DNA from: a virus
Taxonomy: Duplodnaviria; Heunggongvirae; Uroviricota; Caudoviricetes
Virus record (IMG/VR): IMGVR_UViG_2713896784_000029
Length of the DNA: 38,978 nucleotides
Strand: one strand, 5' to 3'
Shown: positions 1 to 38,978 of the stretch, piece after piece
Layout of the letters: each line of letters opens with the position of its first letter
Position numbering within the stretch: position 1 is the stretch's first letter
Program-made: the position numbers and the translations under genes
Notes under the pieces: model-generated
What the model was told of the DNA's origin: nothing
The model's database searches: none
What the model saw: only the letters and a program-made list of their open reading frames with translations

Positions 1-531
1 CTAACCCGCTTTAGATTCTACCGGATTTGATTGCCTACTTGTCTCGGTTTTTTCCAAAATCTCTCTGACGCAATCGTCTGGCATATCTACAATCATCAAC
101 GCAGCCAGGCGCTTCCTGCCTTCTAGTTGTAATAAATCCTGGTTTTCTTTATCCAGCAGTGTCAGAACCGTCTCTACACCTTTGCGAGCAAGGAGATTGG
201 TTAACTGTTCTCGTTCGTCTTTCGTAAGGAATGAAAGCATCTGTGTAAGTTGATCTCCCTTATCACCAGAACAACCAAAATTACCACAAATACCAACATC
301 GTTTGGTGATTCACCCTTGCCCTCTTTAAGCCACTCAAGACTAACTCCTTCACTTTCAGAAATTCGTATAAGGATACTTTCTCTGGGGGCTGGTTGTGTT
401 TGTCCTCCCTTGAAATAGCTGTTTAATGTGTTGATATTGATTCCCCACGCTCTGGCAGCTGCACTTCTTGAAGGGTAGCGCTTTGTAAGCATTCCAATAC
501 GTTCAATAACAGGTTCTTTTCCCTGCGACAT
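1..531 (-). CDS. prophage repressor, XRE/Cro-C1-type HTH
   Basis: Leftward ORF divergent from ner; HTH-like segment SRSAAARAWGININTLNSYFKG; start at minus-strand ATG 531 preferred because of upstream GAGGT RBS (ORF-track start 606 has none). Stop codon is at window bases 1-3. Confidence 0.6.
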   Translation of the reverse strand: MSQGKEPVIERIGMLTKRYPSRSAAARAWGININTLNSYFKGGQTQPAPRESILIRISESEGVSLEWLKEGKGESPNDVGICGNFGCSGDKGDQLTQMLSFLTKDEREQLTNLLARKGVETVLTLLDKENQDLLQLEGRKRLAALMIVDMPDDCVREILEKTETSRQSNPVESKAG

Positions 532-611
532 AAAGATACCTCTTGGTGCTTTTCTAAGGAAAGGTTTCTTTCTATTTATCCAATTGAAAAATAAGGATAA
601 AAGCAAAAATT

Positions 612-697
612 AGCCAAAATACCAAAAATACCTTGATTTGGTATTTTTGGTGATGCATTATTTACCCGTGCAGATATCCGCACGAATATCCGCGCGG
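612..697. promoter_or_regulatory. repressor/ner divergent operator-promoter region
   Basis: Perfect 11-bp inverted repeat CCAAAAATACC (622-632) / GGTATTTTTGG (640-650), overlapping direct repeat CCAAAATACC (614-623), direct repeat ATATCCGC at 674-681 and 686-693, palindrome CCGCGCGG; lies between divergent repressor and ner. Confidence 0.5.
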
Positions 698-721
698 GTA
701 ACTTTTTAGAATAGAGGAAGT

Positions 722-970
722 ATGAGTAGAAGAGAAGTTTCAGATCACGATTGGCCGCCTGAAATCATCAAGGCGCGCTTACACATGGCTGGCTTATCAC
801 TGCGCTCTTTATCTTTAAAGGCTGGTTACAGCAGGGATTCGCTGAAAAGCGTATTACGTACTCCTTGCCGACCGTATCAGCAAATAATTGCTGATGCTCT
901 TGGGGTATCGCCTGAAGAAATCTGGCCCAGTAGATACCAGGTTAAGAGCTATATGAGAAAGGCGTCATGA
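722..970 (+). CDS. ner: Ner-like DNA-binding protein (early transcription regulator)
   Basis: 82 aa; motif QIIADALGVSPEEIWPSRYQ matches the Mu Ner/Nlp C-terminal pattern; RBS AGGAAG; first gene of rightward early operon. Confidence 0.85.
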   Translation: MSRREVSDHDWPPEIIKARLHMAGLSLRSLSLKAGYSRDSLKSVLRTPCRPYQQIIADALGVSPEEIWPSRYQVKSYMRKAS

Positions 971-971
971 T

Positions 972-3062
972 ATGTATGTCATTGCAAAAGAACTGATTGG
1001 CGCGCCCGGAATGCCTGCTACAACAAAAGGTATTCGCCAGGCATTACAACGTTACGTACAAGGGAAAAGCTGTTGTTCCCGTCGTCGCTCAGGCTCTAAA
1101 GCAACTGAATACAGCATCGACTGTTTACCTGAAGTGACGCAGCAGGCATTACGTGAACGTTATGCCCTGCAACTGATGACGCAAAAAGCCGATGAATCAC
1201 CGGCTCCGGTGGTGACAAAGGCCAGACGCTCATCTGACGTGGTTGATGCGGTGGAGGCATATCGCGGATCACCACAACTGATGGTCGAACGCCTCAATGC
1301 CCTGACTGAAAACCAGCGCCAGGTGGCTGATGCACGAATCGCGATCGTCAGCGAAGTGATGAAAGTCGCGCAACAACCCGGTTTCAGCTGCGCGAAGGCT
1401 ATCCGGTTTATCGTTGACAACCTGGCACGTTCACAGCTGGACGAGCGCATTGTGGCAATGGTTGAGACGGCGAACGCCAAAAAGGGAAACAGCCGTGCGT
1501 TGAGTGAAATCACGCTGAAGCGATGGATTGCGGCCTTTAACAAGGCACAGAACGCCGCTGAACGCCTGCTTTTACTGGCACCGGGTAAACGCCAGGAAAT
1601 AAAAGCCGAAGATATTAACTGGCTGCCCGAATTTCTGGCGCAGTATCGCCAGTCAAACGGCCGACCAATGACCGAGGCTTACGAGGATTTTGTCGCTGAA
1701 TGGCAGCACCGGCACGCTGATGAGCCTTATATGCTCGATATCATGCCGTCTTATGACACCATTCGCCGCGCAATGAAGAAACTGCCGGAAGTGGTGAAAC
1801 AAAAAGGCCGGGTGACCGGCAGTGAATACCGCCAGCTTGAGGGATTCACGCGCCGCGACTGGTCCAGAATGCCGGTGAATTATGTCTGGATTGGTGACGG
1901 TCACGGCATGAAGCTGAAATGCGCACACCCGGTTCACGGTCGGCCATTTGCACCGGAAGTGACCTTTGTTATCGACGGTGGCACGCGCTTTGTGGTGGGC
2001 TGGAGCCTTGACCTGGCTGAAAATGTTTTCGCCGTAGCCGGTGCCATACAGCACGGCATTCGCCATCACGGCAAACCGTTTCTGTATTACTCGGATAACG
2101 GCTCCGGGGAAACCGCCGACATCCTGGATAAGGAGGTTGTGGGGATACTGCCGCGACTGGGGATTAATCACCCGACCGGGATTGCCGGTAATCCGCAGGG
2201 GCGAGGCATTATCGAACGGCTTAACCGCACATTACCGATGCGCATAGCCCGTAAATACCGCACCTATTTCGGGAAAGGTGCAGATCGCGAGACGTTACGC
2301 AAAACCAACCGCGATTTACGCTCGGCATTTACTGCCCTGCAACAGGGCAAACGGCTGAACGCCCGGCAGCAGTCAGCGATGCGTGATTTACCGTCCTGGT
2401 CTGAACTGATTGATGCCATTCGTGATGGTGTTGAGTGGTACAACAACCGGCCGCACGATGAATTACCGGTGAAGCCGAACGGCAAGCATTACAGCCCGGC
2501 GGAGTTCAGAAAAAAACGCCTGGCGGAAGAGGACACGGAAATTGAATGGCTGTCCGATGTGGAATTGCGGGACATGTTCCGGCCGATGGTGGAACGCCCT
2601 GTAAGACGCTGTGAAATACGCTGGCTGAATAATATTTACTACGCGCCCGAGCTGCGTGATGAGCATGGCCGCAAGGTGCTTATCAGCTATGACATTCATG
2701 ATGCCGAACGAATTACCGTACGTCGCCTGGATGGCAGCGTGATTTGCGAGGCGGTATGGGACGGTAATAAACGCGAAGCCTTCCCGGTTAGCGCGGAATA
2801 CTACAAACAGCAGCAACGCCTTAAAGGCATGCGTAAACGCGCAGAGGAAAAAATCCGTGATGCCGAGGATGAGGTTGTCAACGTGCTGGAGCACAAGCCG
2901 CAGGAGCCCTGGCTGGAAAACATCTATCGCCCGGTAGGTAATACGGTGGCCGTTCAGCAACCTGCCATTGATGATGAGCCTGATGAAGAATACGAGCGCA
3001 ATTTCCAGCGGGGATTGCAGTTGCTCGAAGCGAAATTAAAAGAAAATGACCCGCTGGCCTGA
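972..3062 (+). CDS. A: Mu-type DDE transposase A
   Basis: 696 aa; position after ner; candidate catalytic D-D-E in VWIGDGHGM, YYSDNGSGE, IIERLNRT; N-terminus resembles the MuA end/enhancer-binding domain. Confidence 0.9.
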   Translation: MYVIAKELIGAPGMPATTKGIRQALQRYVQGKSCCSRRRSGSKATEYSIDCLPEVTQQALRERYALQLMTQKADESPAPVVTKARRSSDVVDAVEAYRGSPQLMVERLNALTENQRQVADARIAIVSEVMKVAQQPGFSCAKAIRFIVDNLARSQLDERIVAMVETANAKKGNSRALSEITLKRWIAAFNKAQNAAERLLLLAPGKRQEIKAEDINWLPEFLAQYRQSNGRPMTEAYEDFVAEWQHRHADEPYMLDIMPSYDTIRRAMKKLPEVVKQKGRVTGSEYRQLEGFTRRDWSRMPVNYVWIGDGHGMKLKCAHPVHGRPFAPEVTFVIDGGTRFVVGWSLDLAENVFAVAGAIQHGIRHHGKPFLYYSDNGSGETADILDKEVVGILPRLGINHPTGIAGNPQGRGIIERLNRTLPMRIARKYRTYFGKGADRETLRKTNRDLRSAFTALQQGKRLNARQQSAMRDLPSWSELIDAIRDGVEWYNNRPHDELPVKPNGKHYSPAEFRKKRLAEEDTEIEWLSDVELRDMFRPMVERPVRRCEIRWLNNIYYAPELRDEHGRKVLISYDIHDAERITVRRLDGSVICEAVWDGNKREAFPVSAEYYKQQQRLKGMRKRAEEKIRDAEDEVVNVLEHKPQEPWLENIYRPVGNTVAVQQPAIDDEPDEEYERNFQRGLQLLEAKLKENDPLA

Positions 3063-3132
3063 AATAAAAAATAACCCGAGCGGCGACTCAGGTTATTTGA
3101 TTAAACAAGGTATCAAATGAGAGGTTAATAAT

Positions 3133-4065
3133 ATGACTGATATTAACGATGTAATCAAGACCATTGATGAACTTATTGATGGCGGCGTACTGACGCAGTA
3201 TGCCATCGCCAGAGAGGCGGGAATTTCCGACGGCACATTATCGGCTTTCCGCAAGGGAAAATATAAAGGCGATAACGCTGCTGTGGCTGCTTCCCTGCGT
3301 TCCTGGTATGAGAACTGGAATAAACAAAGCGCACTGCCGGAACCGCCGCAGTTTGTGGAAACGCAGACAGTCCAGGAGCTGCGCGCACTGTTTCAGGCGG
3401 TTCGTCTGATGGGCTGTATTAACGTTATTGTGGGCGTACCGGGTGTGGGTAAAACGGCCACTGCCCGTAATTACTGCCAGGAGCAACCAAACACCTGGAT
3501 GATCACCCTGTCACCCGCGCACTCCAGCGTCACGGAGTGTCTGCTGGAGCTGGCCGATGCGCTGGGGATTGATTACACCCGCGCGAACAAAGGGGCATTA
3601 TCCCGCGCCATCCGCCGTCGCCTGATGGGAACGCGTGGACTGGTGATTGTGGATGAGGCGGATCATCTTGGTATTGACGGTCTGGAGCAACTCCGGGCAA
3701 TTCAGGACGCCACGGGGATCGGGATGGTGCTTATTGGTAACCCGCGCGGATTGTTTAAAGGTGGACGCCGCGCCTTTGATGATTTATCGCGCCTGTTCAG
3801 CCGTCTTGCCCGTACAAAACAACTTCGCAAGGCCAAAAAGGCGGATGTGCTGGCCATTGCCAGGGCATGGGGAATCAGTGGTGAGGCCGAGCTGGCCGTC
3901 ATGCAGGCTATCGCTGAAAAGCCGGGAGCGTTACGCGTTCTGACACATACGCTTAACCAGGCGTGGCTCACCGCCAGCGGTGAAGGCGCGGCGCTGACAG
4001 AAAAACATATTAATGCGGCCTTTAAAGAGGTTTATACCAACCCTGAATTACTCTCGCAGGTGTGA
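3133..4065 (+). CDS. B: transposition target-DNA activator B (AAA+ ATPase)
   Basis: 310 aa; Walker A GVPGVGKT, Walker B-like LVIVDEADHL; immediately downstream of A; RBS GAGAGG. Confidence 0.85.
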   Translation: MTDINDVIKTIDELIDGGVLTQYAIAREAGISDGTLSAFRKGKYKGDNAAVAASLRSWYENWNKQSALPEPPQFVETQTVQELRALFQAVRLMGCINVIVGVPGVGKTATARNYCQEQPNTWMITLSPAHSSVTECLLELADALGIDYTRANKGALSRAIRRRLMGTRGLVIVDEADHLGIDGLEQLRAIQDATGIGMVLIGNPRGLFKGGRRAFDDLSRLFSRLARTKQLRKAKKADVLAIARAWGISGEAELAVMQAIAEKPGALRVLTHTLNQAWLTASGEGAALTEKHINAAFKEVYTNPELLSQV

Positions 4066-4067
4066 TT

Positions 4068-4289
4068 ATGGCTGTATTTAATATTCCTGATATTTACGGA
4101 CGCTTTTACCTGGTTAATTTCGATAACGTCAAAGCAGTCTCCATGTCTGACAGTGAAGAATGTGGCGATTTACTCTTTGAATTTAATGATCGCACCCGAA
4201 TGGCAATATCGGCAGGACTTGATCGTGAAGGTGCGAAAGAAGCTTACAGCAATATTTGTCGCTTTATCGGTGCAAGACGGGTTAGTTAA
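4068..4289 (+). CDS. hypothetical early protein (kil position)
   Basis: ATG with AGGTG RBS overlapping B stop; AT-rich; no recognisable domain. Confidence 0.45.
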   Translation: MAVFNIPDIYGRFYLVNFDNVKAVSMSDSEECGDLLFEFNDRTRMAISAGLDREGAKEAYSNICRFIGARRVS

Positions 4290-4301
4290 ACGAGAGGTTA
4301 T

Positions 4302-4721
4302 ATGAAAATGCAGATACAGCAGGAAATCAATGTTCTCCACAGCTTTCGTGAGTTTAACAACAATGACTGTGAGGTTCGTGATTATATCTATGAATTGATG
4401 AACGGTGACGGTGTGTGTTTTCTGTTTATCGACCTGTATCAATGGTATGCAGACCAGCAGTGTGAATCTGTCCGGCAGCGTTTTGATTATGAGTGCTTTG
4501 ATGTGGACGTATGGGAAGGCCTGCGTTTTGGTTTTCTGATCCCGGGTGATTATCGCCGGGAGTGGCGACATAGTTACTCCATTCTTCGGGCAATCATGCG
4601 TGGCGAAACCCGAAAAATGCCGGGGATGGGTAAGGTTAATCGCGGCCTCCTGTTAGAGATAGCAGCAGCGCACATGAATCCATTACTGATACAACCGGAG
4701 TTTACTTATGAATTTGTTTGA
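4302..4721 (+). CDS. hypothetical early protein
   Basis: 139-aa ORF with GAGAGG RBS; function unknown. Confidence 0.5.
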   Translation: MKMQIQQEINVLHSFREFNNNDCEVRDYIYELMNGDGVCFLFIDLYQWYADQQCESVRQRFDYECFDVDVWEGLRFGFLIPGDYRREWRHSYSILRAIMRGETRKMPGMGKVNRGLLLEIAAAHMNPLLIQPEFTYEFV

Positions 4722-4938
4722 TTCACTGAATAACGCCCGTCGCCTGACCGAACTTGCCGGTGCGGTACTGGAACGCAGTAAGCGCTATCCGCAACGTTTT
4801 GCACTGAAAACCACGCCGCCGGTAGGCGAGGTTCAGGGGAGTGGTGAAGAAATTGAAATCACCGTTAAGACCAACGGCCTGCGCCGCCGTGTGAAGGCCA
4901 CCCGCATAAGCGGATGCACGGTTTACTGGGAAGTATGA
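4708..4938 (+). CDS. hypothetical early protein
   Basis: 76-aa ORF with start overlapping upstream stop (translational coupling); GGAG RBS. Confidence 0.4.
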   Translation: MNLFDSLNNARRLTELAGAVLERSKRYPQRFALKTTPPVGEVQGSGEEIEITVKTNGLRRRVKATRISGCTVYWEV

Positions 4939-5012
4939 AGTTACTTCATGGTTCGGCTCTGTCATCAGGCCAGACGCCGGGTCAGTTATCCGAACAAAAC
5001 GAGGACCAGAGG

Positions 5013-5285
5013 ATGAGTAAAGTCGTACGCATTATTTTCGAATACAAGGAGCACGTTATCCATAAAAACGCTGATGGAACAGTGCGCATGGGGGTAAGTC
5101 TGGACATACGTTCAACCGGGATAAAGCAGAAAGGTGATGGACCCGCCATGATTTTTGGAGTGGTTATGCTCGCGGAAAGCAGAGACTTTGCTGAACTTGT
5201 GGCAATGAAAGCCAGAGCGCTCATGAAAGATATGAACATGAGTTCCGGGGTTATTAAAGGTAATGAATTTAATCAGCAGGGGTAA
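5013..5285 (+). CDS. hypothetical early protein, tandem paralogue 1
   Basis: Internal ATG 5013 preceded by GAGGACCAGAGG; N-terminus MSKVVRIIFEYKEHV resembles the next gene. Confidence 0.5.
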   Translation: MSKVVRIIFEYKEHVIHKNADGTVRMGVSLDIRSTGIKQKGDGPAMIFGVVMLAESRDFAELVAMKARALMKDMNMSSGVIKGNEFNQQG

Positions 5286-5289
5286 TTCC

Positions 5290-5583
5290 ATGAGCAAAGT
5301 ACGCGTTATTTTTGAATTTGAGCATGTTTCGCATGACGAAAAACCGGCAGGCAATGACAGTGTTGAAGTGCATGAAAAGATTGGAGTGGATGTGAAAACA
5401 GAACGTGATACGGATAACAGGCCGACGTCACTCTGTGACGTTTATGCAAGCATTCTCCAGTATCACAGTCCTGTAATTATTCAGTTTCTCTCAGCGGAAT
5501 TTCAGGCATCTGTACAGGCTTTTGGGGCGGATGCCATCATTAAACGCCACCGTGTGCATAAAGCATCAGGCACACTGCAATAA
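5290..5583 (+). CDS. hypothetical early protein, tandem paralogue 2
   Basis: ATG 5290; N-terminus MSKVRVIFEFEHV parallels the upstream gene. Confidence 0.5.
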   Translation: MSKVRVIFEFEHVSHDEKPAGNDSVEVHEKIGVDVKTERDTDNRPTSLCDVYASILQYHSPVIIQFLSAEFQASVQAFGADAIIKRHRVHKASGTLQ

Positions 5584-5593
5584 GGAAAACAAA

Positions 5594-6124
5594 ATGGTTA
5601 AACGTGTTACAAAATTAAAGGCCGCAGCCGAGGCTGCACCGCAGACCCGCGAAGAAGTCAGCCGCGATATCCGCACCCTGGGCGATATTCAGCGAGAGGC
5701 GCTGCGCCTGGAAACGGCAATGAATGATGAAGTGGCAGAAATCACCGCCCGTTATACGCCGCAGATTGAAAACCTTAAAAAAGAAATCAAAGTGCTTTTT
5801 AAAGGGATTCATGACTGGTGTAAAACCAACCGCAATGAGCTGACGAACGGCGGCGAAACCAAAACTGCCAATCTGACCACCGGAACGGTGTCGTGGCGAC
5901 TGGGGAATCCATCATGCAGCGTCAGTCGTGATGTTGAAGGCGTGATTGAAATGCTGCGTCGTATGGGGCTTGAGCGCTTCATCCGCACGAAAGAGGAAGT
6001 GAATAAGCAAGCTGTCCTGGCAGAGCCGGATGCGGTGAAAGGGATTGCTGGTATTAAGGTGAATAAAGGCGCTGAAAGTTTTCATGTCGAGCCTTTTGAA
6101 CAGGACGTCGGACTGAATAAATAA
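5594..6124 (+). CDS. gam: Gam host-nuclease inhibitor (DNA-end binding, Ku-like)
   Basis: Translation from ATG 5594 (RBS AAGGAAAA); motifs IGDIQREALRLETAMNDEVAEIT, ELTNGGETKTANLTTGTVSWR and RFIRTKEEVNKQAVLAEP closely parallel Mu Gam. Confidence 0.85.
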   Translation: MVKRVTKLKAAAEAAPQTREEVSRDIRTLGDIQREALRLETAMNDEVAEITARYTPQIENLKKEIKVLFKGIHDWCKTNRNELTNGGETKTANLTTGTVSWRLGNPSCSVSRDVEGVIEMLRRMGLERFIRTKEEVNKQAVLAEPDAVKGIAGIKVNKGAESFHVEPFEQDVGLNK

Positions 6125-6208
6125 CACCGCATTAAATCTTTAAATATCACATCGTTTTAATTATGGCGCTTGCGTCAGGGGACTGCTCGCGCCTGAATGA
6201 GGCATATC

Positions 6209-6787
6209 ATGAGTATTAAATATCGTTATTTTAAAATGAATGAGCACGATTCCCGTCATTATCACCGGGAATGGCTTGATAGTGTTGGCAGGGAGCGCCA
6301 GAAATTGATTGATGATTTTCTCAGTAATCAGAATGCCAGAGGATATAGTTACTCCTGGTATTGTGGGGATTTTTTTGTCAAATCAATACTGGTGCATGAG
6401 GATGTTGATGTCGGAAGAAATAAACGGGTGTTGTCTGATAAATTTGATGAAGATGGCCGCGTTTTATTTTCAGTTAAGCCCGACCGCAGATTCAGAGAGG
6501 GAAAAAAACTGAACAAAGCACTGAATATCTTAAACGAGAAGTTAAAACAGCTTCCGTCATTCAGTACCTGGATGGTTAATAAACTGGACTGCTATTTTGA
6601 GGTTTTTGGTGTCAGCAACGGCCGCACAGTTATGGCGTGCTCTTCTGCCGGGTTCTATGGCGACAAAGGGGCTGTTGTGGTTCGTATTCCTGTCGGTGAA
6701 TCAGATAATGCCTTTTCACCTGAAAAGCTGCATCCGTCATTGATGGCAATCAAGCATTCCGAATTCATCGCAATAACGGAGGAATAA
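6209..6787 (+). CDS. hypothetical protein in AT-rich early insertion
   Basis: ORF in a visibly AT-rich stretch (about 6130-6560); ATG 6209 preferred (TGAGG RBS) over ORF-track start 6197. Confidence 0.45.
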   Translation: MSIKYRYFKMNEHDSRHYHREWLDSVGRERQKLIDDFLSNQNARGYSYSWYCGDFFVKSILVHEDVDVGRNKRVLSDKFDEDGRVLFSVKPDRRFREGKKLNKALNILNEKLKQLPSFSTWMVNKLDCYFEVFGVSNGRTVMACSSAGFYGDKGAVVVRIPVGESDNAFSPEKLHPSLMAIKHSEFIAITEE

Positions 6788-6790
6788 TTC

Positions 6791-7324
6791 ATGATTGATG
6801 CAAAAGTGCTTGAAGGGGTTAAAAACTGGCTGCGTATTTACGGACGTCTGACCTGCGGTGTTCTGGCTGAAAAAATGAATATGCCGCCATCCTCCATGGT
6901 TTATTTTCTGCGTGATGCGGTTGATGCAGGCGTGCTGACGGAATGTAACGGTTTTTATGATATTCCGCGTCCCCGCCCGGTGCAGCCGGTTCGTCGCAAA
7001 TGCAGCCAGGAATCTGCGGCTGATGATGTTCAGTGGTGCAGCTTCAGAAAATCCCTGCCGTGGATTGAAGGGCATGATATTCCGTCGATGGCGTGGGAAT
7101 TTGCTCAGGGCGTACTGACCTGCGAAACCGTTTATGTGGTGGCTGAAGTTGATGAGCAGGCCATGAAAGAAGGCGTGCCCCAGTTTGTGATGGCGTATAT
7201 CGACATCCGCCTGGGCGTCATTATCTGCGGTTTAAGCGGCTGGAATATCACCTCGCGCGTTCTGCGTTACCTGATTGTTGACCGGACGGCCGCGCCTGCC
7301 GGGATATCTGCGGAGGTGGCGTAA
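6791..7324 (+). CDS. hypothetical early protein
   Basis: 177-aa ORF tightly packed after previous gene; N-terminal 50 aa look like a winged-helix fold. Confidence 0.45.
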   Translation: MIDAKVLEGVKNWLRIYGRLTCGVLAEKMNMPPSSMVYFLRDAVDAGVLTECNGFYDIPRPRPVQPVRRKCSQESAADDVQWCSFRKSLPWIEGHDIPSMAWEFAQGVLTCETVYVVAEVDEQAMKEGVPQFVMAYIDIRLGVIICGLSGWNITSRVLRYLIVDRTAAPAGISAEVA

Positions 7325-7839
7325 TGTTCTTTAAAACATCAAACCCTTCCGCGCTGGCCGCGTGGCAAAAATATCAGCAGGACTGCCAGAAAGTTAAGGA
7401 TGAGGCAAAACGCCTTGAGGCCGTGCTGAATGTTGCGTGCCGATCGGTATTTGTATCCGGTATCAGTGGCTTTTGTTTTAAAGGGCTGCGCTTTATGGAT
7501 GACAAATATCCTTTTCATCGCGACTTATGGCGAAAACCGACTGCGTCGAATGGCTGGAGCTGCACACCGCGCACATCACGTATTCCCAAAGCCCTGCGCG
7601 TTGCCTCTGACGAACTTAACAGTCTGTGGCGTGAATATTCGCTCGTCACGTATGCCAGAACCGATGCCCTGTTGTTCTGGCTGGGCATTGACTTCTCAGC
7701 AATATTGCATGGTCCCGTGAAGTGGTTCTGCGTTGACGATGTGATTTATCTCCAGTGCGGCGTAAAACCCGCAAAACAGAGAATGACCGAAATTCTGCCT
7801 GATGAGTTTTATGCTGCCGAAAAGCGAGTCAGGGGGTGA
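7324..7839 (+). CDS. hypothetical early protein
   Basis: 171-aa ORF; start overlaps upstream stop. Confidence 0.45.
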   Translation: MFFKTSNPSALAAWQKYQQDCQKVKDEAKRLEAVLNVACRSVFVSGISGFCFKGLRFMDDKYPFHRDLWRKPTASNGWSCTPRTSRIPKALRVASDELNSLWREYSLVTYARTDALLFWLGIDFSAILHGPVKWFCVDDVIYLQCGVKPAKQRMTEILPDEFYAAEKRVRG

Positions 7840-7842
7840 TGT

Positions 7843-8394
7843 ATGATGATTTTACAACCCATGGGGCGAAAAGGCCGTGCACCCGCTCATGTTCGTGCAT
7901 GGACACCTGAAGAAGATGCGCTGCTGATTGCGCTTTATCCATCCACCCCGGTTAAGGATATTGCTGTCAGGGTAAAAAGAAGTTACTGGGGTGTATATAA
8001 CCGGATTGTTTTATTGCGCGGTACTTACCCGGAGTTGCTCAAATGCAAACGTCCCAGATTTAAACATGATGAAGATAAATTTATCCGAAAAAATGCCAGA
8101 ACAATGACCGGTAAGCAAATAGGAGAATATCTGGGGCGAGACCGGGACTCTGTCCACAATCGGGCGCGATATATTGGCGTAAGCATGAAAAAATACGGAG
8201 AGTTGCTGCCCTTCACCCGCATACCTGACGATGATGTTCGTCTTATTCGTGAATTACGGGATGCTGAATCACCACGGCGTCTTACCTTTAGGGAAATCGG
8301 CGAGAAATTTGAATTATCCGAGGGCACGGTGAGTTTTATTTATCACCGTCGTCGGACTGCCGAAGATGTTGTATTACGGGAGTTAATGCCATGA
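7843..8394 (+). CDS. hypothetical DNA-binding protein with three HTH-like repeats
   Basis: AGGGGG RBS; three internally similar ~50-aa segments each ending in a basic HTH-like helix (WGVYNRIVLLRG / VHNRARYIGV / VSFIYHRRR). Confidence 0.45.
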   Translation: MMILQPMGRKGRAPAHVRAWTPEEDALLIALYPSTPVKDIAVRVKRSYWGVYNRIVLLRGTYPELLKCKRPRFKHDEDKFIRKNARTMTGKQIGEYLGRDRDSVHNRARYIGVSMKKYGELLPFTRIPDDDVRLIRELRDAESPRRLTFREIGEKFELSEGTVSFIYHRRRTAEDVVLRELMP

Positions 8395-8723
8395 TAACGA
8401 CATTATTTGTTGAATCAGATGAACCCCTTGTGTGTGCCGCCGGAATGCCGGTCTGTGGCGGAACGCTGACCGGTGTTTATTTCGGGGATTTGCGCGGTTA
8501 TCCCTGGCATTCACTGAATGATGCTTTCCCGCCTGATATGGAGGCTGTCGTGCTGATTGTTCAGTATGGTCACAGGCAGGAACTGCGCATCGGCCATATG
8601 GGGTATGAAGGCTTTTTTATTGATGAAGAAACTGGAGCCTGCCTTGAAGATGAGGACGGACAGGTGACGCACTGGTGCCATATTTCAGCTTTACCGGAAT
8701 TACAGGAGACGCCCAATGGATGA
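8391..8723 (+). CDS. hypothetical early protein
   Basis: 110-aa ORF overlapping upstream stop (ATGA). Confidence 0.45.
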   Translation: MITTLFVESDEPLVCAAGMPVCGGTLTGVYFGDLRGYPWHSLNDAFPPDMEAVVLIVQYGHRQELRIGHMGYEGFFIDEETGACLEDEDGQVTHWCHISALPELQETPNG

Positions 8724-8856
8724 TCAAATAGTTGAATGTCCCACCTGTGGAAATGAAGCCCCGGAGTATCTGAAAGAGTGCCCACATTGTGGTGAGGTAA
8801 AATGTAATCACTGCGATATGGGCGACGACACTGCATGTATGAATTGTGAGGATTAA
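8716..8856 (+). CDS. small zinc-ribbon protein with four CxxC motifs (46 aa)
   Basis: Not in the supplied ORF track (under 60 aa). ATG 8716 after AGGAGA RBS; translation MDDQIVECPTCGNEAPEYLKECPHCGEVKCNHCDMGDDTACMNCED has CPTC, CPHC, CNHC, CMNC. Confidence 0.45.
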   Translation: MDDQIVECPTCGNEAPEYLKECPHCGEVKCNHCDMGDDTACMNCED

Positions 8857-8860
8857 TAAT

Positions 8861-9148
8861 ATGGAAAAAGAAATCAAATTTGCGCCTAAAGATATCGACG
8901 AAGAACTGGCTAAAATCGGCATGCTTGAGCGTATGCGGGACATTATCGAATATGCGATAAAAGAAAATCTTGCAGCCAGAGAAGCCCTTTTGATAATGGA
9001 GCGGGAGATTAACCTGATTAAGGATGCTGTATCTCTGGATAATAAAATAGCCCGCGAGGAATACGTTCGCCGCAGGCTCGGTGTTGATGGTTCAGCAATT
9101 CTTACATCTGAACATTATGCAAAAATCTTTAATCTTTTTTCGCGGTAA
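8861..9148 (+). CDS. hypothetical protein (AT-rich)
   Basis: ATG 8861 (MEKEIKFAPKD); helical, charged; 3' end overlaps a convergent minus-strand ORF by 20 bp. Confidence 0.45.
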   Translation: MEKEIKFAPKDIDEELAKIGMLERMRDIIEYAIKENLAAREALLIMEREINLIKDAVSLDNKIAREEYVRRRLGVDGSAILTSEHYAKIFNLFSR

Positions 9149-9368
9149 TGCCCATGCAGGCTCGGATATTGTCGAAATGCCAGTTTGTATTAATATATGA
9201 GCCATCCTGGTGTCCCTCTGCGCTTTGGGGTGCGGCACTTTTTTGAGCAATATTGATAATATGTGTTGCCTCCTCACGGGAAATAACCCCCTTATCGAAC
9301 AGGGTTACCATAAGATTTCCAGCCATTGTGAATGCGGCAACATCAAGGGCATTTTTTATATCTGACAT
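9129..9368 (-). CDS. hypothetical protein on opposite strand (AT-rich)
   Basis: 79-aa minus-strand ORF with RBS AAAAGGAAAAATCT-ATG; only convincing antisense-oriented gene in the early operon; AT-rich relative to flanks. Confidence 0.45.
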   Translation of the reverse strand: MSDIKNALDVAAFTMAGNLMVTLFDKGVISREEATHIINIAQKSAAPQSAEGHQDGSYINTNWHFDNIRACMGITAKKD

Positions 9369-9396
9369 AGATTTTTCCTTTTATGTTAATTGACAT

Positions 9397-9424
9397 GGCG
9401 GTGCGGTAACACCGCCCATTTTTT
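9397..9424 (+). terminator. intrinsic terminator-like hairpin upstream of gemA
   Basis: GGCGGTG-CGGTAA-CACCGCC stem-loop followed by CATTTTTTAT. Confidence 0.45.
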
Positions 9425-9438
9425 ATGGAGCCACGATA

Positions 9439-9951
9439 ATGAATCGCGCTTCCCTGATTACCTTAATACATGTCGCAAAACGCGATCTACAGCTTGACCG
9501 GGAGACCTATATATCCGCGCTGCTGGCAGCCACCGGCAAAACCAGCTGCCGGGATATGTCACCGGATGAGTTATCCCGCGTGCTGGATGTTTTCAAAAAA
9601 CGCGGTTTTAAAGTGCGCCAGAAGCCGGTTAACCGGGCCTTAAAACCGGGTACGGTGACCGCCAAAATTCGTGCCATCTGGAAGGTAATGCACCGGCAGG
9701 GCTTTATCTCTGATGGTGCGGAAACCGCCCTTAACCGCTGGGTGAAATCGCAGACGGCCGCGCAGAACGGCGGCGAAGGTGTGGCAAACTGGCAGTGGCT
9801 GGAGCAACACCCCGCCCTGGCCTCAGATGTGCTGGAGCGTCTCAAGCGATGGCACCGCCGCAAAATGCTGGCCGCGATGGGAATGCCCGAACGCACGCTG
9901 ATGGGGTATGACGCCGTTTGCAGGCAGTATGAAAAATCACTTCCCCGTTAA
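9439..9951 (+). CDS. gemA: GemA-like regulatory protein (Mu gp16 family)
   Basis: 170 aa; N-terminus LITLIHVAKRDLQLDRETYISAL fits the GemA/gp16 family pattern; position before Mor/C; GGAG RBS. Confidence 0.7.
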   Translation: MNRASLITLIHVAKRDLQLDRETYISALLAATGKTSCRDMSPDELSRVLDVFKKRGFKVRQKPVNRALKPGTVTAKIRAIWKVMHRQGFISDGAETALNRWVKSQTAAQNGGEGVANWQWLEQHPALASDVLERLKRWHRRKMLAAMGMPERTLMGYDAVCRQYEKSLPR

Positions 9952-9955
9952 CCCC

Positions 9956-9989
9956 AAATCCCGCCACAACGCGGGATTTTTATTTTAAA
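9956..9989 (+). terminator. intrinsic terminator after gemA
   Basis: 9-bp stem AAATCCCGC / GCGGGATTT with 6-nt loop, followed by TTATTTTAAA. Confidence 0.6.
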
Positions 9990-10020
9990 CTTACCGGGAA
10001 CGCGAGAACCGGAGGCTGAT

Positions 10021-10446
10021 ATGACAGAAACTCAGATGAGCATGTTTGGTGGTGACAGTGAGCAACTGCACGCCCTTATCGACCGCCTTGATGACATCCC
10101 TGATGATGTTCTCAAAAAGAACTGGCCGCGGACCCTGTCTGAACTGGTTGAAGTCACCGGCGCAGAACTTCAGCGTCAGGGGATTGAGCCGGTACTGGCC
10201 GGTAAACTGGCACGCAAGGTGGCTGCGGCTCAGGCAGCCTATATGGGCGGACGGGGTTATTACCTGCCGGTCGGGGAATCTCTCTTTGCCGAGCTGCGAA
10301 ACAATGAGATATTTTCGCGCTGGGACCGGGGCGAGAAAATTGAATCCCTTCGCCGCCATTACCGGATGTCAGAAACCCAGATTTATACCGTCATACGTGA
10401 ACAGCGCCGTCTGCATCTGGCAAGAACGCAACCGCCACTTTTCTGA
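10021..10446 (+). CDS. Mor/C-family transcription activator
   Basis: 141 aa; C-terminal HTH region (SETQIYTVIREQRRLHL) and overall layout like Mu Mor/C; sits between gemA and lysis genes; RBS GGAGG. Confidence 0.7.
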   Translation: MTETQMSMFGGDSEQLHALIDRLDDIPDDVLKKNWPRTLSELVEVTGAELQRQGIEPVLAGKLARKVAAAQAAYMGGRGYYLPVGESLFAELRNNEIFSRWDRGEKIESLRRHYRMSETQIYTVIREQRRLHLARTQPPLF

Positions 10447-10517
10447 TATTCCGCAAAGCCTGCCGCCTTTCCTTCACCGTTACGCTGACTCAGAGAACAT
10501 CATGAGACAGCGTAACA

Positions 10518-11018
10518 ATGCCAAAACTCCCCGCACCACTGCGTAAAAAGCTGATTGCCCTTGTTCTGGCCGGTGCCGGGACGTTCACGATTGCCACGCA
10601 TTACACCGGTTACTGGGAAGGGAAAGAAAACTCCACGTATATCGATCCCACCGGTACACCCACCATCTGTTACGGCCATACCGGCCCGGATGTGAAACCG
10701 GGTATGACCCTGACGGATGAAGAATGTCTGAAACTGCTGGAAAAGGACATGAAATGGGCCTTTGCGGCCATTGATCGGCGTGTTCAGGTGCCGCTTACCC
10801 GTGGTCAGACGGTGGCGCTGGCTTCGTGGATCTTCTGGGCCGGTGAAACGAACTTTCGCAACTCCACGCTTCTGCGCCTGATCAATGCCGGACAGATGCC
10901 CGCGTCCTGTAAGCAGTATATCCGCTGGATTTATTCAAAGGGGGTGAAACTTCCCGGCCTTGAGGCCCGCCGTTCGGCGGATGAATGGTTATGTCGCTAC
11001 GACTTGCCGAAAGTCTGA
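10518..11018 (+). CDS. SAR endolysin (T4-lysozyme-like, glycoside hydrolase family 24)
   Basis: N-terminal hydrophobic signal-anchor KKLIALVLAGAGTFTIATHY followed by E-x8-D-x5-T catalytic signature (WEGKENSTYIDPTGTPT). Confidence 0.85.
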   Translation: MPKLPAPLRKKLIALVLAGAGTFTIATHYTGYWEGKENSTYIDPTGTPTICYGHTGPDVKPGMTLTDEECLKLLEKDMKWAFAAIDRRVQVPLTRGQTVALASWIFWAGETNFRNSTLLRLINAGQMPASCKQYIRWIYSKGVKLPGLEARRSADEWLCRYDLPKV

Positions 11019-11091
11019 ACCGCTTCTGGCGACCGCTCATGATAGCGCTGCTGTGTGCGGTACTGCTGTTACGGGGTGTCCTGTGGCTGCG

Positions 11092-11481
11092 GTGAATAAC
11101 GCCTTACCGGCCCTGATTGCCGGGGCGTGCATGGCGGCGCTGGGGACTATCGCTGTACTGGTTGCCGCGATATGGGGAATGCACCAGAAGACGCAGCGCC
11201 TTGAAGACAATAATCAGGTGCTTGTGCGTGAGCGGGATGAGGTGCGTCAGGTGCTGGCAAATCAGCAGCACACCCTGCAACTCATTTCACAAATCAGTGA
11301 GGCGGCCACGAATGAAAAACAACAGAACATTCAGCACAGCGAGGAGCAGCAGAGCGTTGTCCGCCGGTCGCTGGCAGCAGTGCCTGCGGCCTCTGCCCCT
11401 GTTCCTGATGATGTGGCTGATCGGGTGCGCCGGGCCGTCTGTGAAATACGTGCCTGTGAAGCCGGTGCCGATCCCCGCTGA
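11092..11481 (+). CDS. i-spanin (Rz-like); start uncertain
   Basis: N-terminal TM helix LPALIAGACMAALGTIAVLVAAIW then coiled-coil; directly after endolysin. Start could be GTG 11092 or ATG 11131; ORF-track start 10960 lies inside lys. Confidence 0.5.
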   Translation: MNNALPALIAGACMAALGTIAVLVAAIWGMHQKTQRLEDNNQVLVRERDEVRQVLANQQHTLQLISQISEAATNEKQQNIQHSEEQQSVVRRSLAAVPAASAPVPDDVADRVRRAVCEIRACEAGADPR

Positions 11482-11683
11482 ATGGCTGGCTGACTGCCTG
11501 GTCCCTCCTGCGCCGGAGCCGTTCACGTTTGGGGCATCGGTCACTTACAACCTGCAACTGCTGGCGGTGATCAAGAACTGCAACGTGGACAAGGCCAGTA
11601 TTCGTCGTCTGGAGGCGCGGCGACAACATGAATTTACTGATATGGCCGGAACGCCTGCTGTTCCGGCAGGAAAGACGAAGTAA
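11312..11683 (+). CDS. o-spanin (Rz1-like lipoprotein), overlapped with i-spanin
   Basis: Alternative frame starting inside the i-spanin gene and extending past it; signal peptide with lipobox LIGC; Pro-rich mature part. Confidence 0.55.
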   Translation: MKNNRTFSTARSSRALSAGRWQQCLRPLPLFLMMWLIGCAGPSVKYVPVKPVPIPAEWLADCLVPPAPEPFTFGASVTYNLQLLAVIKNCNVDKASIRRLEARRQHEFTDMAGTPAVPAGKTK

Positions 11684-11693
11684 GGAAAAAGGT

Positions 11694-11921
11694 ATGGATG
11701 ATTCAGATCGTGCTCAGGCTGTGATGGAGCGGGGATCAGAACGCGCCCTTTGTAACCGGCTGACACGTAAGCGCCGGGCAATGGATGCTCCGGGCAGACG
11801 TGTCTGCGCGGACTGTGGCGGAGAGATCCCCGCCGCACGTCTTGTTGCTGTGCCGGATGCCATCCGTTGTGTGAACTGCCAGAACATCATGGAGGCCCGT
11901 CATGTGGGTCAGCATCGTTAA
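11694..11921 (+). CDS. TraR/DksA-family C4 zinc-finger protein
   Basis: CADCGGEIPAARLVAVPDAIRCVNCQ four-Cys motif; ATG 11694 after AAGGAAAAAGG RBS. Confidence 0.6.
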   Translation: MDDSDRAQAVMERGSERALCNRLTRKRRAMDAPGRRVCADCGGEIPAARLVAVPDAIRCVNCQNIMEARHVGQHR

Positions 11922-12210
11922 AGATTATGTTGTGCCGATCCTTTCGGCGACGGCAACCGCTGGCGGGATATTCATGGCGCTGATGCGCAAAACGTTTGTC
12001 CCCCGCGAGGCCTTTGAAAAACTCTCCGACCGCGTTGAGAAGGTGGAAACCCGCCTGTCGTCACTGCCGACAGAAGCCGAGGTCAACCGTCTGAATGTGG
12101 AAATCGTGACCCTGCGGGGTGAACTGAAAACCACGAACGCCACGCTCCGCTCTGTCTCCTATCAGAACGAACTGCTGCTGGAGCAGGCTGTAAGGAAAAA
12201 AACGCAATGA
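11902..12210 (+). CDS. membrane protein with N-terminal TM helix and coiled-coil (possible releasin/holin-like)
   Basis: Single N-terminal TM (VVPILSATATAGGIFMALM), GGAGG RBS, located in lysis neighbourhood. Confidence 0.45.
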   Translation: MWVSIVKDYVVPILSATATAGGIFMALMRKTFVPREAFEKLSDRVEKVETRLSSLPTEAEVNRLNVEIVTLRGELKTTNATLRSVSYQNELLLEQAVRKKTQ

Positions 12211-12497
12211 GTGATTTCATTACTGAAGATCAGCGTCTGGTCATTCTGCGGTCGCTGGCAGATTACAACGGTGAACTGGGTGAATCCGTGCTCCAGGACT
12301 GTCTGGATGATTACGGCCACCGCGTGTCCCGCGACACCGTTCACACCCACATTGCCTGGCTTGCCGAGCAGGGACTGGTGCGCAAACGCGTTCTGATTAA
12401 CGGTTATTTCATCGCGGAACTGACCGGTCGTGGGCAGGATGTGGCGGAAGGCCGGGCCTGCGTTCCGGGTGTGAAGAAACCACGCGCAAGGGGGTAA
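12207..12497 (+). CDS. hypothetical late protein
   Basis: 96-aa ORF, overlapping start, upstream of terminase genes. Confidence 0.45.
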   Translation: MSDFITEDQRLVILRSLADYNGELGESVLQDCLDDYGHRVSRDTVHTHIAWLAEQGLVRKRVLINGYFIAELTGRGQDVAEGRACVPGVKKPRARG

Positions 12498-12499
12498 CG

Positions 12500-13081
12500 A
12501 TGGACAAGCCGACGCGTGGTCGTGTACGCAAGGTGGATTTGCTCCCCGACAGCATCCGTAAGCCGCTGCTGGAAATGCTGCGTGAAAAACGTCTGACGCA
12601 GGTCCAGATCCGCGAGGAAATCAACCGTCTGATCCGAGAGGCGGGCCTGCCGGAAGAGCAGCAGCTTTCACCGGCGGCCATCAGCCGGGAAGCCTCCCGT
12701 AATGAGCTGATTGCCCGTAACCTGCGTGATTTACGCGAGCAGACAAAAGCCATGATGGCCGAACTGGGGGACAAGCCAACCGGTGAAACCACAGCGCTGA
12801 TTCTGGAAATGTCCCGCGCCCTGATGTACCGCCGCCTGCGTGCCGCGACCGAATCTCTGAACAGCGACAGCGACGTGGATATGCGCCTCATCAAAGACAT
12901 CCTCCTGTCAGCACAGCGTGCGGAAAGTGCCGCCGAGCGCAGCATTAAGCGTGAAAAAGAAATCCGGGCCGCATTTGCTGAAGAGATGGCAAACGCGGTC
13001 ACCGACGAGCTGCGCGGCGTGGACGGGATGAGTGAACAGCTTGAGTCCCGTATTAAGGGGATTCTGTTGGGTAAAGCCTGA
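12500..13081 (+). CDS. terminase small subunit (Mu gp27-like)
   Basis: 193 aa, helical and charged, immediately upstream of and overlapping the large terminase start. Confidence 0.6.
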   Translation: MDKPTRGRVRKVDLLPDSIRKPLLEMLREKRLTQVQIREEINRLIREAGLPEEQQLSPAAISREASRNELIARNLRDLREQTKAMMAELGDKPTGETTALILEMSRALMYRRLRAATESLNSDSDVDMRLIKDILLSAQRAESAAERSIKREKEIRAAFAEEMANAVTDELRGVDGMSEQLESRIKGILLGKA

Positions 13082-14745
13082 TGAATAACGCCGAAGAACT
13101 CTCACCCTTACTGACGAATACCGTCTCCACCCGCAAAATTGATCTGGCCGGTGAAAAAGCCCTGCTGGGCGTGGATGTGCCGGACAGCCTTGATTTGCCC
13201 GGTGATATGCCGGTGTTTCTGGATTATCAGGCCCGCTGGTTTGAGGATGAAAGCGAGGTCTGCATCGCGGAAAAATCCCGCCGCACCGGGCTTACCTGGG
13301 CGGAAGCCGGGCGTAACGTCATTACCGCTGCAAAACCGAAGCGGCGCGGTGGCCGCAATGTGTTTTATGTGGGGTCAAAGCAGGAGATGGCGCTGGAATA
13401 TATTTCTGCCTGTGCACTGTTCTCCCGTGCCTTTAACCAGCTGGCAGATGCTGATGTGTATGAGCAGACCTTCTGGGATCGGGATAAAAAAGAAGAAATT
13501 CTGACCTACATGATCCGCTTTCCGAACAGTGGATTCAAAATTCAGGCACTGTCTTCCCGTCCGTCAAACCTGCGCGGCCTTCAGGGGGATGTGGTGATTG
13601 ATGAAGCCGCGTTCCACGAGTCACTGGATGAGCTTCTCAAGGCGGCAATGGCGCTTACCATGTGGGGCGCGCGCGTGCGTATTATCTCCACGCATAACGG
13701 CGTCGATAATCTGTTTAATCAGTACATTCAGGAAGCCCGCGAAGGGCGCAAGGATTACAGCGTCCACCGCATTACCCTGGATGATGCCATTGCGGACGGG
13801 CTGTACCGTCGTATCTGTTATGTCACCGGCCGCGAATGGTCACCGGAAAGCGAGCAGAAGTGGCGTGATGATCTCTACAAAAACGCCCCGACCCGTGAGG
13901 ATGCCGACGAGGAATACGGCTGTATCCCGAAAAAATCCGGCGGTGCCTATATTCCTCACGCGCTTATTGAAATGGCGATGATCCGCGACATCCCGATTCT
14001 GACGTTTGAAGCCCCGGACGACTTCATCAGCCGTGCCGCATGGCTGCGTGAATCGGAAGTTTTAACCTGGTGTGAAGAACATTTAAAACCGCTTTTAGAG
14101 GCGTTAAATCCCCGTTCCCGCTTCAGCTTCGGGGAAGACTTTGCCCGCACCGGTGACCTCTCCTGCTTTGTGCTGCTGGAAATCACCGAATCCCTGGCAA
14201 AACGTGAGGTGTTTCGCGTGGAGCTGCGCAACCTGCCGTATGCCCAGCAGGAGCAGGTGATGATGTACATCCTGACCCGCGTTCCGGCGCTGACTGGCGC
14301 GGCGTTCGATGCCACCGGCAACGGCGGCTATCTGGCCGAAGCCGCGCTGCTGGCCTTTGGCCCGGACATCATCGACTGCGTGATGTTATCGCCGAAGTGG
14401 TACGGCGAGTGGATGCCAAAACTGAAGGCCGAGTTTGAAGATCAGAATATCCTCGTCGCCCGCCATCAGACCACGCTTGATGATTTGCGCCATGTGAAGG
14501 TGGTGAACGGTATCCCGCAAATCGACAAGGGGCGTACGAAGGACCAGAACGCAACGGCTGTGAACGCCCGCCGCCATGGTGATTTTGCCGTGGCGCTCTG
14601 TATGGCAAACCGGGCGTCATACATGGAGGGCTTTATCCTGGATGAATCAGCCTGTCAGGCGCTGCCGGAGCGGTCGCGGGCAATGGAGGGCGGTTATCGT
14701 GATGACGATGAGGCATATCATGAATTTGATCGGGGGTGCTGGTAG
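13081..14745 (+). CDS. terminase large subunit (Mu gp28-like)
   Basis: 554 aa; ATPase-like N-terminal region and nuclease-like acidic C-terminal region; position before portal. Confidence 0.8.
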   Translation: MNNAEELSPLLTNTVSTRKIDLAGEKALLGVDVPDSLDLPGDMPVFLDYQARWFEDESEVCIAEKSRRTGLTWAEAGRNVITAAKPKRRGGRNVFYVGSKQEMALEYISACALFSRAFNQLADADVYEQTFWDRDKKEEILTYMIRFPNSGFKIQALSSRPSNLRGLQGDVVIDEAAFHESLDELLKAAMALTMWGARVRIISTHNGVDNLFNQYIQEAREGRKDYSVHRITLDDAIADGLYRRICYVTGREWSPESEQKWRDDLYKNAPTREDADEEYGCIPKKSGGAYIPHALIEMAMIRDIPILTFEAPDDFISRAAWLRESEVLTWCEEHLKPLLEALNPRSRFSFGEDFARTGDLSCFVLLEITESLAKREVFRVELRNLPYAQQEQVMMYILTRVPALTGAAFDATGNGGYLAEAALLAFGPDIIDCVMLSPKWYGEWMPKLKAEFEDQNILVARHQTTLDDLRHVKVVNGIPQIDKGRTKDQNATAVNARRHGDFAVALCMANRASYMEGFILDESACQALPERSRAMEGGYRDDDEAYHEFDRGCW

Positions 14746-16334
14746 TGGGACGCATAATTGATCTTGACGGAAAACCTTTCTCCTTTGATCCGGAGATGCA
14801 GAGTGCCGTGCTGGATATTCCGCAGATTGCCAGCCGTTATATTGAACATCCGGCCTCGGGTATCACCCCGAACCGGGCGGCGCAGTGCCTTCGCGGGGCT
14901 GAACGTGGCGATCTGATTGCCCAGTCCGATCTGGCTGCTGACATTGAAGAAAAGGATACCCATCTTTTTGCAGAGCTGGGCAAGCGACGCCTTGCCATTC
15001 AGGGGGTGCCCTGGAGTATTGAGCCGCCACCGAACGCCAGCGCGAATGAGAAAAAGGACGCGGAAATGCTCGACGAATATCTGCATTCCGCCGACTGGTT
15101 TGATGCCATGCTGTTTGATGCCACCGATGCCATCCTGAAAGGCTATTCCTGCATGGAGATTGAGCACGGGATGCTCGGTAAAATGCACATCATCCGCGCC
15201 ATCCGCTGGCGTGACAGCGGGCATTTCTGCCTTAACCCGGATGATTTGAGCGAACTGCGGCTGCGTGACGGCAGCCATGCCGGGGTGGCGTTTCAGCCCT
15301 TTGGCTGGATAGTGCATCAGTCACGTTCACGCACCGGTTACGGCGGCGCAACGGGGCTTGTCAGAACGCTTATCTGGCCGTTCATTTTCAAAAACTATTC
15401 CGTGCGCGATCTGGCTGAATTTCTGGAAGTATACGGCCTGCCGATGAAGGTCGGGAAATACCCGTCCGGGGCAACACCGGAGCAGAAAAGCGCCCTGATG
15501 CGGGCGGTGATGGATATCGGGCGACGTACAGGCGGGATCATCCCGGCCGGGATGTCGCTGGAGTTTCAGGCAGCCGCGAACGGTCAGGCCGATCCGTTTG
15601 AAACCATGATTTCGTGGGGGGAGCGTTCCATCTCCAAAGCAATACTCGGCGGCACGCTGACCACGGAAGCCGGAGACAAGGGCGCGCGCTCGCTGGGTGA
15701 AGTGCATAACGAGGTGCGCCGGGAAATCAGGGATTCTGATTTACGTCAGCTGGCCGCCACGCTGAACCGCGATCTGGTGTATCCGCTGTATGCCCTGAAC
15801 ACCGCCCACGCCATTGATATCCGTCGCCTGCCGCGTATCTGTTTCCAGACAAAAGAGCCGGGGGATATCACCAAAATCACCAGTGCGGTGATGCAGCTCA
15901 GTACGGGGATGGATATTCCTGATCCCTGGGTACGGGAGCAGACCGGTATTCCACAGCCTGCCCCCGGTGAAGCCATCTTCCGTGTCCGTCAGAGTGGCAA
16001 TGAACCTGCTCAGACAGACAAAGAGATGCCACCGGAAAAACAGGAGAAGACAGAGCAGACAGCGCTGGCTGCCAGACTGCCGGAAGCGAAGAGCAGCCCC
16101 CGAGATGAACTGGACGACATGGGGGATGCGGTGCCTGCCCGCCGGTTACAGGAGGCCATCGACCCGGTACTGGAGCCGGTCATTGAAGCCATCAGAACGC
16201 GGGGGCTGGCGGAGGCACTGGCAGACCTGCCTGCCCTTTACCGTGAAATGGATGATTCCCGCCTGATGACGCTGCTCAGTGATGCCATGTTTGCTGCGGA
16301 AATGAAGGGGATGCTGGATGACACAGGGGATTGA
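14736..16334 (+). CDS. portal protein (Mu gp29-like)
   Basis: 532 aa following terminase with overlapping start; size and position typical of Mu-like portal; acidic C-terminus. Confidence 0.75.
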   Translation: MLVVGRIIDLDGKPFSFDPEMQSAVLDIPQIASRYIEHPASGITPNRAAQCLRGAERGDLIAQSDLAADIEEKDTHLFAELGKRRLAIQGVPWSIEPPPNASANEKKDAEMLDEYLHSADWFDAMLFDATDAILKGYSCMEIEHGMLGKMHIIRAIRWRDSGHFCLNPDDLSELRLRDGSHAGVAFQPFGWIVHQSRSRTGYGGATGLVRTLIWPFIFKNYSVRDLAEFLEVYGLPMKVGKYPSGATPEQKSALMRAVMDIGRRTGGIIPAGMSLEFQAAANGQADPFETMISWGERSISKAILGGTLTTEAGDKGARSLGEVHNEVRREIRDSDLRQLAATLNRDLVYPLYALNTAHAIDIRRLPRICFQTKEPGDITKITSAVMQLSTGMDIPDPWVREQTGIPQPAPGEAIFRVRQSGNEPAQTDKEMPPEKQEKTEQTALAARLPEAKSSPRDELDDMGDAVPARRLQEAIDPVLEPVIEAIRTRGLAEALADLPALYREMDDSRLMTLLSDAMFAAEMKGMLDDTGD

Positions 16335-17649
16335 TCTGGGTTATGCCGCCACGCTTCCCTCAAAAGAGGCGGTGGCATACTTCCGTGCCAAAGGGGCGCA
16401 TATCAGCTGGAACTGGTTCGAAACAGCCGCGGATGTTCATGCCCGCTCATTCACGGCAGCAAAAGCGGCACGCCTGGATGTGGTGACCACGTTACAGGCC
16501 GAAGTGCAGCGGGCCATTGATGAAGGTATTTCACAGAAAGAATTTATCCGTACGCTGACGCCCCGCCTGCAAAAGCTGGGATGGTGGGGAAAGCAGGTGG
16601 TGGTGGACAGTGCAGGGAACGCGGAAGAAGTGCAACTGGGCAGTCCCCGTCGTCTGGCGCTGATTTACAACGTGAACACCCGTGTGGCTTACAATGCCGG
16701 GCGTTACACGCAGATGATGAACAACACGGACACGCATCCGTTCTGGCAGTATGTGGCCGTCATAGACAGCAGAACGAGGCCAGAACACGCAAAACTGCAT
16801 CTGCTGGTTTTTCGTTTTGATGATGTATTCTGGCAAACGCATTATCCCCCTAATGACTGGGAATGCCGGTGCCGTGTTCGGGCTTTATCTGCCGCCCGCA
16901 TGAAAGCCATGGGACTGACAGTCAGCTATGGCGCATCGTATATGCACACCCATGAAGTGGATGCCGGTACAGATAAGGCCTCAGGAGAATTGTTTCGCAC
17001 CACTTCCACTACGTTTGATAATGGACGAGTGAAAATGACGCCGGGTGTGGGCTGGTCATATAACCCCGGCTCGGCGGCGTTCGGCACAGACCAGGCGCTG
17101 ATCCGCAAGCTGATCGAAGTGAAAAGCCCGGCGTTACGGGAAATGGTGGTTCAGGAGATGAACAACAGCCCGGAGCGGCAACTGGCGTTCCGCATCTGGG
17201 CAAAAAACATCATGAAAACCCGGCGAGGCGGTAACGATATCCGCACGCTGGGCTTTATGACCGAAAGCATTGCGCAGGCGGTGGAAAGCCGGACGGGAAC
17301 GCCACCGGCCCGCCTGCTGGCGATGAGCGGTAAAAATGTGCTCCATGCGGACAGCATGAAACATCAGAATGACGGTATCGCCCTGACGCCGGAGGATTTC
17401 GGTCGATTACCGGCAATGCTGGCAAAGCCAAAAGCGGTGCTGTGGGACAAACGCCACAACAATCTGATGTATATCGTGGAAAGTAAGGATAGCAGTGTGC
17501 AGATTGCCGTTAATGCGCCGTACAGCCTGAAGCGTCAGCCGGATAAACTGGATGTGATTGTTAATGCTTACCGGGTTATCAATATGGGCAAGCTGAAATC
17601 GGATATCCGGGGCGGAATGCTTGAGGTGCTGGAAGGAGGTATTGATTAA
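16318..17649 (+). CDS. head morphogenesis protein (Mu F-like)
   Basis: 443 aa after portal; HYPPNDWECRCRVRA motif typical of Mu F/SPP1 gp7-family minor head proteins. Confidence 0.75.
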   Translation: MTQGIDLGYAATLPSKEAVAYFRAKGAHISWNWFETAADVHARSFTAAKAARLDVVTTLQAEVQRAIDEGISQKEFIRTLTPRLQKLGWWGKQVVVDSAGNAEEVQLGSPRRLALIYNVNTRVAYNAGRYTQMMNNTDTHPFWQYVAVIDSRTRPEHAKLHLLVFRFDDVFWQTHYPPNDWECRCRVRALSAARMKAMGLTVSYGASYMHTHEVDAGTDKASGELFRTTSTTFDNGRVKMTPGVGWSYNPGSAAFGTDQALIRKLIEVKSPALREMVVQEMNNSPERQLAFRIWAKNIMKTRRGGNDIRTLGFMTESIAQAVESRTGTPPARLLAMSGKNVLHADSMKHQNDGIALTPEDFGRLPAMLAKPKAVLWDKRHNNLMYIVESKDSSVQIAVNAPYSLKRQPDKLDVIVNAYRVINMGKLKSDIRGGMLEVLEGGID

Positions 17650-17770
17650 CGGTCAGTGGCGGGGGTCGAACCCGCATACATGATCCACCCGGAGGCAGGC
17701 ACCGACTTTACCAGTTAAGCGTACACTGACCGCCTGTTTATTTTATATTCATCCTTTATGCGGAGGCAAT

Positions 17771-18244
17771 ATGTCATCCATTGATGCGGCTGTGGTGGTG
17801 GACGTTACGCGTCTCCAGCGGGTCTTTGCCCGGCTTCAGTTTGTGGGAGGCGGGAAAGGCCTGGCCCGCAGTGTGGCGTCCAGCCTTCTGTCATCGTCAG
17901 AAATGGCGTTTGAACAGGAAAAAGAGCCGGACGGCGAACGCTGGCATGACTGGTCAGATCCTTACCGCAAGTGGCGTACCCGTAAGGGATACATGCCCGG
18001 CAAAATCCTGACGCTGAACGGCGATCTGGCCCGACGCCTGACCACGGATTATGGCGACACCTGGGCGCTGATTGGATCAAATGAGCCTTATGCGGCCATT
18101 CATCAGTGGGGTGGCCTGCCCGGTATGCCGCCGGGACCGGCGGCCATTGGTGCACGTCCGTATATGGGCTTTGATCAGGTGGCAGAGCAGGAGATCATGG
18201 ACGAAATCAGAAAACGCTTTAAAAAGGCCACAGAAACGCCTTAA
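17771..18244 (+). CDS. virion morphogenesis protein (Mu G-like)
   Basis: 157 aa between F and I, GGAGG RBS. Confidence 0.6.
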   Translation: MSSIDAAVVVDVTRLQRVFARLQFVGGGKGLARSVASSLLSSSEMAFEQEKEPDGERWHDWSDPYRKWRTRKGYMPGKILTLNGDLARRLTTDYGDTWALIGSNEPYAAIHQWGGLPGMPPGPAAIGARPYMGFDQVAEQEIMDEIRKRFKKATETP

Positions 18245-18420
18245 TTGTTTAAGGTATGCAAATGCATTACCTTACCCCCTTCAGGCGCGTGTCGTGATTT
18301 TCTAACCTGAATTTAACGGGCTTTAAAATCTGCGTGAAGCGCCTTTGTATTTTTCCCCTGAAAGCACTTCCTGAAATCCCGCAAAACCCGCCCTGAAAAT
18401 TCCCGGCTTATGCTGCCGGA

Positions 18421-19545
18421 ATGAAGACGAAAAACACGCCCAAACTTGCTTATGCCATTCTGAATGCCATCAGCCTGTCCGCAGACGGGGACGGTGACTG
18501 GTGTCAGATCATGCCAGCCGGTCGGGTAAAGGCCCGTGACGGTCGCCCGGAAAAACCGGCTGAAGGCTGGCTGATTAACCGTGCGACCGTTGAGCGCATG
18601 GTATCCCGGGTTGTGGCGCTCAATCAGCCGGTAAAAATTGACTACAACCACCAGACCCTGATTAAGGGGCATCAGGCACCGGCTGCCGGTTTTGTGACGG
18701 CTTCACCGGAAAACTTCCGCTTCAGTGAAGAGCGTGGCTTCGAGGTGCGCCCGAAGTGGAACCCTCCGGCCCTTGAACATCTGCGTAATAACGAATTCCC
18801 CTGGTTTTCACCGGTGATTGGCTATGACGAGAGCACCGGCGAACCTGTCGAACTTCGGATGCTGGCTATTACCGGTGACCCCGGTCTGACCGGCATGAAT
18901 CCTGTCGCCGCGCTGTCGGCGGATGACCTTTATAACGCCTTAAACCCTCCTTTAAAGGATACCTCCATGAATGAGCAATTACGCCAGTTGCTGACAGCGC
19001 TCGGTCTGACCGTGGCTGACGGTGACGAATTTACGCCGGAGCTGGGCACGGCGGCGCTGTCTGCCCTCACAGGGATCAAAACCCGCGCGGATGCACACGA
19101 CAACCTGAAAACACAGGTCGCCAGTCTGTCGGCAGAGCTGGAAACCGCAAAAGGCACACCGGCTGGCGGCAGTATTGATCTGACGAAATACGTGCCCGTT
19201 GAAACGTATAACGCCCTGCGTACCGAATACGTTGCGCTGTCGGCACAGCACGGCAGCACCACGCTGGAGCAGGTGCTGGACAAGGCTGAATCCGAAGGGC
19301 GCATCTTCAAAAGCGAACGCGGCTATCTGGAACAACTGGGTGGGCAGATTGGTGTTGCGGCACTTTCTGCACAACTTGACGCCCGACAGCCGGTTGCGGC
19401 CCTGACCGGCCTTCAGACCGACACCGTGACCGTGCCGGATAAAAAGACTGCCACCGCTGCGCTGTCGGCTGAAGATATCGCCGCTGCCCATCTGCTGGGT
19501 AAAACCGAAGCCGAGTTCCTGAAAATGAAAGAGGAAATGCAATAA
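18421..19545 (+). CDS. head protease/scaffold (Mu I-like)
   Basis: 374 aa directly upstream of major head gene; Ala-rich helical C-terminal half typical of scaffold domain. Confidence 0.65.
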   Translation: MKTKNTPKLAYAILNAISLSADGDGDWCQIMPAGRVKARDGRPEKPAEGWLINRATVERMVSRVVALNQPVKIDYNHQTLIKGHQAPAAGFVTASPENFRFSEERGFEVRPKWNPPALEHLRNNEFPWFSPVIGYDESTGEPVELRMLAITGDPGLTGMNPVAALSADDLYNALNPPLKDTSMNEQLRQLLTALGLTVADGDEFTPELGTAALSALTGIKTRADAHDNLKTQVASLSAELETAKGTPAGGSIDLTKYVPVETYNALRTEYVALSAQHGSTTLEQVLDKAESEGRIFKSERGYLEQLGGQIGVAALSAQLDARQPVAALTGLQTDTVTVPDKKTATAALSAEDIAAAHLLGKTEAEFLKMKEEMQ

Positions 19546-20492
19546 TGCCTACCCCGATTACACCGGCGATGATCACCGCCCTGATGACGGGCTACCGTTC
19601 TGATTTTCAGGCCGGGATGTCCATGGCCCCGTCGCAGTACAAAAAAATTGCGATGACCGTGCCCTCCACCTCGAAATCCAACACCTACGGCTGGCTGGGG
19701 CAGTTCCCGCAGTTCCGTGAGTGGATCGGCTCCCGCGTCATCGAGAAGATGAAAGCCTATGGCTATGCCATCGTGAACAAAACTTTTGAAGGCACTGTCG
19801 CCATTAGCCGCGATGACTTCGAAGACGACAACCTCGGTATTTATTCCCCGTTGTTCCAGGAGATGGGGCGCGCTGCGGCGGTACAACCGGATGAGCTGGT
19901 CTTTGCTGCCCTGCGTGACGGGATCAGTGCGGCCTGCTATGACGGTCAGAACTTCTTTGATACCGAACATCCGGTTTACCCCAAAGTGGATGGCTCCGGG
20001 GATGCGCAGATGGTCAGCAATATGTTTGTGGCAAAAACCGGCTCTGTCGGCGCACAGGCTGATTACAGCGGTCCGGCCTGGTATCTGCTTGACTGTTCAC
20101 GCGCGGTAAAACCGCTGATTTATCAGGATCGCCGTAAGGCTGAACTTGTTGCCCAGACCAAAGTCGATGAAGGTCGCGCATTCACCGATAACGAATTTGT
20201 GTTTGGTGCATCCGCCCGTCGCAATGTGGGCTACGGCTTCTGGCAGATGGCCTACATGATGCAGTCACCGCTGACGCTGGATGCACTGTGGCACGGCTGG
20301 TCAGCCATGCGCGAATTTACCGCTGACGGTGGCCGCAAACTCGGCATTAAACCCACCCATATTGTTGTCCCCACCTCGCTGGAAAAACAGGCGGTGCAGT
20401 TGCTGGAGCGTGAACTGTTCGCAGACGGAAACGCAACCGTCTCTAACGAGATGAAGGGCAAGCTGGAGCTGGTTGTCGCGGATTATCTGTAA
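19545..20492 (+). CDS. major head subunit (Mu T-like)
   Basis: 315 aa, start coupled to I stop (ATGCAATAATG); followed by a GC hairpin. Confidence 0.7.
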   Translation: MPTPITPAMITALMTGYRSDFQAGMSMAPSQYKKIAMTVPSTSKSNTYGWLGQFPQFREWIGSRVIEKMKAYGYAIVNKTFEGTVAISRDDFEDDNLGIYSPLFQEMGRAAAVQPDELVFAALRDGISAACYDGQNFFDTEHPVYPKVDGSGDAQMVSNMFVAKTGSVGAQADYSGPAWYLLDCSRAVKPLIYQDRRKAELVAQTKVDEGRAFTDNEFVFGASARRNVGYGFWQMAYMMQSPLTLDALWHGWSAMREFTADGGRKLGIKPTHIVVPTSLEKQAVQLLERELFADGNATVSNEMKGKLELVVADYL

Positions 20493-20499
20493 ACGGTGA

Positions 20500-20518
20500 G
20501 CCGGGCTTACGGCCCGGC
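20500..20518 (+). other. GC-rich hairpin after major head gene
   Basis: GCCGGGC-TTACG-GCCCGGC perfect 7-bp stem; no U-tract, so probably RNA-stabilising or attenuating rather than a full terminator. Confidence 0.35.
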
Positions 20519-20535
20519 CCCTGCGGAGGGCAAAT

Positions 20536-20919
20536 ATGAATGAACATCACACTGTGGCAGCAACAGATGATTCAGGTCTTCAGGTCAGTGGTGACAATTC
20601 TGTCACGGTGCTGGCAGAAGTGCGTTGCAGTCGTTCGGCGTTTCGTCGTGCGGGGTTCCTGTTCACGCGTGGACGTCAGCAGGTTGAGGTCACCCCGGAG
20701 CAGCTTGCCCGACTGGAGGCGGAGCCATGCCTCACTGTGCGAATACTACAGACGTCTGCTGATGATGCGGGGAGCGTGGCGGGTGTGGTTCATGCAGTGG
20801 CCTGTACAGATTTAGCCGAAGCCGAAGCCGAAGCCGAAGCCGAAGCCGAAGCCGGACAGGATGCTCCCCGGAAAAAGACCGGTAACAAAGCGAAACAGGC
20901 GAAAAAGGCCCGCGCATGA
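20536..20919 (+). CDS. hypothetical head-region protein with (Ala-Glu)6 linker and basic C-terminal tail
   Basis: 127 aa; RBS GGAGGG; contains AEAEAEAEAEAEAG encoded by (GCCGAA)6, then KKTGNKAKQAKKARA. Confidence 0.45.
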   Translation: MNEHHTVAATDDSGLQVSGDNSVTVLAEVRCSRSAFRRAGFLFTRGRQQVEVTPEQLARLEAEPCLTVRILQTSADDAGSVAGVVHAVACTDLAEAEAEAEAEAEAGQDAPRKKTGNKAKQAKKARA

Positions 20920-21335
20920 ATTACGCCACTGAAACCGATATGCGGGCGCGTTACCGCGAGGATTTGCTCAGGCCGTTACTGGCTGTGCCCCGTTCGGATG
21001 AGCCGGACACGCGCAAGCTGAACCGGGCGCTGACAGATGCGTCAGCCCTTATCGACAGCTATCTGTCCGCCCGTTACACGTTGCCGCTGGAGGTTATTCC
21101 GGCCGTTCTTGTTCAGCACTGTTGCGCGATTGCCTTTTATTACCTGTGCGATCAGCGAGCCTCCGATCAGGTGCGTGACCGTTACCGTGAAGCGCTGGCC
21201 TGGCTGAAAGATGTCATGAACGGCAATGTGCCGGTCGGTGTGGATACGAACGGTGCGGCCCCTGAATCCGGGGATTTACCACTGGTTCAGTCTGATGCAG
21301 CGGTATTCGGGCGCAACCAGAAGGGCTTCATATGA
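20916..21335 (+). CDS. head-tail connector-like protein (Mu gp36 position)
   Basis: 139 aa, overlapping start, position after major head gene. Confidence 0.5.
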   Translation: MNYATETDMRARYREDLLRPLLAVPRSDEPDTRKLNRALTDASALIDSYLSARYTLPLEVIPAVLVQHCCAIAFYYLCDQRASDQVRDRYREALAWLKDVMNGNVPVGVDTNGAAPESGDLPLVQSDAAVFGRNQKGFI

Positions 21336-21892
21336 TTACGGAAACCGAACAGGCATACATCGCCCGTATCCGTGAGTATTTCGGGAATGAACTTGTGTCT
21401 GTTGACACGCATCCCGGCGACTGGAGCGACGGCGTACTGCGCAGCATGCTGATTAACGCCCCGGCGATCTACGTTGCCTGGCTGGGTGCCGGTGAAGGCC
21501 GTACCCGTGGTCGCCTGGTCAGTCACTGGGTGTTCTACGTCATCGGCGACATGCTCAACGGGCGTGAGGCCAGCCGTCCCGGACTGTATCAGATTGTGGC
21601 CCGGCTGATTGCCGTGCTTAACGGCTTCAGAACAGAAAAAACCTCACCGCTTTACTTTGAAAAGGCTGTCAACGGTTACACCGAAACCCAGGCGAACAGT
21701 GGTGCGGTGATGTATGCGCTTTATTTCTCCTGCGAGGAAATGATCGCACCACTGACCGATATCAGCTCGCTGGATGATTTCCTGCGTCATTACGAAACCT
21801 TTGTGGAGCCGCCCGGTACGCCGCCGTTTGAGGCACATATTGATTTGCCGGGGAACACGACAACGGCGGTCGAACCGCCGGAGGAACTGTAA
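21332..21892 (+). CDS. head/tail completion protein (Mu gp37 position)
   Basis: 186 aa, translationally coupled (ATGA overlap). Confidence 0.5.
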   Translation: MITETEQAYIARIREYFGNELVSVDTHPGDWSDGVLRSMLINAPAIYVAWLGAGEGRTRGRLVSHWVFYVIGDMLNGREASRPGLYQIVARLIAVLNGFRTEKTSPLYFEKAVNGYTETQANSGAVMYALYFSCEEMIAPLTDISSLDDFLRHYETFVEPPGTPPFEAHIDLPGNTTTAVEPPEEL

Positions 21893-22138
21893 ATGAAAAC
21901 CATCTTTATCAAACCCGCGCCGGGACGCCTGATTCGTGATCCCGACACAATGCGCCCGCTGGCACAGGAGGGGGAGGAAAAGCCCTTTACGCCGTTCTGG
22001 TGTCGGCGTCTTGATGACGGCGATGTCATTCAGGCTGAAAAAGCCGCTGAAGAGGCTCCGGCTGTATCTGCGGATGCAACGACTGCGACAGAAAAACCGG
22101 TCGCCCAACCGGCATCCGATAAGGAGAAACCGCAATGA
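21893..22138 (+). CDS. small acidic protein preceding tail sheath
   Basis: 81 aa with GGAGG RBS; Ala/Glu/Pro-rich C-terminus. Confidence 0.45.
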   Translation: MKTIFIKPAPGRLIRDPDTMRPLAQEGEEKPFTPFWCRRLDDGDVIQAEKAAEEAPAVSADATTATEKPVAQPASDKEKPQ

Positions 22139-23637
22139 TTAATTTTGACGGGATCGGTAATGACCGCCGTATACCGCTGATTGAGGTTGAGTTTAATAAC
22201 TCCATGGCTGTCACCGGCACTCCGGCACAGCGTCAGTGTGTGCTGCTGTTTGGTCAGGCGAGAATGAAAGAGAATGCCGTGGACGGTGCCGGTGTTCTGG
22301 ATGTTCCGGTCAGGATCACCCGTGCGTCTCAGGCAACAGAACTCTGGGGGCGCGGCTCCATGATTGCCCTGATGGTGGCGGAATTTATCGCCATCAATCC
22401 TGATGCTGAACTGTATGCCATTGCTCAGGGGAACGGCACCGGACAGGCAACGGCTGCGGCCATGAATCTGACCGGAACGGTCACCCGTGACGGGATTGTT
22501 TATGCCTGCGTGGGGGGGCGGCGTTATACACTCCCGGCACCAAAAGGTAAGAAAGGCAAAGAACTGACCGACGAGCTGGCCGCGCTGATCAATGCCGATC
22601 CTGACGCGCCCTTCACGGCCTCCTCTGGTGCAGGAAGTGGTGATAATGGCGCAGGTCTGAAAGGGTCTCTGGGGATCACCGCCCGCTTTACCGGTGAATG
22701 CTCCGTTCATGATGTGCGCCTGAACTATTACGACGGGGAAGCAACCCCGGAAGGAATACAGGTCGCTATAGCCTATCCGAAACAAAAAGCGGCTAACCCG
22801 GATATCACCCGAAGCGTGGCGGGGATGGGCGATCGCCAGTACAACTATGTCGTCATGCCCTATAAGGATGATGCAAACCTGAAAATCATCAGTGATGAGC
22901 TTCTGAAACGCTGGGGACCGGCCAAAATGTCTGACGGCGTGCTGTGGCTGGCACATACCGGCACGTTTGGTGAGGTGCAGGCATTCGGGGCAAAACGCAA
23001 TGATTTTCTGGCGACCTGCACATCCATTCCCAAAGCCCCTGAACCGGATTACCTCTGGGCAGCGGCGGTCTGTGCCACCTGTGCACCCTCTCTGGGAGCA
23101 GATCCTGCGCGTCCGCTTCAGACGCTGGCGCTTCCGTCACGCATGGCCCCGGCTCCGGCCGATCGTCTGACGCGTGAAGAGCGTAACAGTCTGCTGTGGG
23201 GAGGGATTGCCACGGTCAGTGTGGCTGCCGGTGATGTGGTTCAGATCGAACGTCAGGTGACCATGTATCGCCAGAACGTGTACGGCGAAAGTGATCCCAG
23301 CTATCTGGATGTGGAAACCATCTACACCCTCTCCTGGCTGCGTTATTCCCTGCGTACTTTTATCACACAACGTTTTCCGCGCCATAAACTGGCTGATGAC
23401 GGGACGCCCGTTCGTGCCGGTCAGAATATCGTGACGCCGGAGATCATGAAGCTTCAGTTAATTTCGCTGGGTGAAGAGTGGGTGGAACTCGGGCTGGTCG
23501 AAAATCTGGACACCTTTAAAAAGAATCTGCTTGTGGAGCGTAATGCGTCAGATCGAAACCGTCTTGACGTGTTATGCACGCCGGATCTGGTTAACCAGTT
23601 CCGCTTCCTGGCAGCACAGATCCGTTTCATTTTGTGA
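22135..23637 (+). CDS. contractile tail sheath protein (Mu L-like)
   Basis: 500 aa directly upstream of a ~120-aa tube gene; AAGGAGAAA RBS. Confidence 0.8.
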   Translation: MINFDGIGNDRRIPLIEVEFNNSMAVTGTPAQRQCVLLFGQARMKENAVDGAGVLDVPVRITRASQATELWGRGSMIALMVAEFIAINPDAELYAIAQGNGTGQATAAAMNLTGTVTRDGIVYACVGGRRYTLPAPKGKKGKELTDELAALINADPDAPFTASSGAGSGDNGAGLKGSLGITARFTGECSVHDVRLNYYDGEATPEGIQVAIAYPKQKAANPDITRSVAGMGDRQYNYVVMPYKDDANLKIISDELLKRWGPAKMSDGVLWLAHTGTFGEVQAFGAKRNDFLATCTSIPKAPEPDYLWAAAVCATCAPSLGADPARPLQTLALPSRMAPAPADRLTREERNSLLWGGIATVSVAAGDVVQIERQVTMYRQNVYGESDPSYLDVETIYTLSWLRYSLRTFITQRFPRHKLADDGTPVRAGQNIVTPEIMKLQLISLGEEWVELGLVENLDTFKKNLLVERNASDRNRLDVLCTPDLVNQFRFLAAQIRFIL

Positions 23638-23645
23638 GGTAAGGC

Positions 23646-24011
23646 ATGAGCGGAAAACAGTATCAGGGTACGGCCACTATCCGTGTGAACGGTCAGGAAT
23701 ACGAGACGCTTGAGGGGGCTACATTTTCTCCGTCTGGTTTTGAACGTGAAGTGGTGAAAGGCGCGAAAGTCTATGGTTACCGCCAGAAACCACGTGAAGC
23801 GACGCTGGACTGCAAATTTCCGGCAGGCGGAGAAGGTTCACCAGCCGCCGATGAAATCAACAACTGGACTGCGGTCACTATCGAGTTTGTGGCGGATACC
23901 GGCGAAGTCCACATGATGACGAAGGCCTGGAGCAGTGAACCGGCCTCGCTTGACGGTGGCGGGGAGATCTCCGTGAAGTTCGCCAGCGCCTCCAGTACCC
24001 GTGTTCAGTGA
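23646..24011 (+). CDS. tail tube protein (Mu M-like)
   Basis: 121 aa following sheath gene. Confidence 0.7.
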   Translation: MSGKQYQGTATIRVNGQEYETLEGATFSPSGFEREVVKGAKVYGYRQKPREATLDCKFPAGGEGSPAADEINNWTAVTIEFVADTGEVHMMTKAWSSEPASLDGGGEISVKFASASSTRVQ

Positions 24012-24502
24012 TCAGGAAAAATAAAATGACCACACGTAAGAAAAAAACGGCAGTTTCCGAGGCAGCCGTGATGGAGGCAATCCGGGAAGCACTTGAGGGG
24101 GCTGATCCACGCACTGCCGGGCTGACAGAGCAACTGGCAAAGGGATATGTGGATCTGCTTGATGGTCTGCCGTTTGGTGAGACCCGTGAATATCGTGTCA
24201 CGTTCCGGGAACTGACAGCGAAAGACAGTATTGACGCAGAAGCAGAAGCCGAGCGCGTGGTGGAGACAAACAATGGCCCGATGCTGATAGCGTCTCCGTC
24301 GTTACGCGGTGTTGCACTGCTGCGCCGTCAGATTGCCGCAGTGGGAGACATTGAAGGTCCGTTGTCACCCCGTCAGATTGGACAGTTAAGCGAGCGCGAT
24401 CTCTCCCGCCTGATGGCAGCGGTCAGCCTGCTGGATACCGCGCTTGCCGGAAAGCTGGCAGCTGACCGGGGGCGATCAGGCGCAGTGTCGGGATCAGATT
24501 GA
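24008..24502 (+). CDS. tail assembly chaperone (between tube and tape measure)
   Basis: 164 aa; an overlapping second-frame ORF (24444-24626) fills the gap to the tape-measure start, the typical two-ORF chaperone layout. Confidence 0.5.
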   Translation: MIRKNKMTTRKKKTAVSEAAVMEAIREALEGADPRTAGLTEQLAKGYVDLLDGLPFGETREYRVTFRELTAKDSIDAEAEAERVVETNNGPMLIASPSLRGVALLRRQIAAVGDIEGPLSPRQIGQLSERDLSRLMAAVSLLDTALAGKLAADRGRSGAVSGSD

Positions 24503-24628
24503 AGAAGCGGCAATTATCCTGGGGATGGTGACAAAAAGCGGTCCGGAATGGGCGCTTAACCTCCCCCTGTCGCAACTTTACCGGCACTGCCGACAGACAG
24601 AAAAAATCATCAGAACGAAGCAGTAAGT

Positions 24629-26704
24629 ATGGCCCGAAATCTCAGAGCATCTCTGATAGTTGATTTGCTCGGCAATATCTCAGCCAAATCCCGCCAGTGG
24701 TCACAGGAGCTGGGGGCATTCTCACGCTCCGGCCAGGCGGGGCTGGGTGGCCTGGGAAATGCTGCCCGCCGTGCCGGGCAGGAAACAGATGTACTCGGAA
24801 GCAGGATGCAGCGCACGCTGGCCGGGGTGCGGGGCAGTATCCGCCATGTCACTTCTGATTTTGACCGTCTTCAGGGCAGTATTACCGGCACCATCGGGCG
24901 GATCAGCAATCTTTACGGAATGCTGGCCGGTGGTGCTGCTGTATATGGCTTTAACCGGGGATTTATTCGCCCGGCAGCGGAGATGGAAACCTATATGATT
25001 CGCCTGAACTCCCTTTACAAAGGGGATCGGGCGAAAACTGATGATGTCCGCAGGTGGGCAATACAGAATGCGAAGGAAACCACCTGGGGGCTGGCTGGCG
25101 TCATGCAGGAATATACGTCCAGTCTGGGCTTTGGTATGAGTGACAGGGAGGCCCGAAATTTTGTCACCATGCTTCAGGATCAGGGTGCCGTGGGCGGCTG
25201 GTCACTGTCCGATGCACAGGGGGCATCCCTGCAACTGAAACAGATGTATGCAAGAGGCAGTATTCAGGCGGCGGATGCAAATATTCTTGCCACCTACGGC
25301 ATTAATGCCTACCGCGTGCTGGCTGATCGTCTGGGTGTGGACCAGAAAGTGGTCAGAAAACTTGGTGAAAAAGGGCTGCTTGGGCCGGACAGTATTCGCC
25401 TGTTATTTCAGACGCTGGCGGAACAGGCCAGGGGAGCACAAAAGGACGCAATGAATTCCTGGAGTGGCCTGACGGCCATGATGGGTGACGTCTGGGATCA
25501 GTTTGCCCGGGATGTGATGGACAGTGGGCCATTTGAAAAACTGAAGGGTAATCTCAGGGGATTTCTTTCATGGGTTGACAGTGCCAAATCTGATGGCAGT
25601 TACCATTCCCTGGCGGAAAGCACGGCATCAGCCATGAACCAGGGCTTTGAGTATGCCCGTGATGCAGTGACAGGGTTTTATCAGGCGATCAGAAAGGTAC
25701 GCGACACGCTTCAGGCTCTGCGGGATGCGGGCTATGGTGATGCGCTGGATCGCATTGGTCAGGGGGCACAGACCGCCGCGAAATACCTGCTGTACATGTA
25801 TCTCGCCACCCGTGCCCTGAAAATGGCGCGGGCTGTCGGAACGGGGATTATACGTCCGGGTGCTGCATTGCTGGGATACGGATTATCAGCGGCGGCCTTC
25901 CTGACCTCACCTTTCCGGCGCTCTCCTCCGGCCGGAACACCACCAGGCACATCTCAGGGACGAGGGCAACGTTTTATAAACTTTCTTACCGGGGTAAATC
26001 CGGCAGCCGTTCAGCCAGTACTTGTAACAAACTGGCCCACAGGAGGACTGTCCGGCACCGGCGCGACCGATACATCCTCAGGCGGACGTCAGGGGCGGGG
26101 CCGCAGGAAACGCGGACCGGGGCGCGGAAGGCCGGTCACGCCTCCCCTGCCACCGTCCCCAGTGCCACCGTCTCCCTCTTCTGGTGGGGCAGGGTTCTGG
26201 GGGCGCATGATGGGGCGCGCCGGTGGGTTACTTTCGTCTGTCGGTAGCCGCATGGGGCTGGGGCGTTTCTCCGGCTTTTTCCGCAGTGCCGGTGGACTGG
26301 CCGGCCGGCTGGGTGGAGGTGCCCTGTGGGCTGGCGCGATGGCAGCCCCGGTTCTGCTGGATGGCAGCGCCAGTGCCACAGACAAGGGAGAAGCGGTCGG
26401 CTCTCTTGCAGGCAGTATTGCCGGTGGTGCGCTGGGGGCGGCAGCCGGACCTGTGGGGATTGCCATTGGTTCTACGGTGGGCAGCTATCTCGGTAACTAT
26501 CTGGGGGGATGGCTGACTGAAGCCTGGCAGAAATTACGGGGCAGTGATGATGAAAGCAGTGGACAGGCGGTACAAAAAGCCTCTGCCCGTGTGGAGCTGG
26601 TTGCCCCGGAAGGGTGGCAGGCTCGCAGTATTGATATTGATGACACGTCCGGTCACGGACTGGATGTGAATGTCTGGAACGGAGGGAATTATGGCCTCTG
26701 GTGA
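24629..26704 (+). CDS. tail tape measure protein
   Basis: 691 aa with helical N-terminal half and long Gly/Ala/Pro-rich low-complexity C-terminal region; position after chaperone. Confidence 0.8.
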   Translation: MARNLRASLIVDLLGNISAKSRQWSQELGAFSRSGQAGLGGLGNAARRAGQETDVLGSRMQRTLAGVRGSIRHVTSDFDRLQGSITGTIGRISNLYGMLAGGAAVYGFNRGFIRPAAEMETYMIRLNSLYKGDRAKTDDVRRWAIQNAKETTWGLAGVMQEYTSSLGFGMSDREARNFVTMLQDQGAVGGWSLSDAQGASLQLKQMYARGSIQAADANILATYGINAYRVLADRLGVDQKVVRKLGEKGLLGPDSIRLLFQTLAEQARGAQKDAMNSWSGLTAMMGDVWDQFARDVMDSGPFEKLKGNLRGFLSWVDSAKSDGSYHSLAESTASAMNQGFEYARDAVTGFYQAIRKVRDTLQALRDAGYGDALDRIGQGAQTAAKYLLYMYLATRALKMARAVGTGIIRPGAALLGYGLSAAAFLTSPFRRSPPAGTPPGTSQGRGQRFINFLTGVNPAAVQPVLVTNWPTGGLSGTGATDTSSGGRQGRGRRKRGPGRGRPVTPPLPPSPVPPSPSSGGAGFWGRMMGRAGGLLSSVGSRMGLGRFSGFFRSAGGLAGRLGGGALWAGAMAAPVLLDGSASATDKGEAVGSLAGSIAGGALGAAAGPVGIAIGSTVGSYLGNYLGGWLTEAWQKLRGSDDESSGQAVQKASARVELVAPEGWQARSIDIDDTSGHGLDVNVWNGGNYGLW

Positions 26705-28040
26705 CGGTCGTGGTGCGTTCCGTGGTGTGCCGTTCCTCGTCTGGCGTGAGCAGCGCGAACGTGGCGGGCGAAACATTGTCCGTCGGGAATATCCGTTACG
26801 GGAAACCGGTGGTGCAGACGATCTGGGACCTAAACTGGCTGAATTTACGTTCAGTGTACTTGTGATGGGGGATGATGTTCAGACACAGCGAAATCGTCTG
26901 CGTGATGCCCTTCGTGCTCCCGGTGCCGGGGAGCTGCTTCACCCGGATTACGGCACGTTAAATGTGCTGATAAACAGCTTTGAAAGTCGTTATAACGCTG
27001 CTGAACAGGGCGTGGTTGAGTTCACCATTAATGTCACGCCGGTAAGTGATGATACCGCACCTGCTGTCACACAGGACACGGCCGCCATTCTGGAGCAGAA
27101 GAGTACCACCGCGCTCGGGAAGGTTTTTGAAACCCTGGAAGCGGGCTGGACGGTGATTTCTGACGGAATGCACGATGTCCAGGCAATGACCGAAACCATC
27201 AGCGATAAGGTGTCCGCCCTGGAAAATGCCGTTTCCGGCATGGGGATTGTACAGGATATCAGTGCCTTTACTGCCACGTTCACGGCGCTGAAAGGGAATG
27301 CCACGGCATTACTGACAGCACCTTCCCGCATGGCCTCATCTTTTGCGGGGCTTTTCAGTGCCCTGATCACCCTGCCATCGCTGCCGTCACTGTCTTCAGG
27401 AGGCCTGAATACCCGGCCCGGTGGCAGTATCGGCCGGACGACATCCGCCGTCTCTCAGGGAATGCCGCAACTGTACAGGACATTATCTTCCCTGCGTTAC
27501 GTGCTGGATGAGCAGGATAATCCGCAGACTCTCATCGGTCTGACACCGGCAGCACAAAAGAATATTCGTCTGATACGGGCGGTAATGCAGAGTGCTGCCG
27601 TGGTGGCCCAGGCACAGACCGTGGGAAAACTGCTGGATCAGGTTCTCAGTCAGGAAACCCTGCCGGACAGTGACGCAGCCCACCGTACCTGGCCTGTCTG
27701 GCTGGAAAGTTCAGTTGATCTTCAGCGCATTAACCGTGACTTAAGCGAAGCGCTCGAACGGCAGGTGATGACACTGTCCGGGCAGGGGTATACCGCCACG
27801 GCGCTGACGCTTCGTGATGCCAGACTGGCACTGACAGAGGATCTGAATACACGGGGAGTTCAGCTACCCGGTGCAACAGTAGTGACTGTACGTACCACCG
27901 AGCCTGCACTGGTGACCCTGTACCGTGCCACCGGGAACAGTACCGGCTGGCAACGTTTTGTGCGCCGTAACGGTATTGTTGATCCGCTGTTCATTCCCGG
28001 AGGCCATTCAGTGGAGGTGATTAGTGAGCAGCAGGGTTGA
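26691..28040 (+). CDS. Mu P-like tail/DNA circularisation protein
   Basis: ATG 26691 after GGAGGG RBS, overlapping tape-measure 3' end; position as Mu P. Confidence 0.65.
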   Translation: MASGDGRGAFRGVPFLVWREQRERGGRNIVRREYPLRETGGADDLGPKLAEFTFSVLVMGDDVQTQRNRLRDALRAPGAGELLHPDYGTLNVLINSFESRYNAAEQGVVEFTINVTPVSDDTAPAVTQDTAAILEQKSTTALGKVFETLEAGWTVISDGMHDVQAMTETISDKVSALENAVSGMGIVQDISAFTATFTALKGNATALLTAPSRMASSFAGLFSALITLPSLPSLSSGGLNTRPGGSIGRTTSAVSQGMPQLYRTLSSLRYVLDEQDNPQTLIGLTPAAQKNIRLIRAVMQSAAVVAQAQTVGKLLDQVLSQETLPDSDAAHRTWPVWLESSVDLQRINRDLSEALERQVMTLSGQGYTATALTLRDARLALTEDLNTRGVQLPGATVVTVRTTEPALVTLYRATGNSTGWQRFVRRNGIVDPLFIPGGHSVEVISEQQG

Positions 28041-29148
28041 ACTGTATCTGGGCGGTGAGATTTTTTCCGGCTGGCTGACGGTGAGTGTTCGTCGCTCTCT
28101 TGAACATCTGGCGGGCTCCTTTGAACTGGGGGTAATGATGCCCGGTGTACGCCTTCCGTCATCCGTCCGTGCCGGTCAGTCTCTGGAATTGCGCATTGAC
28201 GGTCAGCCTGTGATCACTGGCTGGCTGGATCAGGTCCGGCAGCGCATCAGCGCCACGCGTTTTCAGATCACGCTCAGCGGACGGGATAAAACCGGTGACC
28301 TGGTGGACTGTTCAGCCATTCATCCGGGCAGCCAGTGGAGGAACCGCACGCTGGAGCACATTGCTTCAGATTTGTGTGCTCCGTTCGGGGTCACGGTGCG
28401 CTGGCAGGTAAATGATGCAACGGCAGCCCGGCCCTTTTCCACCTTCACACTGGAAAACTCAGAAACCGTGGCAGATGCGCTGACACGGGCCGCGAGACAC
28501 AGAGGCGTCCTGGTAACCAGTAATGCCGCCGGTGAACTGGTTTTCACTCAGGCCGGCAGTCAGCGTGGCGACACGCTGACGCTGGGCGAAAATCTGCTGG
28601 ATTTGGATCACAACGTGGATCACCGTCTGCGCCACAGTGAATACCGTGTACGGGGGCACGGGCGTGGTGGTGGTCATGCCGGGGATGCACTGACAGCCGG
28701 AACGCTGGCCGCACCCGTTGGTACGGTGACAGACAGTGCCATCCACCGTTACAGACCGAAAATTGTGCTGGCGGATCATGCTGTTGATGCAGACGGTGCA
28801 CGCCAGAGGGCTGTCCGGGAAATGCGCCGGGCGGTTGCCCGCTCTGTGCGCCTGACAGCCACCGTGCGGCACTGGTTTCGGGAGAACGGCCAGTTGTGGG
28901 ATATCAACCTGCTGACGGCTGTCACGGCTCCCCGCACCGGAGTGGAAGAGCGTGATCTTCTTGTCTGTCAGGTGGAGTTTTCGCTGGATGCAAATCACGG
29001 CGAAACCACCCGTCTGATTCTGGCACCCCGTGACGGCTTTATTGTTCCGGCAGAGCCGGGAAACAGCGGAAGCGGAAATGCGGGTGACGTGGACGCCTTC
29101 GTGCGGGCACAGATGAAAAAACAGGGGATTAAATTCAATGATGAATGA
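28024..29148 (+). CDS. baseplate hub protein (Mu Q-like)
   Basis: 374 aa; GTG start with GGAGG RBS overlapping P stop. Confidence 0.6.
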   Translation: MSSRVELYLGGEIFSGWLTVSVRRSLEHLAGSFELGVMMPGVRLPSSVRAGQSLELRIDGQPVITGWLDQVRQRISATRFQITLSGRDKTGDLVDCSAIHPGSQWRNRTLEHIASDLCAPFGVTVRWQVNDATAARPFSTFTLENSETVADALTRAARHRGVLVTSNAAGELVFTQAGSQRGDTLTLGENLLDLDHNVDHRLRHSEYRVRGHGRGGGHAGDALTAGTLAAPVGTVTDSAIHRYRPKIVLADHAVDADGARQRAVREMRRAVARSVRLTATVRHWFRENGQLWDINLLTAVTAPRTGVEERDLLVCQVEFSLDANHGETTRLILAPRDGFIVPAEPGNSGSGNAGDVDAFVRAQMKKQGIKFNDE

Positions 29149-29752
29149 CGAAGTCATCAGCCGCCTTCTGGCCCCCGTAATGCGGGGTGTTCGTCTGCTG
29201 TTCGGGCGTGGTGTACTGACCGGCACAACGGACACGCTGAAAATCCAGAATGTGCAAATCACCGGTATGGATGGTGAAACCTTTGATGACGTTGAACGCC
29301 CCCAGCAGTACGGGCAAATCAGCGTCCCCCTGCCTGGTGCGGAAGTTTTTCTGGCCTGTGCTGGCGGACAACGGGATCAGGCCGTGGTGCTTGTGGTGGA
29401 AGACCGCCGCAGTCGCCCGACCGGACTTACCGCCGGAGATACCGGCGTGTATCACCATGAGGGGCACCGTATACGTCTGACAAAGAACGGCCGGATCATT
29501 GTGACCTGTAAGACGCTGGAGATTTACGCCGATGAAGGTGTTCAGGTGGATACACCGGAGGCTCACTTTACCGGTAATGTCACAGTGGATAAGAACCTGC
29601 ATGTCAAAGGCAATGTGTCCATTGACGGCACCGGAAGATCACAGGGGACGTTCACGATGTCCGAAGCGGTTATTGCCGGGATCACCTATTCAGGTCATGT
29701 GCATCACGATAACGGTGAAGGCAGCAAAACGGGAGGACCAGAGAATGGCTGA
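29138..29752 (+). CDS. baseplate spike/assembly protein V-like
   Basis: 204 aa between hub and gp46-like genes; beta-rich repeat-like C-terminus (VDKNLHVKGNVSIDG). Confidence 0.65.
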   Translation: MMNDEVISRLLAPVMRGVRLLFGRGVLTGTTDTLKIQNVQITGMDGETFDDVERPQQYGQISVPLPGAEVFLACAGGQRDQAVVLVVEDRRSRPTGLTAGDTGVYHHEGHRIRLTKNGRIIVTCKTLEIYADEGVQVDTPEAHFTGNVTVDKNLHVKGNVSIDGTGRSQGTFTMSEAVIAGITYSGHVHHDNGEGSKTGGPENG

Positions 29753-30182
29753 TATTGCTGTCGTCTGGGATCAGGGTTGCGGTTCCCTGCAACTGAACGG
29801 CGCAGATCTTCTGACGGATAACAGCCTGCTGACTGCGGTCATTATTTCACTGTTTACGGACAGGCGGGCGCTGGATTCCGATGAAATCCCTGACGGCACC
29901 CGTGACCGTCGGGGATGGTGGGGAGACAGTTTCCGGGAGCGCCCCGTTGGCTCCCGTCTCTGGCTGTTAAGCCGTGAAAAGACGCTGTCCTCCGTGGTCA
30001 GCCGTGCACAGGCCTATGCTGATGAAGCGCTGGCGTGGCTGCATAAAAGCGGTGCTGCCACATCCGTGGTATGTCATGCCATGCGTGTGGGGCATGCTCG
30101 CCTTTCGCTTTCCGTGAAAATCACCCTGCCGGACGGAAGCAGACATCCGATGATTTTTTATGCTGATATGAAGGGGGAATGA
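29745..30182 (+). CDS. baseplate protein (Mu gp46 family)
   Basis: 145 aa from ATG 29745 (ATGGCTGA overlap with V stop); ORF-track start 29532 is an in-frame upstream extension inside V. Confidence 0.65.
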   Translation: MADIAVVWDQGCGSLQLNGADLLTDNSLLTAVIISLFTDRRALDSDEIPDGTRDRRGWWGDSFRERPVGSRLWLLSREKTLSSVVSRAQAYADEALAWLHKSGAATSVVCHAMRVGHARLSLSVKITLPDGSRHPMIFYADMKGE

Positions 30183-31264
30183 TGCCTTATCAGCCCTTAC
30201 CACTGGCGCAACTGATCACACAGACACAACAGGATATCAGCCAGCGCCTGCCCGGTTCGCAGCCGGGCGTGAATGAAACCACCCTGAATGCCATTGCGTA
30301 TGCACTGGCGGGTCTGTCAGCACAGGAGCATGAACATCTGGCCTGGATCTCCCGGCAGATAATTCCGACAGAAGCTGATGAAGCCGAACTCCTGAAACAC
30401 TGCGCATTCTGGGGTGTCATCCGTAAACCGGCTTCCCGCGCTGACGGACCGGTACAACTGATGCTGACCACGGATGCAGGGATCACGGAAGGCGTACTCC
30501 TTCAGCGAAGCGATGGGGTTGTGTACCGCATCACCGGCTCTGCGACCGGAAAAGCCGGAACACTGAATGTTAATGTGGAGGCGGAAAGTGCGGGGCGCGC
30601 TGGAAATACCCCGACCGGAACCCGCCTGTCCTTTATCACGCCACAGGCGGGCATCAACCAGACAGCCACGGTCACCGGCACGGGACTCACCGGTGGTGCG
30701 GATGTGGAAACGGTGCCGGAGTTGCTGTCCAGGCTGGTATTCCGGGTACAGAACCCGCCATCAGGGGGAACACAGTATGATTTTGAACGCTGGGCACGGG
30801 AAGTACCGGGCGTGACGCGGGCATGGTGTAAGCCTGAATGGCCTGAGGCGGGTAGTGTTGGTGTGACTTTTGTTCAGGATAATAACCCTGACATTTTCCC
30901 CGGAGAAGGTGATGTGAAGCGGGTGGCGGATTATATCCGCAGTCATGATGATCCGGCGACGGGCCAGCCCGTTGGTCAGCCACTTGGGCCGACAATCAGC
31001 GTGTTTAAGCTGACCAATAAGCCGGTGGCGTTTGAGATCAGGATTGTACCCAAAACGCCGGAAAATCAGGCTGCCGTAAAACAGGCATTAACAGACCTGC
31101 TTTATAACGAATCGCGGCCGGGTGGACTTGTATTGCCTTCATCATTCTGGCGGGCTGTTGCAGGGGTGAAAGGACTGGAGGATTTTGAAGTTCGCAGCCC
31201 GCTGAAGTCCGTGATGGCCGGAGATACAGAGTTGCTGACCGTGGGGGAAATCACATGGCTGTAA
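30179..31264 (+). CDS. baseplate J-like protein (Mu gp47 position)
   Basis: 361 aa, coupled start; size and position typical of baseplate wedge J-family protein. Confidence 0.7.
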   Translation: MMPYQPLPLAQLITQTQQDISQRLPGSQPGVNETTLNAIAYALAGLSAQEHEHLAWISRQIIPTEADEAELLKHCAFWGVIRKPASRADGPVQLMLTTDAGITEGVLLQRSDGVVYRITGSATGKAGTLNVNVEAESAGRAGNTPTGTRLSFITPQAGINQTATVTGTGLTGGADVETVPELLSRLVFRVQNPPSGGTQYDFERWAREVPGVTRAWCKPEWPEAGSVGVTFVQDNNPDIFPGEGDVKRVADYIRSHDDPATGQPVGQPLGPTISVFKLTNKPVAFEIRIVPKTPENQAAVKQALTDLLYNESRPGGLVLPSSFWRAVAGVKGLEDFEVRSPLKSVMAGDTELLTVGEITWL

Positions 31265-31815
31265 CCCTGACCCCGCATCAGCGCGCCCTGTTGCAGTTGC
31301 TGCCTGACGGGCTGGCATGGGATAAGCGGCCGTCATCCGTTCTTGCGGCTTTGTGCCTGGGCCTCAGTCATTCCACGGAGCGTGTTTCCTGGACCGGTAA
31401 CCAGATGCTGGCAGAACGTTTTCCTGATTCATCCCGTCTGCTGCTGGAAGACTGGGAGCGTTATCTGGGGTTACCGGAATGTGATATGACCGGCGCAACC
31501 ATTCAGGAGCGTCAGCGTTATGCCGGGAATAAATACCGGATGAAACCCTCTCTTAACCGTGAATTTTATATCCGGTTTGCGGCAGAGTTTGGTTATGAAA
31601 TAGATATTCAGCCATCACCGGATTCACAGTGGGTCAGTATTGTCACGATTAACAGTGAAACCGGCTACCGGAATATGAATGTGCTGGATGATATTCTCAC
31701 GCCGCTGCGTATTTATGAAGGCGGTGCGCTGGAATGTATTCTGAACCGTTATAAGCCTGCATGGCAGACGTTTATTTACGTATATGCAAACAGTCACGAA
31801 GAGGAGAATATTTAA
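31255..31815 (+). CDS. tail protein (Mu gp48 position)
   Basis: 186 aa between baseplate J-like gene and tail fibre gene. Confidence 0.6.
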   Translation: MAVTLTPHQRALLQLLPDGLAWDKRPSSVLAALCLGLSHSTERVSWTGNQMLAERFPDSSRLLLEDWERYLGLPECDMTGATIQERQRYAGNKYRMKPSLNREFYIRFAAEFGYEIDIQPSPDSQWVSIVTINSETGYRNMNVLDDILTPLRIYEGGALECILNRYKPAWQTFIYVYANSHEEENI

Positions 31816-32726
31816 TGTTCCATGTTGATAATAATTCCGGCGTGGCGAATATGCCTGCGCTGGCACCGGCGCAGAGTAATACCACCACCTGGTTTACCGA
31901 AGGTGACGGACAAAAAGGTATCAGCTGGATTGGTCAGGACTGGCTGAATATTCTCCAGGCCGAACTGCTGAATATTCTGGCTGAAGCCAGTATTCAGCCG
32001 GATAAGGCGCAGTTAAACCAGCTTACGCTGTCCATTAAAGCCATTATCGCTGCGAATGCCTTTTCCCGGAAAAACAACCTGAAAGAAATTGCTGATGCCG
32101 GTGCGGAAGCCCAGCGTCTTGCCCGTGGTTATCTTGGTCTTGGGGCGCTTGCCACAAAAAACAGTCTTGGTCCCGGTGACGTTAATGCTCTGGCGAAGGA
32201 TCAGAACCTTGCCGACCTGGAGAATGCGGGAACCGCCCGTAATAATCTGGATGTTTACAGCAAAAGCGAAGGTGATAACCGTTACCTGCGCAGGGAGCAG
32301 AACGGCGCAGACATTCCGGATAAAGGCGCTTTTATCGATAACGTTGGTTTACGGGAAACGGTAAATAAGGCTGCTGATGCCCTGCCATCGGGTGGAACCG
32401 CCGTGGCAGCAAACAGACTCGCCACCCCAAGAAATATTAATGGTGTTCCTTTTGACGGAACGCTGGATATCAACATCACGTCAGGAATGACGCAGTCAAC
32501 CGCAGATGGCCGGTATGTACAGAATGTTCAGCTTGGAGCACAGAGCTATCATTCACCCGGAGGCAATGAAATGTCATGGAATTACAGCGCACCTTCCGGT
32601 TGTATGCTTTCCGGAATTAACGTGCAGGAAACCGGCTCCCGGTCTGCGGACAATATCGGTGGGGTCTATTATCGCCCGGTTCAGATTTATATTAATAATG
32701 CCTGGAGAACGGTAAGTTCAGTGTAA
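31815..32726 (+). CDS. tail fibre protein; constant N-terminal part plus variable C-terminal part inside invertible segment
   Basis: ATG 31815 after GAGGAGAA RBS; from about nt 32346 the 3' portion is repeated in inverted orientation at 33560-33720. Confidence 0.75.
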   Translation: MFHVDNNSGVANMPALAPAQSNTTTWFTEGDGQKGISWIGQDWLNILQAELLNILAEASIQPDKAQLNQLTLSIKAIIAANAFSRKNNLKEIADAGAEAQRLARGYLGLGALATKNSLGPGDVNALAKDQNLADLENAGTARNNLDVYSKSEGDNRYLRREQNGADIPDKGAFIDNVGLRETVNKAADALPSGGTAVAANRLATPRNINGVPFDGTLDINITSGMTQSTADGRYVQNVQLGAQSYHSPGGNEMSWNYSAPSGCMLSGINVQETGSRSADNIGGVYYRPVQIYINNAWRTVSSV

Positions 32727-32736
32727 ACCACAGAAA

Positions 32737-32755
32737 AGGGTGCTGAATGCACCCT
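32737..32755. terminator. hairpin between convergent fibre and fibre-assembly genes
   Basis: AGGGTGC-TGAAT-GCACCCT stem-loop in the 34-bp gap between the two convergent stop codons. Confidence 0.4.
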
Positions 32756-32760
32756 CTGAA

Positions 32761-33282
32761 TTATTCCGGTTTTTCCGGCCAGGGAATCGCCTGGTAATGC
32801 CCCTCACTGGCAATATCATTAAAGTGCATTTCTTTAAGCTGTCGGATATACGCCATCCAGCGCGTCAGCTGTAATTTATTTTCATCGCTAATCATGTCCA
32901 GTTTTAATTCCGTTTTCCAGTCATCCACAGTTTCGTTGGCTTCCTGGAGCAGCGATGAGCGGCGCTTTTCAGCAACCGTCTTCCAGTTTACCGGCACCTT
33001 TGATATCAGGCCATCAGAAAACTGCCAGTTACCGTCAATATTCACACCTTCCGGCAGTTCGTCCACTTCAACAACAGTAAAACCTGCCGGATATAAAGCA
33101 GAGACATCTTCAGCAACAGAGCAGATAATACCCGTTACAGGCGAAATACAGAGTTTGTATTTCTTTGTGAAAAGCGGGATAGATTCATAAAAATCCCTTC
33201 CGTCCTCACTCTGGAAATACTGAACATCCTCACCATAGGGTTTGTGTTCCGGGTAATATCGTTTTACGTTAATAAGCTCCAT
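32761..33282 (-). CDS. tail fibre assembly protein (U'-like chaperone)
   Basis: Minus-strand ORF; start at ATG 33282 (MELINVKRYY) with AAGGTGA RBS; C-terminal W/R-rich region typical of fibre assembly chaperones. Confidence 0.7.
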   Translation of the reverse strand: MELINVKRYYPEHKPYGEDVQYFQSEDGRDFYESIPLFTKKYKLCISPVTGIICSVAEDVSALYPAGFTVVEVDELPEGVNIDGNWQFSDGLISKVPVNWKTVAEKRRSSLLQEANETVDDWKTELKLDMISDENKLQLTRWMAYIRQLKEMHFNDIASEGHYQAIPWPEKPE

Positions 33283-33361
33283 TATTTCACCTTGTTTTTG
33301 TTGAAAAGACAAAATCATCATATATTTATTCAGATAATCTGTTTTTTGAACTACTGCACTT

Positions 33362-33720
33362 TTATGCGCTGGAAGCTGTTTTCCACGAACCATCTATCAG
33401 AAACTGAACAGGTCGATAATATGCGGTTACCGTTGCATTACCATCACCAGCGACATCAAGCCCTGTAAGTACGCATCCGTCAGGAACCTCAAAAATATTA
33501 TATTGCATTCCAATCGTTGACCTTGAACCTCTTCGAATGCTTTGAACATAACGTGAGTCAGCCACAGACTGCGTCATCCCCGATGTAATATTTATATCCT
33601 GCGTTCCGTCAAATGGGACACCATTAATATTTCTTGGAGTGGCGAGTTTATTCGCTGCAACAGCCGCTCCGTTCGATGGCAGGGCATTCGCGGCCCTGTT
33701 TACAGTATCCCGTAAACCGA
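33362..33720 (-). other. alternative tail-fibre C-terminal coding segment (Sv'-like) without own start
   Basis: Minus-strand frame open to the segment border; translation ...GLRDTVNRAANALPSNGAAVAANKLATPRNINGVPFDGTQDINITSGMTQSVADSRYVQ... parallels the plus-strand fibre. Would fuse to the fibre constant part only after inversion. Confidence 0.6.
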
Positions 33721-33787
33721 AGGTTTCAGGGATGCCGTATATCTGCTTTAAAAGGCCTTTCCACCTCTTTTTAAGGAAGGTAAATAC

Positions 33788-34348
33788 ATGCTGATTGGCT
33801 ATATACGCGTATCAACAAATGACCAGAACACAGGTTTACAAAGAAATGCGCTGGAATGTGCAGGATGTGAGCAGATTTTTGAAGATAAAATGAGTGGTAA
33901 AACGACACAGCGGCCGGGACTGAAGCGGGCACTGAAGAAACTAAAACCCGGTGACACACTGATGGTCTGGAAACTGGACAGGCTGGGGCGCAGTATGCGC
34001 CACCTTGTTGCGCTGACAGATGAATTACAGCAACAGGGGATAAATTTTCGTAGTCTTACTGACAACATTGATACGTCAACCCCCATGGGGCGCTTCTTTT
34101 TTCACATAATGGGTGCGCTGGCAGAAATGGAGCGTGAATTAATTGTCGAACGGACACGGGCTGGTCTTGCAGCTGCCCGTGAAAGGGGACGAACCGGCGG
34201 CAGACCCCGTCGTCTCACGCAGGAACAATACGAGCAGGTCGGGCGTTTACTGGCCGGGGGTGTCAGTCGAAGACAGGTGGCACTTATTTTTGATATCGGC
34301 CTTTCAACCCTTTATCGTTATTATCCTGCGAGCGTTTCGGAAAAATAA
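33788..34348 (+). CDS. gin: serine recombinase, Gin/Hin/Pin/Cin-family DNA invertase
   Basis: 186 aa; MLIGYIRVSTNDQNTGLQRNAL... with catalytic Ser in RVST and C-terminal HTH (QVALIFDIGLSTLYRY); very close to Mu Gin as recalled. Confidence 0.9.
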   Translation: MLIGYIRVSTNDQNTGLQRNALECAGCEQIFEDKMSGKTTQRPGLKRALKKLKPGDTLMVWKLDRLGRSMRHLVALTDELQQQGINFRSLTDNIDTSTPMGRFFFHIMGALAEMERELIVERTRAGLAAARERGRTGGRPRRLTQEQYEQVGRLLAGGVSRRQVALIFDIGLSTLYRYYPASVSEK

Positions 34349-34447
34349 GACGCTCTCTTTGTTGGGCCTTTACTGAATTAACGCAAAATGGCGTTTATCG
34401 GTCTGTGGATATGATAATTCAGTTTATTCAGGAACAGGCTGATTATT

Positions 34448-36487
34448 ATGACGTCCAAATGGGTTCAACTATCATCAATGCCCGGAAACTTTACTGTTAA
34501 AGTTTCCGGTGGTACAGCGGCATTTCTTGAGGCTCCCTTTCCTCCGGCCGAAACAAAAGGAGGAATGACATTTGCTGACTGTCTCATCAGTTTTAATACA
34601 CGGGATTGCCTGTGGGTAAGGCCAGTATCCGGTGATCCGAGTGTGGAAATTACCGGAGCGGGTATTGGTGCGGTCATTCCGTTAAGTGCTGATGTTGCCG
34701 GTACTGCTGAACCGTCAGACTGGGATAATGCTGAAACACATACCCGTCCGTCAGGAAATGAAACTGCTTCCAGCTCCCCTTCCTGGTATTACGTGGTGGT
34801 TCTTGCTGGTCAGTCAAACGGTATGGCTTACGGTGAAGGTCTGCCACTGCCGGAGACATATGACCGCCCCGAACCGCGTATTATGCAGTTAGCCCGTCGC
34901 AGTACAGTCACGCCGGGAGGTAAAGCCTGTCAGTATAACGACATCATTCTGGCCGACCACTGTCTGCATGATGTGCAGGATATGAGTGGAAAAAATCACC
35001 CGAAAGCGGATGTGGCTAAAGGGCAATATGGCACCGTGGGTCAGGGGCTTCACATTGCCAAAAAACTGCTGCCGTTTATTCCGGCAGATGCGGGGATTCT
35101 GCTGGTTCCCTGCTGCCGTGGTGGTTCTGCATTCACGGCGGGTGCTGACGGCACGTACAGTGACAGCACGGGTGCTTCAGAGGACTCAGCCCGCTGGGGT
35201 GTGGATAAGCCGCTGTATAAGGACTTAATCAGCCGGACAAAAGCGGCACTGGCGAAGAACCCGAAAAACCGCCTGCTTGCTGTGGTGTGGATGCAGGGCG
35301 AGTTTGATATTGATGCGAAGCCGACGGAGCATTCCGCGCTGTTTCTGGCGATGGTGGAAAAATTCCGCGCAGACCTGGCTGAACAGGCGGAACAGTGTAC
35401 CGGTGGCAGTGCTGCTGGCGTTCCGTGGATTTGTGGCGATACCACGTATTTCTGGAAACAGAAAAATGAACCGGCATACCAGGCAATCTATGGCGGCTAC
35501 AAAAACAAAACAGATAAAAACATTCATTTCGTTCCATTAATGACAGATGAAAATGACGCGAATGTACCCACCAACAATCCGGCAGAAGACCCGGATATTG
35601 AATCCATTGGTTATTACGGCTCAACGTGGCGTAACAGTGCCGCCACCTGGACATCTGCGGACCGGGCCAGCCATTTCAGTTCATGGGCACGTCGTGGGAT
35701 TATTTCCGACCGTCTGGCCACGGCAGTTCTGACTCATGCGGGGCGAACCACAGTAAAAGCCGATGTTCCATCTTCTGAAACTGAAGCACCAGTGCCGTCA
35801 CCTTCAGAAACTGAAGCAGTAACCACAACACTGCTGTCTTATCGTGTCAGTGAGTCAGAAGGAAATCTGAAAGCCCAGGGCTGGGAGCCGGCTGGCGGTA
35901 AAGCTGAAATTATCAGTGATGCAGGAGGCACAGGTGGTAAGGCAATGAAACTGACCAAGGAAACAGGTAAATCATCCTGGTATCTGGATCATGATGCCGG
36001 TACTGGTGCTGAACTGCTGAAAAATGGTGGTTTAATCAGTTGTCGTTTTAAAGTACCTGGCGACCTGGTGGCAAACCAGTATGTCATGGGGCTTTACTGG
36101 CCGGTTTCCTCTCTGCCGCAGGGTGTCACCCTGACAGGGGATGCAGGGAATAATCTGCTGGCATCGTTCTACATCCAGACAGACGCAAAAGACCTGAATG
36201 TGATGTACCACAATGCAAAAGTGGCAACAAATAACCAGAAACTGGGAACCTTTGGTGCATTTGATAATGAATGGCATACGCTGGCCTTCCGTTTTGCAGG
36301 AAATAACAGCCTTCAGGTTATTCCGGTTATTGATGGTCAGGATGGTGCCGCGTTTACCCTGACGCAGTCACCAGTAGGAACTTTCCCGGTGGACAAACTC
36401 CGCGTAACGGATATCACAAAAAATGCAACTTACCCGGTGCTGATTGACAGCATTGTGGTGGAAGTGAAAAAAGCGGTAACAGAATAA
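34448..36487 (+). CDS. cargo SASA/SGNH-type carbohydrate O-acetylesterase (prophage NanS-p-like) with C-terminal beta-rich domain
   Basis: 679 aa; VVVLAGQSNGMAYGEG (Ser motif) and VVWMQGEFD (WxQGE.D) match the sialate O-acetylesterase family signature; SETEA-SETEA linker then ~230-aa beta-rich domain; located between gin and com where Mu has no gene. Confidence 0.6.
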   Translation: MTSKWVQLSSMPGNFTVKVSGGTAAFLEAPFPPAETKGGMTFADCLISFNTRDCLWVRPVSGDPSVEITGAGIGAVIPLSADVAGTAEPSDWDNAETHTRPSGNETASSSPSWYYVVVLAGQSNGMAYGEGLPLPETYDRPEPRIMQLARRSTVTPGGKACQYNDIILADHCLHDVQDMSGKNHPKADVAKGQYGTVGQGLHIAKKLLPFIPADAGILLVPCCRGGSAFTAGADGTYSDSTGASEDSARWGVDKPLYKDLISRTKAALAKNPKNRLLAVVWMQGEFDIDAKPTEHSALFLAMVEKFRADLAEQAEQCTGGSAAGVPWICGDTTYFWKQKNEPAYQAIYGGYKNKTDKNIHFVPLMTDENDANVPTNNPAEDPDIESIGYYGSTWRNSAATWTSADRASHFSSWARRGIISDRLATAVLTHAGRTTVKADVPSSETEAPVPSPSETEAVTTTLLSYRVSESEGNLKAQGWEPAGGKAEIISDAGGTGGKAMKLTKETGKSSWYLDHDAGTGAELLKNGGLISCRFKVPGDLVANQYVMGLYWPVSSLPQGVTLTGDAGNNLLASFYIQTDAKDLNVMYHNAKVATNNQKLGTFGAFDNEWHTLAFRFAGNNSLQVIPVIDGQDGAAFTLTQSPVGTFPVDKLRVTDITKNATYPVLIDSIVVEVKKAVTE

Positions 36488-36493
36488 AAAAAT

Positions 36494-36520
36494 CCCGCCG
36501 GTCATGATATGGCTGGCGGG
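36494..36520. terminator. hairpin after esterase gene
   Basis: CCCGCC...GGCGGG stem with A-run upstream (T-run on the minus strand), 7 bp after the esterase stop. Confidence 0.35.
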
Positions 36521-36633
36521 AGCTACCTAACCCATAAAGGAAAATAAAAATACTCCCGAAGGAGTGGTTATCAGTCGCTTCGATGTTTTTACCCGATAAC
36601 GAATTATGTAGTCAATATCAAAGGTAAGGTTAT

Positions 36634-36816
36634 ATGACATTCGTTCATACAATGCTGCTTTATTTCTGCGCTGTGGTCAGTGCGTTATATCTGGTGAGCG
36701 GTGGTTATAAGGTCATCAGAAATTATATTCGCCGTAAAATTGATGATGCGGCAGCTGAAAAACTCAGTAAAACAGCACAGGCACCGTCATCCCCAAACGA
36801 CCCGACCCCGCTCTGA
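36634..36816 (+). CDS. small membrane protein (single N-terminal TM)
   Basis: 60 aa; TM LLYFCAVVSALYLVSGGY followed by charged tail; AAGGT RBS. Confidence 0.35.
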   Translation: MTFVHTMLLYFCAVVSALYLVSGGYKVIRNYIRRKIDDAAAEKLSKTAQAPSSPNDPTPL

Positions 36817-36851
36817 TAACGGGGCAATATACCTGCAAAAGGAGAATATTC

Positions 36852-37097
36852 ATGCCAGAGATTAAAGGCACGGTTACTGAAGAGCTTGTCAAACAGGCAC
36901 TTTATTCTGAAGAAGTGAACCGCGTGCTGAAGGCGCAGGTTCGCAAGGATTTTGAGGCACAAATCGACGCATATGTTGATGAAGTGCTGGCCCGAATGGT
37001 TGGCCGTTCTCCGGCTGAAAACAGCACGGAAAATGATCCTCAACCCGTAGAGCAACCAGAGCCGGTTCAGCCCGGAACTGACGGTACTATGATGTAA
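36852..37097 (+). CDS. small acidic hypothetical protein
   Basis: 81 aa with strong RBS AAAAGGAGAA; followed by a terminator hairpin. Confidence 0.4.
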   Translation: MPEIKGTVTEELVKQALYSEEVNRVLKAQVRKDFEAQIDAYVDEVLARMVGRSPAENSTENDPQPVEQPEPVQPGTDGTMM

Positions 37098-37106
37098 CAA
37101 TACCGA

Positions 37107-37140
37107 CCGGCAGGTTTCCCTGCCGGGTGAGTTTGTTAAT
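37107..37140 (+). terminator. intrinsic terminator after small cargo ORF
   Basis: CCGGCAGG-TTTC-CCTGCCGG perfect 8-bp stem followed by GTGAGTTTGTT. Confidence 0.5.
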
Positions 37141-37415
37141 GCACGTTTTGTGTATTTTCCCTCCTGGGAGAACAGGCAGGACATATCAGCATCCTGAAAC
37201 AGGAAGCATTTTTGGGTTTGTATGTCTTGCCATTTTGAGATCGAGAACGGCGATAGATGAGCTGTAAGGGAGTCTTACAGGCAGGGCAAACAGGCTCTTT
37301 CATCCATGATAAAGATCTCCTTTTTATGCATCTCTGCTTTACAGGAGACCGGGGAATATCATAGGATACGCCACGAGCTCGAAGTAAAGCATTGATGCAA
37401 GTTTTTACAGATTGA

Positions 37416-37454
37416 CCCAGCATAGTTCCAGCTATGCTGGGTTTCACTTTTATG
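37416..37454 (+). terminator. strong intrinsic terminator inside the 0.57-kb noncoding stretch
   Basis: CCCAGCATAG-TTCCAG-CTATGCTGGG 10-bp stem followed by TTTCACTTTTAT; no annotated plus-strand ORF ends nearby. Confidence 0.55.
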
Positions 37455-37640
37455 TAGTATCCTGTTGATTTGAAACATACTACATATACGCGTGATCCTA
37501 CCTTCACTGTATAAAAAGTCAATAAAATGATCATTTTATGATCGTTTTCACCACCTAACTCTTCGTTTTCTTTAAGTAAATAATCACCTCCCTGAATCAT
37601 TGTTGATGACTTTTCAATCTATTTGTTGTATCAATTAAAC

Positions 37641-37670
37641 AAATCGAATCGATCGTTTTTGTCGATCGAT
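37641..37670. promoter_or_regulatory. mom-operon regulatory palindrome with two GATC (Dam) sites
   Basis: AATCGATCG-TTTTTGT-CGATCGATT inverted repeat about 45-75 bp upstream of com; GATC at 37651-37654 and 37664-37667. Confidence 0.5.
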
Positions 37671-37714
37671 TGCATGAGAAAGGCATCAACAACAAAGCAG
37701 GAGGTTATGCGGTC

Positions 37715-37915
37715 ATGTATCGAAACATACGGTGCCGACACTGCAATAAGCTACTGGCACGGGCCAGTTTCAGTTATCTGGAAGTAAAATGTCCGCGCTG
37801 TAAAACCCTCAATCAAATCACATCTCCGAGCGCCACAGAGCACCCCACATACACAAGGAAATCCTGTCGTGGGGAACAGAAAGCAAGTCACATCCCGAAT
37901 CATCAGCACGCCTGA
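37715..37915 (+). CDS. com: Com zinc-finger translational activator of mom
   Basis: [30 protein letters not shown] parallels Mu Com (IRCKNCNKLL...IRCPRCK); ORF overlaps the mom start as in Mu. Confidence 0.8.
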
Positions 37916-38606
37916 ACTTATTCGCTATAACGACAATATCGTTGGTTATGGCTCCCGTGAGTTGCGGGTTGAGACAATAAGTTGCTGGCTGGCCAGACTG
38001 GTCATCGTCAATAAACATTACAGCCACCGTTTCGTAAATAACTCCTACCTTCATCTGGGCATATTTTCAGAACGGGAACTTGTTGGCGTAATGCAATGGG
38101 GTTACGCCCTTAACCCAAACAGTGGTGCACGCGTCGTAACGGGTACGCAGAACCGAGAATATATGGAGCTTAACCGGCTATGGCTGCATGACTGTATGCC
38201 GAGAAACTCCGAATCAAGGGCAATCAGTTACGCGCTCAAGCTAATCAGGCAGCTTTATCCGCAGGTACAGTGGGTTCAGTCGTTTGCAGATGAGCGTTGT
38301 GGCTGTCTTGGTGTCGTGTATCAGGCAAGCAATTTTGATTATGTAGGCAGCCATGAATCAATATTCTATGAACTTGATGGCGAGTGGTATCACGAGATTT
38401 GCAGGAATGCCATTAAACGAGGCGGACAACGAGGTGAACATCTGAGGGCTAATATTGACAGAGCCAGTGTTCATAAGTTCCGACAGTTTCGTTACATCCG
38501 GTTTCTGAACAAGAGGGCCAGAAAACGCCTCAACACAAAGCTATTCAAAGTCCAGCCTTACCCAAAACCACAAACAGTTAAAACTGGTTTGAAAGAGAGT
38601 GAATGA
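37869..38606 (+). CDS. mom: Mom DNA-modification protein
   Basis: 245-aa ORF immediately downstream of and overlapping com, last gene before the right end, as in Mu; exact start uncertain. Confidence 0.7.
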
Positions 38607-38640
38607 GCGCTTAAAAACTCATTCTAAAACTCAAAAGAAA

Positions 38641-38732
38641 AGCGCCGATTTAGTATCAAATAAGTTGCGTATCGGCGTTTTTCAGCGGTATCAAATGAAA
38701 TGCAAATCGGTATCAAAAAAATCGCCGCGCTA
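38641..38732. repeat. putative prophage right end (attR-like) repeats
   Basis: Three copies of (A/G)GTATCAAA at 38652, 38687, 38710; CGGCGTTTTTC resembles the CGTTTTTCG core of Mu end sites; flanking inverted GCGCCGATTT / AAATCGCCGCGC. Confidence 0.35.
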
Positions 38733-38777
38733 TACTTGCTGCAAGGTTATCCCGCCGTTGAAGCTGCATTAGGTTTT

Positions 38778-38978
38778 ATGCTTCCGGCACTCTTTATGAG
38801 TTTCCTGCTCGCCTCTTTTCAGCGCAAACAATCTCTTTGCGTTACCGCAGCGTTAGTTGGTGCCCTTGCAGGCGTAACGCTATTTTCTATTCCCGTCGCC
38901 ATTCTGGCAGGCATTGTCTGTGGCTGCCTCACTGCGTTAATCCAGGCATTCTGGCAAGGAGCGCCCGATGAGCTATGA
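38778..38978 (+). CDS. small integral membrane protein ORF at window edge (possibly host flank or truncated host gene)
   Basis: Two hydrophobic helices (LPALFMSFLLASF, ALVGALAGVTLFSIPVAILAGIVCGCLTALI); frame is open upstream to 38664; the next ORF starts at an overlapping ATG at the last bases of the window. Confidence 0.3.
   Translation: MLPALFMSFLLASFQRKQSLCVTAALVGALAGVTLFSIPVAILAGIVCGCLTALIQAFWQGAPDEL

Follow-up and report, generated by a model that had tools for sequence, protein, structure and literature searches.

The 176-bp gap between the G-like and the I-like gene of a Mu-like prophage, located at positions 18245–18420 of the window (the whole analyzed stretch of 38,978 nucleotides), most probably represents the Sp18-type version of the composite G–I control region of phage Mu, in which a gyrase site, a terminator, and a late promoter are combined. 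From the sequence comparisons presented here, we put the probability of this reading at about 0.8. The gap carries the same three signals as the Mu gap and thus constitutes an ordinary and largely already described feature. It is known in kind and essentially also in this very sequence, as the near-identical gyrase site of the prophage from Escherichia coli O157:H7 Sakai has been studied experimentally. The details of the promoter and the likely leaderless message of gene I are modest additions to this known feature. A first-pass annotation of the same DNA had interpreted the gap as a late promoter and/or gyrase-site analogue. [quoted passage not shown] That annotation mentioned neither the conserved right arm nor the terminator-like hairpin, and the actual activator box and the -10 hexamer were likewise missing from it.

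The Sp18 Prophage Family and Its G–I Gap

The window was matched to chromosomal Mu-like prophages of E. coli and belongs to the Sp18 type. A 461-base query around the gap yielded up to 100% identity to E. coli chromosomes, with the 100% match in RM9245, and the query sequence occurs in 228 of 5426 complete E. coli genomes, many O157:H7 strains among them. The counterpart in E. coli O157:H7 Sakai (NC_002695.2, 5040971–5079729) is annotated as “prophage Sp18, Mu-like phage.” Its G–I gap is located 18.3 kb into the 38.76-kb prophage, also comprises 176 bp, and is identical to the window gap at 173 of 176 bases, the three substitutions lying at 18310, 18361, and 18408. The Sp18 gyrase site of the Sakai strain was reportedly tested by Oram and Pato in 2004, and Oram et al. 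are said to have tested Sp18 as well in 2006.

The annotated prophage starts with genes for the repressor, a Ner-like protein, the transposase, a MuB-like ATPase, Gam, GemA, one Mor-family activator, and the lysozyme, which are followed by terminase, portal, F-like, G-like, and I-like head genes, the major head gene, and the tail genes, with com and mom at the end. The gap is bounded by the stop of the G-like gene at 18244 and the start of the I-like gene at 18421. The G-like virion morphogenesis gene at the left border (17771–18244, plus strand) matches the Pfam family Phage_tail_S with an E value of 1.9e-33 and is named “phage virion morphogenesis protein” by PGAP, and the I-like protease/scaffold gene at the right border (18421–19545, plus strand) matches Mu-like_Pro (E = 1.9e-76). 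Further upstream, the Mor/C-family activator gene (10021–10446, plus strand; Pfam Mor, E = 3e-32) and the lysozyme gene (10518–11018) were likewise assigned by Pfam. These Pfam and PGAP assignments of the flanking genes, together with the alignment with Mu, bear out the earlier proposal that the gap is the central equivalent of the Mu G–I interval, to which it is homologous by both position and sequence. The existing annotation shows no feature between 18245 and 18420, an Rfam search of the gap returned no known RNA family, and none of the small open reading frames that overlap the gap (those of 20–21 amino acids as well as others overlapping G and antisense to I) is in a conserved frame.

For comparison, G–I gaps were taken from E. 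coli variants, Citrobacter braakii, Muvirus phages, and 37 IMG/VR contigs, which resulted in 31 distinct sequences. The single-protein search of species-representative genomes gave one locus, which is the one from C. braakii. Within the 31-gap set, the G proteins are 54–99% and the I proteins 48–99% identical to those of the window. The gaps measure 169–180 bp in most Sp18-like lineages, 190–196 bp in the Muvirus phages, and 204–239 bp in a third group. In the GenBank record of Mu, the G–I gap is 196 bp long. The gyrase cut site is placed at 17879/17880, 20 nt past the G stop, and is followed in order by a predicted terminator (TransTermHP) at 17908–17953, the promoter PI at 17977–18043, and the I start at 18056. 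In agreement with this record, the 133-bp “Mu SGS” fragment of Sutormin et al. (PMC6379681, supplement) maps to Mu 17812–17944 and is centered on AATC at about 17876–17879.

Some further elements were observed elsewhere in the prophage. The 121-nt gap between F and G, which Mu does not have because its F and G genes overlap, contains a tRNA-like element on the minus strand at 17651–17730 that reaches 31 bits against a threshold of 29 bits for the Rfam tRNA family. Its 7-bp acceptor stem is perfect and a T-arm is present, but the anticodon region is irregular. ARAGORN finds nothing there, and PGAP assigns “tRNA-OTHER” in three E. coli prophages. A promoter-like site, TTGCCT-18-TAAAAT, is located just upstream of this element on the minus strand (17769–17740). 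The open reading frame 20536–20919, a homologue of the HI1506-related head-tail connector, harbors about 4–6 tandem copies of the hexamer GCCGAA at ~20815–20840. Upstream of com, which starts at 37715, there is a GATC-rich inverted sequence CGATCG…TCGATCGAT at ~37650–37672 that is reminiscent of the region governing the Mu mom promoter through Dam methylation and OxyR; the late-activator box described below was not seen at this place.

Putative Gyrase-Site Right Arm, Terminator-Like Hairpin, and Palindrome

[quoted passage not shown] Its right arm is the essential part (2023 review, PMC10052514) and is described in the literature as a series of phased bending signals that wrap the C-terminal domain of GyrA. 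Many gyrase sites have been tried in place of it, of which only one, that of the Mu-like prophage in O157:H7 Sakai, supported Mu replication (review PMC10052514). The same review gives a delay of about 100 min for Mu without an SGS. [quoted passage not shown] It reads CGCG..G.GATTTT..AAnCTG.ATTTAACGG..TTTAAAA, with phased T-tracts, its Mu counterpart being ACGCGCCACGGGATTTTTAAACCGGTATTTAACGG, and it is kept in all 31 distinct gaps including those of the Muvirus group. Identity to Mu amounts to 67% for the right arm (18280–18330), compared to 57% and 46% for the G and I genes and 52% for the C-box (18366–18390); the core, the spacers, and the block from the -10 hexamer to the ATG range from 22 to 41%. 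Where Mu has GATTTTTT as the first T-tract of its right arm, the window has ACCCCCTTCAGG. Besides the homologous block, the location in the G–I gap is common to both phages and corresponds to ~47% of the prophage length here and 48.7% in Mu. In the more distant lineages (group 3 and L047), the block consists of a phased direct repeat, TTTTTGAAGGGG-TTTTAAACGGGG, with TTTT(G/A)AA-GGGG as the repeated unit, and the complementarity of the inner stem is lost. Such a phased direct repeat fits a bending signal and not a stem.

The phasing was also assessed numerically. An unbiased best-of scan at a period of 10–11 bp picked the A-tracts of the promoter region (18370–18411) and not the right arm. Since the best-of statistic is inflated, a fixed-region test of A/T versus G/C periodicity was used, in which the right arm of the window ranks in the 97–99th percentile of the window and the Mu right arm in the 97–99.9th percentile of Mu, with a period of ~12 bp in both arms. 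An A/T-versus-G/C template derived from the 133-bp gyrase consensus failed its positive control, as the true Mu SGS was not among the top sites that it called in Mu. Taken together, the right-arm homology and the near identity to the Sakai site, which according to the review replaces the Mu SGS, designate the gap as a putative strong gyrase site of the Mu type. The right arm (about 18286–18355), with its phased T-tracts and G+C-tracts, would wrap the C-terminal domain of GyrA. Processive supercoiling from this central site would then draw both prophage arms into a plectoneme and in this way unite the prophage ends for replicative transposition.

The same DNA can be read as a terminator. On the plus strand, a two-tier hairpin spanning 18283–18344 is followed by the T-run TTGTATTTTT at 18345–18354. 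It is predicted to fold at -21.8 kcal/mol (z = -2.6), and it overlaps the right arm. The base of its stem, AGGCGC/GCGCCT, is followed by UUGUAUUUUU, so that a G+C-rich stem and a U-run are present as in an intrinsic terminator, the hairpin being atypically long for one. A simple terminator scanner run on the window did not call this hairpin because its loop is longer than 8. In Mu, folding of the homologous DNA gives a homologous two-tier hairpin followed by a T-rich run, which corresponds to the TransTermHP terminator 17908–17953 of the Mu record. The two differ in the outer stem, which is AGGCGC/GCGCCT here and ACGGGATTT/GAATCCCGT in Mu. The end of the Mu lys transcript was reportedly mapped between G and I by Zha, Zhao and Howe in 1994. 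A hairpin with a T-run occurs at the same place in the Citrobacter type, as judged from folding, and in L047 and group 3, as judged by eye. Built from right-arm DNA, the hairpin and its T-run would end the late transcript that runs from lys to G. As the hairpin overlaps the right-arm block, a single sequence can be read as both right arm and terminator, and this applies to Mu and the window alike.

An alternative is that intrinsic termination of the lys-to-G transcript alone accounts for the conservation of 18283–18354, with the palindrome further upstream (18251–18273) forming an RNA hairpin for 3′-end formation or stability and the gap having no special role for gyrase. That both hairpins of the gap fold better than shuffled sequences and that the Mu record places a terminator on the homologous DNA would suit such a view, as would the recurrence of the first hairpin in Sp18-like lineages with different sequences, which fits a selection for base pairing. 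Yet group 3 and L047 lose the pairing of the inner stem and keep the direct phased repeat TTTT(G/A)AA-GGGG, and in Mu, the nearly identical site from Sakai reportedly functions as an SGS (PMC10052514). Moreover, terminator and gyrase functions are compatible with each other, and Mu has both. We therefore regard a role restricted to termination as quite unlikely and favor a gyrase site whose right arm doubles as a terminator.

The palindrome noted in the first-pass annotation, AAGGTA-TGCAAATGCAT-TACCTT with an 11-nt center, is indeed present at 18251–18273, as can be read directly from the sequence. As an RNA, it is predicted to fold at -10 kcal/mol (z = -3.55). Nonetheless, taken alone it lies within chance expectation: perfect inverted repeats with arms of at least 7 nt occurred in 52 of 400 shuffles of the gap (13%), and in 118 of 400 (30%), some 30-nt piece reached a folding energy of -10 kcal/mol or lower. 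Its value as evidence for a gyrase site lies in its position and not in its sequence, which is not conserved, with an identity of 20–40%. In the alignment with Mu, it is placed opposite the cleavage region, with GGTATGCA|AATG|CATTACC in the window and CAGGCATAA|AATC|AGCCGC in Mu, where the cut region is GGCATAA|AATC|AGCC. Furthermore, the distance from the palindrome center (18262) to the G of the conserved GATTTT is 34 bp, compared to 33.5 bp between the center of the Mu cut and the same anchor. The 23-bp palindromic core distinguishes the window from Mu, which has almost no dyad at its cut region. In each of the other Sp18-like lineages, a hairpin-capable dyad of differing sequence is found at the palindrome position. 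Consensus folding of this hairpin across the lineages gave 4 weak pairs and weak covariation; that the pairs are few is due to the alignment register, which differs between lineages. Because of its position opposite the Mu cut, we infer by position only that the palindrome is the core of the gyrase site. It would hold the G-segment with the cleavage core, for which a 4-bp cut stagger at AATG (18261–18264) is predicted. In addition or instead, it may serve as a hairpin in the RNA where the G message ends.

Putative Late Promoters of I and lys

In Mu, the activator C binds an imperfect dyad centered at -43.5, and the late promoters have no -35 element (PMC2582627). A candidate promoter of this type was found in front of I. 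The C-like activator box CACTTCCTGAAATCCCGCAAAACCCGCC comprises 28 bases at 18365–18392 on the plus strand, and the same box recurs immediately upstream of the lysozyme gene at 10437–10464, where it belongs to a sister late promoter with the -10 hexamer TACGCT (10481–10486, plus strand). The -10 hexamer of the promoter for I is TATGCT (18409–18414, plus strand), with a predicted transcription start at or next to A18421. At both promoters of the window, CCGCAAA is followed after exactly 23 nt by TAyGCTG, and in Plys and PI of Mu, CCATAAT and GCATAAC are likewise located 23 nt from the -10 hexamers. The hexamer 17 nt upstream of TATGCT, where a -35 element would be located, is ACCCGC and offers no usable -35.

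The local alignment of the I box with the lys box scores 16. Of 3000 shuffles, 22 attained this score, and among 1529 further 100-nt pieces of the window, not one did. In three lineages, the lys and I promoters carry the core TTnCTGAnnTnCCGCAAAnCC...TAnGCTG without variation. A search for the activator gene in viral contigs found close relatives only, which confined the comparison of lys promoters to lineages other than the Citrobacter type and group 3. The composite pattern CTGANNTNCCGCAAANCC-N19-21-TANGCTG, which was derived from these same promoters, was searched in 2.9 million viral contigs and gave 57 matches, all in this phage family: 28 precede I, 29 precede the lysozyme gene, and none is located elsewhere. 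A weight-matrix scan of the window detected only two strong sites, at I and lys, and one weak box at 34368. This weak third box, CTGAATTAACGCAAAATG (34368–34415), has 3 mismatches and a TATGAT 22 nt downstream. It lies upstream of an open reading frame for 679 amino acids (34448–36487; DUF6645 according to PGAP) and may be an extra late promoter for this accessory gene.

In the multi-lineage MAFFT alignment, TATGCT stands opposite the Mu PI -10 hexamer CAAACT, and the window box stands opposite the Mu PI box AGCATAACCCC. At lys, the sequence TCAGAGAA downstream of the -10 is common to both phages and thereby fixes the register, such that TACGCT corresponds to the Mu Plys -10 hexamer TAGACT. 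Inspection of the boxes by eye revealed a dyad in the lys box, CTTTTCTGA-TAT-TCCGCAAAG, that matches at 7 of 9 positions, whereas the I box matches at 4 of 9. If transcription starts at 18420/21, the center of the I box lies at -44 to -45, compared to the published position of -43.5 for the C dyad (PMC2582627).

The gene at 10021–10446 is the single Mor/C-family gene of the window. Like Mu C, it is located just before lys, and its product shares 39% identity with Mu C, compared to 28% with Mu Mor; a tblastn search of the window gave no second copy. It is presumed to encode the activator of both late promoters. In the region 9439–10446, a GemA-like gene precedes this one Mor/C-family gene, whereas Mu has both Mor and C. 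With a single gene of this family, the phage may do without a separate middle stage of transcription. On the whole, the promoters resemble PI, Plys, PP, and Pmom of Mu in that they have a -10 without a -35, in that the activator box ends 23 nt upstream of the -10, in that the box is common to the lys promoter of the same phage, and in that a C-like Mor-family gene lies just upstream of lys. They differ in the box itself, which is TTyCTGAwnTyCCGCAAA here and of the CCATAAyCCC type in Mu, as well as in number, with two strong sites in the window compared to four in Mu and one Mor/C gene compared to two. Box, spacing, -10, and activator gene thus speak for a C-type late promoter for I, as the first-pass annotation had suggested. 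Bound to TTCCTGAAATCCCGCAAA, with the center about 44–45 bp upstream of the start, the C-like activator would turn on this sigma-70 promoter, which has no -35.

The repeats that had originally drawn attention to the gap fared differently. Three exact copies of CCTGAAA are present at 18357, 18370, and 18392 as described, while the supposed variant at 18304 is a CCTGAAT that actually starts at 18306, and the A at 18310 on which its likeness depends is specific to the lineage of the window. Copy 1 (18357–18363, plus strand) lies upstream of the box and is CCTGGAA in Sakai Sp18 and CCTGTCA in other variants. Copy 3 (18392–18398, plus strand) lies in the non-conserved promoter spacer and is CCCGAAA or CCCAAAA (CCCCGAAAA or CCCCAAAAA) in other E. 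coli variants. Neither of these two copies is present in the Citrobacter-type relatives. Only copy 2, with its core CTGA, sits in a conserved element, in which it forms part of the left half TTCCTG of the activator box; TTCCTG is found in Mu Plys as well. A triple of this kind is close to what chance would give, as some 7-mer occurred at least three times in 369 of 5000 dinucleotide shuffles of the gap (7.4%), there are ~17 other such places in the window, and CCTGAAA is over-represented window-wide with 19 copies compared to 5.9 expected. Among the relatives, CCTGAAA keeps neither the copy number nor the sequence that would be expected of iterons. Since copies 1 and 3 are not kept in relatives, the CCTGAAA repeats as such are not a functional unit.

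Two other accounts of this part of the gap have to be weighed against a C-type promoter with the -10 hexamer TATGCT. The CCTGAAA copies might be iterated binding sites for the activator or for another protein of phage or host, for which one could invoke that three exact copies lie within 42 bp and that the copies together with the A-tracts produce a local A/T phasing at the 99.5th percentile. However, Sakai Sp18 and other variants keep everything else without copies 1 and 3; the lys promoter manages with only one copy-like element, TCTGATA, and a triple 7-mer arises as often in shuffles as stated above. We consider this account highly improbable. The other account concerns the register of the promoter. 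Here, GAAAAT (18395–18400) would be the -10, transcription would start near 18407, and the CCGGC/GCCGG hairpin would form a short 5′ leader before I. The first pairwise alignment with Mu, which sets CCTGAAAAT opposite the Mu -10, pointed in this direction, as does the 7-bp hairpin (CTGCTCA/TGAGCAG) that Mu has between the -10 and the start codon of I, and the inverted repeat at this place is kept across lineages. However, GAAAAT is not conserved, as the Citrobacter type has CTCGCC there, and a -10 at the corresponding distance is missing from the lys promoter, which makes this register less likely than that of TATGCT. Furthermore, TAnGCTG holds the 23-nt spacing from CCGCAAA at both promoters in all lineages, and at lys, the shared TCAGAGAA downstream of the -10 pairs TACGCT with TAGACT, the -10 of Mu Plys. 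Overall, a -10 at GAAAAT appears unlikely, and TATGCT is retained as the probable -10 of the I promoter.

The Start of Gene I and the Composite Region

With TATGCT as the -10, the promoter for I comes very close to the gene. The hexamer ends 6 nt before the ATG, and a spacing of 6–7 nt is also found in the Citrobacter-type lineage, L047, and group 3. In Mu PI, by contrast, 32 nt separate the -10 from the start codon, leaving a leader of ~26 nt. Gene I has no alternative in-frame ATG, GTG, or TTG before codon 31, and there is no Shine-Dalgarno sequence upstream of the ATG. Given the short distance, the missing alternative start, and the missing Shine-Dalgarno sequence, the I transcript probably begins with the start codon itself, which would make the message leaderless. 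Within gene I, a Z-like start, ATGAATGAA, is located in frame at 18967 (plus strand, codon 183). It has its own AAGGA upstream, and its surroundings match those in which the Mu scaffold protein Z starts (…GGAGAACAAACCCATGAATGAA).

The -10 hexamer is enclosed by an inverted repeat, CCGGC-TTATGCT-GCCGG (18403–18419, plus strand), which ends 1 nt before the ATG. In the lineages L033–L050, stems of different sequence are found, with the same geometry in most of those tested; they end 0–2 nt before the start codon, and the stem of L033 is 3 bp long. Examples are GACCG/CGGTC, GACCGCC/GGCGGTC, and GCTGCC/GGCGGC. Per lineage, such an inverted repeat is reached by 7–20% of shuffles, except for L042 (1.6%) and L033 (76%). 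That the inverted repeat around the -10 is a conserved feature is thus suggestive.

These features can be joined into one scheme, which we offer as possible, if on balance doubtful. In the Sp18 type, the I promoter would fire directly onto the start codon and give a leaderless message for the protease/scaffold precursor, unlike in Mu, while the abundant scaffold Z would be made from its own ribosome-binding site at 18967. The inverted repeat would hide the start codon on read-through transcripts, and one stretch of DNA would serve both as terminator and as gyrase-wrapping arm.

For the Sp18 family of transposable prophages in E. coli, the comparison bears out that central gyrase site, terminator, and late promoter occur jointly and form one compact module. 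About 4% of complete E. coli genomes, many Shiga-toxin strains among them, carry a prophage of this family. The result provides exact coordinates for annotating the gap. The 31 gaps together also reveal the right-arm bases of the SGS that the different lineages have retained, information that could guide the engineering of gyrase sites. To this picture, the probable leaderless start of gene I adds a minor and testable point.

What the first reader, a model, noticed from the sequence alone, without database searches (positions are those of the whole stretch)
24008..24626. Possible programmed frameshift in the tail assembly chaperone
A second ORF in the +1 frame (24444-24626) overlaps the chaperone 3' end and stops 2 bp before the tape-measure start, the arrangement seen for G/GT-type chaperones. 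The overlap contains CCGGGGGCG and ACAAAAAGC runs. The required shift would be +1 or -2 rather than the common -1, so this is tentative; an internal ATG at 24525 could instead give an independent small protein.
Basis: inference. Interest (0 to 1): 0.35.

Follow-up and report, generated by a model that had tools for sequence, protein, structure and literature searches.

The report
Mu-type -2 frameshift in tail chaperone
This Mu-like E. coli prophage carries the same rare "slip back two bases" recoding signal (GG GGG CGA) that phage Mu is known to use to make a longer version of its tail-assembly chaperone, so the finding is real but is an unannotated copy of a known mechanism.

Summary
A +1/-2-frame ORF (24444-24626) overlaps the 3' end of the tail assembly chaperone (24026-24502, Pfam Gp41_Mu) and stops 2 nt before the tape-measure ATG (24629).

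The window is a complete Mu-like prophage, 100% identical across this region to a prophage in ~195 complete E. coli genomes. At 24468-24475 it carries GG GGG CGA in the register CGG GGG CGA.

In 68-69 unique relatives (17 clusters at 70% aa identity):
- The phased heptamer G GGG CGA is invariant, while other invariant Gly/Arg columns use 3-6 synonymous codons.
- The -2 frame runs 37-47 codons to the tape-measure start.
- The extension peptide is conserved (55% identical to Mu's).
- It has a coding substitution pattern and no conserved start codon or RBS.
- No downstream RNA structure was detected.

The predicted products are a 158-aa chaperone and a 200-aa fusion. ACAAAAAGC lies outside the overlap and is irrelevant.

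Verdict: real, but an orthologue of a known recoding event that RefSeq leaves unannotated. Interest is low.

The parts
23646..24011 (+). Tail tube gene, the upstream neighbour that defines the module order tube, chaperone, tape measure
   Evidence: Pfam Tail_tube PF10618, E=3.3e-31; PHROG 185
24014..24017 (+). AGGA Shine-Dalgarno, 8 nt upstream of the chaperone ATG
   Evidence: Read directly from the sequence; RefSeq starts the CDS at the equivalent ATG
24026..24502 (+). Tail assembly chaperone, 0-frame product (158 aa, 16.8 kDa), Mu gp41 homologue
   Evidence: Pfam Gp41_Mu PF23746, E=7e-32; Phage_TAC_7; PHROG 508 'tail assembly chaperone', E=1.6e-48; 49% identical to Mu gp41 by tblastn
24468..24475 (+). 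Shift site GG GGG CGA. P-site codon GGG is 24470-24472 and A-site codon CGA is 24473-24475. The invariant heptamer G GGG CGA is 24469-24475
   Evidence: Identical octamer and register in Mu. Described as the Mu -2 tandem-slippage site. GGG in 69/69 and CGA in 69/69 unique sequences, against 3-6 synonymous codons at control columns. The 5' G is present in 68/68
24474..24626 (+). -2-frame extension: 50 codons (DQAQCRDQIEE...IIRTKQ) plus TAA. The fusion CDS is join(24026..24475, 24474..24626), giving 200 aa and 21.9 kDa
   Evidence: Translation. PHROG 12783, E=4e-39. 55% identity to the Mu extension, E=5e-20. Conserved across 54 unique extensions. Substitutions by codon position 46/29/81
24629..26704 (+). 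Tape measure protein gene, which starts 2 nt after the extension's stop
   Evidence: Pfam TMP_3, E=1.9e-18; PHROG 973, E=1.2e-224

Best explanation
This is a Mu-type programmed -2 ribosomal frameshift in the tail assembly chaperone gene of a Mu-like prophage.

Most ribosomes read 24026-24502 and release the 158-aa gp41-like chaperone. A small fraction shift instead; the figure reported for Mu is about 2%. The shift happens with tRNA-Gly on GGG (24470-24472) in the P site and tRNA-Arg(ICG) on CGA (24473-24475) in the A site. Both tRNAs slip back two bases. The Gly tRNA re-pairs perfectly with GGG (24468-24470). The Arg tRNA re-pairs with GGC (24471-24473) at two of three positions, replacing the poor I:A wobble with I:C.

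Reading then continues from GAT (24474) for 50 codons to TAA at 24624-24626, giving a 200-aa fusion (...AADRGR-DQAQCRDQ...). The signal appears to be the bare heptamer, since no downstream RNA structure was found.

By analogy with lambda gpG/gpGT and P2 gpE/E+E', the two proteins would share a tape-measure-binding body. The rarer long form would carry an extra C-terminal domain needed for tail tube assembly around the tape measure.

Status of each step:
- Shown here: all the sequence features and their conservation.
- Taken from the literature on Mu: that this octamer shifts ribosomes by -2.
- Inferred: that this prophage does the same, and what the two products do.
For: - Homology and synteny: the order sheath, tube, Gp41_Mu chaperone, tape measure.
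- Site identity: window GAC CGG GGG CGA TCA against Mu GAA CGG GGG CGA GTG, same phase.
- Family-wide conservation over 95 loci, 68-69 unique sequences and 17 clusters at 70% aa identity. The phased heptamer is present in every locus except L060, a homopolymer-error case.
- Codon control: GGG and CGA are fixed 69/69, while other invariant Gly/Arg columns use 3-6 codons. P(GGG,CGA | Gly-Arg) is 0.013 under this phage's own codon usage.
- The -2 frame is open for 37-47 codons past the 0-frame stop and ends within -23 to +14 nt of the tape-measure start. The -1 frame closes early.
- In Mu, L011 and L084 the -2 frame opens only 9-12 nt upstream of the site, which confines the shift to the heptamer.
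- The extension is protein-coding: the peptide is conserved, third-position substitutions dominate, and the window versus L029 shows 8 synonymous to 2 non-synonymous changes.
- Direction: the base 5' of GGG is G in 68/68 loci across CGG, AGG, AAG, CAG and TCG. Backward re-pairing needs that G and +1 slippage does not.
Against: - There is no experimental evidence for this prophage. Everything specific to it is comparative.
- RefSeq does not annotate a fusion in the identical prophage.
- The heptamer is not rare. Four other in-phase G GGG CGA sites lie inside other genes of the window, so the motif alone does not prove function.
- About 12 of 68 unique relatives have AAG, CAG or TCG before GGG, so P-site re-pairing after -2 would be imperfect there. 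The simple tandem re-pairing model may therefore be incomplete.
- Databases disagree on the Mu junction residue. GenBank UIW09302.1 has RGR-EWL and UniProt P0DJY4 has RGG-EWL.
- The primary paper (PMID 15469818) could not be read.
Confidence: 0.88

Rival explanations
1. A +1 ribosomal frameshift at the same place. The P-site tRNA-Gly slips forward from GGG to GGC while the A site waits on the slowly decoded CGA codon. The fusion would be one residue shorter (199 aa, ...DRG-DQAQ...).
For: It reaches the same frame. The invariant CGA fits a 'hungry codon' +1 model equally well. The G4 variants (AAG/CAG/TCG GGG CGA) pair imperfectly after a -2 slip but would behave the same as G5 sites in a +1 slip.
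Against: The base 5' of GGG is G in 68/68 unique loci, even though the codon and amino acid vary (R, K, Q, S). A +1 slip does not need that base. Mu, with the identical octamer, is recorded as a verified -2 shift. Both curated Mu fusion proteins are 188 aa, the -2 length, and the 187-aa +1 product is not in the collection.
Confidence: 0.06
2. The downstream ORF is an independent small gene, translated from its own start: TTG 24444, ATG 24525 or GTG 24528.
For: Start codons exist in the window. Some annotations call the equivalent ORF a separate 'hypothetical protein' (D108 gp41.5; E. coli M3). PHROG 12783 and a few 44-64-aa database entries represent such calls.
Against: No candidate start in the window has a Shine-Dalgarno at 4-10 nt, and only three such hits appear in any relative, at non-conserved positions (L088, L089, L008). 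No start position is conserved. ATG 24525 aligns to GTT in Mu. L002 (D108), L074 and L079 have no ATG/GTG/TTG anywhere in the -2 ORF. The most conserved N-terminal part of the extension (G-[DE]-W-x-x-C-R...) lies upstream of ATG 24525. This model does not explain why GGG CGA is invariant.
Confidence: 0.03
3. Transcriptional slippage by RNA polymerase on the G5 run. Loss of one G in a fraction of mRNAs would put the extension in frame.
For: A one-G deletion does give an in-frame fusion, as seen in some assemblies (L060, L095, P0001, P0100).
Against: The run is only 5 G, and only 4 G in about 12 unique relatives. From general knowledge, that is well below the roughly 7-9-nt homopolymers usually needed. 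This model does not explain the invariant CGA. The fused assemblies carry additional homopolymer deletions elsewhere (CC to C in L095, a second G5 to G4 in L060), which points to sequencing or assembly error.
Confidence: 0.02
4. A chance open frame or decayed gene. The 126-nt gap would be non-coding, or the locus a frameshift-mutated pseudogene.
For: An open frame of this length is expected about 17% of the time at this GC content. Alternative-frame ORFs abound in the window.
Against: The same arrangement, site and peptide are conserved from Escherichia to Vibrio, Shewanella and Pasteurella phages, including viable isolated phages (Mu, D108, SfMu). The substitution pattern is that of coding sequence.
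Confidence: 0.01

Closest known systems
Phage Mu gp41 / FS-gp41 (Mu_41 / Mu_56): programmed -2 frameshift, Xu, Hendrix & Duda 2004 (PMID 15469818)
   Same: Homologous chaperone (Pfam Gp41_Mu, 49% aa identity). Identical octamer GG GGG CGA in the same codon register. Homologous 50-aa extension (55% identity). Same position between the tube and tape-measure genes, and the same -2 frame relationship.
   Different: The window's chaperone has a 14-residue longer N-terminal region. The site lies 9 codons before the 0-frame stop, against 7 in Mu. The extension stops 2 nt before the tape-measure ATG, against 14 nt in Mu. The -2 frame is open 57 nt upstream of the site, against 12 nt in Mu. There is no experimental verification for this prophage.
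Lambda gpG / gpGT tail assembly chaperones (-1 frameshift; slippery site G GGA AAG from my own knowledge)
   Same: Same logic and genome position. Two products share an N-terminus and are made at a fixed low ratio from the gene between the tail tube and tape-measure genes (for the conserved arrangement; lambda details from established knowledge).
   Different: The direction is -2, not -1. There is no X XXY YYZ heptamer. The -1 frame closes after 21 codons, at 24531. No sequence similarity to G/T was detected, and Pfam finds nothing for the extension.
P2 gpE / gpE+E' (Pfam Phage_TAC_7; -1 frameshift in a contractile-tail phage)
   Same: A contractile-tail phage. There is a weak Pfam Phage_TAC_7 match (E=1.1e-5), and the role is the same.
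   Different: P2 uses a -1 shift on a T-rich heptamer (my own knowledge). Here the shift is -2 on a G-rich site.
E. coli dnaX -1 frameshift (A AAA AAG, with an upstream SD-like element and a downstream stem-loop)
   Same: A bacterial programmed backward slip. A minority of relatives have SD-like strings 5-12 nt upstream of the site, reminiscent of the dnaX enhancer.
   Different: No downstream structure was found here. The window and Mu lack a convincing upstream SD. The shift size and slippery sequence differ.
Arterivirus nsp2TF -2 frameshift
   Same: One of the few other natural -2 events.
   Different: It is eukaryotic and viral, with a different slippery sequence. From my own knowledge it is stimulated in trans by a protein complex. 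The gene is unrelated.

Membership tests
Mu-type -2 programmed frameshift in gp41-family tail assembly chaperones | The upstream ORF is a Mu gp41 homologue | tested here: met
   Pfam PF23746 Gp41_Mu, E=7e-32, full-length profile match 1-107/107; tblastn to Mu gives 49% identity, E=2e-26
Mu-type -2 programmed frameshift in gp41-family tail assembly chaperones | The gene lies between the tail tube and tape-measure genes of a contractile-tail module | tested here: met
   Sheath 22135-23637, tube 23646-24011, chaperone 24026-24502, tape measure 24629-26704
Mu-type -2 programmed frameshift in gp41-family tail assembly chaperones | Slippery octamer GG GGG CGA with GGG and CGA as 0-frame codons, near the 3' end of the ORF | tested here: met
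   24468-24475, register CGG GGG CGA, 9 codons before the stop. It is the only GGGGGCGA in the window
Mu-type -2 programmed frameshift in gp41-family tail assembly chaperones | A -2/+1-frame extension of about 50 codons, homologous to Mu's, that ends at the tape-measure start | tested here: met
   50 codons to TAA at 24624-24626, 2 nt before the ATG; 55% identity to the Mu extension, E=5e-20
Mu-type -2 programmed frameshift in gp41-family tail assembly chaperones | A fusion protein is actually produced by -2 slippage, at a low fixed ratio | not testable with these tools
   Verified only for Mu (note). This needs protein expression and mass spectrometry for this prophage
Lambda G/GT-type -1 frameshift | An X XXY YYZ slippery heptamer and a -1-frame ORF that extends to the tape-measure gene | tested here: not met
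   The -1 frame is open only over 24466-24531 (21 codons) and stops 97 nt before the tape-measure start. It is short in most relatives too
Structure-stimulated frameshift signals (dnaX and IS-element type) | A stable or conserved stem-loop or pseudoknot 5-9 nt downstream of the slippery site | tested here: not met
   Fold z-scores are +0.62 (window) and -0.22 (Mu). RNAalifold on 25 diverse sequences gives 0 pairs. Rfam gives no match
Independent small ORF (PHROG 12783 / D108 gp41.5 style annotation) | A conserved start codon with a ribosome-binding site | tested here: not met
   There is no conserved start and no conserved Shine-Dalgarno at 4-10 nt; only three isolated weak hits occur, at non-conserved positions. 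Three lineages have no ATG/GTG/TTG in the ORF at all

The most novel reading that the evidence does not exclude
The Mu-type -2 shift may not be a single-phage curiosity. It may be a widespread recoding class that needs no RNA structure and whose minimal signal is the bare heptamer G GGG CGA. The heptamer is conserved in at least 17 chaperone lineages across Enterobacterales, Vibrio, Shewanella, Pasteurella and Alteromonadaceae phages. These include G4 variants (AAG/CAG/TCG GGG CGA) in which the P-site tRNA cannot fully re-pair after a -2 slip. Some clades may also be helped by an upstream SD-like element. If the G4 variants still shift by -2, the accepted tandem re-pairing model for this site is incomplete.
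Probability: 0.4. Interest if true: 0.3.

Novelty: new member of a known kind. Interest (0 to 1): 0.15.

Why it matters
There are two practical points.

First, the roughly 125-nt 'gap' between the chaperone and tape-measure genes is coding. RefSeq leaves it unannotated in this widespread prophage, which is identical across this region in about 195 complete E. coli genomes, many of them O157:H7. Elsewhere it is mis-called as a separate hypothetical protein. It should be annotated as join(24026..24475, 24474..24626).

Second, -2 frameshifting is very rare in nature. The family-wide invariance of G GGG CGA, the lack of any 3' structure and the existence of G4 variants give recoding specialists a ready comparative data set. 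None of this changes the known picture of tail assembly chaperones.

Tried and rejected
- **-1 frameshift (lambda/P2 style).** The -1 frame closes at 24531, and it is short in most relatives.
- **ACAAAAAGC as a slip site.** It lies at 24531-24539, downstream of the 0-frame stop, so it cannot link the frames. It occurs three times in the window.
- **Downstream stimulatory RNA.** Single-sequence folds are no better than shuffles. RNAalifold gives 0 pairs over 25 diverse sequences. Rfam finds nothing in the window.
- **Independent initiation.** No conserved start or Shine-Dalgarno.
- **'Natural fused genes' in databases (P0001, P0099-P0101, L060, L095).** These trace to G5 to G4 changes, plus other homopolymer losses in L060 and L095, and are most likely assembly errors.
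- **Solved-structure homologues of the fusion.** None found; the best hit has E=0.25 and is unrelated.
- **Representative-library search with the 50-aa extension.** It returned only a few 44-64-aa stand-alone ORF calls and two low-identity repetitive proteins. No conventional protein carries the extension in-frame.
- **Genome-contig scans.** Comparative data therefore come from GenBank phages, E. coli RefSeq genomes and IMG/VR.
- **Primary paper.** PMID 15469818 is not held.
- **ORF length as evidence.** Rejected as a statistic, because long alternative-frame ORFs are common here.
- **Not attempted.** Structure prediction of the fusion. Only four fused sequences were eligible for submission, so the model would have been unreliable, and it would not bear on the recoding question.

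Full report
**1. What is in the sequence**

The region belongs to a contractile-tail module:
- Sheath, 22135-23637.
- Tail tube, 23646-24011.
- A 158-aa ORF, 24026-24502.
- A 691-aa tape-measure gene starting at ATG 24629.

The 158-aa protein is a full-length member of Pfam Gp41_Mu (E=7e-32). It also matches PHROG 508, 'tail assembly chaperone'. Its probable start is ATG 24026, preceded by AGGA at 24014-24017. This is the start RefSeq uses in an identical prophage.

A second ORF is open in the +1/-2 frame. It runs from 24414 stop to stop, or from TTG 24444 as listed, to TAA at 24624-24626, which is 2 nt before the tape-measure ATG.

CCGGGGGCG is at 24466-24474, inside the overlap. ACAAAAAGC is at 24531-24539, 29 nt beyond the chaperone stop, so it is irrelevant to any frame change.

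The open frame is not significant on its own. About 17% of random frames would be open for this length at this GC content, and alternative-frame ORFs are common here.

**2. What the window is**

The window encodes MuA and MuB transposition proteins, a Gin-type invertase and Mom, so it is a complete Mu-like prophage. The 615-nt region is at least 99% identical in 195 records of the complete E. coli genome collection, many of them O157:H7. It is 80-90% identical in 34 more.

**3. The known precedent**

The GenBank record of phage Mu (AF083977) carries a two-piece CDS, Mu_56. Its note reads 'verified -2 translational frameshift in PMID 15469818; tail assembly chaperone frameshift product'. It overlaps Mu_41, the gp41 chaperone.

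The literature supports this:
- PMC3458567 describes tandem -2 slippage on GG GGG CGA. The A-site tRNA-Arg (anticodon ICG) pairs better in the -2 frame than in the -1 frame.
- PMC3498833 gives an efficiency of about 2.2% and calls it the only known natural programmed -2 case at that time.
- PMC5009743 lists Mu among the few -2 cases.

I could not read the primary paper.

**4. The window has the same signal**

Mu reads GAA CGG GGG CGA GTG. The window reads GAC CGG GGG CGA TCA, in the same codon register. After a -2 shift both continue into homologous peptides that are 55% identical (E=5e-20):
- Window: DQAQCRDQIEEAAIILGMVTKSGPEWALNLPLSQLYRHCRQTEKIIRTKQ
- Mu: EWLRCRNDIEKAATAIGVILKSGPEWALSLPLSRFFRHCQQAKTLSQYHR

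The predicted fusion is join(24026..24475, 24474..24626). It is 200 aa and 21.9 kDa, against 158 aa and 16.8 kDa for the 0-frame product.

**5. Comparative test**

I collected 95 loci: the window, 14 GenBank or RefSeq loci, and 80 IMG/VR loci. They give 69 unique chaperone sequences, which fall into 28 clusters at 90% and 17 clusters at 70% aa identity.

- **(a) The site is conserved.** The phased octamer xGG GGG CGA, or at least the phased heptamer G GGG CGA, is present in every locus but one. The variants are AAG, CAG and TCG before GGG CGA. In a 101-column alignment of 25 diverse relatives, the only invariant block is those 7 nt.
- **(b) Codon control.** At the site, Gly is GGG in 69/69 and Arg is CGA in 69/69. 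Five other invariant Gly or Arg columns of the same protein use 3-6 synonymous codons each. CGA is only 6% of Arg codons and GGG 21% of Gly codons in this phage.
- **(c) Frame extents.** The -2 frame runs 37-47 codons past the 0-frame stop and ends within -23 to +14 nt of the tape-measure start. The -1 frame closes early.
- **(d) The extension is coding.** The peptide is conserved at about 48-53 aa with an LP(L)..L.R core. Substitutions fall 46/29/81 on codon positions 1/2/3. Close relatives show mostly synonymous change, for example 8:2 for the window versus L029.
- **(e) The shift is confined.** In Mu, L011 and L084 the -2 frame opens only 9-12 nt upstream of the site. In the Vibrio and Shewanella phages the 0 frame stops two codons after it. 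The shift must therefore occur at the heptamer.
- **(f) Direction.** The base 5' of GGG is G in 68/68 unique loci. The codon carrying it varies: CGG 52, AAG 8, AGG 4, TCG 3, CAG 1, encoding R, K, Q and S. Backward re-pairing needs that base and +1 slippage does not.

**6. Rivals**

- **Independent initiation.** No start codon is conserved, and none has a conserved, correctly spaced Shine-Dalgarno. ATG 24525 aligns to GTT in Mu. D108, L074 and L079 have no ATG/GTG/TTG in the whole -2 ORF.
- **+1 slippage.** It cannot be excluded from sequence alone. It is disfavoured by point (f), by the Mu precedent, and by both curated Mu products having the -2 length of 188 aa.
- **Transcriptional slippage.** It is unlikely on a 4-5-nt G run, and it does not explain the invariant CGA.
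- **'Fused' database proteins.** P0001, P0099-P0101, L060 and L095 arise from G5 to G4 changes. L060 and L095 carry other homopolymer losses as well, which is typical of assembly error.

**7. Stimulators**

No downstream RNA structure was found. Fold z-scores are +0.62 for the window and -0.22 for Mu. RNAalifold gives 0 pairs, and Rfam finds nothing.

SD-like strings are modestly enriched 5-12 nt upstream: about 19-29% of 52 unique loci, against 8.5% background. They sit mainly in distant clades. Mu lacks one, and the window has only a weak GGAAAG.

**8. Specificity**

Four other in-phase G GGG CGA heptamers occur inside other genes of the window, at 2198, 7863, 8133 and 35740. A -2 shift at those sites would terminate within 3-19 codons, deep inside long genes. 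Only the chaperone site combines three things: a G5 run, a position 9 codons from the gene's end, and a 50-codon conserved extension that ends at the next gene.

**9. Mechanism and function**

- **Shown:** the anatomy and its conservation.
- **From the literature on Mu:** this octamer shifts ribosomes by -2 at about 2%.
- **Inferred:** the same happens in this prophage, giving a major 158-aa form and a minor 200-aa form.

By analogy with lambda gpG/gpGT and P2 gpE/E+E' (established knowledge, and for the conserved arrangement), both forms would bind the tape measure. The extension on the rare form would provide the contact needed to start tube polymerisation.

The extension has no Pfam family, no solved-structure relative, and no in-frame counterpart in conventional proteins.

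**10. Verdict**

The locus is an orthologue of a known, experimentally verified recoding event, so novelty and interest are low.

The useful outputs are:
- An annotation correction for a widespread E. coli prophage. RefSeq leaves 24503-24628 unannotated, or calls a separate hypothetical protein elsewhere.
- A comparative picture of the -2 signal, including the G4 variants.

Noticed in passing
Related loci L036-L043, L045, L047, L052, L066, L070 (site equivalent to window 24467-24475): A Salmonella/Klebsiella-like clade and a few others carry AAG, CAG or TCG GGG CGA instead of CGG GGG CGA. With only four Gs, the P-site tRNA-Gly could re-pair at only 2 of 3 positions after a -2 slip. The extension frame and peptide are nevertheless fully conserved.
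   Followed up: partly
5-12 nt upstream of the shift site in L011, L012, L013, L084, L086, L089, L090 and others; window 24449-24454 has only GGAAAG: SD-like strings (GGAG, GGAGG, AAGGAG) are enriched upstream of the site: about 19-29% of 52 unique loci at <= -4 kcal/mol against 8.5% background. This recalls the dnaX upstream enhancer. They are absent in Mu and weak in the window. The test was not corrected for phylogeny.
   Followed up: partly
Mu fusion protein entries: Curated databases disagree on the Mu junction residue. GenBank UIW09302.1 reads ...QERGR-EWLRC... (tandem slip, Arg retained). UniProt P0DJY4 'FS-gp41' reads ...QERGG-EWLRC....
   Followed up: partly
L095 (NCTC draft GCA_900449035.1), L060, P0001, P0099-P0101: Database proteins that look like naturally fused chaperones come from assemblies with G5 to G4 at the shift site. 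L095 (CC to C) and L060 (a second G5 to G4) also carry other single-base homopolymer losses, so these are probably assembly errors and not real fusion alleles.
   Followed up: yes
Window 24503-24628; L004 (E. coli E2865), L005 (E. coli M3), L002 (D108): RefSeq PGAP leaves the extension unannotated in the identical prophage. In strain M3 and in D108 (gp41.5) it is annotated as a separate 48-aa 'hypothetical protein'; the D108 gp41.5 call appears to begin at a CTG rather than a canonical start. PHROG 12783 ('unknown function') is built from such calls.
   Followed up: yes
Window 2198, 7863, 8133, 35740 (all + strand, in phase); also 10328: All six GGGGCGA occurrences in the window are on the + strand. 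Five of them are in the G GGG CGA register of a proxy gene: the MuA transposase, the 7843-8394 ORF (twice), the chaperone and the 679-aa SASA protein. A -2 shift at the four non-chaperone sites would terminate within 3-19 codons.
   Followed up: partly
Window 34448-36487 (+): A 679-aa protein with a sialate O-acetylesterase-type SASA domain plus DUF6645 sits between the Gin-type invertase (33788-34348) and Mom (37869-38606). It looks like a cargo or accessory gene in the Mu-like prophage.
   Followed up: no
L004 1-812 (E. coli E2865), equivalent to window 22135-23637: RefSeq flags the tail sheath gene as a 'frameshifted' pseudogene in strain E2865. The window's copy is an intact 500-aa ORF.
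   Followed up: no
Window 9952-10546 (+): Two long overlapping open frames on the same strand (9952-10446 and 10040-10546, about 164 and 168 codons). Not examined.
   Followed up: no

Follow-up and report, generated by a model that had tools for sequence, protein, structure and literature searches.

Gene content of the locus

The DNA analysed here (the window, 38,978 nt of the IMG/VR virus record IMGVR_UViG_2713896784_000029) reaches from the repressor, ner and transposase genes at one end to com and mom at the other. The region of interest shows the gene order gp47, gp48, S, invertible segment, gin, com and mom. This order is shared with the G segment and Gin region of phage Mu (also SfMu and D108), Gin and Mom being 75% and 80% identical; as a difference from Mu, the window carries a 2-kb esterase gene between gin and com. 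A stretch of 2,591 nt that includes the segment is 100% identical to many STEC genomes. Prophage Sp18 of E. coli O157:H7 Sakai is of the same type, with the gene set and order, the cassette and the orientation of the window, and differs in its core match and insertion site. The region corresponds to the Mu G segment and belongs to an Sp18-type Mu-like prophage of Shiga-toxigenic E. coli. Prophages of this type are found at random insertion sites, including inside other prophages and genes beside the ure operon. The invertible host-specificity region of Sp18, with genes distinct from those of Mu, has already been described and scored 'atypical' (Asadulghani et al. 2009, PMC2669165); its single chaperone is not discussed in that study.

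The invertible segment (32332-33733, 1.4 kb) is bounded by gix-like crossover sites and adjoins a Gin-type invertase. It comprises the 3' end of the expressed fibre gene, a convergent tail-fibre assembly gene (tfa) and a silent alternative fibre tip (Table 1). An initial annotation had described an asymmetric Gin-type cassette with two fibre tips and one chaperone, and all of these elements are in place. Two further points were absent from it: the layout is a common one, and the right crossover site is mutated. What we describe is a compact, widespread variant of the Mu G segment, in which two alternative fibre tips are accompanied by one assembly-chaperone gene.

Table 1. Features of the invertible segment and its surroundings, with positions in the window.
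Feature	Position	Strand	Remarks
Tail-fibre gene S (constant part and plus-strand tip)	31815..32726	+	303 aa; phrog_1833 E = 5.5e-166; 5yvq_A E = 4e-49
Left crossover site (gixL-like)	32332..32357		TTATCGATAACG-TT-GGTTTACGGGAA; 26 bp
Inverted repeat, left arm	32337..32521		185 nt, 77%; mostly coding, common to both fibre versions
Variable plus-strand tip, class T4 (numbering of this analysis)	32522..32726	+	…SADNIGGVYYRPVQIYINNAWRTVSSV
GC-rich hairpin	32738..32757	both	within the 34-nt convergent gap (32727-32760)
Tail-fibre assembly gene tfa	32761..33282	-	173 aa; Pfam Caudo_TAP (PF02413) E = 1.9e-18
AT-rich spacer, silent-tip stop to tfa start	33283..33361	-	79 nt
Silent alternative fibre 3' exon, class T0	33362..33718	-	promoterless; …TAYYRPVQFLIDGSWKTASSA
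Inverted repeat, right arm	33543..33727		see left arm
Right crossover site	33707..33733		ATCCCGTAAACC-GAA-GGTTTCAGGGAT; 27 bp, 3-nt core
Gin-family serine DNA invertase	33788..34348	+	186 aa; PF00239 E = 1.4e-51; PF02796 E = 1.7e-14

The fibre gene and its two tips

The fibre reading frame is called identically by PGAP in the identical genomes. Its product represents a 'mini' Mu S, in which 1-198 corresponds to 1-191 of Mu S and 229-302 to 435-503 in the Mu S tip, and which lacks about 240 aa of the shaft. Overall, Mu S and U are homologous to the N-terminal part of S in the window, to its two tips and to its Tfa. The part of Mu S to which both tips are homologous is, according to the account given in PMC9608196, the distal region bound by Tfa; Mu S and its Tfa are both contained in PDB entry 5YVQ. 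The C-terminal motif that the initial annotation had seen in both tips is present, although three residues, not two, separate its I from its W: YYRPVQ.(Y/L)I...W(R/K)T.SS.

The expected inverted-repeat homology was found, and the repeat encodes the fibre sequence …NVGLRETVN…INGVPFDGT.DINITSGMTQS…; the right arm is contained in the silent T0 exon. When the segment is inverted in silico, this exon joins the constant part of S in frame and yields an uninterrupted fibre of 293 aa, followed by tfa. The same 293-aa reading frame is annotated in naturally inverted genomes. The receptor-binding tip that is swapped, of class T4 or T0, comprises about 70 residues. In every relative examined the tip convergent to tfa belongs to class T4, and the upstream tip varies.

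Crossover sites and the orientation of the segment

The invertase combines a resolvase catalytic domain with a C-terminal HTH (Table 1), shares 75% identity with Mu Gin along 181 aa and shows the N-terminal motif YIRVSTNDQ. The stretch between the right crossover site and the 5' part of gin, the part in which systems of this kind carry a Fis-dependent recombinational enhancer, has a mean column identity of 83% when aligned to its counterpart in Mu. The recombination sites are the outer 26-27 bp of the repeat region and are near-identical to those of Mu: the window half-site GGTTTACGGGAA corresponds to GGTTTACAGGAA in Mu, whose gixL reads TTATCCAAAACC-TC-GGTTTACAGGAA, and the GA core is also found in relatives. 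Inverted junctions of other genomes place the exchange point within or beside the 11-bp core GGTTTACGGGA.

Inversion occurs in nature. The predicted inverted junction is present at full length in 15 complete E. coli genomes with 94.8-100% identity (at least 97.9% in 14 of them), compared with 182 complete E. coli genomes in the orientation of the window. Among the IMG/VR relatives, about 15 share the window orientation and about 7 are inverted.

The window copy itself deviates at the core. Its left site consists of two 12-bp half-sites with a TT core, the usual arrangement of a Gin/Hin/Cin/Pin-type site; the right site also has both half-sites, separated by GAA, so that cores and spacing are mismatched. 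The GAA core represents a 1-nt insertion compared to the relatives (GA or AA) and Mu gixR (GA). The relatives carry matched GA/GA or AA/AA cores; Sakai has AA/AA as against AA on the left (TT in Table 1) and GAA on the right in the window. The GAA allele was found in 36 genomes, all in the window orientation and none inverted. Since the allele occurs in a single orientation throughout, the 1-bp insertion probably blocks inversion and locks the window copy in the plus-tip state. In O26, O103, O145, O157 and further backgrounds it occupies at least six insertion sites that differ from one another, the orientation being constant, and from this spread the plus-tip state appears to be infectious.

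A single chaperone gene

The assignment of tfa is well supported, with 67 bits for PF02413 (cut-off 22), E = 1e-57 for phrog_136 and E = 2.3e-15 for TfaMu (5yvq_B) over residues 17-147. The gene starts behind its own Shine-Dalgarno sequence (GGTGA). It was claimed that the expressed orientation comes without a co-oriented chaperone gene, and indeed the fibre stop is followed by the 34-nt gap with its hairpin and then by the convergent tfa. A second fibre-assembly ORF in the orientation of the fibre was searched for in the whole window with eight diverse Tfa queries; they match 32764-33288 alone, the next best match having E = 0.015. The contrast to symmetric Mu drawn in the initial annotation is therefore correct: Mu holds two tfa genes in a segment of 3 kb (Sv-U and U'-Sv'), the window one tfa in 1.4 kb.

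The hairpin has a free energy of -15.4 kcal/mol on the plus strand (z = -2.8) and -17.9 kcal/mol on the minus strand (z = -3.6). It looks like an intrinsic terminator chiefly for the minus-strand gene, where it is followed by UUUUCUGUGGUUU, and a weaker one on the plus strand. In the window orientation tfa is not immediately downstream of a client fibre: it is convergent to the expressed gene and 79 nt away even from the silent tip, compared with a fibre-tfa junction of 2 nt in Mu. Spacers before tfa measure 51-120 nt in single-tfa cassettes and 1-8 nt, or an overlap, in coupled fibre-tfa pairs.

Conservation of the one-chaperone layout

Invertible fibre segments served by Gin/Cin/Pin-type systems include P1 C, e14 P, p15B Min and carotovoricin Er/Ein with its 790-bp segment. 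Two tfa genes each are present in Mu, SfMu, Fels-2 and the close IMG/VR relative L081; in Fels-2, a serine invertase lies beside a segment that exchanges fibre 3' ends and is symmetric, with one tfa per tip. All complete Sp18-type cassettes examined, in contrast, carry exactly one tfa, including alleles in which identity to the window falls to 61-64% for Tfa and to 29-48% for the tips. A search with S of a one-genome-per-species collection gave two relevant loci, and a relative in Citrobacter braakii has the same single-tfa layout. Among more distant Gin-type loci, about 14 of 33 have a single tfa match; inverted repeats 1.2-1.65 kb apart were confirmed in eight of the single-tfa loci, and two to three homologous tips were recognised by ORF reading in five. 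The latter are the IMG/VR loci L153, L156, L190, L196 and L198, with one tfa and two to three mutually homologous tips in 1.25-1.65 kb between the repeats, and with invertases 75-77% identical to that of the window. Their tip classes (…YWFAVGY, …FNYIVRA) are unrelated to those of the window, and L190 has no spacer before tfa. A megablast comparison of a single-tfa IMG/VR cassette with named phages gave no match, and no characterised phage with that layout was found. Being common among Gin-type cassettes, the layout is less unusual than the initial annotation implied.

These data bear on the question whether the segment is a degenerate remnant, in which the co-oriented tfa was deleted and plus particles are fibre-less or non-infectious, so that the switch is in effect an on/off switch, or simply broken. 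The symmetry of the close relatives L080 and L081 as well as of SfMu and Mu makes it probable that a tfa was lost in evolution, and the mutated right crossover site of the window and the scoring of Sp18 host specificity as atypical (Asadulghani et al. 2009, PMC2669165) could be read in the same way. Against this, the one-tfa layout recurs across three or more diverged alleles of the cassette and also in Gin-type loci unrelated to it, and the plus-oriented prophage occupies, in identical form, no fewer than six independent insertion sites in different serotypes. Moreover, Sakai releases Mu-like particles into which Sp18 DNA has been packaged (Asadulghani et al. 2009, PMC2669165), and tfa is transcribed in the plus orientation (Sakai microarray, PMC2241611). 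We consider a degenerate remnant very improbable. As one tfa is kept in every Sp18-type allele examined, the asymmetry is not a one-off product of decay, and the reduced form is stably maintained. The 'reduced derivative' option of the initial annotation thus holds as evolutionary history and fails as decay.

Seven relatives lack the invertase and are fixed with S and tfa in convergent orientation; tfa is intact in all seven. Low dN/dS values of tfa in this lineage (0.11-0.23) were considered as a proof of selection since the deletion and rejected, since recombination confounds them: the flanks of L050 and L062 are identical, and their tfa genes show 22 differences.

Relationship of the lone Tfa to the two tips

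Fibre-tfa pairs of the same tip superfamily (YYRPVQ…W.T.S) and Tfa family are found in Rac-SA53 (tail1/tail2), in P2-type phages (H/G) and in the Hafnia phage yong1, where fibre and tfa are co-oriented, 2-8 nt apart and without an invertase. Both the plus tip and, outside the Sp18-type group, the lone Tfa have their nearest relative in the Rac-SA53 pair: its tail2 is 53% identical to Tfa overall and 69% in the N-domain, and begins 2 nt past the stop of a fibre gene with a tip that shares 68% identity with the plus tip. In yong1, a T0-like tip (57% identical) precedes a Tfa that shares only 35% identity with the window Tfa. According to PMC9608196 (citing North et al. 2019 for the binding), Tfa proteins consist of an N-terminal domain, which is the fibre-binding part, and a C-terminal helical domain. 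Homologues of the plus-type (T4-class) tip have a tfa 1-3 nt past the fibre stop in the annotated records of SfMu, a P2-like phage and Rac-SA53, and, judged by hit coordinates, about 10 nt past the tip match in phages of Cronobacter and Pectobacterium. By sequence comparison, the lone Tfa is homologous to the partners of the plus-type tip.

This is hard to reconcile with a T4-class plus tip that folds and trimerises without Tfa, the resident tfa serving the alternative tip only and the asymmetry reflecting a real difference in chaperone need. Such a difference would fit the observation that the position without tfa is always taken by one tip class (T4, T5, T6) in Sp18-type cassettes, and the plus-locked allele at many insertion sites implies that the plus fibre works somehow. 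However, tips of this class directly precede a tfa in the phages and prophages just named, and the Citrobacter cassette has a T4-like tip beside tfa and a different tip without one. Further counterevidence comes from the mutual homology of the tips in other single-tfa cassettes, the closeness of the lone Tfa to the partner of a T4-like tip, and the invertase-less relatives, which can express only that class and yet retain an intact tfa. We regard unaided folding as unlikely; among the options raised in the initial annotation it is the least supported, as homologous tips directly precede tfa elsewhere.

Transcription of tfa

In O157 Sakai, whose cassette has the window orientation, ECs4990 (tfa) and ECs4991 (silent tip fragment) increase by log2 +2.13 and +2.12, values that refer to a lysogen entering stationary phase rather than to lytic growth and were obtained with 70-mer probes that may cross-hybridise with other prophage tfa genes (PMC2241611, Table 2 and Additional File 2). 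In the same microarray, the fibre gene ECs4989 changes by less than 1 log2 unit and ECs4993 is flat (PMC2241611). Transcription of tfa and the silent tip fragment in Sakai does not depend on that of S.

The tfa promoter was not located, since a sigma-70 scan of 32200-33900 yielded none upstream of tfa on the minus strand. The window was also scanned with a Mu late-promoter motif built from the four annotated late promoters of AF083977 (CATAACCCC, 20 nt, then the -10 element). Nothing convincing that resembles a Mu late promoter or C site was seen in the 79-nt spacer; a good match, ACAACCCC-N19-TATTAT, is restricted to relatives with the type B spacer. Synonymous codons rich in AT, noted in the repeat arm nearest the tip, were considered as an internal promoter and rejected, as the -35/-10 spacing does not fit.

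A proposed shared chaperone

Implementing these results, the best reading is that of a chaperone shared by both tips and made from its own transcript, because Tfa resembles the partners of the plus tip and is induced independently in Sakai together with the silent tip fragment. We consider it fairly likely that the locus is an inverting fibre switch in which one Tfa, with its own transcript, is shared by both tips, this copy being locked in the plus state. The Gin-family serine invertase would recombine the two gix-like sites inside the fibre gene and thereby swap the tip on a constant body, and the single Tfa would serve both tips. In the inverted state, tfa would be co-transcribed with the fibre gene; in the state of the window, it would come from a transcript of its own that starts upstream of the silent tip fragment. 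If tfa is made in this way, the expressed plus-strand fibre is not truly chaperone-less. We infer the folding of both tips by Tfa, the position of the tfa promoter and the production of Tfa in lytic growth. Of the options given in the initial annotation, a chaperone acting in trans is the best supported, by the homology of Tfa to plus-tip partners, the conserved layout and the independent transcription of tfa in Sakai.

The plus fibre could also be folded by the Tfa of co-resident prophages, EHEC strains harbouring many lambdoid prophages with tfa. Lambda Tfa is able to replace T4 gp38, which speaks for such help, as does the fact that hosts of Sp18-type prophages are poly-lysogens. On the other hand, the host range would then hinge on the resident prophage set, and neither the intact convergent tfa of the invertase-less lineage nor the N-domain match of the resident Tfa to plus-tip partners would be explained. 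We give this source of chaperone little credence.

On a more general level, single-chaperone fibre shufflons may represent a distinct design, undescribed in the literature searched, in which a Tfa with its own promoter, independent of orientation and induced in stationary phase of the lysogen, folds two to three interchangeable tips; we hold this generalisation to be tentative, at slightly less than even chances. The number of chaperones is not discussed in a survey of programmed inversions or in a paper on E. coli phase variation. If the design holds true, a switch of host range needs the swap of only about 70 codons, the specificity of Tfa is set by the conserved C-terminal tip motif and not tip by tip, and core changes (GA, AA, GAA) serve in nature to tune the switch or to lock it. 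The core-site variants themselves form a natural series that bears on the core-matching and spacing rules of serine invertases. The basic picture of the Gin-type switch is unaffected by these findings.

To retarget phages or tailocins, one exchanges their fibre tips and chaperones, and to our knowledge it is usually assumed that every tip requires its own adjacent Tfa. A natural and widespread switch with several tips per Tfa would show that one chaperone can fold diverged tips. A shared Tfa would simplify such engineering and explain how very compact host-range switches evolve. In EHEC biology, the switch bears on the form of the receptor used by a mobile Sp18-type prophage.

Architecture of the cassette and its prophage

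The asymmetric cassette with a single tail-fibre assembly chaperone gene (tfa) is real and was correctly described in the initial annotation. All elements of an invertible fibre cassette were found where they had been placed, and eight diverse Tfa queries against the whole window retrieved no further tfa, so that the proposed asymmetry stands. The C-terminal motif claimed for both fibre tips is indeed carried by each of them, with three instead of two residues between I and W. In the following, the variable 3' end of the expressed fibre gene is called plus tip and the minus-strand alternative 3' exon silent tip. They belong to T4 and T0, respectively, in our own numbering of tip classes; L-numbers denote related loci.

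Features of the invertible cassette (crossover cores set off by spaces)
Feature	Position	Strand	Remarks
Fibre gene	31815-32726	+	303 aa
Left crossover site	32332-32357		TTATCGATAACG TT GGTTTACGGGAA
Inverted repeat	32337-32521 and 33543-33727		185 nt, 77%
Gap after fibre gene	hairpin 32738-32757		34 nt, with stable hairpin
tfa, convergent to fibre gene	32761-33282	-	173 aa; Caudo_TAP E = 1.9e-18, TfaMu 5yvq_B E = 2.3e-15
Spacer	upstream of tfa		79 nt
Promoterless alternative fibre end	stop at 33362	-	
Right crossover site	33707-33733		ATCCCGTAAACC GAA GGTTTCAGGGAT
Gin-family invertase	33788-34348		75% identical to Mu Gin

The 39-kb window represents a complete Mu-like prophage, with repressor, ner and the transposase genes A and B at its left side and com and mom at its right; the right phage end is at approximately 38734. 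Gene set, order and orientation are the same as in prophage Sp18 of O157:H7 Sakai, and many Shiga-toxigenic E. coli genomes match the part from 31760 to 34350 at 100% identity. Asadulghani et al. (PMC2669165) described an invertible host-specificity region in Sp18 whose genes differ from those of Mu, graded the host specificity as atypical, and demonstrated packaging of its DNA as well as Mu-like particles. The insertion site of the same prophage differs in every genome examined (right end of the window at ~38734; loci L001, L125-L129). Targets are sorM, yoaF, an amidohydrolase gene beside ureE, IS609 tnpA and portal genes of other prophages, which is consistent with recent Mu-type transposition.

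An esterase-like gene (34448-36487, plus strand, 679 aa) with SASA sialate-acetylesterase and DUF6645 domains is located between gin and com/mom, an interval that is empty in Mu, and is preceded by the promoter-like sequence TGTGGATATGATAAT. Its alleles show 60% to 100% identity among prophages that are otherwise near-identical. It resembles an exchangeable cargo gene, presumably of the NanS-p type. At 9285-9330 (plus strand), the element AATAACCCCC-N19-TAAGAT bears a close likeness to Mu Pmom (AATAACCAC-N20-TAAGAT) and may serve this phage as the middle promoter or as one of its late promoters.

Inversion and the mutated crossover core

The 26-27 bp at the outer ends of the 185-nt repeat are the true recombination sites and closely match gixL and gixR, the Gin crossover sites of Mu. 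Inversion of the segment occurs in nature. When performed in silico at the common 11-bp core, it yields an in-frame fibre of 293 aa followed by tfa, and 15 complete E. coli genomes contain exactly this inverted junction, unbroken, at 94.8-100% identity (14 of the 15 at 97.9% or more); the orientation of the window is found in 182. Both orientations are also common among the IMG/VR relatives, with about 15 in the window's orientation versus 7 in the other.

Crossover cores of the relatives are matched 2-bp pairs, most of them GA/GA as in Mu, and AA/AA in Sakai, L043 and L120. The two sites thus change together across strains, as expected if the cores must match. The window carries AA on the left (32344-32345, written TT in the site) and GAA on the right (33719-33721), a 1-bp insertion which also alters the half-site spacing. 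This GAA allele occurs in 36 complete E. coli genomes in the window's orientation and in none inverted; genomes without the insertion comprise roughly 146 in the window's orientation versus 15 inverted (9%). At the latter rate, the probability of 0 out of 36 is ~0.03, with relatedness between genomes ignored. Judging from the known behaviour of serine invertases, the switch in the window's copy is probably locked or strongly impaired. A "frameshifted hypothetical protein" called by PGAP at ~33588-33774 spans the right core, and the call may go back to the same insertion.

Single-chaperone cassettes in relatives

All complete Sp18-type relatives share one order: a tip, a convergent tfa, a second tip upstream of tfa, and the invertase, with exactly one tfa. 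The layout is kept in alleles with Tfa 61-64% and tips 29-48% identical to those of the window, and a Citrobacter braakii relative shows it with different parts. Unlike the window, the somewhat more distant relatives L080 and L081, as well as SfMu, Mu and Fels-2, have symmetric cassettes, which makes a past loss of one tfa in this cassette type probable. More distantly related Gin-type invertase loci from IMG/VR, 33 in all, show two convergent tfa in about 17 cases and only one in about 14. Eight of the single-tfa loci have inverted repeats 1.2-1.65 kb apart, and the five of these whose ORFs were read encode two or three mutually homologous tips and one tfa. The one-tfa layout is a recurrent design and not peculiar to the window's prophage.

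Three crossover sites are present in some cassettes (L005 of Citrobacter braakii at 4819-4852, 6780-6856 and 7190-7223; L153, L155 and L185), in L153 at least with three tips and only one tfa, and such cassettes constitute small multi-inversion shufflons. In type B cassettes (L064 5526-5646; also L045, L071 and L074), the stop of the tfa-upstream tip is followed by a 36-nt remnant encoding the end of another tip (…INGSWRTAGSA*), which is the footprint of cassette replacement by recombination.

Which tip the lone Tfa fits

Across the sorted alleles, a single tip class (T4, T5, T6: …SADNIGGVYYRPVQ…) invariably occupies the position convergent to tfa, and the position immediately upstream of tfa is taken by varying tips (T0, T1, T2). 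The nearest Tfa outside these cassettes is tail2 of phage Rac-SA53 (53% identical overall, 69% in the N-terminal domain, described as the fibre-binding part in a passage of PMC9608196 citing North et al. 2019). It starts 2 nt past a fibre stop codon, and the tip of this fibre shares 68% identity with the plus tip. In Hafnia phage yong1, a T0-like tip (57% identical) precedes a Tfa that shares only 35% identity with that of the window. Plus and silent tips are both homologous to the tip of the Mu tail fibre S, the distal region bound by Tfa according to the same part of PMC9608196, and PDB entry 5YVQ consists of Mu S and its Tfa as two chains. Homologous tips are followed by tfa after 1-3 nt in annotated SfMu, P2-like and Rac-SA53 records, and after ~10 nt in Cronobacter and Pectobacterium phages, as given by hit coordinates. 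By homology, the lone Tfa is no poorer a fit for the plus tip, which looks chaperone-less, than for the silent tip that precedes it.

Transcription of tfa in the plus orientation

Promoter scans for tfa gave no clear result. An array time course in glucose minimal medium was reported by Bergholz et al. 2007 (PMC2241611) for O157 Sakai, which carries the cassette in the window's orientation. There, ECs4990 (tfa) and ECs4991 (silent tip fragment) rise jointly at stationary-phase entry, with log2 indices going from about -0.8 to +1.3 and from about -1.1 to +1.1, respectively, between 4.6 h and 5.5 h (listed changes: log2 2.13 and 2.12). Variation of the fibre gene ECs4989 remains below 1 log2 unit from start to end, and ECs4993 is flat. 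The joint rise without ECs4989 indicates that silent tip fragment and tfa are transcribed together and independently of the fibre operon, as measured in a lysogen, not lytic growth, and with probe cross-hybridisation possible. In Additional File 2 of PMC2241611, both genes show ~4.4-fold induction at stationary-phase entry in the uninduced lysogen and share an expression cluster with RpoS-dependent genes.

The distance from the upstream tip to tfa is 51-120 nt in single-tfa cassettes, except for L190, which has no spacer; coupled fibre-tfa pairs are 1-8 nt apart or overlap. The long spacer is consistent with a separate transcript.

The type B spacer (L064 ~5560-5600) and its equivalent in invertase-less relatives (e.g., L046) contain ACAACCCC-N19-TATTAT before tfa, resembling the Mu late-promoter pattern CATAACCCC-N20-(-10 element); this element is absent from the window's own spacer. 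In the repeat arm that adjoins the tfa-proximal tip, DINIT is encoded by the AT-rich synonymous codons GATATAAATATTACA in most alleles checked, versus GATATCAACATCACG in the other arm (window 33600-33640, minus strand, and 32440-32480, plus strand), a possible internal promoter element.

Function of the plus state

In seven relatives (L046-L050, L055, L062), most of the alternative tip and the invertase are gone via one shared deletion, and S is fixed convergent to tfa, followed by the esterase gene (e.g., L046 2298-3600). Their expressed tips differ (T4 or T5), so that recombination must have exchanged tips after the deletion, and their unique non-coding junction diverges by 4-4.6% in most pairs. 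tfa is intact in all seven, and its low dN/dS of 0.11-0.23, confounded by recombination, is suggestive. In O26, O103, O145, O157 and further strains, the exact allele of the window is inserted at no fewer than six distinct positions of the chromosome, and the orientation is plus in every case. This spread and the invertase-less lineage are evidence for a working plus state.

The main points are the homology linking Tfa to the plus tip, the separate tfa transcript in Sakai, the wide occurrence of single-chaperone cassettes, and a natural crossover-core mutation in the window's copy. How the chaperone is supplied we infer with somewhat more confidence than doubt. The cassette itself represents a compact form of the Mu G/Gin system in which one chaperone is probably shared; it is located in an already known prophage and common in its layout.

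Follow-up and report, generated by a model that had tools for sequence, protein, structure and literature searches.

A one-base insertion in a crossover site of the tail-fibre inversion switch of an Sp18-type Mu-like prophage of Escherichia coli

Tail-fibre inversion switches set the host range of bacteriophages, and in textbooks they serve as models of the chemistry of serine recombinases. Gin/Hin/Cin-type systems use 26-bp crossover sites (PMC4134206; PMC3798978), and a matching central dinucleotide is needed for religation after the 180-degree exchange (PMC4817059). In the window, by which we mean the whole stretch of 38,978 nucleotides analysed here (IMG/VR record IMGVR_UViG_2713896784_000029), an invertible segment is bordered by two such sites with different centres. 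A first-pass annotation of the window suggested that the segment may be locked or may use a shifted crossover. We ask what the difference between the two sites consists of, how it is distributed among related prophages, and whether this copy of the switch can still turn.

The window is a Mu-like prophage of the Sp18 type in E. coli. Prophages of 33 complete E. coli genomes have 100% identity to its switch region (31700-34400, 2.7 kb; 2701 bp), and the record of strain Sakai (O157:H7) labels its near-identical element, which carries a DNA-invertase, "prophage Sp18, Mu-like phage". Genes of the Mu gp48, Com and Mom families, recognised by Pfam, lie on either side of the switch region. An invertible host-specificity region has already been reported for the Mu-like prophage Sp18 (PMC2669165), and the inversion system itself is of a known kind, the Gin/Cin/Pin/Hin type, in a published prophage family. 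The features of the region are:

31255-31815: gene of the Mu gp48 family (Pfam)
31815-32726, plus strand: tail-fibre gene in its current assembly, constant part Sc plus variable cassette Sv (open reading frame list, translation)
32332-32357, plus strand: left crossover site, 26 bp in a 12-2-12 plan, TTATCGATAACG-TT-GGTTTACGGGAA, centre at 32344-32345
32337-32521, plus strand: left arm of an inverted repeat, 185 nt, 77% complementary
32346-33718: invertible segment, about 1.37 kb between the crossover centres, as read from flipped genomes
32761-33285, minus strand: tail-fibre assembly (chaperone) gene, Pfam Caudo_TAP, E = 1.9e-18
33362-33718, minus strand: silent alternative C-terminal cassette Sv', from the translated in-silico recombinant
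33543-33727, minus strand: right arm of the inverted repeat, 185 nt, 77% complementary
33707-33733, minus strand: right crossover site, 27 bp in a 12-3-12 plan, ATCCCTGAAACC-TTC-GGTTTACGGGAT
33788-34348, plus strand: serine DNA invertase of the Gin/Cin/Pin family, 186 aa (Pfam Resolvase 1.4e-51 and HTH_7 1.7e-14)
33806-33877, plus strand: putative recombinational (Fis-binding) enhancer inside the 5' end of the invertase gene, placed by homology
37670-37915: Com (Pfam)
37869-38606: Mom (Pfam)

The right end of the prophage lies near 38735. An ORF at this edge (38700-38978) runs on into host sequence found in 5417 of 5426 E. coli genomes, and our guess, from its membrane-protein-like sequence, is that it is ygaZ/AzlC-like. 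None of the complete E. coli genomes searched has a prophage at the exact insertion site of the window, and the window and Sakai Sp18 occupy separate chromosomal insertion sites. Between the invertase and com/mom, a position at which Mu has a short gap only, there is a gene of 679 aa (34448-36487, plus strand) with a SASA (sialate O-acetylesterase-like) domain and DUF6645; it looks like a cargo gene and is shortened by truncation in some relatives (SMN197SH3, OkiPb01679). Two records of Stx-converting phages, LC727881.1 and LC727895.1, contain an inserted Mu-like phage whose switch region is 94% and whose invertase is 100% identical to those of the window; in each, a Mu-like element has transposed into a lambdoid Stx prophage.

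The tail-fibre gene follows the Mu gp48-family gene. Its open frame begins at 31761, and from the ATG of the RefSeq homologues the Sc-Sv fibre has 303 aa; in identical relatives RefSeq names it 'tail fiber protein' (WP_000469162.1). The constant part Sc ends at the left site and is followed by the variable cassette Sv. The invertible segment holds Sv on the plus strand and, on the minus strand, one tail-fibre assembly gene and Sv', and the 185-nt inverted repeat is the common 5' part of these homologous cassettes, tipped by both crossover sites. Inversion in silico, in the register that keeps the inner half-site, joined Sc to Sv' in frame to give a fibre of 295 aa, and a protein of the same length, WP_032213164.1, is annotated in natural inverted isomers. 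The crossover thus falls within the fibre gene and joins alternative C-termini in frame to a constant N-terminus (303 vs 295 aa). One chaperone gene per cassette, as found in the fibre switches of Mu G, P1 C, e14 P and p15B Min, is not seen here: the Caudo_TAP gene is the sole chaperone gene of the segment and lies on the strand of Sv', no gene follows Sv, and only in the inverted orientation is the chaperone gene 3' of the fibre gene, directly downstream of Sc-Sv' in the inverted isomers.

Some smaller observations belong to the same stretch. Sc-Sv, the fibre expressed in the orientation of most genomes, is without a downstream chaperone gene, and a GC-rich hairpin (GGGTGC..GCACCC, at about 32738-32757) separates the convergent stop codons of Sv and the TAP gene. 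A short ORF on the plus strand (33639-33794) runs antisense to Sv', across the right site to the start of the invertase. RefSeq lists it as hypothetical protein WP_071526725.1 in canonical relatives, while in FRIK2455 the extra base at the right site has it marked 'frameshifted'; it is probably no real gene.

The invertase has the make-up of a small serine recombinase (about 190 aa, a serine near residue 9-10, a C-terminal helix-turn-helix). It keeps the catalytic Ser9 motif YIRVSTNDQ (YxRVSTxxQ), and in a four-way alignment its identity to Mu Gin, P1 Cin and e14 Pin is 74, 70 and 72%, with 100+ invariant columns and all catalytic motifs conserved; tblastn gives 75.1% against Mu Gin. The same protein, WP_000904930.1, is the invertase in all loci compared, and its ORF, motifs and enhancer region are intact and do not vary between copies. 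The P1 record places the Cin enhancer at nt 19-90 of cin, and over their first 123 nt the four invertase genes can be aligned gap-free, with a mean column identity of 87%. From this homology we infer a Fis-binding enhancer within the invertase gene, 85-157 bp away from the centre of the right site; in systems of this type the enhancer typically lies about 100 bp from one of the sites. Dependence on Fis and negative supercoiling, and 2-nt staggered cleavage via 5'-phosphoserine intermediates, are assumed by analogy with the related systems.

The first-pass annotation placed gix/hix-like crossover sites at both borders of the segment. Both border sequences are present as quoted and at the correct coordinates, and the Mu gix half-site that the annotation gave agrees with NC_000929.1, in which both G-segment borders read TTATCCAAAACC-TC-GGTTTACAGGAA. 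We scanned the whole window, ungapped, with the 26-nt Mu gix. The left site came out on top at 21/26, a level at which about 3e-4 matches are expected in 2 x 39 kb, and the right site (plus strand ATCCCGTAAACC-GAA-GGTTTCAGGGAT, within 33700-33740) shared second place at 17/26. When GGTTTACAGGAA was sought with at most one mismatch, the left site was the only match in the window, and it lies at fibre-gene codons homologous to those of Mu (Mu ...FIQNLGLQETVN vs window ...FIDNVGLRETVN). The core pattern AAMCSNNGGTTT misses the left site, which ends TAACG, and was not used as evidence. P1 has CAATCCTAAACC-TT-GGTTTAAGAGAA at cixL and TTATCCAATACC-TT-GGTTTAAGAGAA at cixR, and e14 has CTCTCGAAAACC-TT-GGTTTGGGAGAA at the left and TTTTCATAAACG-TT-GGTTTGGGAGAA at the right pix site; the sites of the EC958 prophage also follow the 26-bp plan, with TC or TT centres (PMC4134206). 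With this alignment in hand, and with the junctions of inverted isomers falling exactly at these sites (below), the assignment of both window sites to the gix/cix/pix type is secure.

At their centres the two sites disagree, the left having TT and the right TTC; with the inner halves aligned, the adjoining dinucleotide is TT at the left and TC at the right. The annotation described this as non-identical centres. The difference is real (12-2-12 vs 12-3-12), but it is better read as a right site with an inserted base. Because Sakai, 99.1145 and M7638 have 26-bp TT or TC versions of the right site, the right site of the window is a canonical 26-bp site plus one extra base, and the window is a mutant allele of a member system. 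Sakai, M7638 and FORC_044 have two 26-bp sites, whereas in the window the left site has 26 bp and the right site 27. The extra base is at 33719-33721, where in the alignment 33719 is the indel and 33720 a polymorphic position; on the other side, position 32345 is a T/C polymorphism among otherwise identical prophages. The +1 allele and the centre polymorphism appear to be undescribed so far.

Inverted isomers were sought in assembled genomes with a synthetic inverted version of the region as query, and this query found the segment flipped in 23 genomes. Junctions were read in 10 of the 23 (L001-L006 and L014-L017), and all 10 consist of an outer half, a 2-nt centre and the other arm. In the inverted isomer FORC_044 the left junction is TTATCGATAACG-TC-GGTTTACGGGAT and the right is ATCCCTGAAACC-TC-GGTTTACGGGAA; Z1323MEC0002 and 2014C-3050, also inverted, have FORC_044-like junctions with TT at both sites. 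Since the two outer halves show no relationship and the arms do not diverge before inner position 12, exchange took place within a 13-bp interval made up of the centre and GGTTTACGGGA, as expected for a serine invertase. Near-identical prophages with canonical alleles therefore occur in both orientations, the inverted isomer that the annotation raised has been found among them, and the canonical-allele system of the Sp18-type prophage does invert.

Among relatives in the orientation of the window and with 26-bp right sites, the centres (left/right) are TT/TT in Sakai, TC/TC in M7638 and TC/TT in 99.1145, and the sites of the family in IMG/VR nearly all have a TC centre and all follow the 12-2-12 plan. 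Strain 99.1145, of serotype O111:H8, is an example of mixed centres (left TC, right TT) in nature. Sister elements, namely L003 and L005 (Z869 and 2012C-4502) and the IMG/VR loci L021-L060, carry other outer right halves, TCCCTGAAAACC and TTCCTGAAAACC; their arms are identical for at least 26 nt on both sides, so that reading the first 24 nt of an arm does not reveal the orientation. Plasmids (NZ_CP024617.1, NZ_CP074995.1) carry a few matching sites.

How much else varies in this region was seen in an alignment of 3.3 kb from nine copies, in which the inverted ones were flipped back in silico. Eight of the nine are essentially identical, and apart from two probable homopolymer errors in 2014C-3050 their variable positions are:

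32345: left centre, second base
33719: extra base of the right site
33720: right centre
34356: lineage marker, a SNP located 8 nt beyond the stop codon of the invertase

The ninth copy, ECP19-198, has 25 further differences, mostly in the constant part Sc. We considered the SNP at 34356 as a marker of orientation and rejected it, since its C allele is also found in window-orientation loci of IMG/VR. Three of the four differences fall on about five core positions out of 3300, which is not what random mutation would give, and this clustering points to recombinase-associated change at the crossover. A bolder version, which we regard as improbable, is that the core is a hot spot of recombinase-driven change and that TTC is a scar which locks the infectious orientation and has spread. 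Such a scar could, as a matter of speculation, stem from an aberrant exchange between a TT and a TC site, in which slipped pairing of the 2-nt overhangs (TT and GA) followed by fill-in would leave T-T-C. If this were true, a scarred allele locked in the infectious fibre orientation would have reached many insertion sites and serotypes.

The distribution of the centres was determined by junction-specific megablast against 5426 complete E. coli genomes, with locally validated queries in which every 28-nt seed has to span the centre and an arm-specific base. Left and right centres were counted separately, which gives marginal counts, and both were read together in 15 loci. At the right junction with the Sv' arm, that is, in the orientation of the window, TTC was present in 33 best-match records (at least 36 when genomes with a second element are counted), TC in 109 and TT in 24, Sakai among them. 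The left junction with the Sv' arm, diagnostic of inversion, was found 11 times (7 exact TC, 2 TT, 2 imperfect matches to the TC variant, and no TTC). The Sv arm was found 58 times at the right junction, never with TTC, and at the left junction with about 103 TT, 83 TC and no TTC. Other indel alleles (T, TTT, TCC) were absent from both sites in all 5426 genomes. Crossover centres thus do not look generally indel-prone, and TTC looks like a single event. The combination TT/TTC is shared by the window and 32 other genomes, all 100% identical over the 2701 bp; a trio of genomes represented by FRIK2455 has TC/TTC, that is, the 27-bp right site of the window with a left centre of TC.

In at least 36 genomes, then, the TTC allele is present, and every copy is in the orientation of the window. 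The recombinant junctions that inversion of a TTC site would leave (outer-R-TTC-Sv and Sc-TTC-Sv') were found neither in the 5426 E. coli genomes nor in IMG/VR or the JGI metagenomes, nor does the pattern AACS-TTC-GGTTTACGGGAWAC occur in the latter two collections; as a positive control, IMG/VR yielded 45 loci with 2-nt centres. Canonical alleles are skewed in the same direction, with about 133 copies in the window orientation vs 11 inverted (about 12:1). At this base rate the probability of no inverted copy among about 36 with TTC is about 0.06, for genomes that are not independent of one another. Because the canonical alleles are strongly skewed as well, the lack of inverted TTC copies is weakly informative and no proof of locking.

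Prophages of the TTC type lie beside many different host genes, so the allele is carried by an actively mobile phage rather than inherited at a single locus, and the many loci fit active transposition or lysogenisation. We rejected vertical inheritance at one locus as the cause of the uniform orientation, since the insertion sites are many and none of the complete genomes searched shares that of the window. The same uniformity could also stem, without any locking, from recent lysogenisation by virions of one infectious orientation; where so many insertions are recent, infection with Sc-Sv virions may have reset the orientation. Locking is compatible with the population data but is not established by them.

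What the extra base should do can be set out from the mechanism of the family. The invertase, with Fis at the enhancer in its own gene, would pair two inverted 26-bp sites; both would be cut with 2-nt staggers at the central dinucleotide, and the halves would rotate through 180 degrees and religate. The flip of the 1.37-kb segment, which is the host-range switch of the Sp18-type Mu-like prophage, gives the constant N-terminus of the fibre one of two in-frame continuations, Sv or else Sv' with the chaperone gene behind it. In the window the right core has gained one base and reads AAACC-TTC-GGTTT instead of AAACC-TT/TC-GGTTT, and no one register now yields two well-spaced half-sites together with a centre equal to that of the left site. 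Were the inner half kept, the centre would be TC against the left TT and the outer half would be displaced by one; if the outer half were kept, the centre would be TT, the inner half would be displaced, and the extra C would shift the frame of the fibre gene. Both the cleavage and religation chemistry and the impairment of this copy are what we infer from these considerations.

To put a figure on the displaced half-sites, we scored them with a position-weight model built from 23 natural half-sites. In either 26-bp register the 27-bp site has one half-site at 0.8 bits, while 22 of the 23 natural half-sites score 8-17.5 bits; the exception is the outer half of the EC958 Phi2 3' site, at -3.4 bits. 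The EC958 Phi2 segment is reported to invert (PMC4134206), which shows that a poor outer half is tolerated and counts against locking. The two registers also differ in their products: inversion in the outer-half register (A, centre TT) brings the extra C into the fibre gene and truncates it at 200 aa, whereas the inner-half register (B) keeps the frame and gives the natural 295-aa protein, and pairs TT with TC. For Hin, a single base change in the hix core blocks ligation in the inverted orientation (PMC4817059). We found no measurement, in the accessible literature, of the effect of a 1-bp insertion between hix or gix half-sites. Taking this together, we think it rather probable that inversion at the right site is strongly impaired or locked and that the prophage is fixed in the Sc-Sv orientation.

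Other readings have to be weighed against this one. That the extra base is an error of sequencing or assembly, in a site that is truly of the canonical 26-bp Sakai type, might be thought of because it is a one-base indel adjoining a short T run and because the relative 2014C-3050 has two probable homopolymer errors elsewhere in the region. The identical 2701 bp with the extra base, however, recur in 33 complete genomes from varied laboratories, serotypes and platforms, and the base is also present in three FRIK genomes, while T, TTT and TCC variants are lacking at either site in the 5426 genomes; with 36 independent assemblies carrying the base, an artefact is effectively excluded. We also consider it quite unlikely that the system is idle across the whole prophage lineage, for example with an invertase that is barely expressed, so that the inverted copies are old and the added base is neutral. 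The strong orientation bias of the canonical alleles would suit such a lineage, as would the C at 34356 in 8 of 8 inverted isomers that were read and have the Sv' arm of the window, which fits shared ancestry. Against it, inverted isomers exist with TC/TC and with TT/TT, and copies in the window orientation have the C allele too, so that more than one inversion event is needed; the intact invertase ORF, catalytic motifs and enhancer region, identical across copies, also speak against idleness, and a clustering of variation at the crossover centres would hardly be expected unless the recombinase had acted.

A more serious competitor, although one that we still hold to be doubtful, is that the 27-bp site works, with slow inversion through the inner-half register and with centres that drift by localized conversion. 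The recombinase dimer would then anchor on GGTTTACGGGAT, cut at the adjoining TC and tolerate a degenerate, shifted outer half, and the left TT would give a T.G mispair that is occasionally ligated and is resolved by repair or replication. The in-frame 295-aa Sc-Sv' product of that register speaks for this, as does the natural inversion of EC958 Phi2 3' in spite of its very poor outer half. In FRIK2455, whose sites differ from those of the window in the left centre and nowhere else, left TC and right TTC are matched in the inner-half register, and this left TC, which equals what the right site has in the inner register, could have been left behind by exchange and conversion at a 27-bp site. 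That variation in the 3.3-kb alignment is nearly all at the centres (32345, 33719, 33720) likewise suggests recombinase-associated change, and conversion by Cin at mismatched cix centres was reportedly described by Iida and Hiestand-Nauer in 1986/1987. The product that slow inversion predicts, AAACC-TTC-GGTTTACGGGAA (or -TTT-), is nevertheless absent from the 5426 E. coli genomes, IMG/VR and the JGI metagenomes; the shift changes core-proximal AAACC positions that are invariant in the 23 natural half-sites; and the block to recombinant ligation caused by a core mismatch in Hin (PMC4817059) would apply here as well. We accordingly keep to an impaired or locked right site as the reading to be preferred.

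A natural 1-bp core insertion offers a ready test of how strict these recombinases are in vivo about spacing and core identity, and the TTC allele can serve as a marker for STEC prophages of the Sp18 type in which host-range switching may have been lost. In practice the consequences are modest, and both the 27-bp allele and the centre polymorphism are a niche matter.

Compared with known systems, the window is closest to Sakai Sp18, which is in essence the same element: over the 2.7-kb switch region the two differ only at the centre of the right site, a site that in Sakai has 26 bp with a TT that matches the left TT and in the window has TTC. The Mu G-segment shares the gene order (gp48-like gene, S-type fibre, invertase, com, mom), an invertase about 75% identical, and a gix to which the left site is matched at homologous fibre codons, in 11 of 12 positions for the inner half and 21 of 26 overall. 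It is unlike the window in being 3 kb long with two cassettes and two chaperones (S/U and S'/U'), where the segment here has 1.37 kb, two short cassettes and one chaperone, and in having identical 26-mers with TC as its two sites, where the window has unlike outer halves, a TT centre at the left and a right site of 27 bp. Mu is also without the DUF6645/SASA-esterase gene of 679 aa that the window has between invertase and com/mom. P1 Cin/cix and e14 Pin/pix resemble the window in their 26-bp sites of the same consensus, with the TT centre of its left site, and in invertases that are 70-72% identical, an enhancer within the invertase gene being annotated for cin; they differ in having other fibre cassettes and sites that are all 12-2-12, and the e14 P-segment is compact and has two chaperone genes. 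By analogy with the laboratory work on Cin, the centre polymorphism suggests that a Cin-like centre "conversion" may also be at work in wild populations. Mutants of the hix core (e.g. pRJ862) provide the nearest functional parallel, since differing centres are not ligatable in the recombinant orientation (PMC4817059). Those hix mutants, and the quasi-sites used with Cin, are laboratory substitutions within a 26-bp frame, whereas the allele of the window is a natural one that combines a difference of centre with a 1-bp change of spacing and circulates in wild STEC prophages.

Follow-up and report, generated by a model that had tools for sequence, protein, structure and literature searches.

Between gin and the mom operon of the Mu-like prophage studied here, two units probably stand back to back and meet at a common hairpin (hairpin 1): a plus-strand cargo cassette, and a minus-strand unit made of a leftward promoter, a structured leader and a small zinc-ribbon gene. 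This anatomy was derived by sequence comparison from a window of 38,978 nucleotides (the whole stretch of DNA that was analysed, to which all coordinates refer; Table 1). The left half holds the DUF1378 and DUF826 genes closing a three-gene cassette, the lambdoid counterpart of which lies in the late operon before the holin gene, and the right half would be a separate leftward unit placed head-to-head with com-mom. In the latter, a sigma-70-type promoter (37522-37495) would start an RNA near 37488, with a leader of ~180 nt that would fold into three stem-loops; a strong SD and a start codon, both within conserved pairings, would follow, the 55-57-aa basic zinc-ribbon protein would be encoded next, and the RNA would end at hairpin 1. 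The leftward unit would be a concrete element beside the heavily studied mom control region, without overturning current ideas on Mu-like phages.

The stretch 36480-37700 is 100% identical to prophage Sp18 of E. coli O157 Sakai, and adding 5,040,990 to a position in the window yields its position in NC_002695.2. Only 95 nt separate gin from com in Mu, whereas alignment to Mu gin-com DNA places ~3.3 kb between gin and the GATC cluster of the mom promoter in the window, in agreement with a preliminary description, made from the sequence alone, that had labelled this block as cargo. The block was also rightly described as AT-rich, with a GC content of 0.38-0.40 at 37200-37800 compared with 0.50-0.61 in the tail-gene backbone. 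A terminator scan reports nine terminator-like sites in 36300-37900, against 1.6 +/- 1.3 in shuffled sequences. On the side of com, the inverted repeat 37591-37613 / 37679-37701 could also mask the com SD in read-through RNA. In the literature, ECs4993-ECs4997 were not found in the main text of any paper; the HnrS paper mentions Sp18 only for its having excised, and the Pas sRNA preprint bears no relation to the block.

The preliminary description had noted a 60-aa single-TM protein and an 81-aa acidic protein with a strong RBS, both of which are confirmed, and had called them unexplained, which they are not: the homology searches that it recommended assign them to DUF1378 and DUF826, well above the Pfam cutoffs. 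The 60-aa ORF has a hydrophobic N-terminal segment (top 19-residue Kyte-Doolittle mean of 2.02, at residue 3) and matches DUF1378 (PF07125, 1.2e-38, 131.5 bits for a cutoff of 25, model positions 1-59 of 59) as well as phrog_494 (3.5e-34). The 81-aa ORF, with a pI of 4.3 and AAGGAG 7 nt upstream of its ATG, matches DUF826 (PF05696, 2.8e-15, 56.7 bits for a cutoff of 25, model positions 1-54 of 75) and phrog_311 (6.6e-30). They follow an esterase recognized by PF20350 (2.4e-69) and PF03629 (6.5e-12). The lambdoid phage PhiR12_2 presents the order Q - esterase - DUF1378 - DUF826 - holin S, in which the esterase located between Q and S shares 55% identity with that of the window, the syntenic DUF1378 ORF 54%, and the DUF826 ORF directly preceding holin S 45%. 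In both phages the three genes directly adjoin one another on one strand, and their order is identical (34448-37097 in the window, 1159-3791 in the PhiR12_2 locus L039).

The block thereby resembles, in families, order and orientation, the nanS-p - DUF1378 - DUF826 block of lambdoid Stx/EHEC phages, with 45-55% identity to PhiR12_2. DUF826 and DUF1378 ORFs have been reported between nanS-p and S in Stx2a phages (PMC10462455). The lambdoid block is flanked by Q or stx on one side and by holin S on the other, within a late operon antiterminated by Q; that of the window, in contrast, is carried by a Mu-like phage between gin and mom, with no holin gene after it. No DNA similarity to lambdoid phages was found by blastn for the small-ORF region and the 300-nt gap beyond it. 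From these gene comparisons, the esterase, DUF1378 and DUF826 genes are a portable three-gene cassette, placed here between gin and mom, and the fact that the trio travels as one unit between unrelated phage types argues that the small proteins work with the esterase.

Behind the esterase, the minus strand holds a convergent small-RNA candidate that is probably EcOnc37. This RNA was recovered by Hfq-CRAC from Sp18 itself, in the ECs4993...ECs4994 gap, which ranks 57 among the Hfq-bound intergenic regions (Table S1B; Tree et al. 2014, PMC4104026), and it is listed there for Sp18, on the minus strand, with a predicted Rho-independent terminator (Table S2). Once the older published coordinates are mapped onto the window, it probably lies at ~36487-36580 (minus strand). 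The A-run and GC hairpin and the TTGAC/TAAAAA blocks are kept in PhiR12_2 and in the L005 and L006 loci, and a minus-oriented terminator right after the esterase stop is common to the window and the lambdoid block. AsxR, AgvB and the EcOnc series (Tree et al. 2014) are convergent, Hfq-binding small RNAs of prophage moron sites, which the window's candidate resembles in being terminator-ended and, on the minus strand, convergent to a cargo gene. The entry for EcOnc37 in PMC4104026 contains neither a Northern result nor a homologue, and no Rfam family match was found for it. EcOnc37 is the only published sRNA in the block and falls outside the 37141-37454 gap.

Table 1. Coordinates of the features of the gin-mom interval and its surroundings in the window.
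Feature	Position	Strand	Remarks
gin	33788-34348
NanS-p-like esterase, 679 aa	34448..36487	+	SASA and DUF6645 domains; first gene of the cassette
Convergent small-RNA candidate, probably EcOnc37	36485..36615	-
Promoter-like site of the EcOnc37 candidate	TTGACT 36615-36610; TAAAAA 36591-36586	-	18-nt spacer
CUCC-UUCG-GGAG hairpin, then U-rich tail	36565-36552	-	terminator-like site by scan
Predicted terminator hairpin and U7	36520-36494; U7 36493-36485	-	folding; overlaps the esterase stop codon
DUF1378 protein, 60 aa	36634..36816	+	one N-terminal hydrophobic helix, basic tail
DUF826 protein, 81 aa	36852..37097	+	acidic; AAGGAG SD
Hairpin 1	37095..37138	both	GC-rich stem 37107-37126 within 20-nt inverted repeat I4
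Zinc-ribbon gene, 55-57 aa	37303/37307 to 37136	-	ends at hairpin 1
Translation-start region of the zinc-ribbon gene	37296..37350	-	SD AAGGAGA (37322-37316)
Leader, ~180 nt	37488-37308	-	three conserved stem-loops
Leader stem-loop 3 (SL3)	37327..37399	-	inverted repeat I6; long imperfect hairpin ending just before the SD
Promoter-like TTTACA-N18-TAGGAT	37338..37367	+	scan; kept in all relatives, including L025 and L037
Leader stem-loop 2 (SL2), or hairpin 2	37414..37443	-	"second terminator" of the preliminary description
Leader stem-loop 1 (SL1)	37451..37486	-	inverted repeat I9; directly after the predicted transcription start
Sigma-70-like promoter TTGACT-16-TAGGAT	37522-37495	-	scan; predicted start near 37487-37489
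Mu backbone segment with GATC cluster, then com	37644..37915	+
GATC cluster of the mom promoter region	37644-37672	+	placed by aligning the gin-com DNA of Mu; Mu backbone resumes
com	37715-37915	+	Pfam Zn_ribbon_Com 3.2e-12
mom, overlapping com	37869-38606	+	Pfam Mom 4e-77

Hairpin 1 consists of CCGGCAGG-TTTC-CCTGCCGG, with a folding energy of -22.8 kcal/mol including its flanks and z-scores of -3.3 (plus strand) and -4.75 (minus strand); none of 200 plus-strand shuffles is as stable. The clean terminator that had been reported at 37107-37140 is present as a hairpin with a strong stem, but its T-tract (GTGAGTTTGTTAAT) is weak, as it is on both sides: neither strand offers at least 5 T within the 8 nt after the stem, by which we define an intrinsic terminator, and the terminator scan does not report the site. 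The inverted repeat reaches the two convergent stop codons (DUF826 TAA 37095-37097, zinc-ribbon TAA 37138-37136), and because it is sited between them hairpin 1 is likely to be the shared two-way terminator of both genes. A canonical terminator directly follows the zinc-ribbon gene of the Salmonella relative L025 (8169-8191).

The ~300 nt beyond hairpin 1 had been regarded as empty, or as a possible plus-strand small RNA or leader. They are not empty, since the minus strand carries a predicted promoter, a leader, an SD and the zinc-ribbon gene; the proposal of a leader stands in kind, but the leader runs leftward. We looked for sigma-70 promoters as -35 and -10 hexamers 16-18 nt apart, found at a homologous position despite a changed spacer or changed flanks. 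Three lineages keep such hexamers here while spacers and flanks change: the counterpart of the window's promoter is TTGACT-16-TAAGAT in L025 and TTGACG-16-TATAAT in L037, the latter with 11 of 12 matches and sitting in otherwise unrelated upstream sequence. A GATC site lies within the leftward -10 region and two further ones just upstream of the -35. We infer that the leftward unit is transcribed, its promoter and RNA ends being predicted.

On the minus strand, the leader folds with -64 kcal/mol (z = -5.9). Its consensus comprises 56 pairs and is 95.5% paired, compared with 34-50% of cells in slid controls, and eight pairs are changed on both sides, a number equalled in 0 of 500 shuffles; the structure was derived from the same 8 distinct sequences, belonging to two clades, so that these covariation statistics are generous. 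Compensatory and wobble changes exceed those of both shuffled and slid controls, as expected for a conserved structured RNA on this strand. SL1 is formed by UAUGUAGUAU, a 16-nt loop and AUACUACAUA; its stem is kept (96.9% paired) and its loop varies in the Salmonella relatives. The SL2 stem is kept across at least six sequence alleles, with 4 of 11 pairs changed on both sides, and the unit is duplicated in tandem at some loci. In SL3, pairing reaches 97% in helix 3 and 94% in helix 4 (RNAalifold, pair counts), and three pairs are changed on both sides in addition to an invariant U.G. The G.U pairs favour the minus strand for SL1 (93 of 96 standard pairs, against 84 of 96 on the plus strand), SL3 (207 versus 193 of 216) and the hairpin at the translation start, whereas SL2 is neutral in this test (78 of 86 minus, 81 of 86 plus).

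A CUUUAUC/GAUAAAG hairpin holds the start codon of the zinc-ribbon gene in its loop; it is 100% paired in the 8 sequences and includes U.G pairs that fit the minus strand only. The sequence GGUCUCC (37350-37344) is a possible anti-SD that could pair with GGAGAUC, and L037 and L038 adopt this stem in their minimum-free-energy folds. The whole translation-start block is invariant among the E. coli and Salmonella relatives. The leader may hide the SD and AUG until they are exposed by a factor or a condition, a reading we put forward tentatively and hold to be possible rather than probable; it is likened to mom next door, where Com opens a stem-loop that blocks translation. A scan for further copies of the leader found none within the window. 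A 17-nt leader motif searched in species-representative genomes returned 29 matches, all in unrelated taxa, which were judged to be due to chance at this database size without being inspected.

The ancestral zinc-ribbon protein has 56 aa (MDKEPVCPAC...CPACSP...) and a pI of ~10. The window carries an additional C, at plus-strand position 37301. It leaves the ATG linked to the SD (37307) in another frame, supplies a new in-frame ATG at 37303 (MKEPVCPAC..., 55 aa) and joins the zinc-ribbon frame to the sequence upstream, yielding the ORF 37136-37600 on the minus strand, which the preliminary description overlooked and which RefSeq annotates as the 154-aa hypothetical protein ECs_4996. Comparison of the groups reveals a substitution pattern of the coding type for the zinc-ribbon gene (pN/pS 0-0.44, with a pS of ~0.75 between groups). 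Leader and gene differ in conservation: the leader has ~80% DNA identity to the Salmonella loci and the protein ~47% identity with a pS of ~0.75, so that, judged by these sequences, conservation of the leader exceeds that of the synonymous sites of the gene. The gene is damaged in several copies, by the +1 insertion at codon 3 in the window, a Cys7 to Tyr change in L010 and L032, a frameshift in L038 and a double frameshift in P0002, which suggests that selection on it is weak or intermittent.

The zinc-ribbon protein is hydrophilic and basic (GRAVY -0.83, pI 9.98) and presumably binds nucleic acid. Word-indexed and exhaustive HMMER searches, the latter over 1.84 billion representative proteins, limited its homologues to E. 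coli copies and one Salmonella cluster, P0036 (53 aa), which in an exhaustive phmmer search matches only residues 103-149 of the 154-aa ORF. No homologue was found by a degenerate-pattern scan of one genome per species, and tblastn against phages returned two Mu-in-Stx records and otherwise noise. Pfam and PHROGs gave sub-threshold matches to generic zinc ribbons only, and no PDB structure matched an AlphaFold model (pLDDT 80) with an E-value below 2. We also considered the protein as a homologue of Com: it has no match to PF10122 at E up to 5, and its hhalign comparison with the window's Com gave a probability of 15% over 17 columns, so this relation was rejected.

Should RefSeq be right, 37136-37600 would encode a single 154-aa protein, as might be argued from the uninterrupted ORF in the window and in the 100%-identical genomes and from the 205 member sequences of its cluster (P0001). 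We find this hardly credible and rejected the ORF as a real protein: it is frameshifted in variants of 94-96% identity, where RefSeq marks it so, truncated or interrupted by two frame changes in other variants, and absent as a long ORF from the Salmonella relatives; its ATG at 37600 has no SD, it crosses the promoter and three RNA stems, and no homologue spanning both halves was found. The anatomy proposed here would instead resolve this "hypothetical protein", and correct the annotation of hundreds of EHEC genomes, into a promoter, its leader and a zinc-ribbon gene of 55-57 aa, mostly overlooked by gene callers. That the right half is a decaying and now functionless remnant, with hairpins left over from an older gene arrangement, would fit the several independent zinc-ribbon lesions, the downstream gene content that varies among loci and the tandem duplication of SL2. 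We regard it as very improbable, however, since the noncoding leader is better conserved between E. coli and Salmonella than adjacent synonymous sites, compensatory changes preserve the pairings, and the promoter hexamers are kept amid changing surroundings.

The remaining alternatives concern the plus strand and hairpin 2, a second very strong terminator in the preliminary description. The hairpin is indeed strong (13 pairs, then TCACTTTTAT; z = -4.7, with 0 of 200 shuffles folding as well), is reported by the terminator scan in the window, and has no plus-strand ORF feeding it: no plus-strand ORF of at least 36 aa was found within 37141-37415, and the only one entering this interval, of 46 aa, starts at 37127. 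Its plus-strand T-tract, however, occurs only in the window's allele, the other alleles having CTCCCTTTATG; it is absent after SL2 from the Salmonella relatives, and the scan calls no terminator at the equivalents in L025 and L037, so that hairpin 2 is better explained as SL2 of the leader. With its real T-tract and slightly better plus-strand pairing, the window's SL2 may also terminate plus-strand transcription. Such an end could serve an ~80-nt plus-strand antisense RNA, from ~37374 to ~37454, fully complementary to the 5' part of the leader and controlling the zinc-ribbon gene, which would find its closest parallels in P22 sar and in the antisense RNAs of type I toxin-antitoxin loci. Promoter prediction in the gap, which had been suggested, does find TTTACA-N18-TAGGAT, at a homologous place in the window, L025 and L037; an 85-nt plus-strand RNA folds with z = -3.8, and the zinc-ribbon gene is heavily occluded and often mutated, as toxin genes may be. 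Both hexamers lie inside paired arms of SL3, though, so that their conservation is ambiguous and already explained, and the TAGGAT -10 and 18-nt spacer are poor. A look-up in the published supplementary Hfq-CRAC tables for strain Sakai (PMC4104026) gave no 5078xxx coordinate and no ECs4995-4997 intergenic entry for 37141-37454, EcOnc37 being the sole Sp18 entry; Rfam gave 0 matches in the whole window at the gathering threshold, and by E-value in 36400-37800 its best was tsr24, below threshold (18.9 bits for a gathering score of 50). The protein, hydrophilic and basic, is also unlike the classic membrane toxins of type I. We thus judge this antisense RNA quite unlikely, noting that it and the leftward unit could coexist. 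Alternatively, hairpin 2, perhaps with hairpin 1, would mainly be a plus-strand stop that shields com-mom from gin and cargo read-through: in Mu, expression of mom is toxic to the cell and kept under many layers of control (PMC3378877), the com SD could be hidden as well by the inverted repeat mentioned above, and the weak T-tract of hairpin 1 is such that a back-up terminator would make sense. This shield strikes us as improbable, given that most hairpin 2 alleles miss the T-tract, that a terminator of this kind is missing from the interval between gin and mom promoter in Mu, and that the conservation of SL1, SL3, the promoter and the SD region would be left unexplained.

Returning to the leftward unit, L005-type prophages keep the promoter and leader, lack the zinc-ribbon gene and have a different, 68-aa ORF behind the leader; for a 66-aa plus-strand ORF of these loci, no match was found in the phage collection. 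A bolder reading is that the leader is a new cis-regulatory RNA of Mu-like prophages, a conserved "expression socket" beside mom that hides the SD and start of whichever small cargo gene is plugged in; a signal from phage or host would open it, or an antisense RNA made inside it would act against it. We deem this reading rather unlikely. The leader of the leftward unit is better conserved than the gene that follows, with a structure-buried start site and a Dam site in the -10. Long folded leaders also occur in type I toxin-antitoxin loci such as hok/sok, zorO/orzO and ralR/ralA, a type defined by a toxic small protein and the antisense RNA repressing it. From layout alone, the leftward unit would resemble them in having a tiny ORF behind a long structured leader that may hide SD and AUG, a conserved opposite-strand promoter-like site within the leader, and an ORF that is often inactivated; it differs in that its protein is hydrophilic, basic and cysteine-rich, whereas the classic type I toxins are membrane peptides. 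If the antisense case were true, the zinc-ribbon protein might represent a novel type I toxin that is not a membrane protein.

The leftward unit also resembles com-mom of Mu, where a gene for a small zinc-binding protein also lies beside an mRNA with a structure-buried start site. The predicted leftward promoter is head-to-head with the mom operon, and GATC sites lie in and around the promoters. Mu mom has a divergent promoter of its own, momP2 (PMC3378877), which overlaps the mom promoter, whereas the leftward promoter of the window is ~120 nt beyond the GATC cluster and, unlike momP2, is predicted to drive a real small gene; Mu itself is without this promoter-leader-zinc-ribbon module. In two Mu-like prophages, the P0036 gene is likewise head-to-head with com, over ~390 nt.

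Many EHEC chromosomes carry the stretch tested (36480-37700) with 100% identity, among them that of E. coli O157:H7 Sakai; there it is part of prophage Sp18, annotated as "Mu-like phage". RefSeq gives the gene order at the right end of the window as recombinase (gin), DUF6645 protein, DUF1378, DUF826, a 154-aa hypothetical protein on the minus strand, Com and Mom. The gin-com spacing is just 95 nt in phage Mu and the GATC cluster of the Mu mom promoter aligns to window 37644-37672; the DNA from gin to about 37630 is therefore extra relative to Mu, and the term cargo used in the preliminary description is appropriate. That description was accurate overall as an observation, including the presence of two small ORFs and the low GC of the block. 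We read the block as a set of ordinary components: two small proteins whose families are known, one small gene that has been misannotated and has a conserved, folded leader, and one terminator that is shared. All transcript boundaries are predicted. The only matching records in the phage collection were LC727881.1 (37062-38283) and LC727895.1 (42823-44044), Stx1a- and Stx2c-converting phages, and in both a copy of the Mu-like phage is annotated inside the Stx prophage.

Coordinates of the features at the right end of the window
Feature	Position	Strand	Description
gin	33788-34348		
Terminator-like hairpin with U7	36520-36494	-	directly after the esterase stop codon
Terminator-like hairpin	36565-36552	-	directly after the esterase stop codon
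Promoter-like	36615-36586	-	TTGACT-N18-TAAAAA
Leftward promoter (predicted)	37522-37495	-	TTGACT, 16 nt, TAGGAT
Stem-loop 1	37486-37451	-	
Stem-loop 2	37443-37414	-	
Stem-loop 3	37399-37327	-	long, imperfect
Small start hairpin		-	start codon in loop

The two small ORFs, described as unexplained, are both real, and the homology search proposed for them placed them in known families: the 60-aa ORF encodes a complete DUF1378 protein (131.5 bits) and the 81-aa ORF belongs to DUF826 (56.7 bits), the cutoff being 25 for both. The lambdoid phage PhiR12_2 has the order Q, 660-aa esterase, 60-aa ORF, 96-aa ORF and holin S; identity to the window's three proteins is 55% for the esterase, 54% for the 60-aa protein and 45% for the 96-aa protein. 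In a survey of Stx2a phages, ORFs of DUF826 and DUF1378 likewise sit between nanS-p and S (PMC10462455). Thus, what was described as a cargo tail forms the end of a cassette of three genes that moves as a unit between phage types, and this inheritance shared with the esterase suggests that the two small proteins may have a role linked with it.

The terminator and two promoter-like blocks after the esterase are also kept in PhiR12_2 and in two related prophage loci, L005 and L006. The gap between ECs4993 and ECs4994 ranks 57 among Hfq-bound intergenic regions (Tree et al. 2014, PMC4104026), and the same study reports EcOnc37 on the minus strand of Sp18, with a predicted Rho-independent terminator and presence in 5/5 data sets; it lists neither a Northern result nor a homologue (PMC4104026). 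Its coordinates are those of an older Sakai record, and the flanking gene names would place EcOnc37 at about 36487-36580. The candidate convergent small RNA found here (36485-36615, minus strand) is probably EcOnc37 of Sp18.

Between the two hairpins noted previously there is indeed no plus-strand ORF; the preliminary description overlooked the minus strand, where a zinc-ribbon gene occupies the gap. The RefSeq 154-aa ORF at this place (37136-37600, minus strand) was rejected as a real protein, since it is flagged as frameshifted in 94-96%-identical variants, with the frame switching at two places in other variants, and no homologue spanning it turned up among 1.84 billion representative proteins searched exhaustively with HMMER. 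The same search matched a 53-aa protein of Salmonella enterica (P0036) to residues 103-149 only, which form the C-terminal CPxC...CPxC segment. The common E. coli form is a 56-aa ORF (MDKEPVCPAC...CPACSP...) with AAGGAGA 8 nt upstream of its ATG. At plus-strand position 37301 the window has an additional C, a 1-nt insertion common to O157-type copies. As a result, the ATG linked to the SD (37307) loses its frame and a new in-frame ATG arises at 37303, 4 nt downstream; copies without it encode MDKEPVCPAC.... The 154-aa ORF arises because this insertion joins the zinc-ribbon frame to upstream sequence.

Other damaged copies have a Cys7-to-Tyr change, a frameshift or a double frameshift. The substitution pattern of the zinc-ribbon frame resembles that of coding sequence (pN/pS 0-0.44; pS is about 0.75 when the E. 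coli group is compared with that of Salmonella). The family is very small: 5.8 billion proteins yield five clusters, each from E. coli or Salmonella, and it has no Pfam or PHROG match above threshold and no match to any solved fold; kinship with Com was rejected, as there was no match to Com. In two Salmonella Mu-like prophages (L025 and L026) the P0036 gene stands head-to-head with com over about 390 nt and is followed by additional short reading frames of the same orientation, of which three were called in L025 and two in L026, and then by tail-fibre genes; in the related locus L037 the zinc-ribbon gene is alone, as in the window.

When the window is compared with these related loci, the intergenic DNA shows about 80% identity and the proteins about 47%; the noncoding leader is thus conserved more than adjacent synonymous sites, which indicates function. 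The predicted leftward promoter reads TTGACT-16-TAAGAT at the homologous position of L025, and TTGACG-16-TATAAT in L037, in otherwise unrelated upstream sequence. Minus-strand RNA from the predicted start near 37488 folds with -64 kcal/mol (z = -5.9). The SD could alternatively pair with GGUCUCC (37350-37344), and this pairing gives the minimum-free-energy fold for L037 and for a further related locus, L038. The RNAalifold consensus of eight distinct leaders has 56 pairs, with 95.5% of all cells paired against 34-50% in slid controls; in eight pairs both partners had changed, and 0/500 shuffles reached that level. In the G.U strand test, minus exceeded plus for stem-loop 1 (93 vs 84, of 96), stem-loop 3 (207 vs 193, of 216) and the start hairpin (48 vs 44, of 48), stem-loop 2 being neutral (minus 78 vs plus 81, of 86). 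A 170-bp stretch contains five GATC (Dam) sites (37494, 37529, 37540, 37651 and 37664), one inside the leftward -10 (TAGGATC; TAAGATC in the Salmonella relatives) and two just upstream of the -35; by analogy with the adjoining mom promoter, the leftward promoter may be methylation-sensitive.

Both hairpins noted previously are present, and each folds far better than shuffled sequence. The first, described as a clean terminator, has a strong stem (37107-37126) but a weak T-tract, and drew no call from the terminator scan. An extended inverted repeat around it spans to the stop codons of both convergent genes, and in Salmonella a canonical terminator follows the zinc-ribbon gene; we place the predicted end of the leftward unit here. 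The second, described as very strong, was called by the scan on the plus strand (37414-37443), but the plus-strand T-tract occurs only in the window's allele, others reading CTCCCTTTATG, and this second terminator is stem-loop 2 of the leftward leader. Its stem is kept across at least six sequence alleles, with arm pairs such as CCCAGCATAG/CTATGCTGGG, GGTCCAGATAG/CTATCTGGACC, CCCGGTAG/CTACCGGG and CCCGGCAG/CTGCCGGG. The unit around stem-loop 2 (ACTACATAAAG, hairpin, GCATCAATGC) is tandemly duplicated in the related loci L006, L017, L019, L023 (window-equivalent 37380-37460), L035 and L037; the copies often differ in hairpin allele, suggesting unequal recombination between alleles.

The preliminary description proposed a small-RNA or leader transcript on the plus strand; a leader-like RNA is indeed predicted, but on the minus strand and ahead of a gene that had been missed. 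Promoter prediction in the gap did yield a plus-strand candidate kept in all relatives (TTTACA-N18-TAGGAT, 37338-37367), yet both hexamers are embedded in base-paired segments of stem-loop 3, conservation does not extend to the terminator feature, and the stretch has neither an Rfam match nor an entry in the Hfq-CRAC tables of strain Sakai. We therefore retain a plus-strand small RNA as a live alternative, though an unlikely one; if it exists, the locus would look like type I toxin-antitoxin pairs or P22 sar. About as unlikely is that the second hairpin acts as a read-through stop shielding the mom operon, which is toxic (PMC3378877). Each of these is compatible with the existence of the leftward unit.

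In L005-type prophages, which are similar to Sp18, the leftward promoter and leader are kept up to window 37328, with different DNA behind: L005 3074-3480 and L006 3113-3700 replace window 37071-37327, the zinc-ribbon gene is absent, and the replacement carries an unannotated 68-aa minus-strand ORF, also starting ATGGATAAA, and an annotated 66-aa plus-strand ORF, neither with clear homologues. This is suggestive of a leader that may serve whatever gene follows. We found no earlier description of either the leader or the orphan zinc-ribbon protein, and they are of modest interest.

At the com end, the mom promoter's GATC cluster lies between the arms of a 23-nt inverted repeat (37591-37613 / 37679-37701, 78% complementary), and the right arm covers the com SD; RNA entering from upstream could fold and hide this SD, which RNA begun at the mom promoter could not. 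The mom gene is annotated as frameshifted in E. coli O103 RM8385, whose prophage is otherwise identical (L001 5390-6126). In L025 (6398-7610) a 350-aa C5 DNA methylase (PF00145) follows com in place of Mom, whereas the sister locus L026 has Mom, as if the DNA-modification gene had been exchanged while Com control stayed the same.

Follow-up and report, generated by a model that had tools for sequence, protein, structure and literature searches.

A GATC-bearing palindrome upstream of com-mom in an Sp18-type Mu-like prophage is a probable Dam/OxyR operator element and a likely counterpart of part of the phage Mu operator

The window, by which we mean the whole 38,978-nt stretch of viral DNA analysed here, represents an entire Mu-like prophage of Sp18 type. 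The initial annotation had described overlapping Com and Mom homologues arranged as in Mu, and this description holds: both products match their Pfam families and the two genes overlap by 47 nt in different frames, as they do in Mu. The parts of the operon are the following.

37699-37704, plus strand: Shine-Dalgarno sequence AGGAGG of com (direct reading)
37715-37915, plus strand: com, encoding a 66-aa zinc-ribbon translational activator (Pfam Zn_ribbon_Com, E = 1.9e-12)
37843-37874, plus strand: translation-inhibition hairpin, CCCCAC at 37843-48 pairing with GUGGGG at 37869-74 (predicted RNA fold)
37869-38606, plus strand: mom, encoding a DNA adenine modification enzyme, GTG start (Pfam Mom, E = 4e-77)

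The com product is 45% identical to Mu Com and keeps four of four cysteines, and its ORF is annotated identically in RefSeq, where the product of mom (71% DNA identity to Mu mom) carries the name 'tRNA(Gly)-dependent adenine aminoacyltransferase Mom'. The AGGAGG of com is kept in all Sp18-type variants. The predicted hairpin encloses the mom Shine-Dalgarno sequence AAGGA (37855-59) and sequesters the GUG start codon, and an equivalent GUG-start hairpin is predicted in Mu, in the com-methyltransferase cassette of P2-like prophages and in the C5-methyltransferase variant. A search of Rfam over 36500-38978 at a permissive threshold returned chance-level matches only. Hypermodification of the Mom type is toxic for host cells, and it is kept under several locks in Mu.

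The left end of the prophage carries the repressor, ner and the A and B transposition genes. A Mu-like phage integrated into an Stx2c phage served as reference for the right end, which was put near 38734; the insertion site of the prophage in the window differs from that of Sakai. Two features set the window apart from Mu: a cargo insert of about 3.3 kb (34349-37630) between the gin-like invertase and com, and a sole Mor/C-family activator in place of two, Mu having separate Mor and C genes with the middle operon between them.

10021-10446, plus strand: Mor/C-family late activator (Pfam Mor, E = 3.1e-32)
33788-34345: gin-like invertase (profile match)
34448-36487: cargo, esterase with SASA and DUF6645 domains
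36852-37097: cargo, DUF826, accompanied in the cargo by DUF1378
37136-37600, minus strand: cargo, 154-aa ORF, annotated as frameshifted in one genome

The activator gene lies between gemA and the lysozyme gene, directly upstream of the latter, and its product is 39% identical to Mu C and 28% identical to Mu Mor. Within the cargo, a strong terminator-like hairpin on the plus strand (37414-37443; 13 pairs, GACCCAGCATAG...CTATGCTGGGTT, with a T-rich tail) falls inside the 154-aa minus-strand ORF, which suggests that this ORF is not a single intact gene. The sequence ATCAATTAA at 37630-38 corresponds to the last 9 nt of Mu gin, and the gin of the window ends at 34348, in another sequence.

A palindrome with two GATC sites had been pointed out just upstream of com-mom, and it is present at 37647-37671, with the proposed half-sites around and within it.

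37621-37635, unstranded: candidate distal OxyR half-site ATTTGTTGTATCAAT, without a GATC (7 of 10 positions of ATAGnTnnnAnCTAT)
37647-37671, unstranded: palindrome AATCGATCG-N7-CGATCGATT (direct reading, Mu alignment, agn43/gtr form, invariance)
37652-37666, unstranded: proposed proximal OxyR half-site ATCGTTTTTGTCGAT, the palindrome core (sequence comparison)

An inverted-repeat search gave arms of 9 nt, 100% complementary, around a 7-nt loop (tttttgt). The two GATCs are at 37651-54 and 37664-67, and GATC-N9-GATC occurs a single time across the 38,978-nt window, with 0.45 occurrences expected by chance per window. A 9-nt perfect inverted repeat containing GATC is found somewhere in 8% of dinucleotide-shuffled windows, a frequency which would suit the view that overlapping PvuI and ClaI sites have produced a functionless palindrome; chance levels are a weak argument by themselves, and taken alone the dyad at 37647-37671 is statistically unstriking. 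What makes it non-random is its position, the last GATC being 47 nt before the com ATG, together with its conservation. Position and sequence are kept in at least four diverged lineages, and the 25-nt dyad shows 0 substitutions in six distinct Sp18-type upstream variants, the flanks of which differ. Because of this conservation an origin by chance is excluded, or at best barely credible. Three further GATCs at about 37494-37545 initially resembled the three sites of Mu and were rejected: they lie in a cargo-derived segment and are missing from L005-type relatives, which have a different upstream segment, and since they are not conserved there they were not counted as part of the element.

The three GATC sites of Mu mom are said, in work credited to Bolker and Kahmann in 1989 and to Hattman and Sun in 1997, to be bound by OxyR when unmethylated. 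Transcription from Mu Pmom is under the control of Dam and OxyR (PMC3378877; PMC2909390). In Mu, the sequence upstream of com is acGATCgaatcaattaaATCGATCggtaatacaGATCGATTATgccccaATAAcc, and the palindrome of the window aligns there with the dyad AATCGATC-N9-GATCGATT that is formed by Mu GATC sites 2 and 3. Both dyads have 8-nt arms and a 9-nt spacer, reading AATCGATC-ggtaataca-GATCGATT in Mu and AATCGATC-gtttttgtc-GATCGATT in the window. Mu and the window further share the flanking ATCAATTAAA before the dyad, a distal half-site 31 bp upstream of the proximal one, the same operon parts (Shine-Dalgarno sequence, com, the hairpin holding the GUG start, mom) and hosts, E. coli and its relatives, with Dam and OxyR, E. 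coli having both dam and oxyR.

The two regions differ in several respects. Mu has three GATCs at 0/18/31, whereas the window has only the 13-bp pair; where Mu has GATC site 1, closing the distal half-site on its 3' side, the window has TTGT, and a 7-nt insertion separates the half-site elements of the window when it is compared with Mu. In Mu the interval from operator to com holds TTAT-N6-ATAA, the site of the C protein, as well as a weak, activator-dependent promoter whose spacer is 19 bp long. The window is without such a C site, a search for TTAT-N6-ATAA with at most 1 mismatch over 37560-37715 giving no match, and its last GATC is 47 nt from the com ATG instead of 74 nt as in Mu, i.e. 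27 nt less. With the Mu +1 placed at L001 position 947 (from the -58 to +20 promoter oligonucleotide), the Mu operator extends from about -99 to -54 and lies upstream of the C site. The comparison with the Mu mom region that the initial annotation had proposed thus stands for the dyad and its flank and fails for the three GATCs and the C site, and its suggestion of a Mu-type methylation-sensitive switch gains support from the alignment with Mu GATC sites 2 and 3. The palindrome appears to be the counterpart of part of the Mu OxyR/Dam operator, more than an analogue of it, while the architecture in the window differs from that of Mu in being compacted.

An OxyR binding site comprises two ATAGnTnnnAnCTAT half-sites at a spacing of 22 bp (oxidised form) or about 32 bp (reduced form). 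The proximal half-site ATCGTTTTTGTCGAT at 37652-66 agrees with ATAGnTnnnAnCTAT at 7 of its 10 specified positions, and the core gATCG-N7-CGATc is supported, by comparison with other half-sites, as having the form of one OxyR dimer half-site. Combined with the distal candidate at 37621-35, which is 31 bp upstream, it scores 14/20, a value that no other position in the window attains at a spacing of 31 bp; 14/20 at that spacing is reached by 3% of local shuffles, and the AT-rich region inflates such scores. Against the 37-mer consensus (22-bp spacing), five positions of the window score 13/20 or higher, and four of these are at 37599-37630. With 7/10 per half-site, the site would be a moderate fit to the textbook OxyR consensus. 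Validated OxyR sites reach 14/20 (Mu), 16/20 (agn43) and 18/20 (gtr BC) under the same scoring.

Ten com operators were scored with the two-half-site arrangement at 31 bp, and in these it is the best or joint-best arrangement (Sp18-type 14/20, Citrobacter 16/20 and P2-like 15/20; further, Mu, D108 and SfMu 14/20 and Yersinia YpM_3 13/20), and a second half-site candidate at 31 bp is found in all enterobacterial com operators examined. The half-site spacing is 31 bp in Mu, the P2-like operators and Citrobacter, and 32 bp in agn43 and gtr. Since the distal half-site of the window is without a GATC and has no counterpart of Mu GATC site 1, only one half-site would confer sensitivity to methylation.

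Two other systems help in reading this arrangement. At agn43 (flu), Dam competes with OxyR (PMC2909390). The operator of E. coli K-12 agn43 is ATAGAATAAAACGATc-N17-gATCGTTTATATCGATc, and its proximal half-site gATCGTTTATATCGATc is identical to ATCGTTTTTGTCGAT of the window at 13 of 15 positions. It has a single OxyR site serving as a repressor site in competition with Dam, a situation to which the window can be likened from its sequence; phase variation has been demonstrated for agn43. Unlike the window, agn43 carries its GATCs as a set of three (0/19/32), with 17 nt separating the half-sites, and its operator is at and downstream of the transcription start, for which the annotated 5' end of IsrC RNA was used.

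In P22 gtr, Broadbent et al. 2010 described GATC pairs 13 bp apart, each inside one OxyR half-site, at -110/-97 and -46/-33 (PMC2909390). Methylation abolishes OxyR binding there in EMSA, and it has a direct effect on promoter activity too (PMC2909390). The half-sites read from the sequence are ATCGGTAACAACGAT, ATAGATAAAAACTAT and ATCGCTTGTATCGAT, and half-sites A and C, ATCGGTAACAACGAT and ATCGCTTGTATCGAT, have a form in common with ATCGTTTTTGTCGAT of the window. The promoter-proximal half-site of gtr overlaps the -35 (GATC4 at -33), which is near the geometry that we infer for the window. With half-sites A, B and C and two GATC pairs, gtr offers OxyR a choice of two sites, an activating one and a repressing one, and it switches because of this combination of two GATC pairs and two alternative sites; in contrast, the window has one pair and one plausible site.

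The 21-mer of the window dyad, AATCGATCGTTTTTGTCGATC, also occurs upstream of a gene for an HTH regulator and a gene for a 'phase-variable autotransporter adhesin UpaE', and in this element the 21-mer is preceded, at a distance of 62 bp, by another GATC pair (GATCGTTGTTATCGATCGATT).

1146-1224 of L043 (NZ_CM129882): upaE-type element
about 1143-1221 of L045 (NZ_CP028735): upaE-type element

The layout of the upaE locus is gtr-like, with two GATC pairs, and suggests Dam/OxyR control. When the upaE-type element was compared with phages by BLAST, gtr was not retrieved; the P22 gtr sequence was read directly. Elements with three GATCs, spaced 13 + 18 bp and in either orientation, are common in viral contigs without com.

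1204-1252 of L044 (E. coli C5): three-GATC element
IMG/VR contigs L069, L076, L082, L085, L086, L095, L116, L118, L121, L147, L148, L153, L159, L162 and L164: three-GATC elements

Judging from translations, some of them are apparently beside glycosyltransferase-like or acetyltransferase-like ORFs or a peptidase-S24-type repressor. These elements without com seem to be additional candidates for Dam/OxyR operators.

Ten operators, those of agn43 and gtr BC among them, could be aligned with a single 1-nt gap; the mean column identity was 68%, and both dyad GATCs were invariant. Citrobacter braakii likewise has the operator before com, as do P2-like prophages from E. coli and Salmonella, including phage Chuche, and between the last GATC and the com ATG there are 47 nt in the Sp18 type, 48 nt in Citrobacter, 47 nt in the P2-like form and 74 nt in the Mu group. 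In IMG/VR, com is directly downstream in 17 of the 120 contigs carrying CGATCG-N7-CGATCGAT, com being scored by its first cysteine codon 62-63 nt downstream of that motif. Among complete E. coli genomes the element was found in 362 to 391 of 5,426, including Sp18 of O157:H7 Sakai, and the carriers of the com-mom region are mostly STEC; the STEC and ST131 methylome papers make no mention of the dyad site.

The com-methyltransferase cassettes of the P2-like prophages and Citrobacter have the operator, the Com family and the GUG-start hairpin in common with the window and differ from it in payload: where the window has Mom, they have a DNA methyltransferase of the N6/N4 or the C5 kind. Payloads behind such a unit, in these cassettes and in L002, are the following.

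3560-4825 of L002 (LC727881): C5-cytosine methyltransferase payload (Pfam DNA_methylase; GGTPCQAFS motif)
1400-3170 of L009 (Citrobacter braakii): C5-cytosine methyltransferase payload (GGTPCQAFS motif)
2390-3421 of L007 and 1100-2134 of L036 (P2-like prophages and phage Chuche): N6/N4 methyltransferase payload

In the P2-like form all three GATCs are retained, a clear extended -10 (TGTTATCAT) is found 7 nt past the last GATC, and the asymmetric dyad spacer is oriented opposite to that of the window. Identity between L002 and the window stops after GTGGGGAACA, at the fourth codon, just 3' of the hairpin. A natural operator-deletion variant was seen at about 1380-1500 of L011, a contig labelled 'Vagococcus sp.' WN89Y, where a P2-like com cassette has lost the segment from GATC 1 to GATC 3, apparently via recombination between GATCGAT repeats, and a single GATC is left; the organism label is doubtful, the contig being enterobacterial-looking.

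No GATC pair was found upstream of com in the two Pseudomonas phages examined, and Pseudomonas is not known to have Dam. None was found either at com in Haemophilus or the other bacterial genomes examined. The Haemophilus host has Dam, and its com loci without a GATC pair show that the operator is not universal to com modules.

Where the operator is present, the dyad is kept across phages with different late activators, namely Mu C, the C-like protein of the window and P2 Ogr, and it recurs at agn43 and upaE. Because it is kept despite these differing activators and also occurs on the chromosome, a host protein is the likelier reader. That this reader should be SeqA, acting on the hemimethylated pair, or that methylation should act directly on RNA polymerase, in either case without OxyR, seems to us quite unlikely. 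With a spacing of 13 bp the GATCs are roughly one turn of the helix from each other, and they overlap the putative promoter; the direct effect of methylation at the gtr promoter provides a precedent (PMC2909390). Yet the conserved bases exceed GATC and comprise ATCG-N7-CGAT and the distal half-site at a fixed spacing. Both mechanisms are disfavoured because neither would require conservation as wide as a half-site.

The position of the operator relative to the promoter bears on how OxyR would act. Only 31 nt separate the last GATC from the com Shine-Dalgarno sequence, and because of this short distance the operator must overlap the core promoter, for which we propose one candidate.

37659-37689, plus strand: inferred candidate core promoter, -35-like TTGTCG (37659-64), 19-nt spacer, -10-like CATCAA (37684-89)

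We have low confidence that this is the com-mom promoter. The candidate -10 CATCAA is poor, and a sigma-70 consensus scan of the plus strand over 37500-37715 found no promoter. In allelic variants the candidate -10 hexamer is TATCAA or TATCAT, and TATCAT is the -10 candidate of the P2-like cassette too. If this guess is right, the operator would lie at about -75 to -27, like the repressing BC site of gtr. The Sp18-type sequences show a GC/AT dimorphism at 37683-37684, with CATCAA in the O157/Sakai type and TATCAA or TATCAT elsewhere, and the O157 allele may have a weaker com-mom promoter. Directly after the dyad, the tetranucleotide at 37672-37675 is hypervariable.

The C-like protein encoded at 10021-10446 is presumed to trans-activate com-mom. 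Two motifs, the Mu CATAACCCC box and the CCTTACCCCC motif taken from upstream of the I-like gene, are unenriched in the window and absent upstream of com, and the lys upstream region, which is homologous to Mu Plys, yielded no motif usable at com. The most serious rival to OxyR as the reader is this activator, because the dyad occupies the position expected of a C site, so that the palindrome would be bound by a dimeric Mor/C-family protein instead. With a 5' UTR of about 20 nt as in Mu, the dyad would lie at about -50 to -25, and the Mu C binding region is about -28 to -57. Mor/C proteins have dyad-symmetric binding sites, which the palindrome would suit, and with TTAT-N6-ATAA missing and an interval to com that is 27 nt shorter there is no other obvious place for an activator. 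However, the corresponding dyad of Mu is not the C site, C binding instead to the adjacent TTATgccccaATAA. Moreover, the dyad precedes com in P2-like prophages with Ogr and no Mor/C gene in the stretch examined, it is also found at agn43 and upstream of upaE, and neither CGATCG nor ATCGAT occurs in the late promoter regions of lys and of the I-like gene in the prophage itself. On balance, we regard binding of the C-like activator to the dyad as unlikely and prefer OxyR as its reader.

The operator is itself bracketed by a longer repeat.

37585-37706, plus strand: long imperfect inverted repeat, arms 37585-37613 and 37679-37706 (inverted-repeat search)

Within this repeat, ACCUCC at 37586-91 is complementary to the com Shine-Dalgarno sequence, and RNA 37585-37720 is predicted to fold with -42.5 kcal/mol (z = -5.0; 0 of 200 shuffles as stable). 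Such a fold-back with an anti-Shine-Dalgarno sequence could silence com on read-through transcripts. As part of the mechanism it was set aside, being statistically strong in the window and unconserved: ACCUCC is altered in two of the six variants and absent from the L005 type, and Citrobacter has instead a local CCUCC-N12-GGAGG hairpin. The same data bear on the possibility that the palindrome works as an RNA or DNA hairpin, i.e. as a terminator, an attenuator or a fold-back hiding the com Shine-Dalgarno sequence in read-through. A terminator scan flags the palindrome on the minus strand, its RNA hairpin has -11.4 kcal/mol, and the 136-nt region as a whole has the stability and the anti-Shine-Dalgarno pairing just described. 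Against this, the palindrome hairpin is no better than shuffles (z = -1.2, 28 of 200 equally stable), it is not followed by a U-run on the plus strand, and no gene on the minus strand ends there. Besides the variation in the anti-Shine-Dalgarno sequence, the arms themselves differ in the Mu and P2-like operators (C/A at the start of the right arm), so that base-pairing is not the conserved property. A hairpin function for the palindrome is thus very improbable.

Altogether, we favour the reading, with a probability of roughly 0.7, that an OxyR tetramer site extends over 37621-37666 as two dimer half-sites 31 bp apart, the palindrome being the half nearer to the promoter. Its proximal half-site would present a Dam target at each end (gATCG-N7-CGATc). 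With both GATCs methylated by the host Dam, OxyR would be kept off and the com-mom promoter, for which only the 31 nt from the operator to the com Shine-Dalgarno sequence are available, would be accessible, presumably with a need for the C-like activator. When the GATCs are unmethylated, and possibly when they are hemimethylated after replication, OxyR would bind and cover the -35 and the upstream part of the promoter, and transcription of the toxic modification operon would be off. Bound OxyR would also shield the GATCs from Dam, in which case the OFF state could be inherited. Downstream, the remaining locks of Mu appear to be intact: Com would be made first and would then open the hairpin that buries the mom GUG start. 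The operator seems in this respect to be a further copy, an orthologue, of the known Dam/OxyR switch and involves no new mechanism.

More tentatively, operator, com and start-codon hairpin may form a portable multi-lock cassette that moves between Mu-like and P2-like phages with interchangeable payloads (Mom, C5-cytosine or N6/N4 methyltransferase), in which the compact OxyR/Dam site overlaps the promoter as in gtr and for which lysogens could show heritable ON and OFF states; this broader proposal is possible, and we hold it with considerable doubt.

If lysogens do show such heritable states, the prophage would bear an epigenetic switch whose output is itself an epigenetic mark. The sequence comparisons indicate that Sp18-like prophages, a group frequent in Shiga-toxin-producing E. 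coli, have conserved the Dam-versus-OxyR lock, and that the unit of operator, com and hairpin is reused before other DNA methyltransferases in P2-like prophages. The signature gATCG-N7-CGATc with a second half-site 31-32 bp away would, in turn, predict Dam/OxyR-controlled genes in enterobacterial mobile elements. Finally, such a switch suggests that the DNA modification of prophage and host could be heterogeneous within a lysogen population.

Follow-up and report, generated by a model that had tools for sequence, protein, structure and literature searches.

The stretch of DNA analysed here (hereafter the window; 38,978 nt) opens at the stop codon of a repressor-type gene on the minus strand (1-531, an annotated CDS in relatives) and carries phage genes up to mom, the last prophage gene, which lies on the plus strand at 37869-38606 and was assigned from the ORF list, a Pfam Mom match (E 4e-77) and the RefSeq name 'protein mom' in relatives. 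Positions 1-500 match Sp18 of E. coli O157:H7 Sakai (NC_002695.2, 5040971..5079729) at 100% identity, and this prophage is annotated in that genome as a 'Mu-like phage'. Near the left end lies a plus-strand gene for a 696-aa transposase (972-3062), recognised as a distant MuA relative by its Pfam domains and its alignment to MuA. It is followed by a plus-strand gene for a 310-aa MuB-like ATPase (3133-4065), for which PF09077 Phage-MuB_C and AAA_22 were found on an identical contig (5317-6249). A MuA-family transposase gene and a MuB-type ATPase gene near the left end are a feature of strict Mu phages, and both are present here. The transposase scores 63.8 bits with Mu-transpos_C and 28.7 bits with HTH_Tnp_Mu_1, both above the cut-offs, matches rve weakly, and shares 22% identity with MuA over its full length. 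The alignments point to D309, D375 and E415 as candidates for the catalytic DDE residues; in this transposase, 40 residues separate the second D from the E, against about 56 in MuA. A sequence search of solved structures with the transposase returned only retroviral (RSV/ASV) integrase cores (E up to 0.01), with no MuA chain among the matches.

Several further features were observed inside the prophage. Two 185-nt inverted repeats (32337-32521 and 33543-33727; 77% complementary and 1,021 nt apart) probably flank the invertible host-range (G-segment-like) tail-fibre region that is mentioned in the literature for Sp18. Between the tail-fibre region and com/mom there is a 679-aa ORF (34448-36487) with a C-terminal DUF6645 according to the contig gene calls; it resembles a cargo or accessory gene, and we noted no Mu counterpart. 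Directly upstream of com-mom, an inverted repeat (AATCGATCG...CGATCGATT, 37647-37671) contains two GATC (Dam) sites and is reminiscent of the Dam-controlled region that regulates mom in Mu.

We then turned to the region downstream of mom, where the earlier note, made from the sequence alone, had seen three spaced copies of a repeat. The results show that the 8-mer GTATCAAA is indeed present three times on the plus strand, at 38653, 38688 and 38710, with spacings of 35 and 22 nt and within the last 82 bases of the phage. The 9-mer GGTATCAAA, however, is exact only at 38687 and 38709, and the third copy reads AGTATCAAA at 38652. Counted on both strands of the whole 39-kb window, GTATCAAA occurs five times against 1.0 expected, a number that none of 100 shuffles reaches, and about 3.5e-7 same-strand triples within 65 nt are expected. 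The number of internal GTATCAAA copies (3110 and 19956) fits chance, at about one per window; these positions coincide with two more exact GGTATCAAA copies inside the prophage, at 3109-3117 (plus strand) and 19956-19964 (minus strand), one of them within the transposase gene. We refer to the end repeats as R1 (core GGTATCAAA, 38709-38717), R2 (core GGTATCAAA, 38687-38695) and R3 (core AGTATCAAA, 38652-38660), all on the plus strand. Counted inward from the phage end, they occupy nt 18-26, 40-48 and 75-83, respectively, and R3 reads TTTGATACT in that direction.

The segment that holds R3 can also form a hairpin. Two arms of 13 bp (GAAAAGCGCCGAT and ATCGGCGTTTTTC, 38637-38683, plus strand; 92% complementary) enclose a 21-nt loop in which R3 sits, and the stem is followed by a T5 run. 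The RNA fold of 38595-38700 has a free energy of -31.3 kcal/mol (z = -4.3). A promoter and terminator scan found nothing on the plus strand downstream of mom; the loop of 21 nt exceeds the limit of 8 nt in the terminator scan, and the hairpin was not called. An Rfam search of 37400-38978 gave two chance-level matches only. Diverged relatives retain the three cores without conserving the arms. The hairpin may be the mom terminator, a suggestion in which we place low confidence; R3 differs from R1 and R2 by one flanking base, and part of the signal at R3 could instead serve transcription termination. The flanking inverted repeat proposed in the earlier note can be recovered as GCGCCGATTT (38642-38651) and AAATCGCCGC (38719-38728), which are complementary at nine of ten positions, but the 12-mer quoted there, AAATCGCCGCGC, is not fully complementary. 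The same note had compared CGGCGTTTTTC with the Mu end core, and its 9-mer GCGTTTTTC does occur in Mu R1. We nevertheless rejected CGGCGTTTTTC/GCGTTTTTC as the binding core: it is a single-copy sequence between R2 and R3, distinct from the repeated core, and CGGCGTTTTTC (38673-38683) corresponds to the 3' arm and T-run of the hairpin. A 13-mer, ATGAGCGCTTAAA, is found near both ends in the same orientation, at 38603-38615 of the window, where it overlaps the mom stop, and at about nt 95-107 of the prophage, before L2 (the second left-end core, described below); it is not found at the left end of a relative with a 92%-identical transposase, and it may be a chance match or a remnant.

Beyond the phage end, the plus strand from 38735 to 38978 is host DNA and corresponds to the 3' fragment of ygaZ (codons 166-245). 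Positions 38736-38978 match the 3' part of ygaZ together with the beginning of ygaH at 243 of 243 nt; codon 166 of ygaZ starts at 38736, its stop codon is 38976-38978, and the ygaH start, an ATG at 38968 mapped over from the intact RefSeq locus (ygaH 1733-2068), overlaps the end of ygaZ (38968-38978, plus strand). As the earlier note had advised, the flank was compared with uninterrupted host genomes, and at a coverage of at least 80% the ygaZ/ygaH sequence was matched in 5,417 of 5,426 complete E. coli genomes, with O157:H7 among the best matches listed. The genes 3' of the junction on the contig (AzlD, MarR-type, EmrA-like and MFS transporter) agree with the intact order ygaH-emrR-emrA. The ygaZ product is annotated as the L-valine exporter subunit YgaZ of the AzlC family, and intact ygaZ reads ...CCGGCAGCGGC TTGCTGCAAGG... 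at the insertion point.

The membrane-protein frame that had been noticed as open back into the phage end is an ORF of 92 aa on the plus strand (38700-38978), taken from the ORF list and predicted as a gene on two Logan contigs as well. It starts with the ATG at 38700, runs to the last base of the window, and joins 12 codons of the phage end and the junction in frame to residues 166-245 of YgaZ; it has no Pfam match of its own. The intact 245-codon frame of ygaZ is not present: the gene is split after codon 166, and its N-terminal part lies 39 kb away beyond the prophage. The window thus contains only the last 80 codons of ygaZ from the YgaZ/YgaH (AzlC/AzlD) L-valine exporter, with the gene broken by the prophage. 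In addition, we observed a phage-free metagenome contig (ERR13325726) in which ygaZ codon 168 is changed from CAA to TAA, a nonsense allele two codons past the insertion point; this is another naturally inactivated ygaZ allele.

To define the right boundary, we aligned six E. coli copies of the phage, whose common identity stops at ...CGCCGCGCTATA (window 38734) and is followed by unrelated sequence. The last phage base is the A at 38734, where the phage DNA reads ...GGTATCAAAAAAATCGCCGCGCTATA, and the right junction is GCTATA joined to CTTGCTGC. The terminal 17 nt (AAAATCGCCGCGCTATA, 38718-38734, plus strand) are delimited by the shared phage end, by the variable flanks and by the reconstruction of the excised locus, which succeeds only with the phage end set at 38734; in multi-copy genomes of other genera, the flanks likewise diverge exactly 17 nt beyond the R1 core. 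When 38300-38978 was used as a query, its mom-proximal part was found at 99-100% identity in many of the 5,426 complete E. coli genomes, and the neighbour of the right end differs by genome (dcuC, hyfE, a fimbrial protein, an ABC transporter, genes of other prophages). Across E. coli genomes, the same phage end adjoins dozens of different genes. Conserved phage DNA therefore meets host DNA that varies from copy to copy, as is characteristic of an attR, and the proposal of a right prophage end is borne out. The right terminus, ...CTATA-3', ends in TA and the left end starts with TG, so that the TG...CA ends of strict Mu phages are not found; the earlier note had spoken of a terminal CA. None of the 5,426 complete E. 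coli genomes covers at least 80% of the query with the ygaZ junction, and the left end was therefore sought elsewhere.

A search for inverted repeats did not find the left prophage end within the window. Two Logan assembly contigs, from SRR6651722 and SRR6651753, encode the 92-aa junction ORF with its exact sequence. From intact ygaZ and the left end of Sp18, we predicted ten left-junction fusion proteins, corresponding to duplications of 0-9 bp, and looked them up as exact sequences; only the 4-bp and 5-bp versions are present in the protein collection. The 4-bp version, YgaZ 1-166 followed by CNQVNHLIPTRVLVKGGEITCKILK, is a protein that no other duplication length would give; it is encoded on contig SRR6651722_127, a contig recorded under two samples. 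In SRR6651722, the left junction is ...GGCAGCGGCTTG joined to TGTAACCAGG..., and the contig reads ...GGCAGCGGCTTG followed by TGTAACCAGGTG..., that is, ...GGCTTG directly before TGTAACC. The phage parts of the junction contigs show no mismatch to the window over 9,828 nt (left) and 2,548 nt. The left end recovered in this way lies 250 bp outside the window, and base 1 of the window is base 251 of the prophage. Intact ygaZ is restored exactly only by removing a 38,984-bp prophage together with one copy of a 4-bp sequence, CTTG. The prophage accordingly extends from 5'-TGTAACC to GCTATA-3' with CTTG on both sides, and the right copy of this target-site duplication, placed by the left junction and the ygaZ restoration, is 38735-38738. 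Both ygaZ junctions were taken from separate short-read contigs of one sample (SRR6651722), with no single continuous read.

We next compared the duplication with those of other copies of the phage. All nine Sp18-type copies and all three more distant relatives with paired flanks have a 4-bp duplication (12 of 12 paired copies). In the Sp18 type, the sequences are CTTG in the ygaZ copy, TAAA in Sakai, CTCG in F1 E4, CGGG in 2015C-3108, ATTA in FRIK2455, CAGG in SS NE 1040-1, CATC in LC727881, and AGAA and AACA in two IMG genomes; the depositors of the LC727881 GenBank record likewise annotate a 4-bp duplication. The empty hyfE and sorM sites, rebuilt with a single copy of the repeat, are identical to the intact genes at 296 of 296 nt, which brings the empty sites checked to three in all, and the 5-bp duplication of strict Mu phages was not found. 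The IMG drafts 2617270962 and 2617271340 were left out: their left and right flanks do not pair, probably as a result of several phage copies, and both hold several mom or transposase contigs. A target preference for C at the first position of the duplication was hinted at by the first eight copies but is unsupported by the larger flank set. The earlier note had anticipated a 5-bp duplication and had regarded its absence, together with an intact host gene with its own start immediately downstream, as speaking against an insertion. A matching 5-bp duplication is literally absent, with a 4-bp one, established from the left junction and the intact ygaZ allele, in its place, and the downstream ORF is a fusion rather than a complete gene that has a start of its own.

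The left end carries counterparts of the repeats. It reads TGTAACCAGGTGAATCA-TTTGATACC... and has three cores, L1-L3, at nt 18, 113 and 165, in the orientation opposite to those of the right end, which read inward is TATAGCGCGGCGATTTT-TTTGATACC-...-TTTGATACC-...-TTTGATACT with cores at nt 18, 40 and 75. All six cores thus point inward, and L1 and R1 both occupy nt 18-26 from their respective ends. We searched IMG/VR for relatives through Mom and the transposase, and found that the right-end cores of diverged relatives stay at 18, 40 and 75 while the spacers differ; the position of R3 is kept in all relatives. One lineage has TTCAAGATA in place of TTTGATAC at six of six sites, at both ends. Because the positions are fixed, the spacers are free, and the core changes together at both ends, we regard R1-R3 and L1-L3 as putative binding sites for the element's own transposase, with TTTGATAC(C/T) as the predicted core. 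These comparisons, all at the sequence level, support the earlier suggestion that the three right-end repeats behave as an analogue of R1-R3, that is, as candidate transposase-binding sites.

The relatives extend across the Enterobacterales. A scan for the pattern GTATCAAA-N27-GTATCAAA-N14-GTATCAAA, with one genome per species, shows this layout in Leminorella, Sodalis, Limnobaculum, Arsenophonus and Edwardsiella, and also in Klebsiella sp. WOUb02, on the chromosome and on plasmids. Two lineages of relatives (groups 2 and 3) have 5'-TA...TA-3' termini and 4-bp duplications (GTCG, AGGA and GATA), and the Leminorella and Limnobaculum relatives end in ...CTACA, with a CA. Since both CA and TA ends occur among these relatives, the terminal dinucleotide varies within one family of identical site layout.

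The one-base position of the right end bears on whether the element has the canonical geometry of Mu, with the end moved one base rightward to 38735 (...TATAC) or to a CA close by, and with a 5-bp duplication, as Mu makes at its CA termini (PMC3145075). In favour of such a geometry, a C follows TATA in six of the eight copies first inspected, and a C also precedes TTGCT in intact ygaZ, which makes the right junction alone ambiguous by one base; moreover, the protein collection contains the product of 167 aa that a 5-bp duplication would yield. The base after TATA is, however, an A in FRIK2455 and a T in Sakai, the left junction allows ygaZ to be rebuilt only with a 4-bp overlap, and the paired copies give 4 bp without exception, so we attach almost no probability to the canonical geometry. 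The 167-aa protein was rejected as evidence for 5 bp: it is normal YgaZ 1-167, derived from contigs that end there and from the CAA-to-TAA allele, none of which has phage DNA. Nor does the junction look like a chimeric join made in assembly. Phages present in several copies often break or misjoin short-read assemblies, but the right junction was assembled independently in SRR6651722 and SRR6651753, the matching left junction is on the SRR6651722 contig that is listed for two samples, and the two junctions share the precise 4-bp duplication typical of the Sp18-type phage, which leaves an artefact with a negligible chance.

The repeats themselves could be read in other ways. The attP arms of integrase-dependent phages also carry clustered short repeats beside the prophage boundary, and R1-R3 might accordingly be arm-type att sites, with ygaZ as a dedicated attachment site of an integrase. 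Against this stand the dozens of different genes next to the same end, the lack of the ygaZ junction in every complete E. coli genome of the collection (0 of 5,426 at a coverage of at least 80%), the presence of a Mu-type transposase and a MuB-like protein in place of an integrase, and a flanking repeat that is a 4-bp target duplication with no shared core. Sp18 DNA also does not circularise (PMC2669165). Site-specific integration is therefore extremely improbable. A main role of the repeats in mom expression, as a 3' untranslated region or terminator, or in DNA packaging fares slightly better, since R3 is enclosed by a strong hairpin with a T-run in what is the 3' untranslated part of mom, but we still consider it very unlikely. 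Far from mom, the left end has three inverted copies of the core, and L1 is as distant from its terminus as R1 is from the right one; the core covaries at both ends between lineages; and the hairpin arms are lost in relatives that retain all three cores.

Taken together, the results indicate that 38607-38734 is very probably the right end (attR) of a 38,984-bp Sp18-type Mu-like prophage, and that the sequence from 38735 onward is E. coli chromosome, reached through transposition into ygaZ. The earlier proposal of a Mu-type random insertion into a host gene agrees with the split of this AzlC-family gene and with the non-site-specific placement of the phage. The junctions show that the phage transposed into codon 165/166 of ygaZ and that the four target bases CTTG were duplicated. 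The mechanism is inferred from the sequence patterns of the ends. The MuA-related DDE transposase of the phage would bind the three putative sites at each end, pair both ends, and expose a 3'-OH at ...TA-3' on the right and at ...CA-3' on the left, and both 3'-OH ends would then be joined to phosphates of the target that are 4 bp apart. Binding by the transposase, its cleavage after TA and a 4-bp stagger are predictions of this model, and the TA terminus is a departure from the Mu model, in which the terminal CA is the cleavage site. The insertion leaves ygaZ in two pieces, one for 166 N-terminal residues followed by 25 residues encoded by the phage and one for the 80 C-terminal residues preceded by 12 codons of the phage end and junction, and it puts 39 kb between ygaH and its promoter.

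The exact right boundary (38734), the CTTG duplication and the disrupted host gene are now fixed for annotation, and the ygaZ-ygaH valine-exporter operon is broken in the strain that carries the prophage. More widely, a widespread MuA-related lineage breaks two textbook features of Mu while it keeps the asymmetric layout of three plus three end sites, and programs for finding Mu-like prophages that are keyed to TG...CA and 5-bp repeats will place the ends of the Sp18-type lineage one base off or miss them. According to a 2021 survey, every Mu- or B3-like phage described until then had TG-CA ends and a duplication of 5 or 6 bp (PMC8705779), and in the literature searched we found no mention of the 4-bp duplication and the TA terminus of these Mu-like phages. 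We see about an even chance that the Sp18-type phages and their Enterobacterales relatives form an uncharacterised MuA-related branch with a 4-bp stagger and a 3'-TA end, in which the TA may be on the right end only (Sp18 type) or on both ends (two other lineages). Should such a branch exist, its members would be natural variants in which to study what determines the stagger at the target and how strictly a terminal CA is required.

Among the closest known systems is Sp18 itself. Where compared, the two prophages do not differ in the final 42 nt at the right or in the initial 26 nt at the left, and they share the gene order repressor, ner-like, transposase, B ... com, mom as well as the kind of duplication, which is 4 bp long (TAAA in sorM for Sp18). 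They differ in location, with Sp18 in sorM and the window prophage in ygaZ, and in length, with 38,755 bp between the mapped termini of Sp18 and 38,984 bp here. Sp18 has been reported as intact, packaged and not circularised (PMC2669165), and Sp18-like and Mu-like prophages occupy different loci in different strains (PMC7430833, PMC10132054). The prophage type is therefore already known, as the Sp18 type of Shiga-toxin E. coli, and the insertion into ygaZ is an ordinary transposition event.

Compared to Mu, the element has the same general organisation: three transposase-type repeats per end, with L1 about 90 bp from L2/L3 and R1-R3 within about 80 bp, random insertion, MuA-type domains with a MuB-like partner (the A/B gene pair), and a final mom gene, whose distance from the end is 128 nt in the window prophage and 115 nt in Mu. 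The CGAAA cores of Mu are at 22/127/167 on the left and at 13/22, 44 and 57 on the right, and the cores of the window prophage are at 18/113/165 and 18/40/75, respectively. The third right core of Mu (57) is reversed, whereas the right cores here all have the same direction, and the end-site sequences show no similarity. Mu is cleaved at its terminal CA, and MuA joins the ends to target phosphates 5 bp apart (PMC3145075); the right terminus here is TA instead of CA, and the duplication is 4 bp instead of 5 bp. The element thus works like a Mu end yet lacks two features of strict Mu phages, and it is classed as Sp18-type within the wider MuA-related transposable phages. The B3-type and Leptospira 'TA-TA' prophages are likewise transposable, measure 36-40 kb and make short target duplications, and some Leptospira prophages have non-canonical TA termini, like the enterobacterial groups 2 and 3 (PMC8705779). 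They differ from the lineage of the window in that they have B3/Tn552-family transposases and 6-bp duplications (PMC8705779), whereas the lineage described here has MuA-type domains and a duplication of 4 bp.
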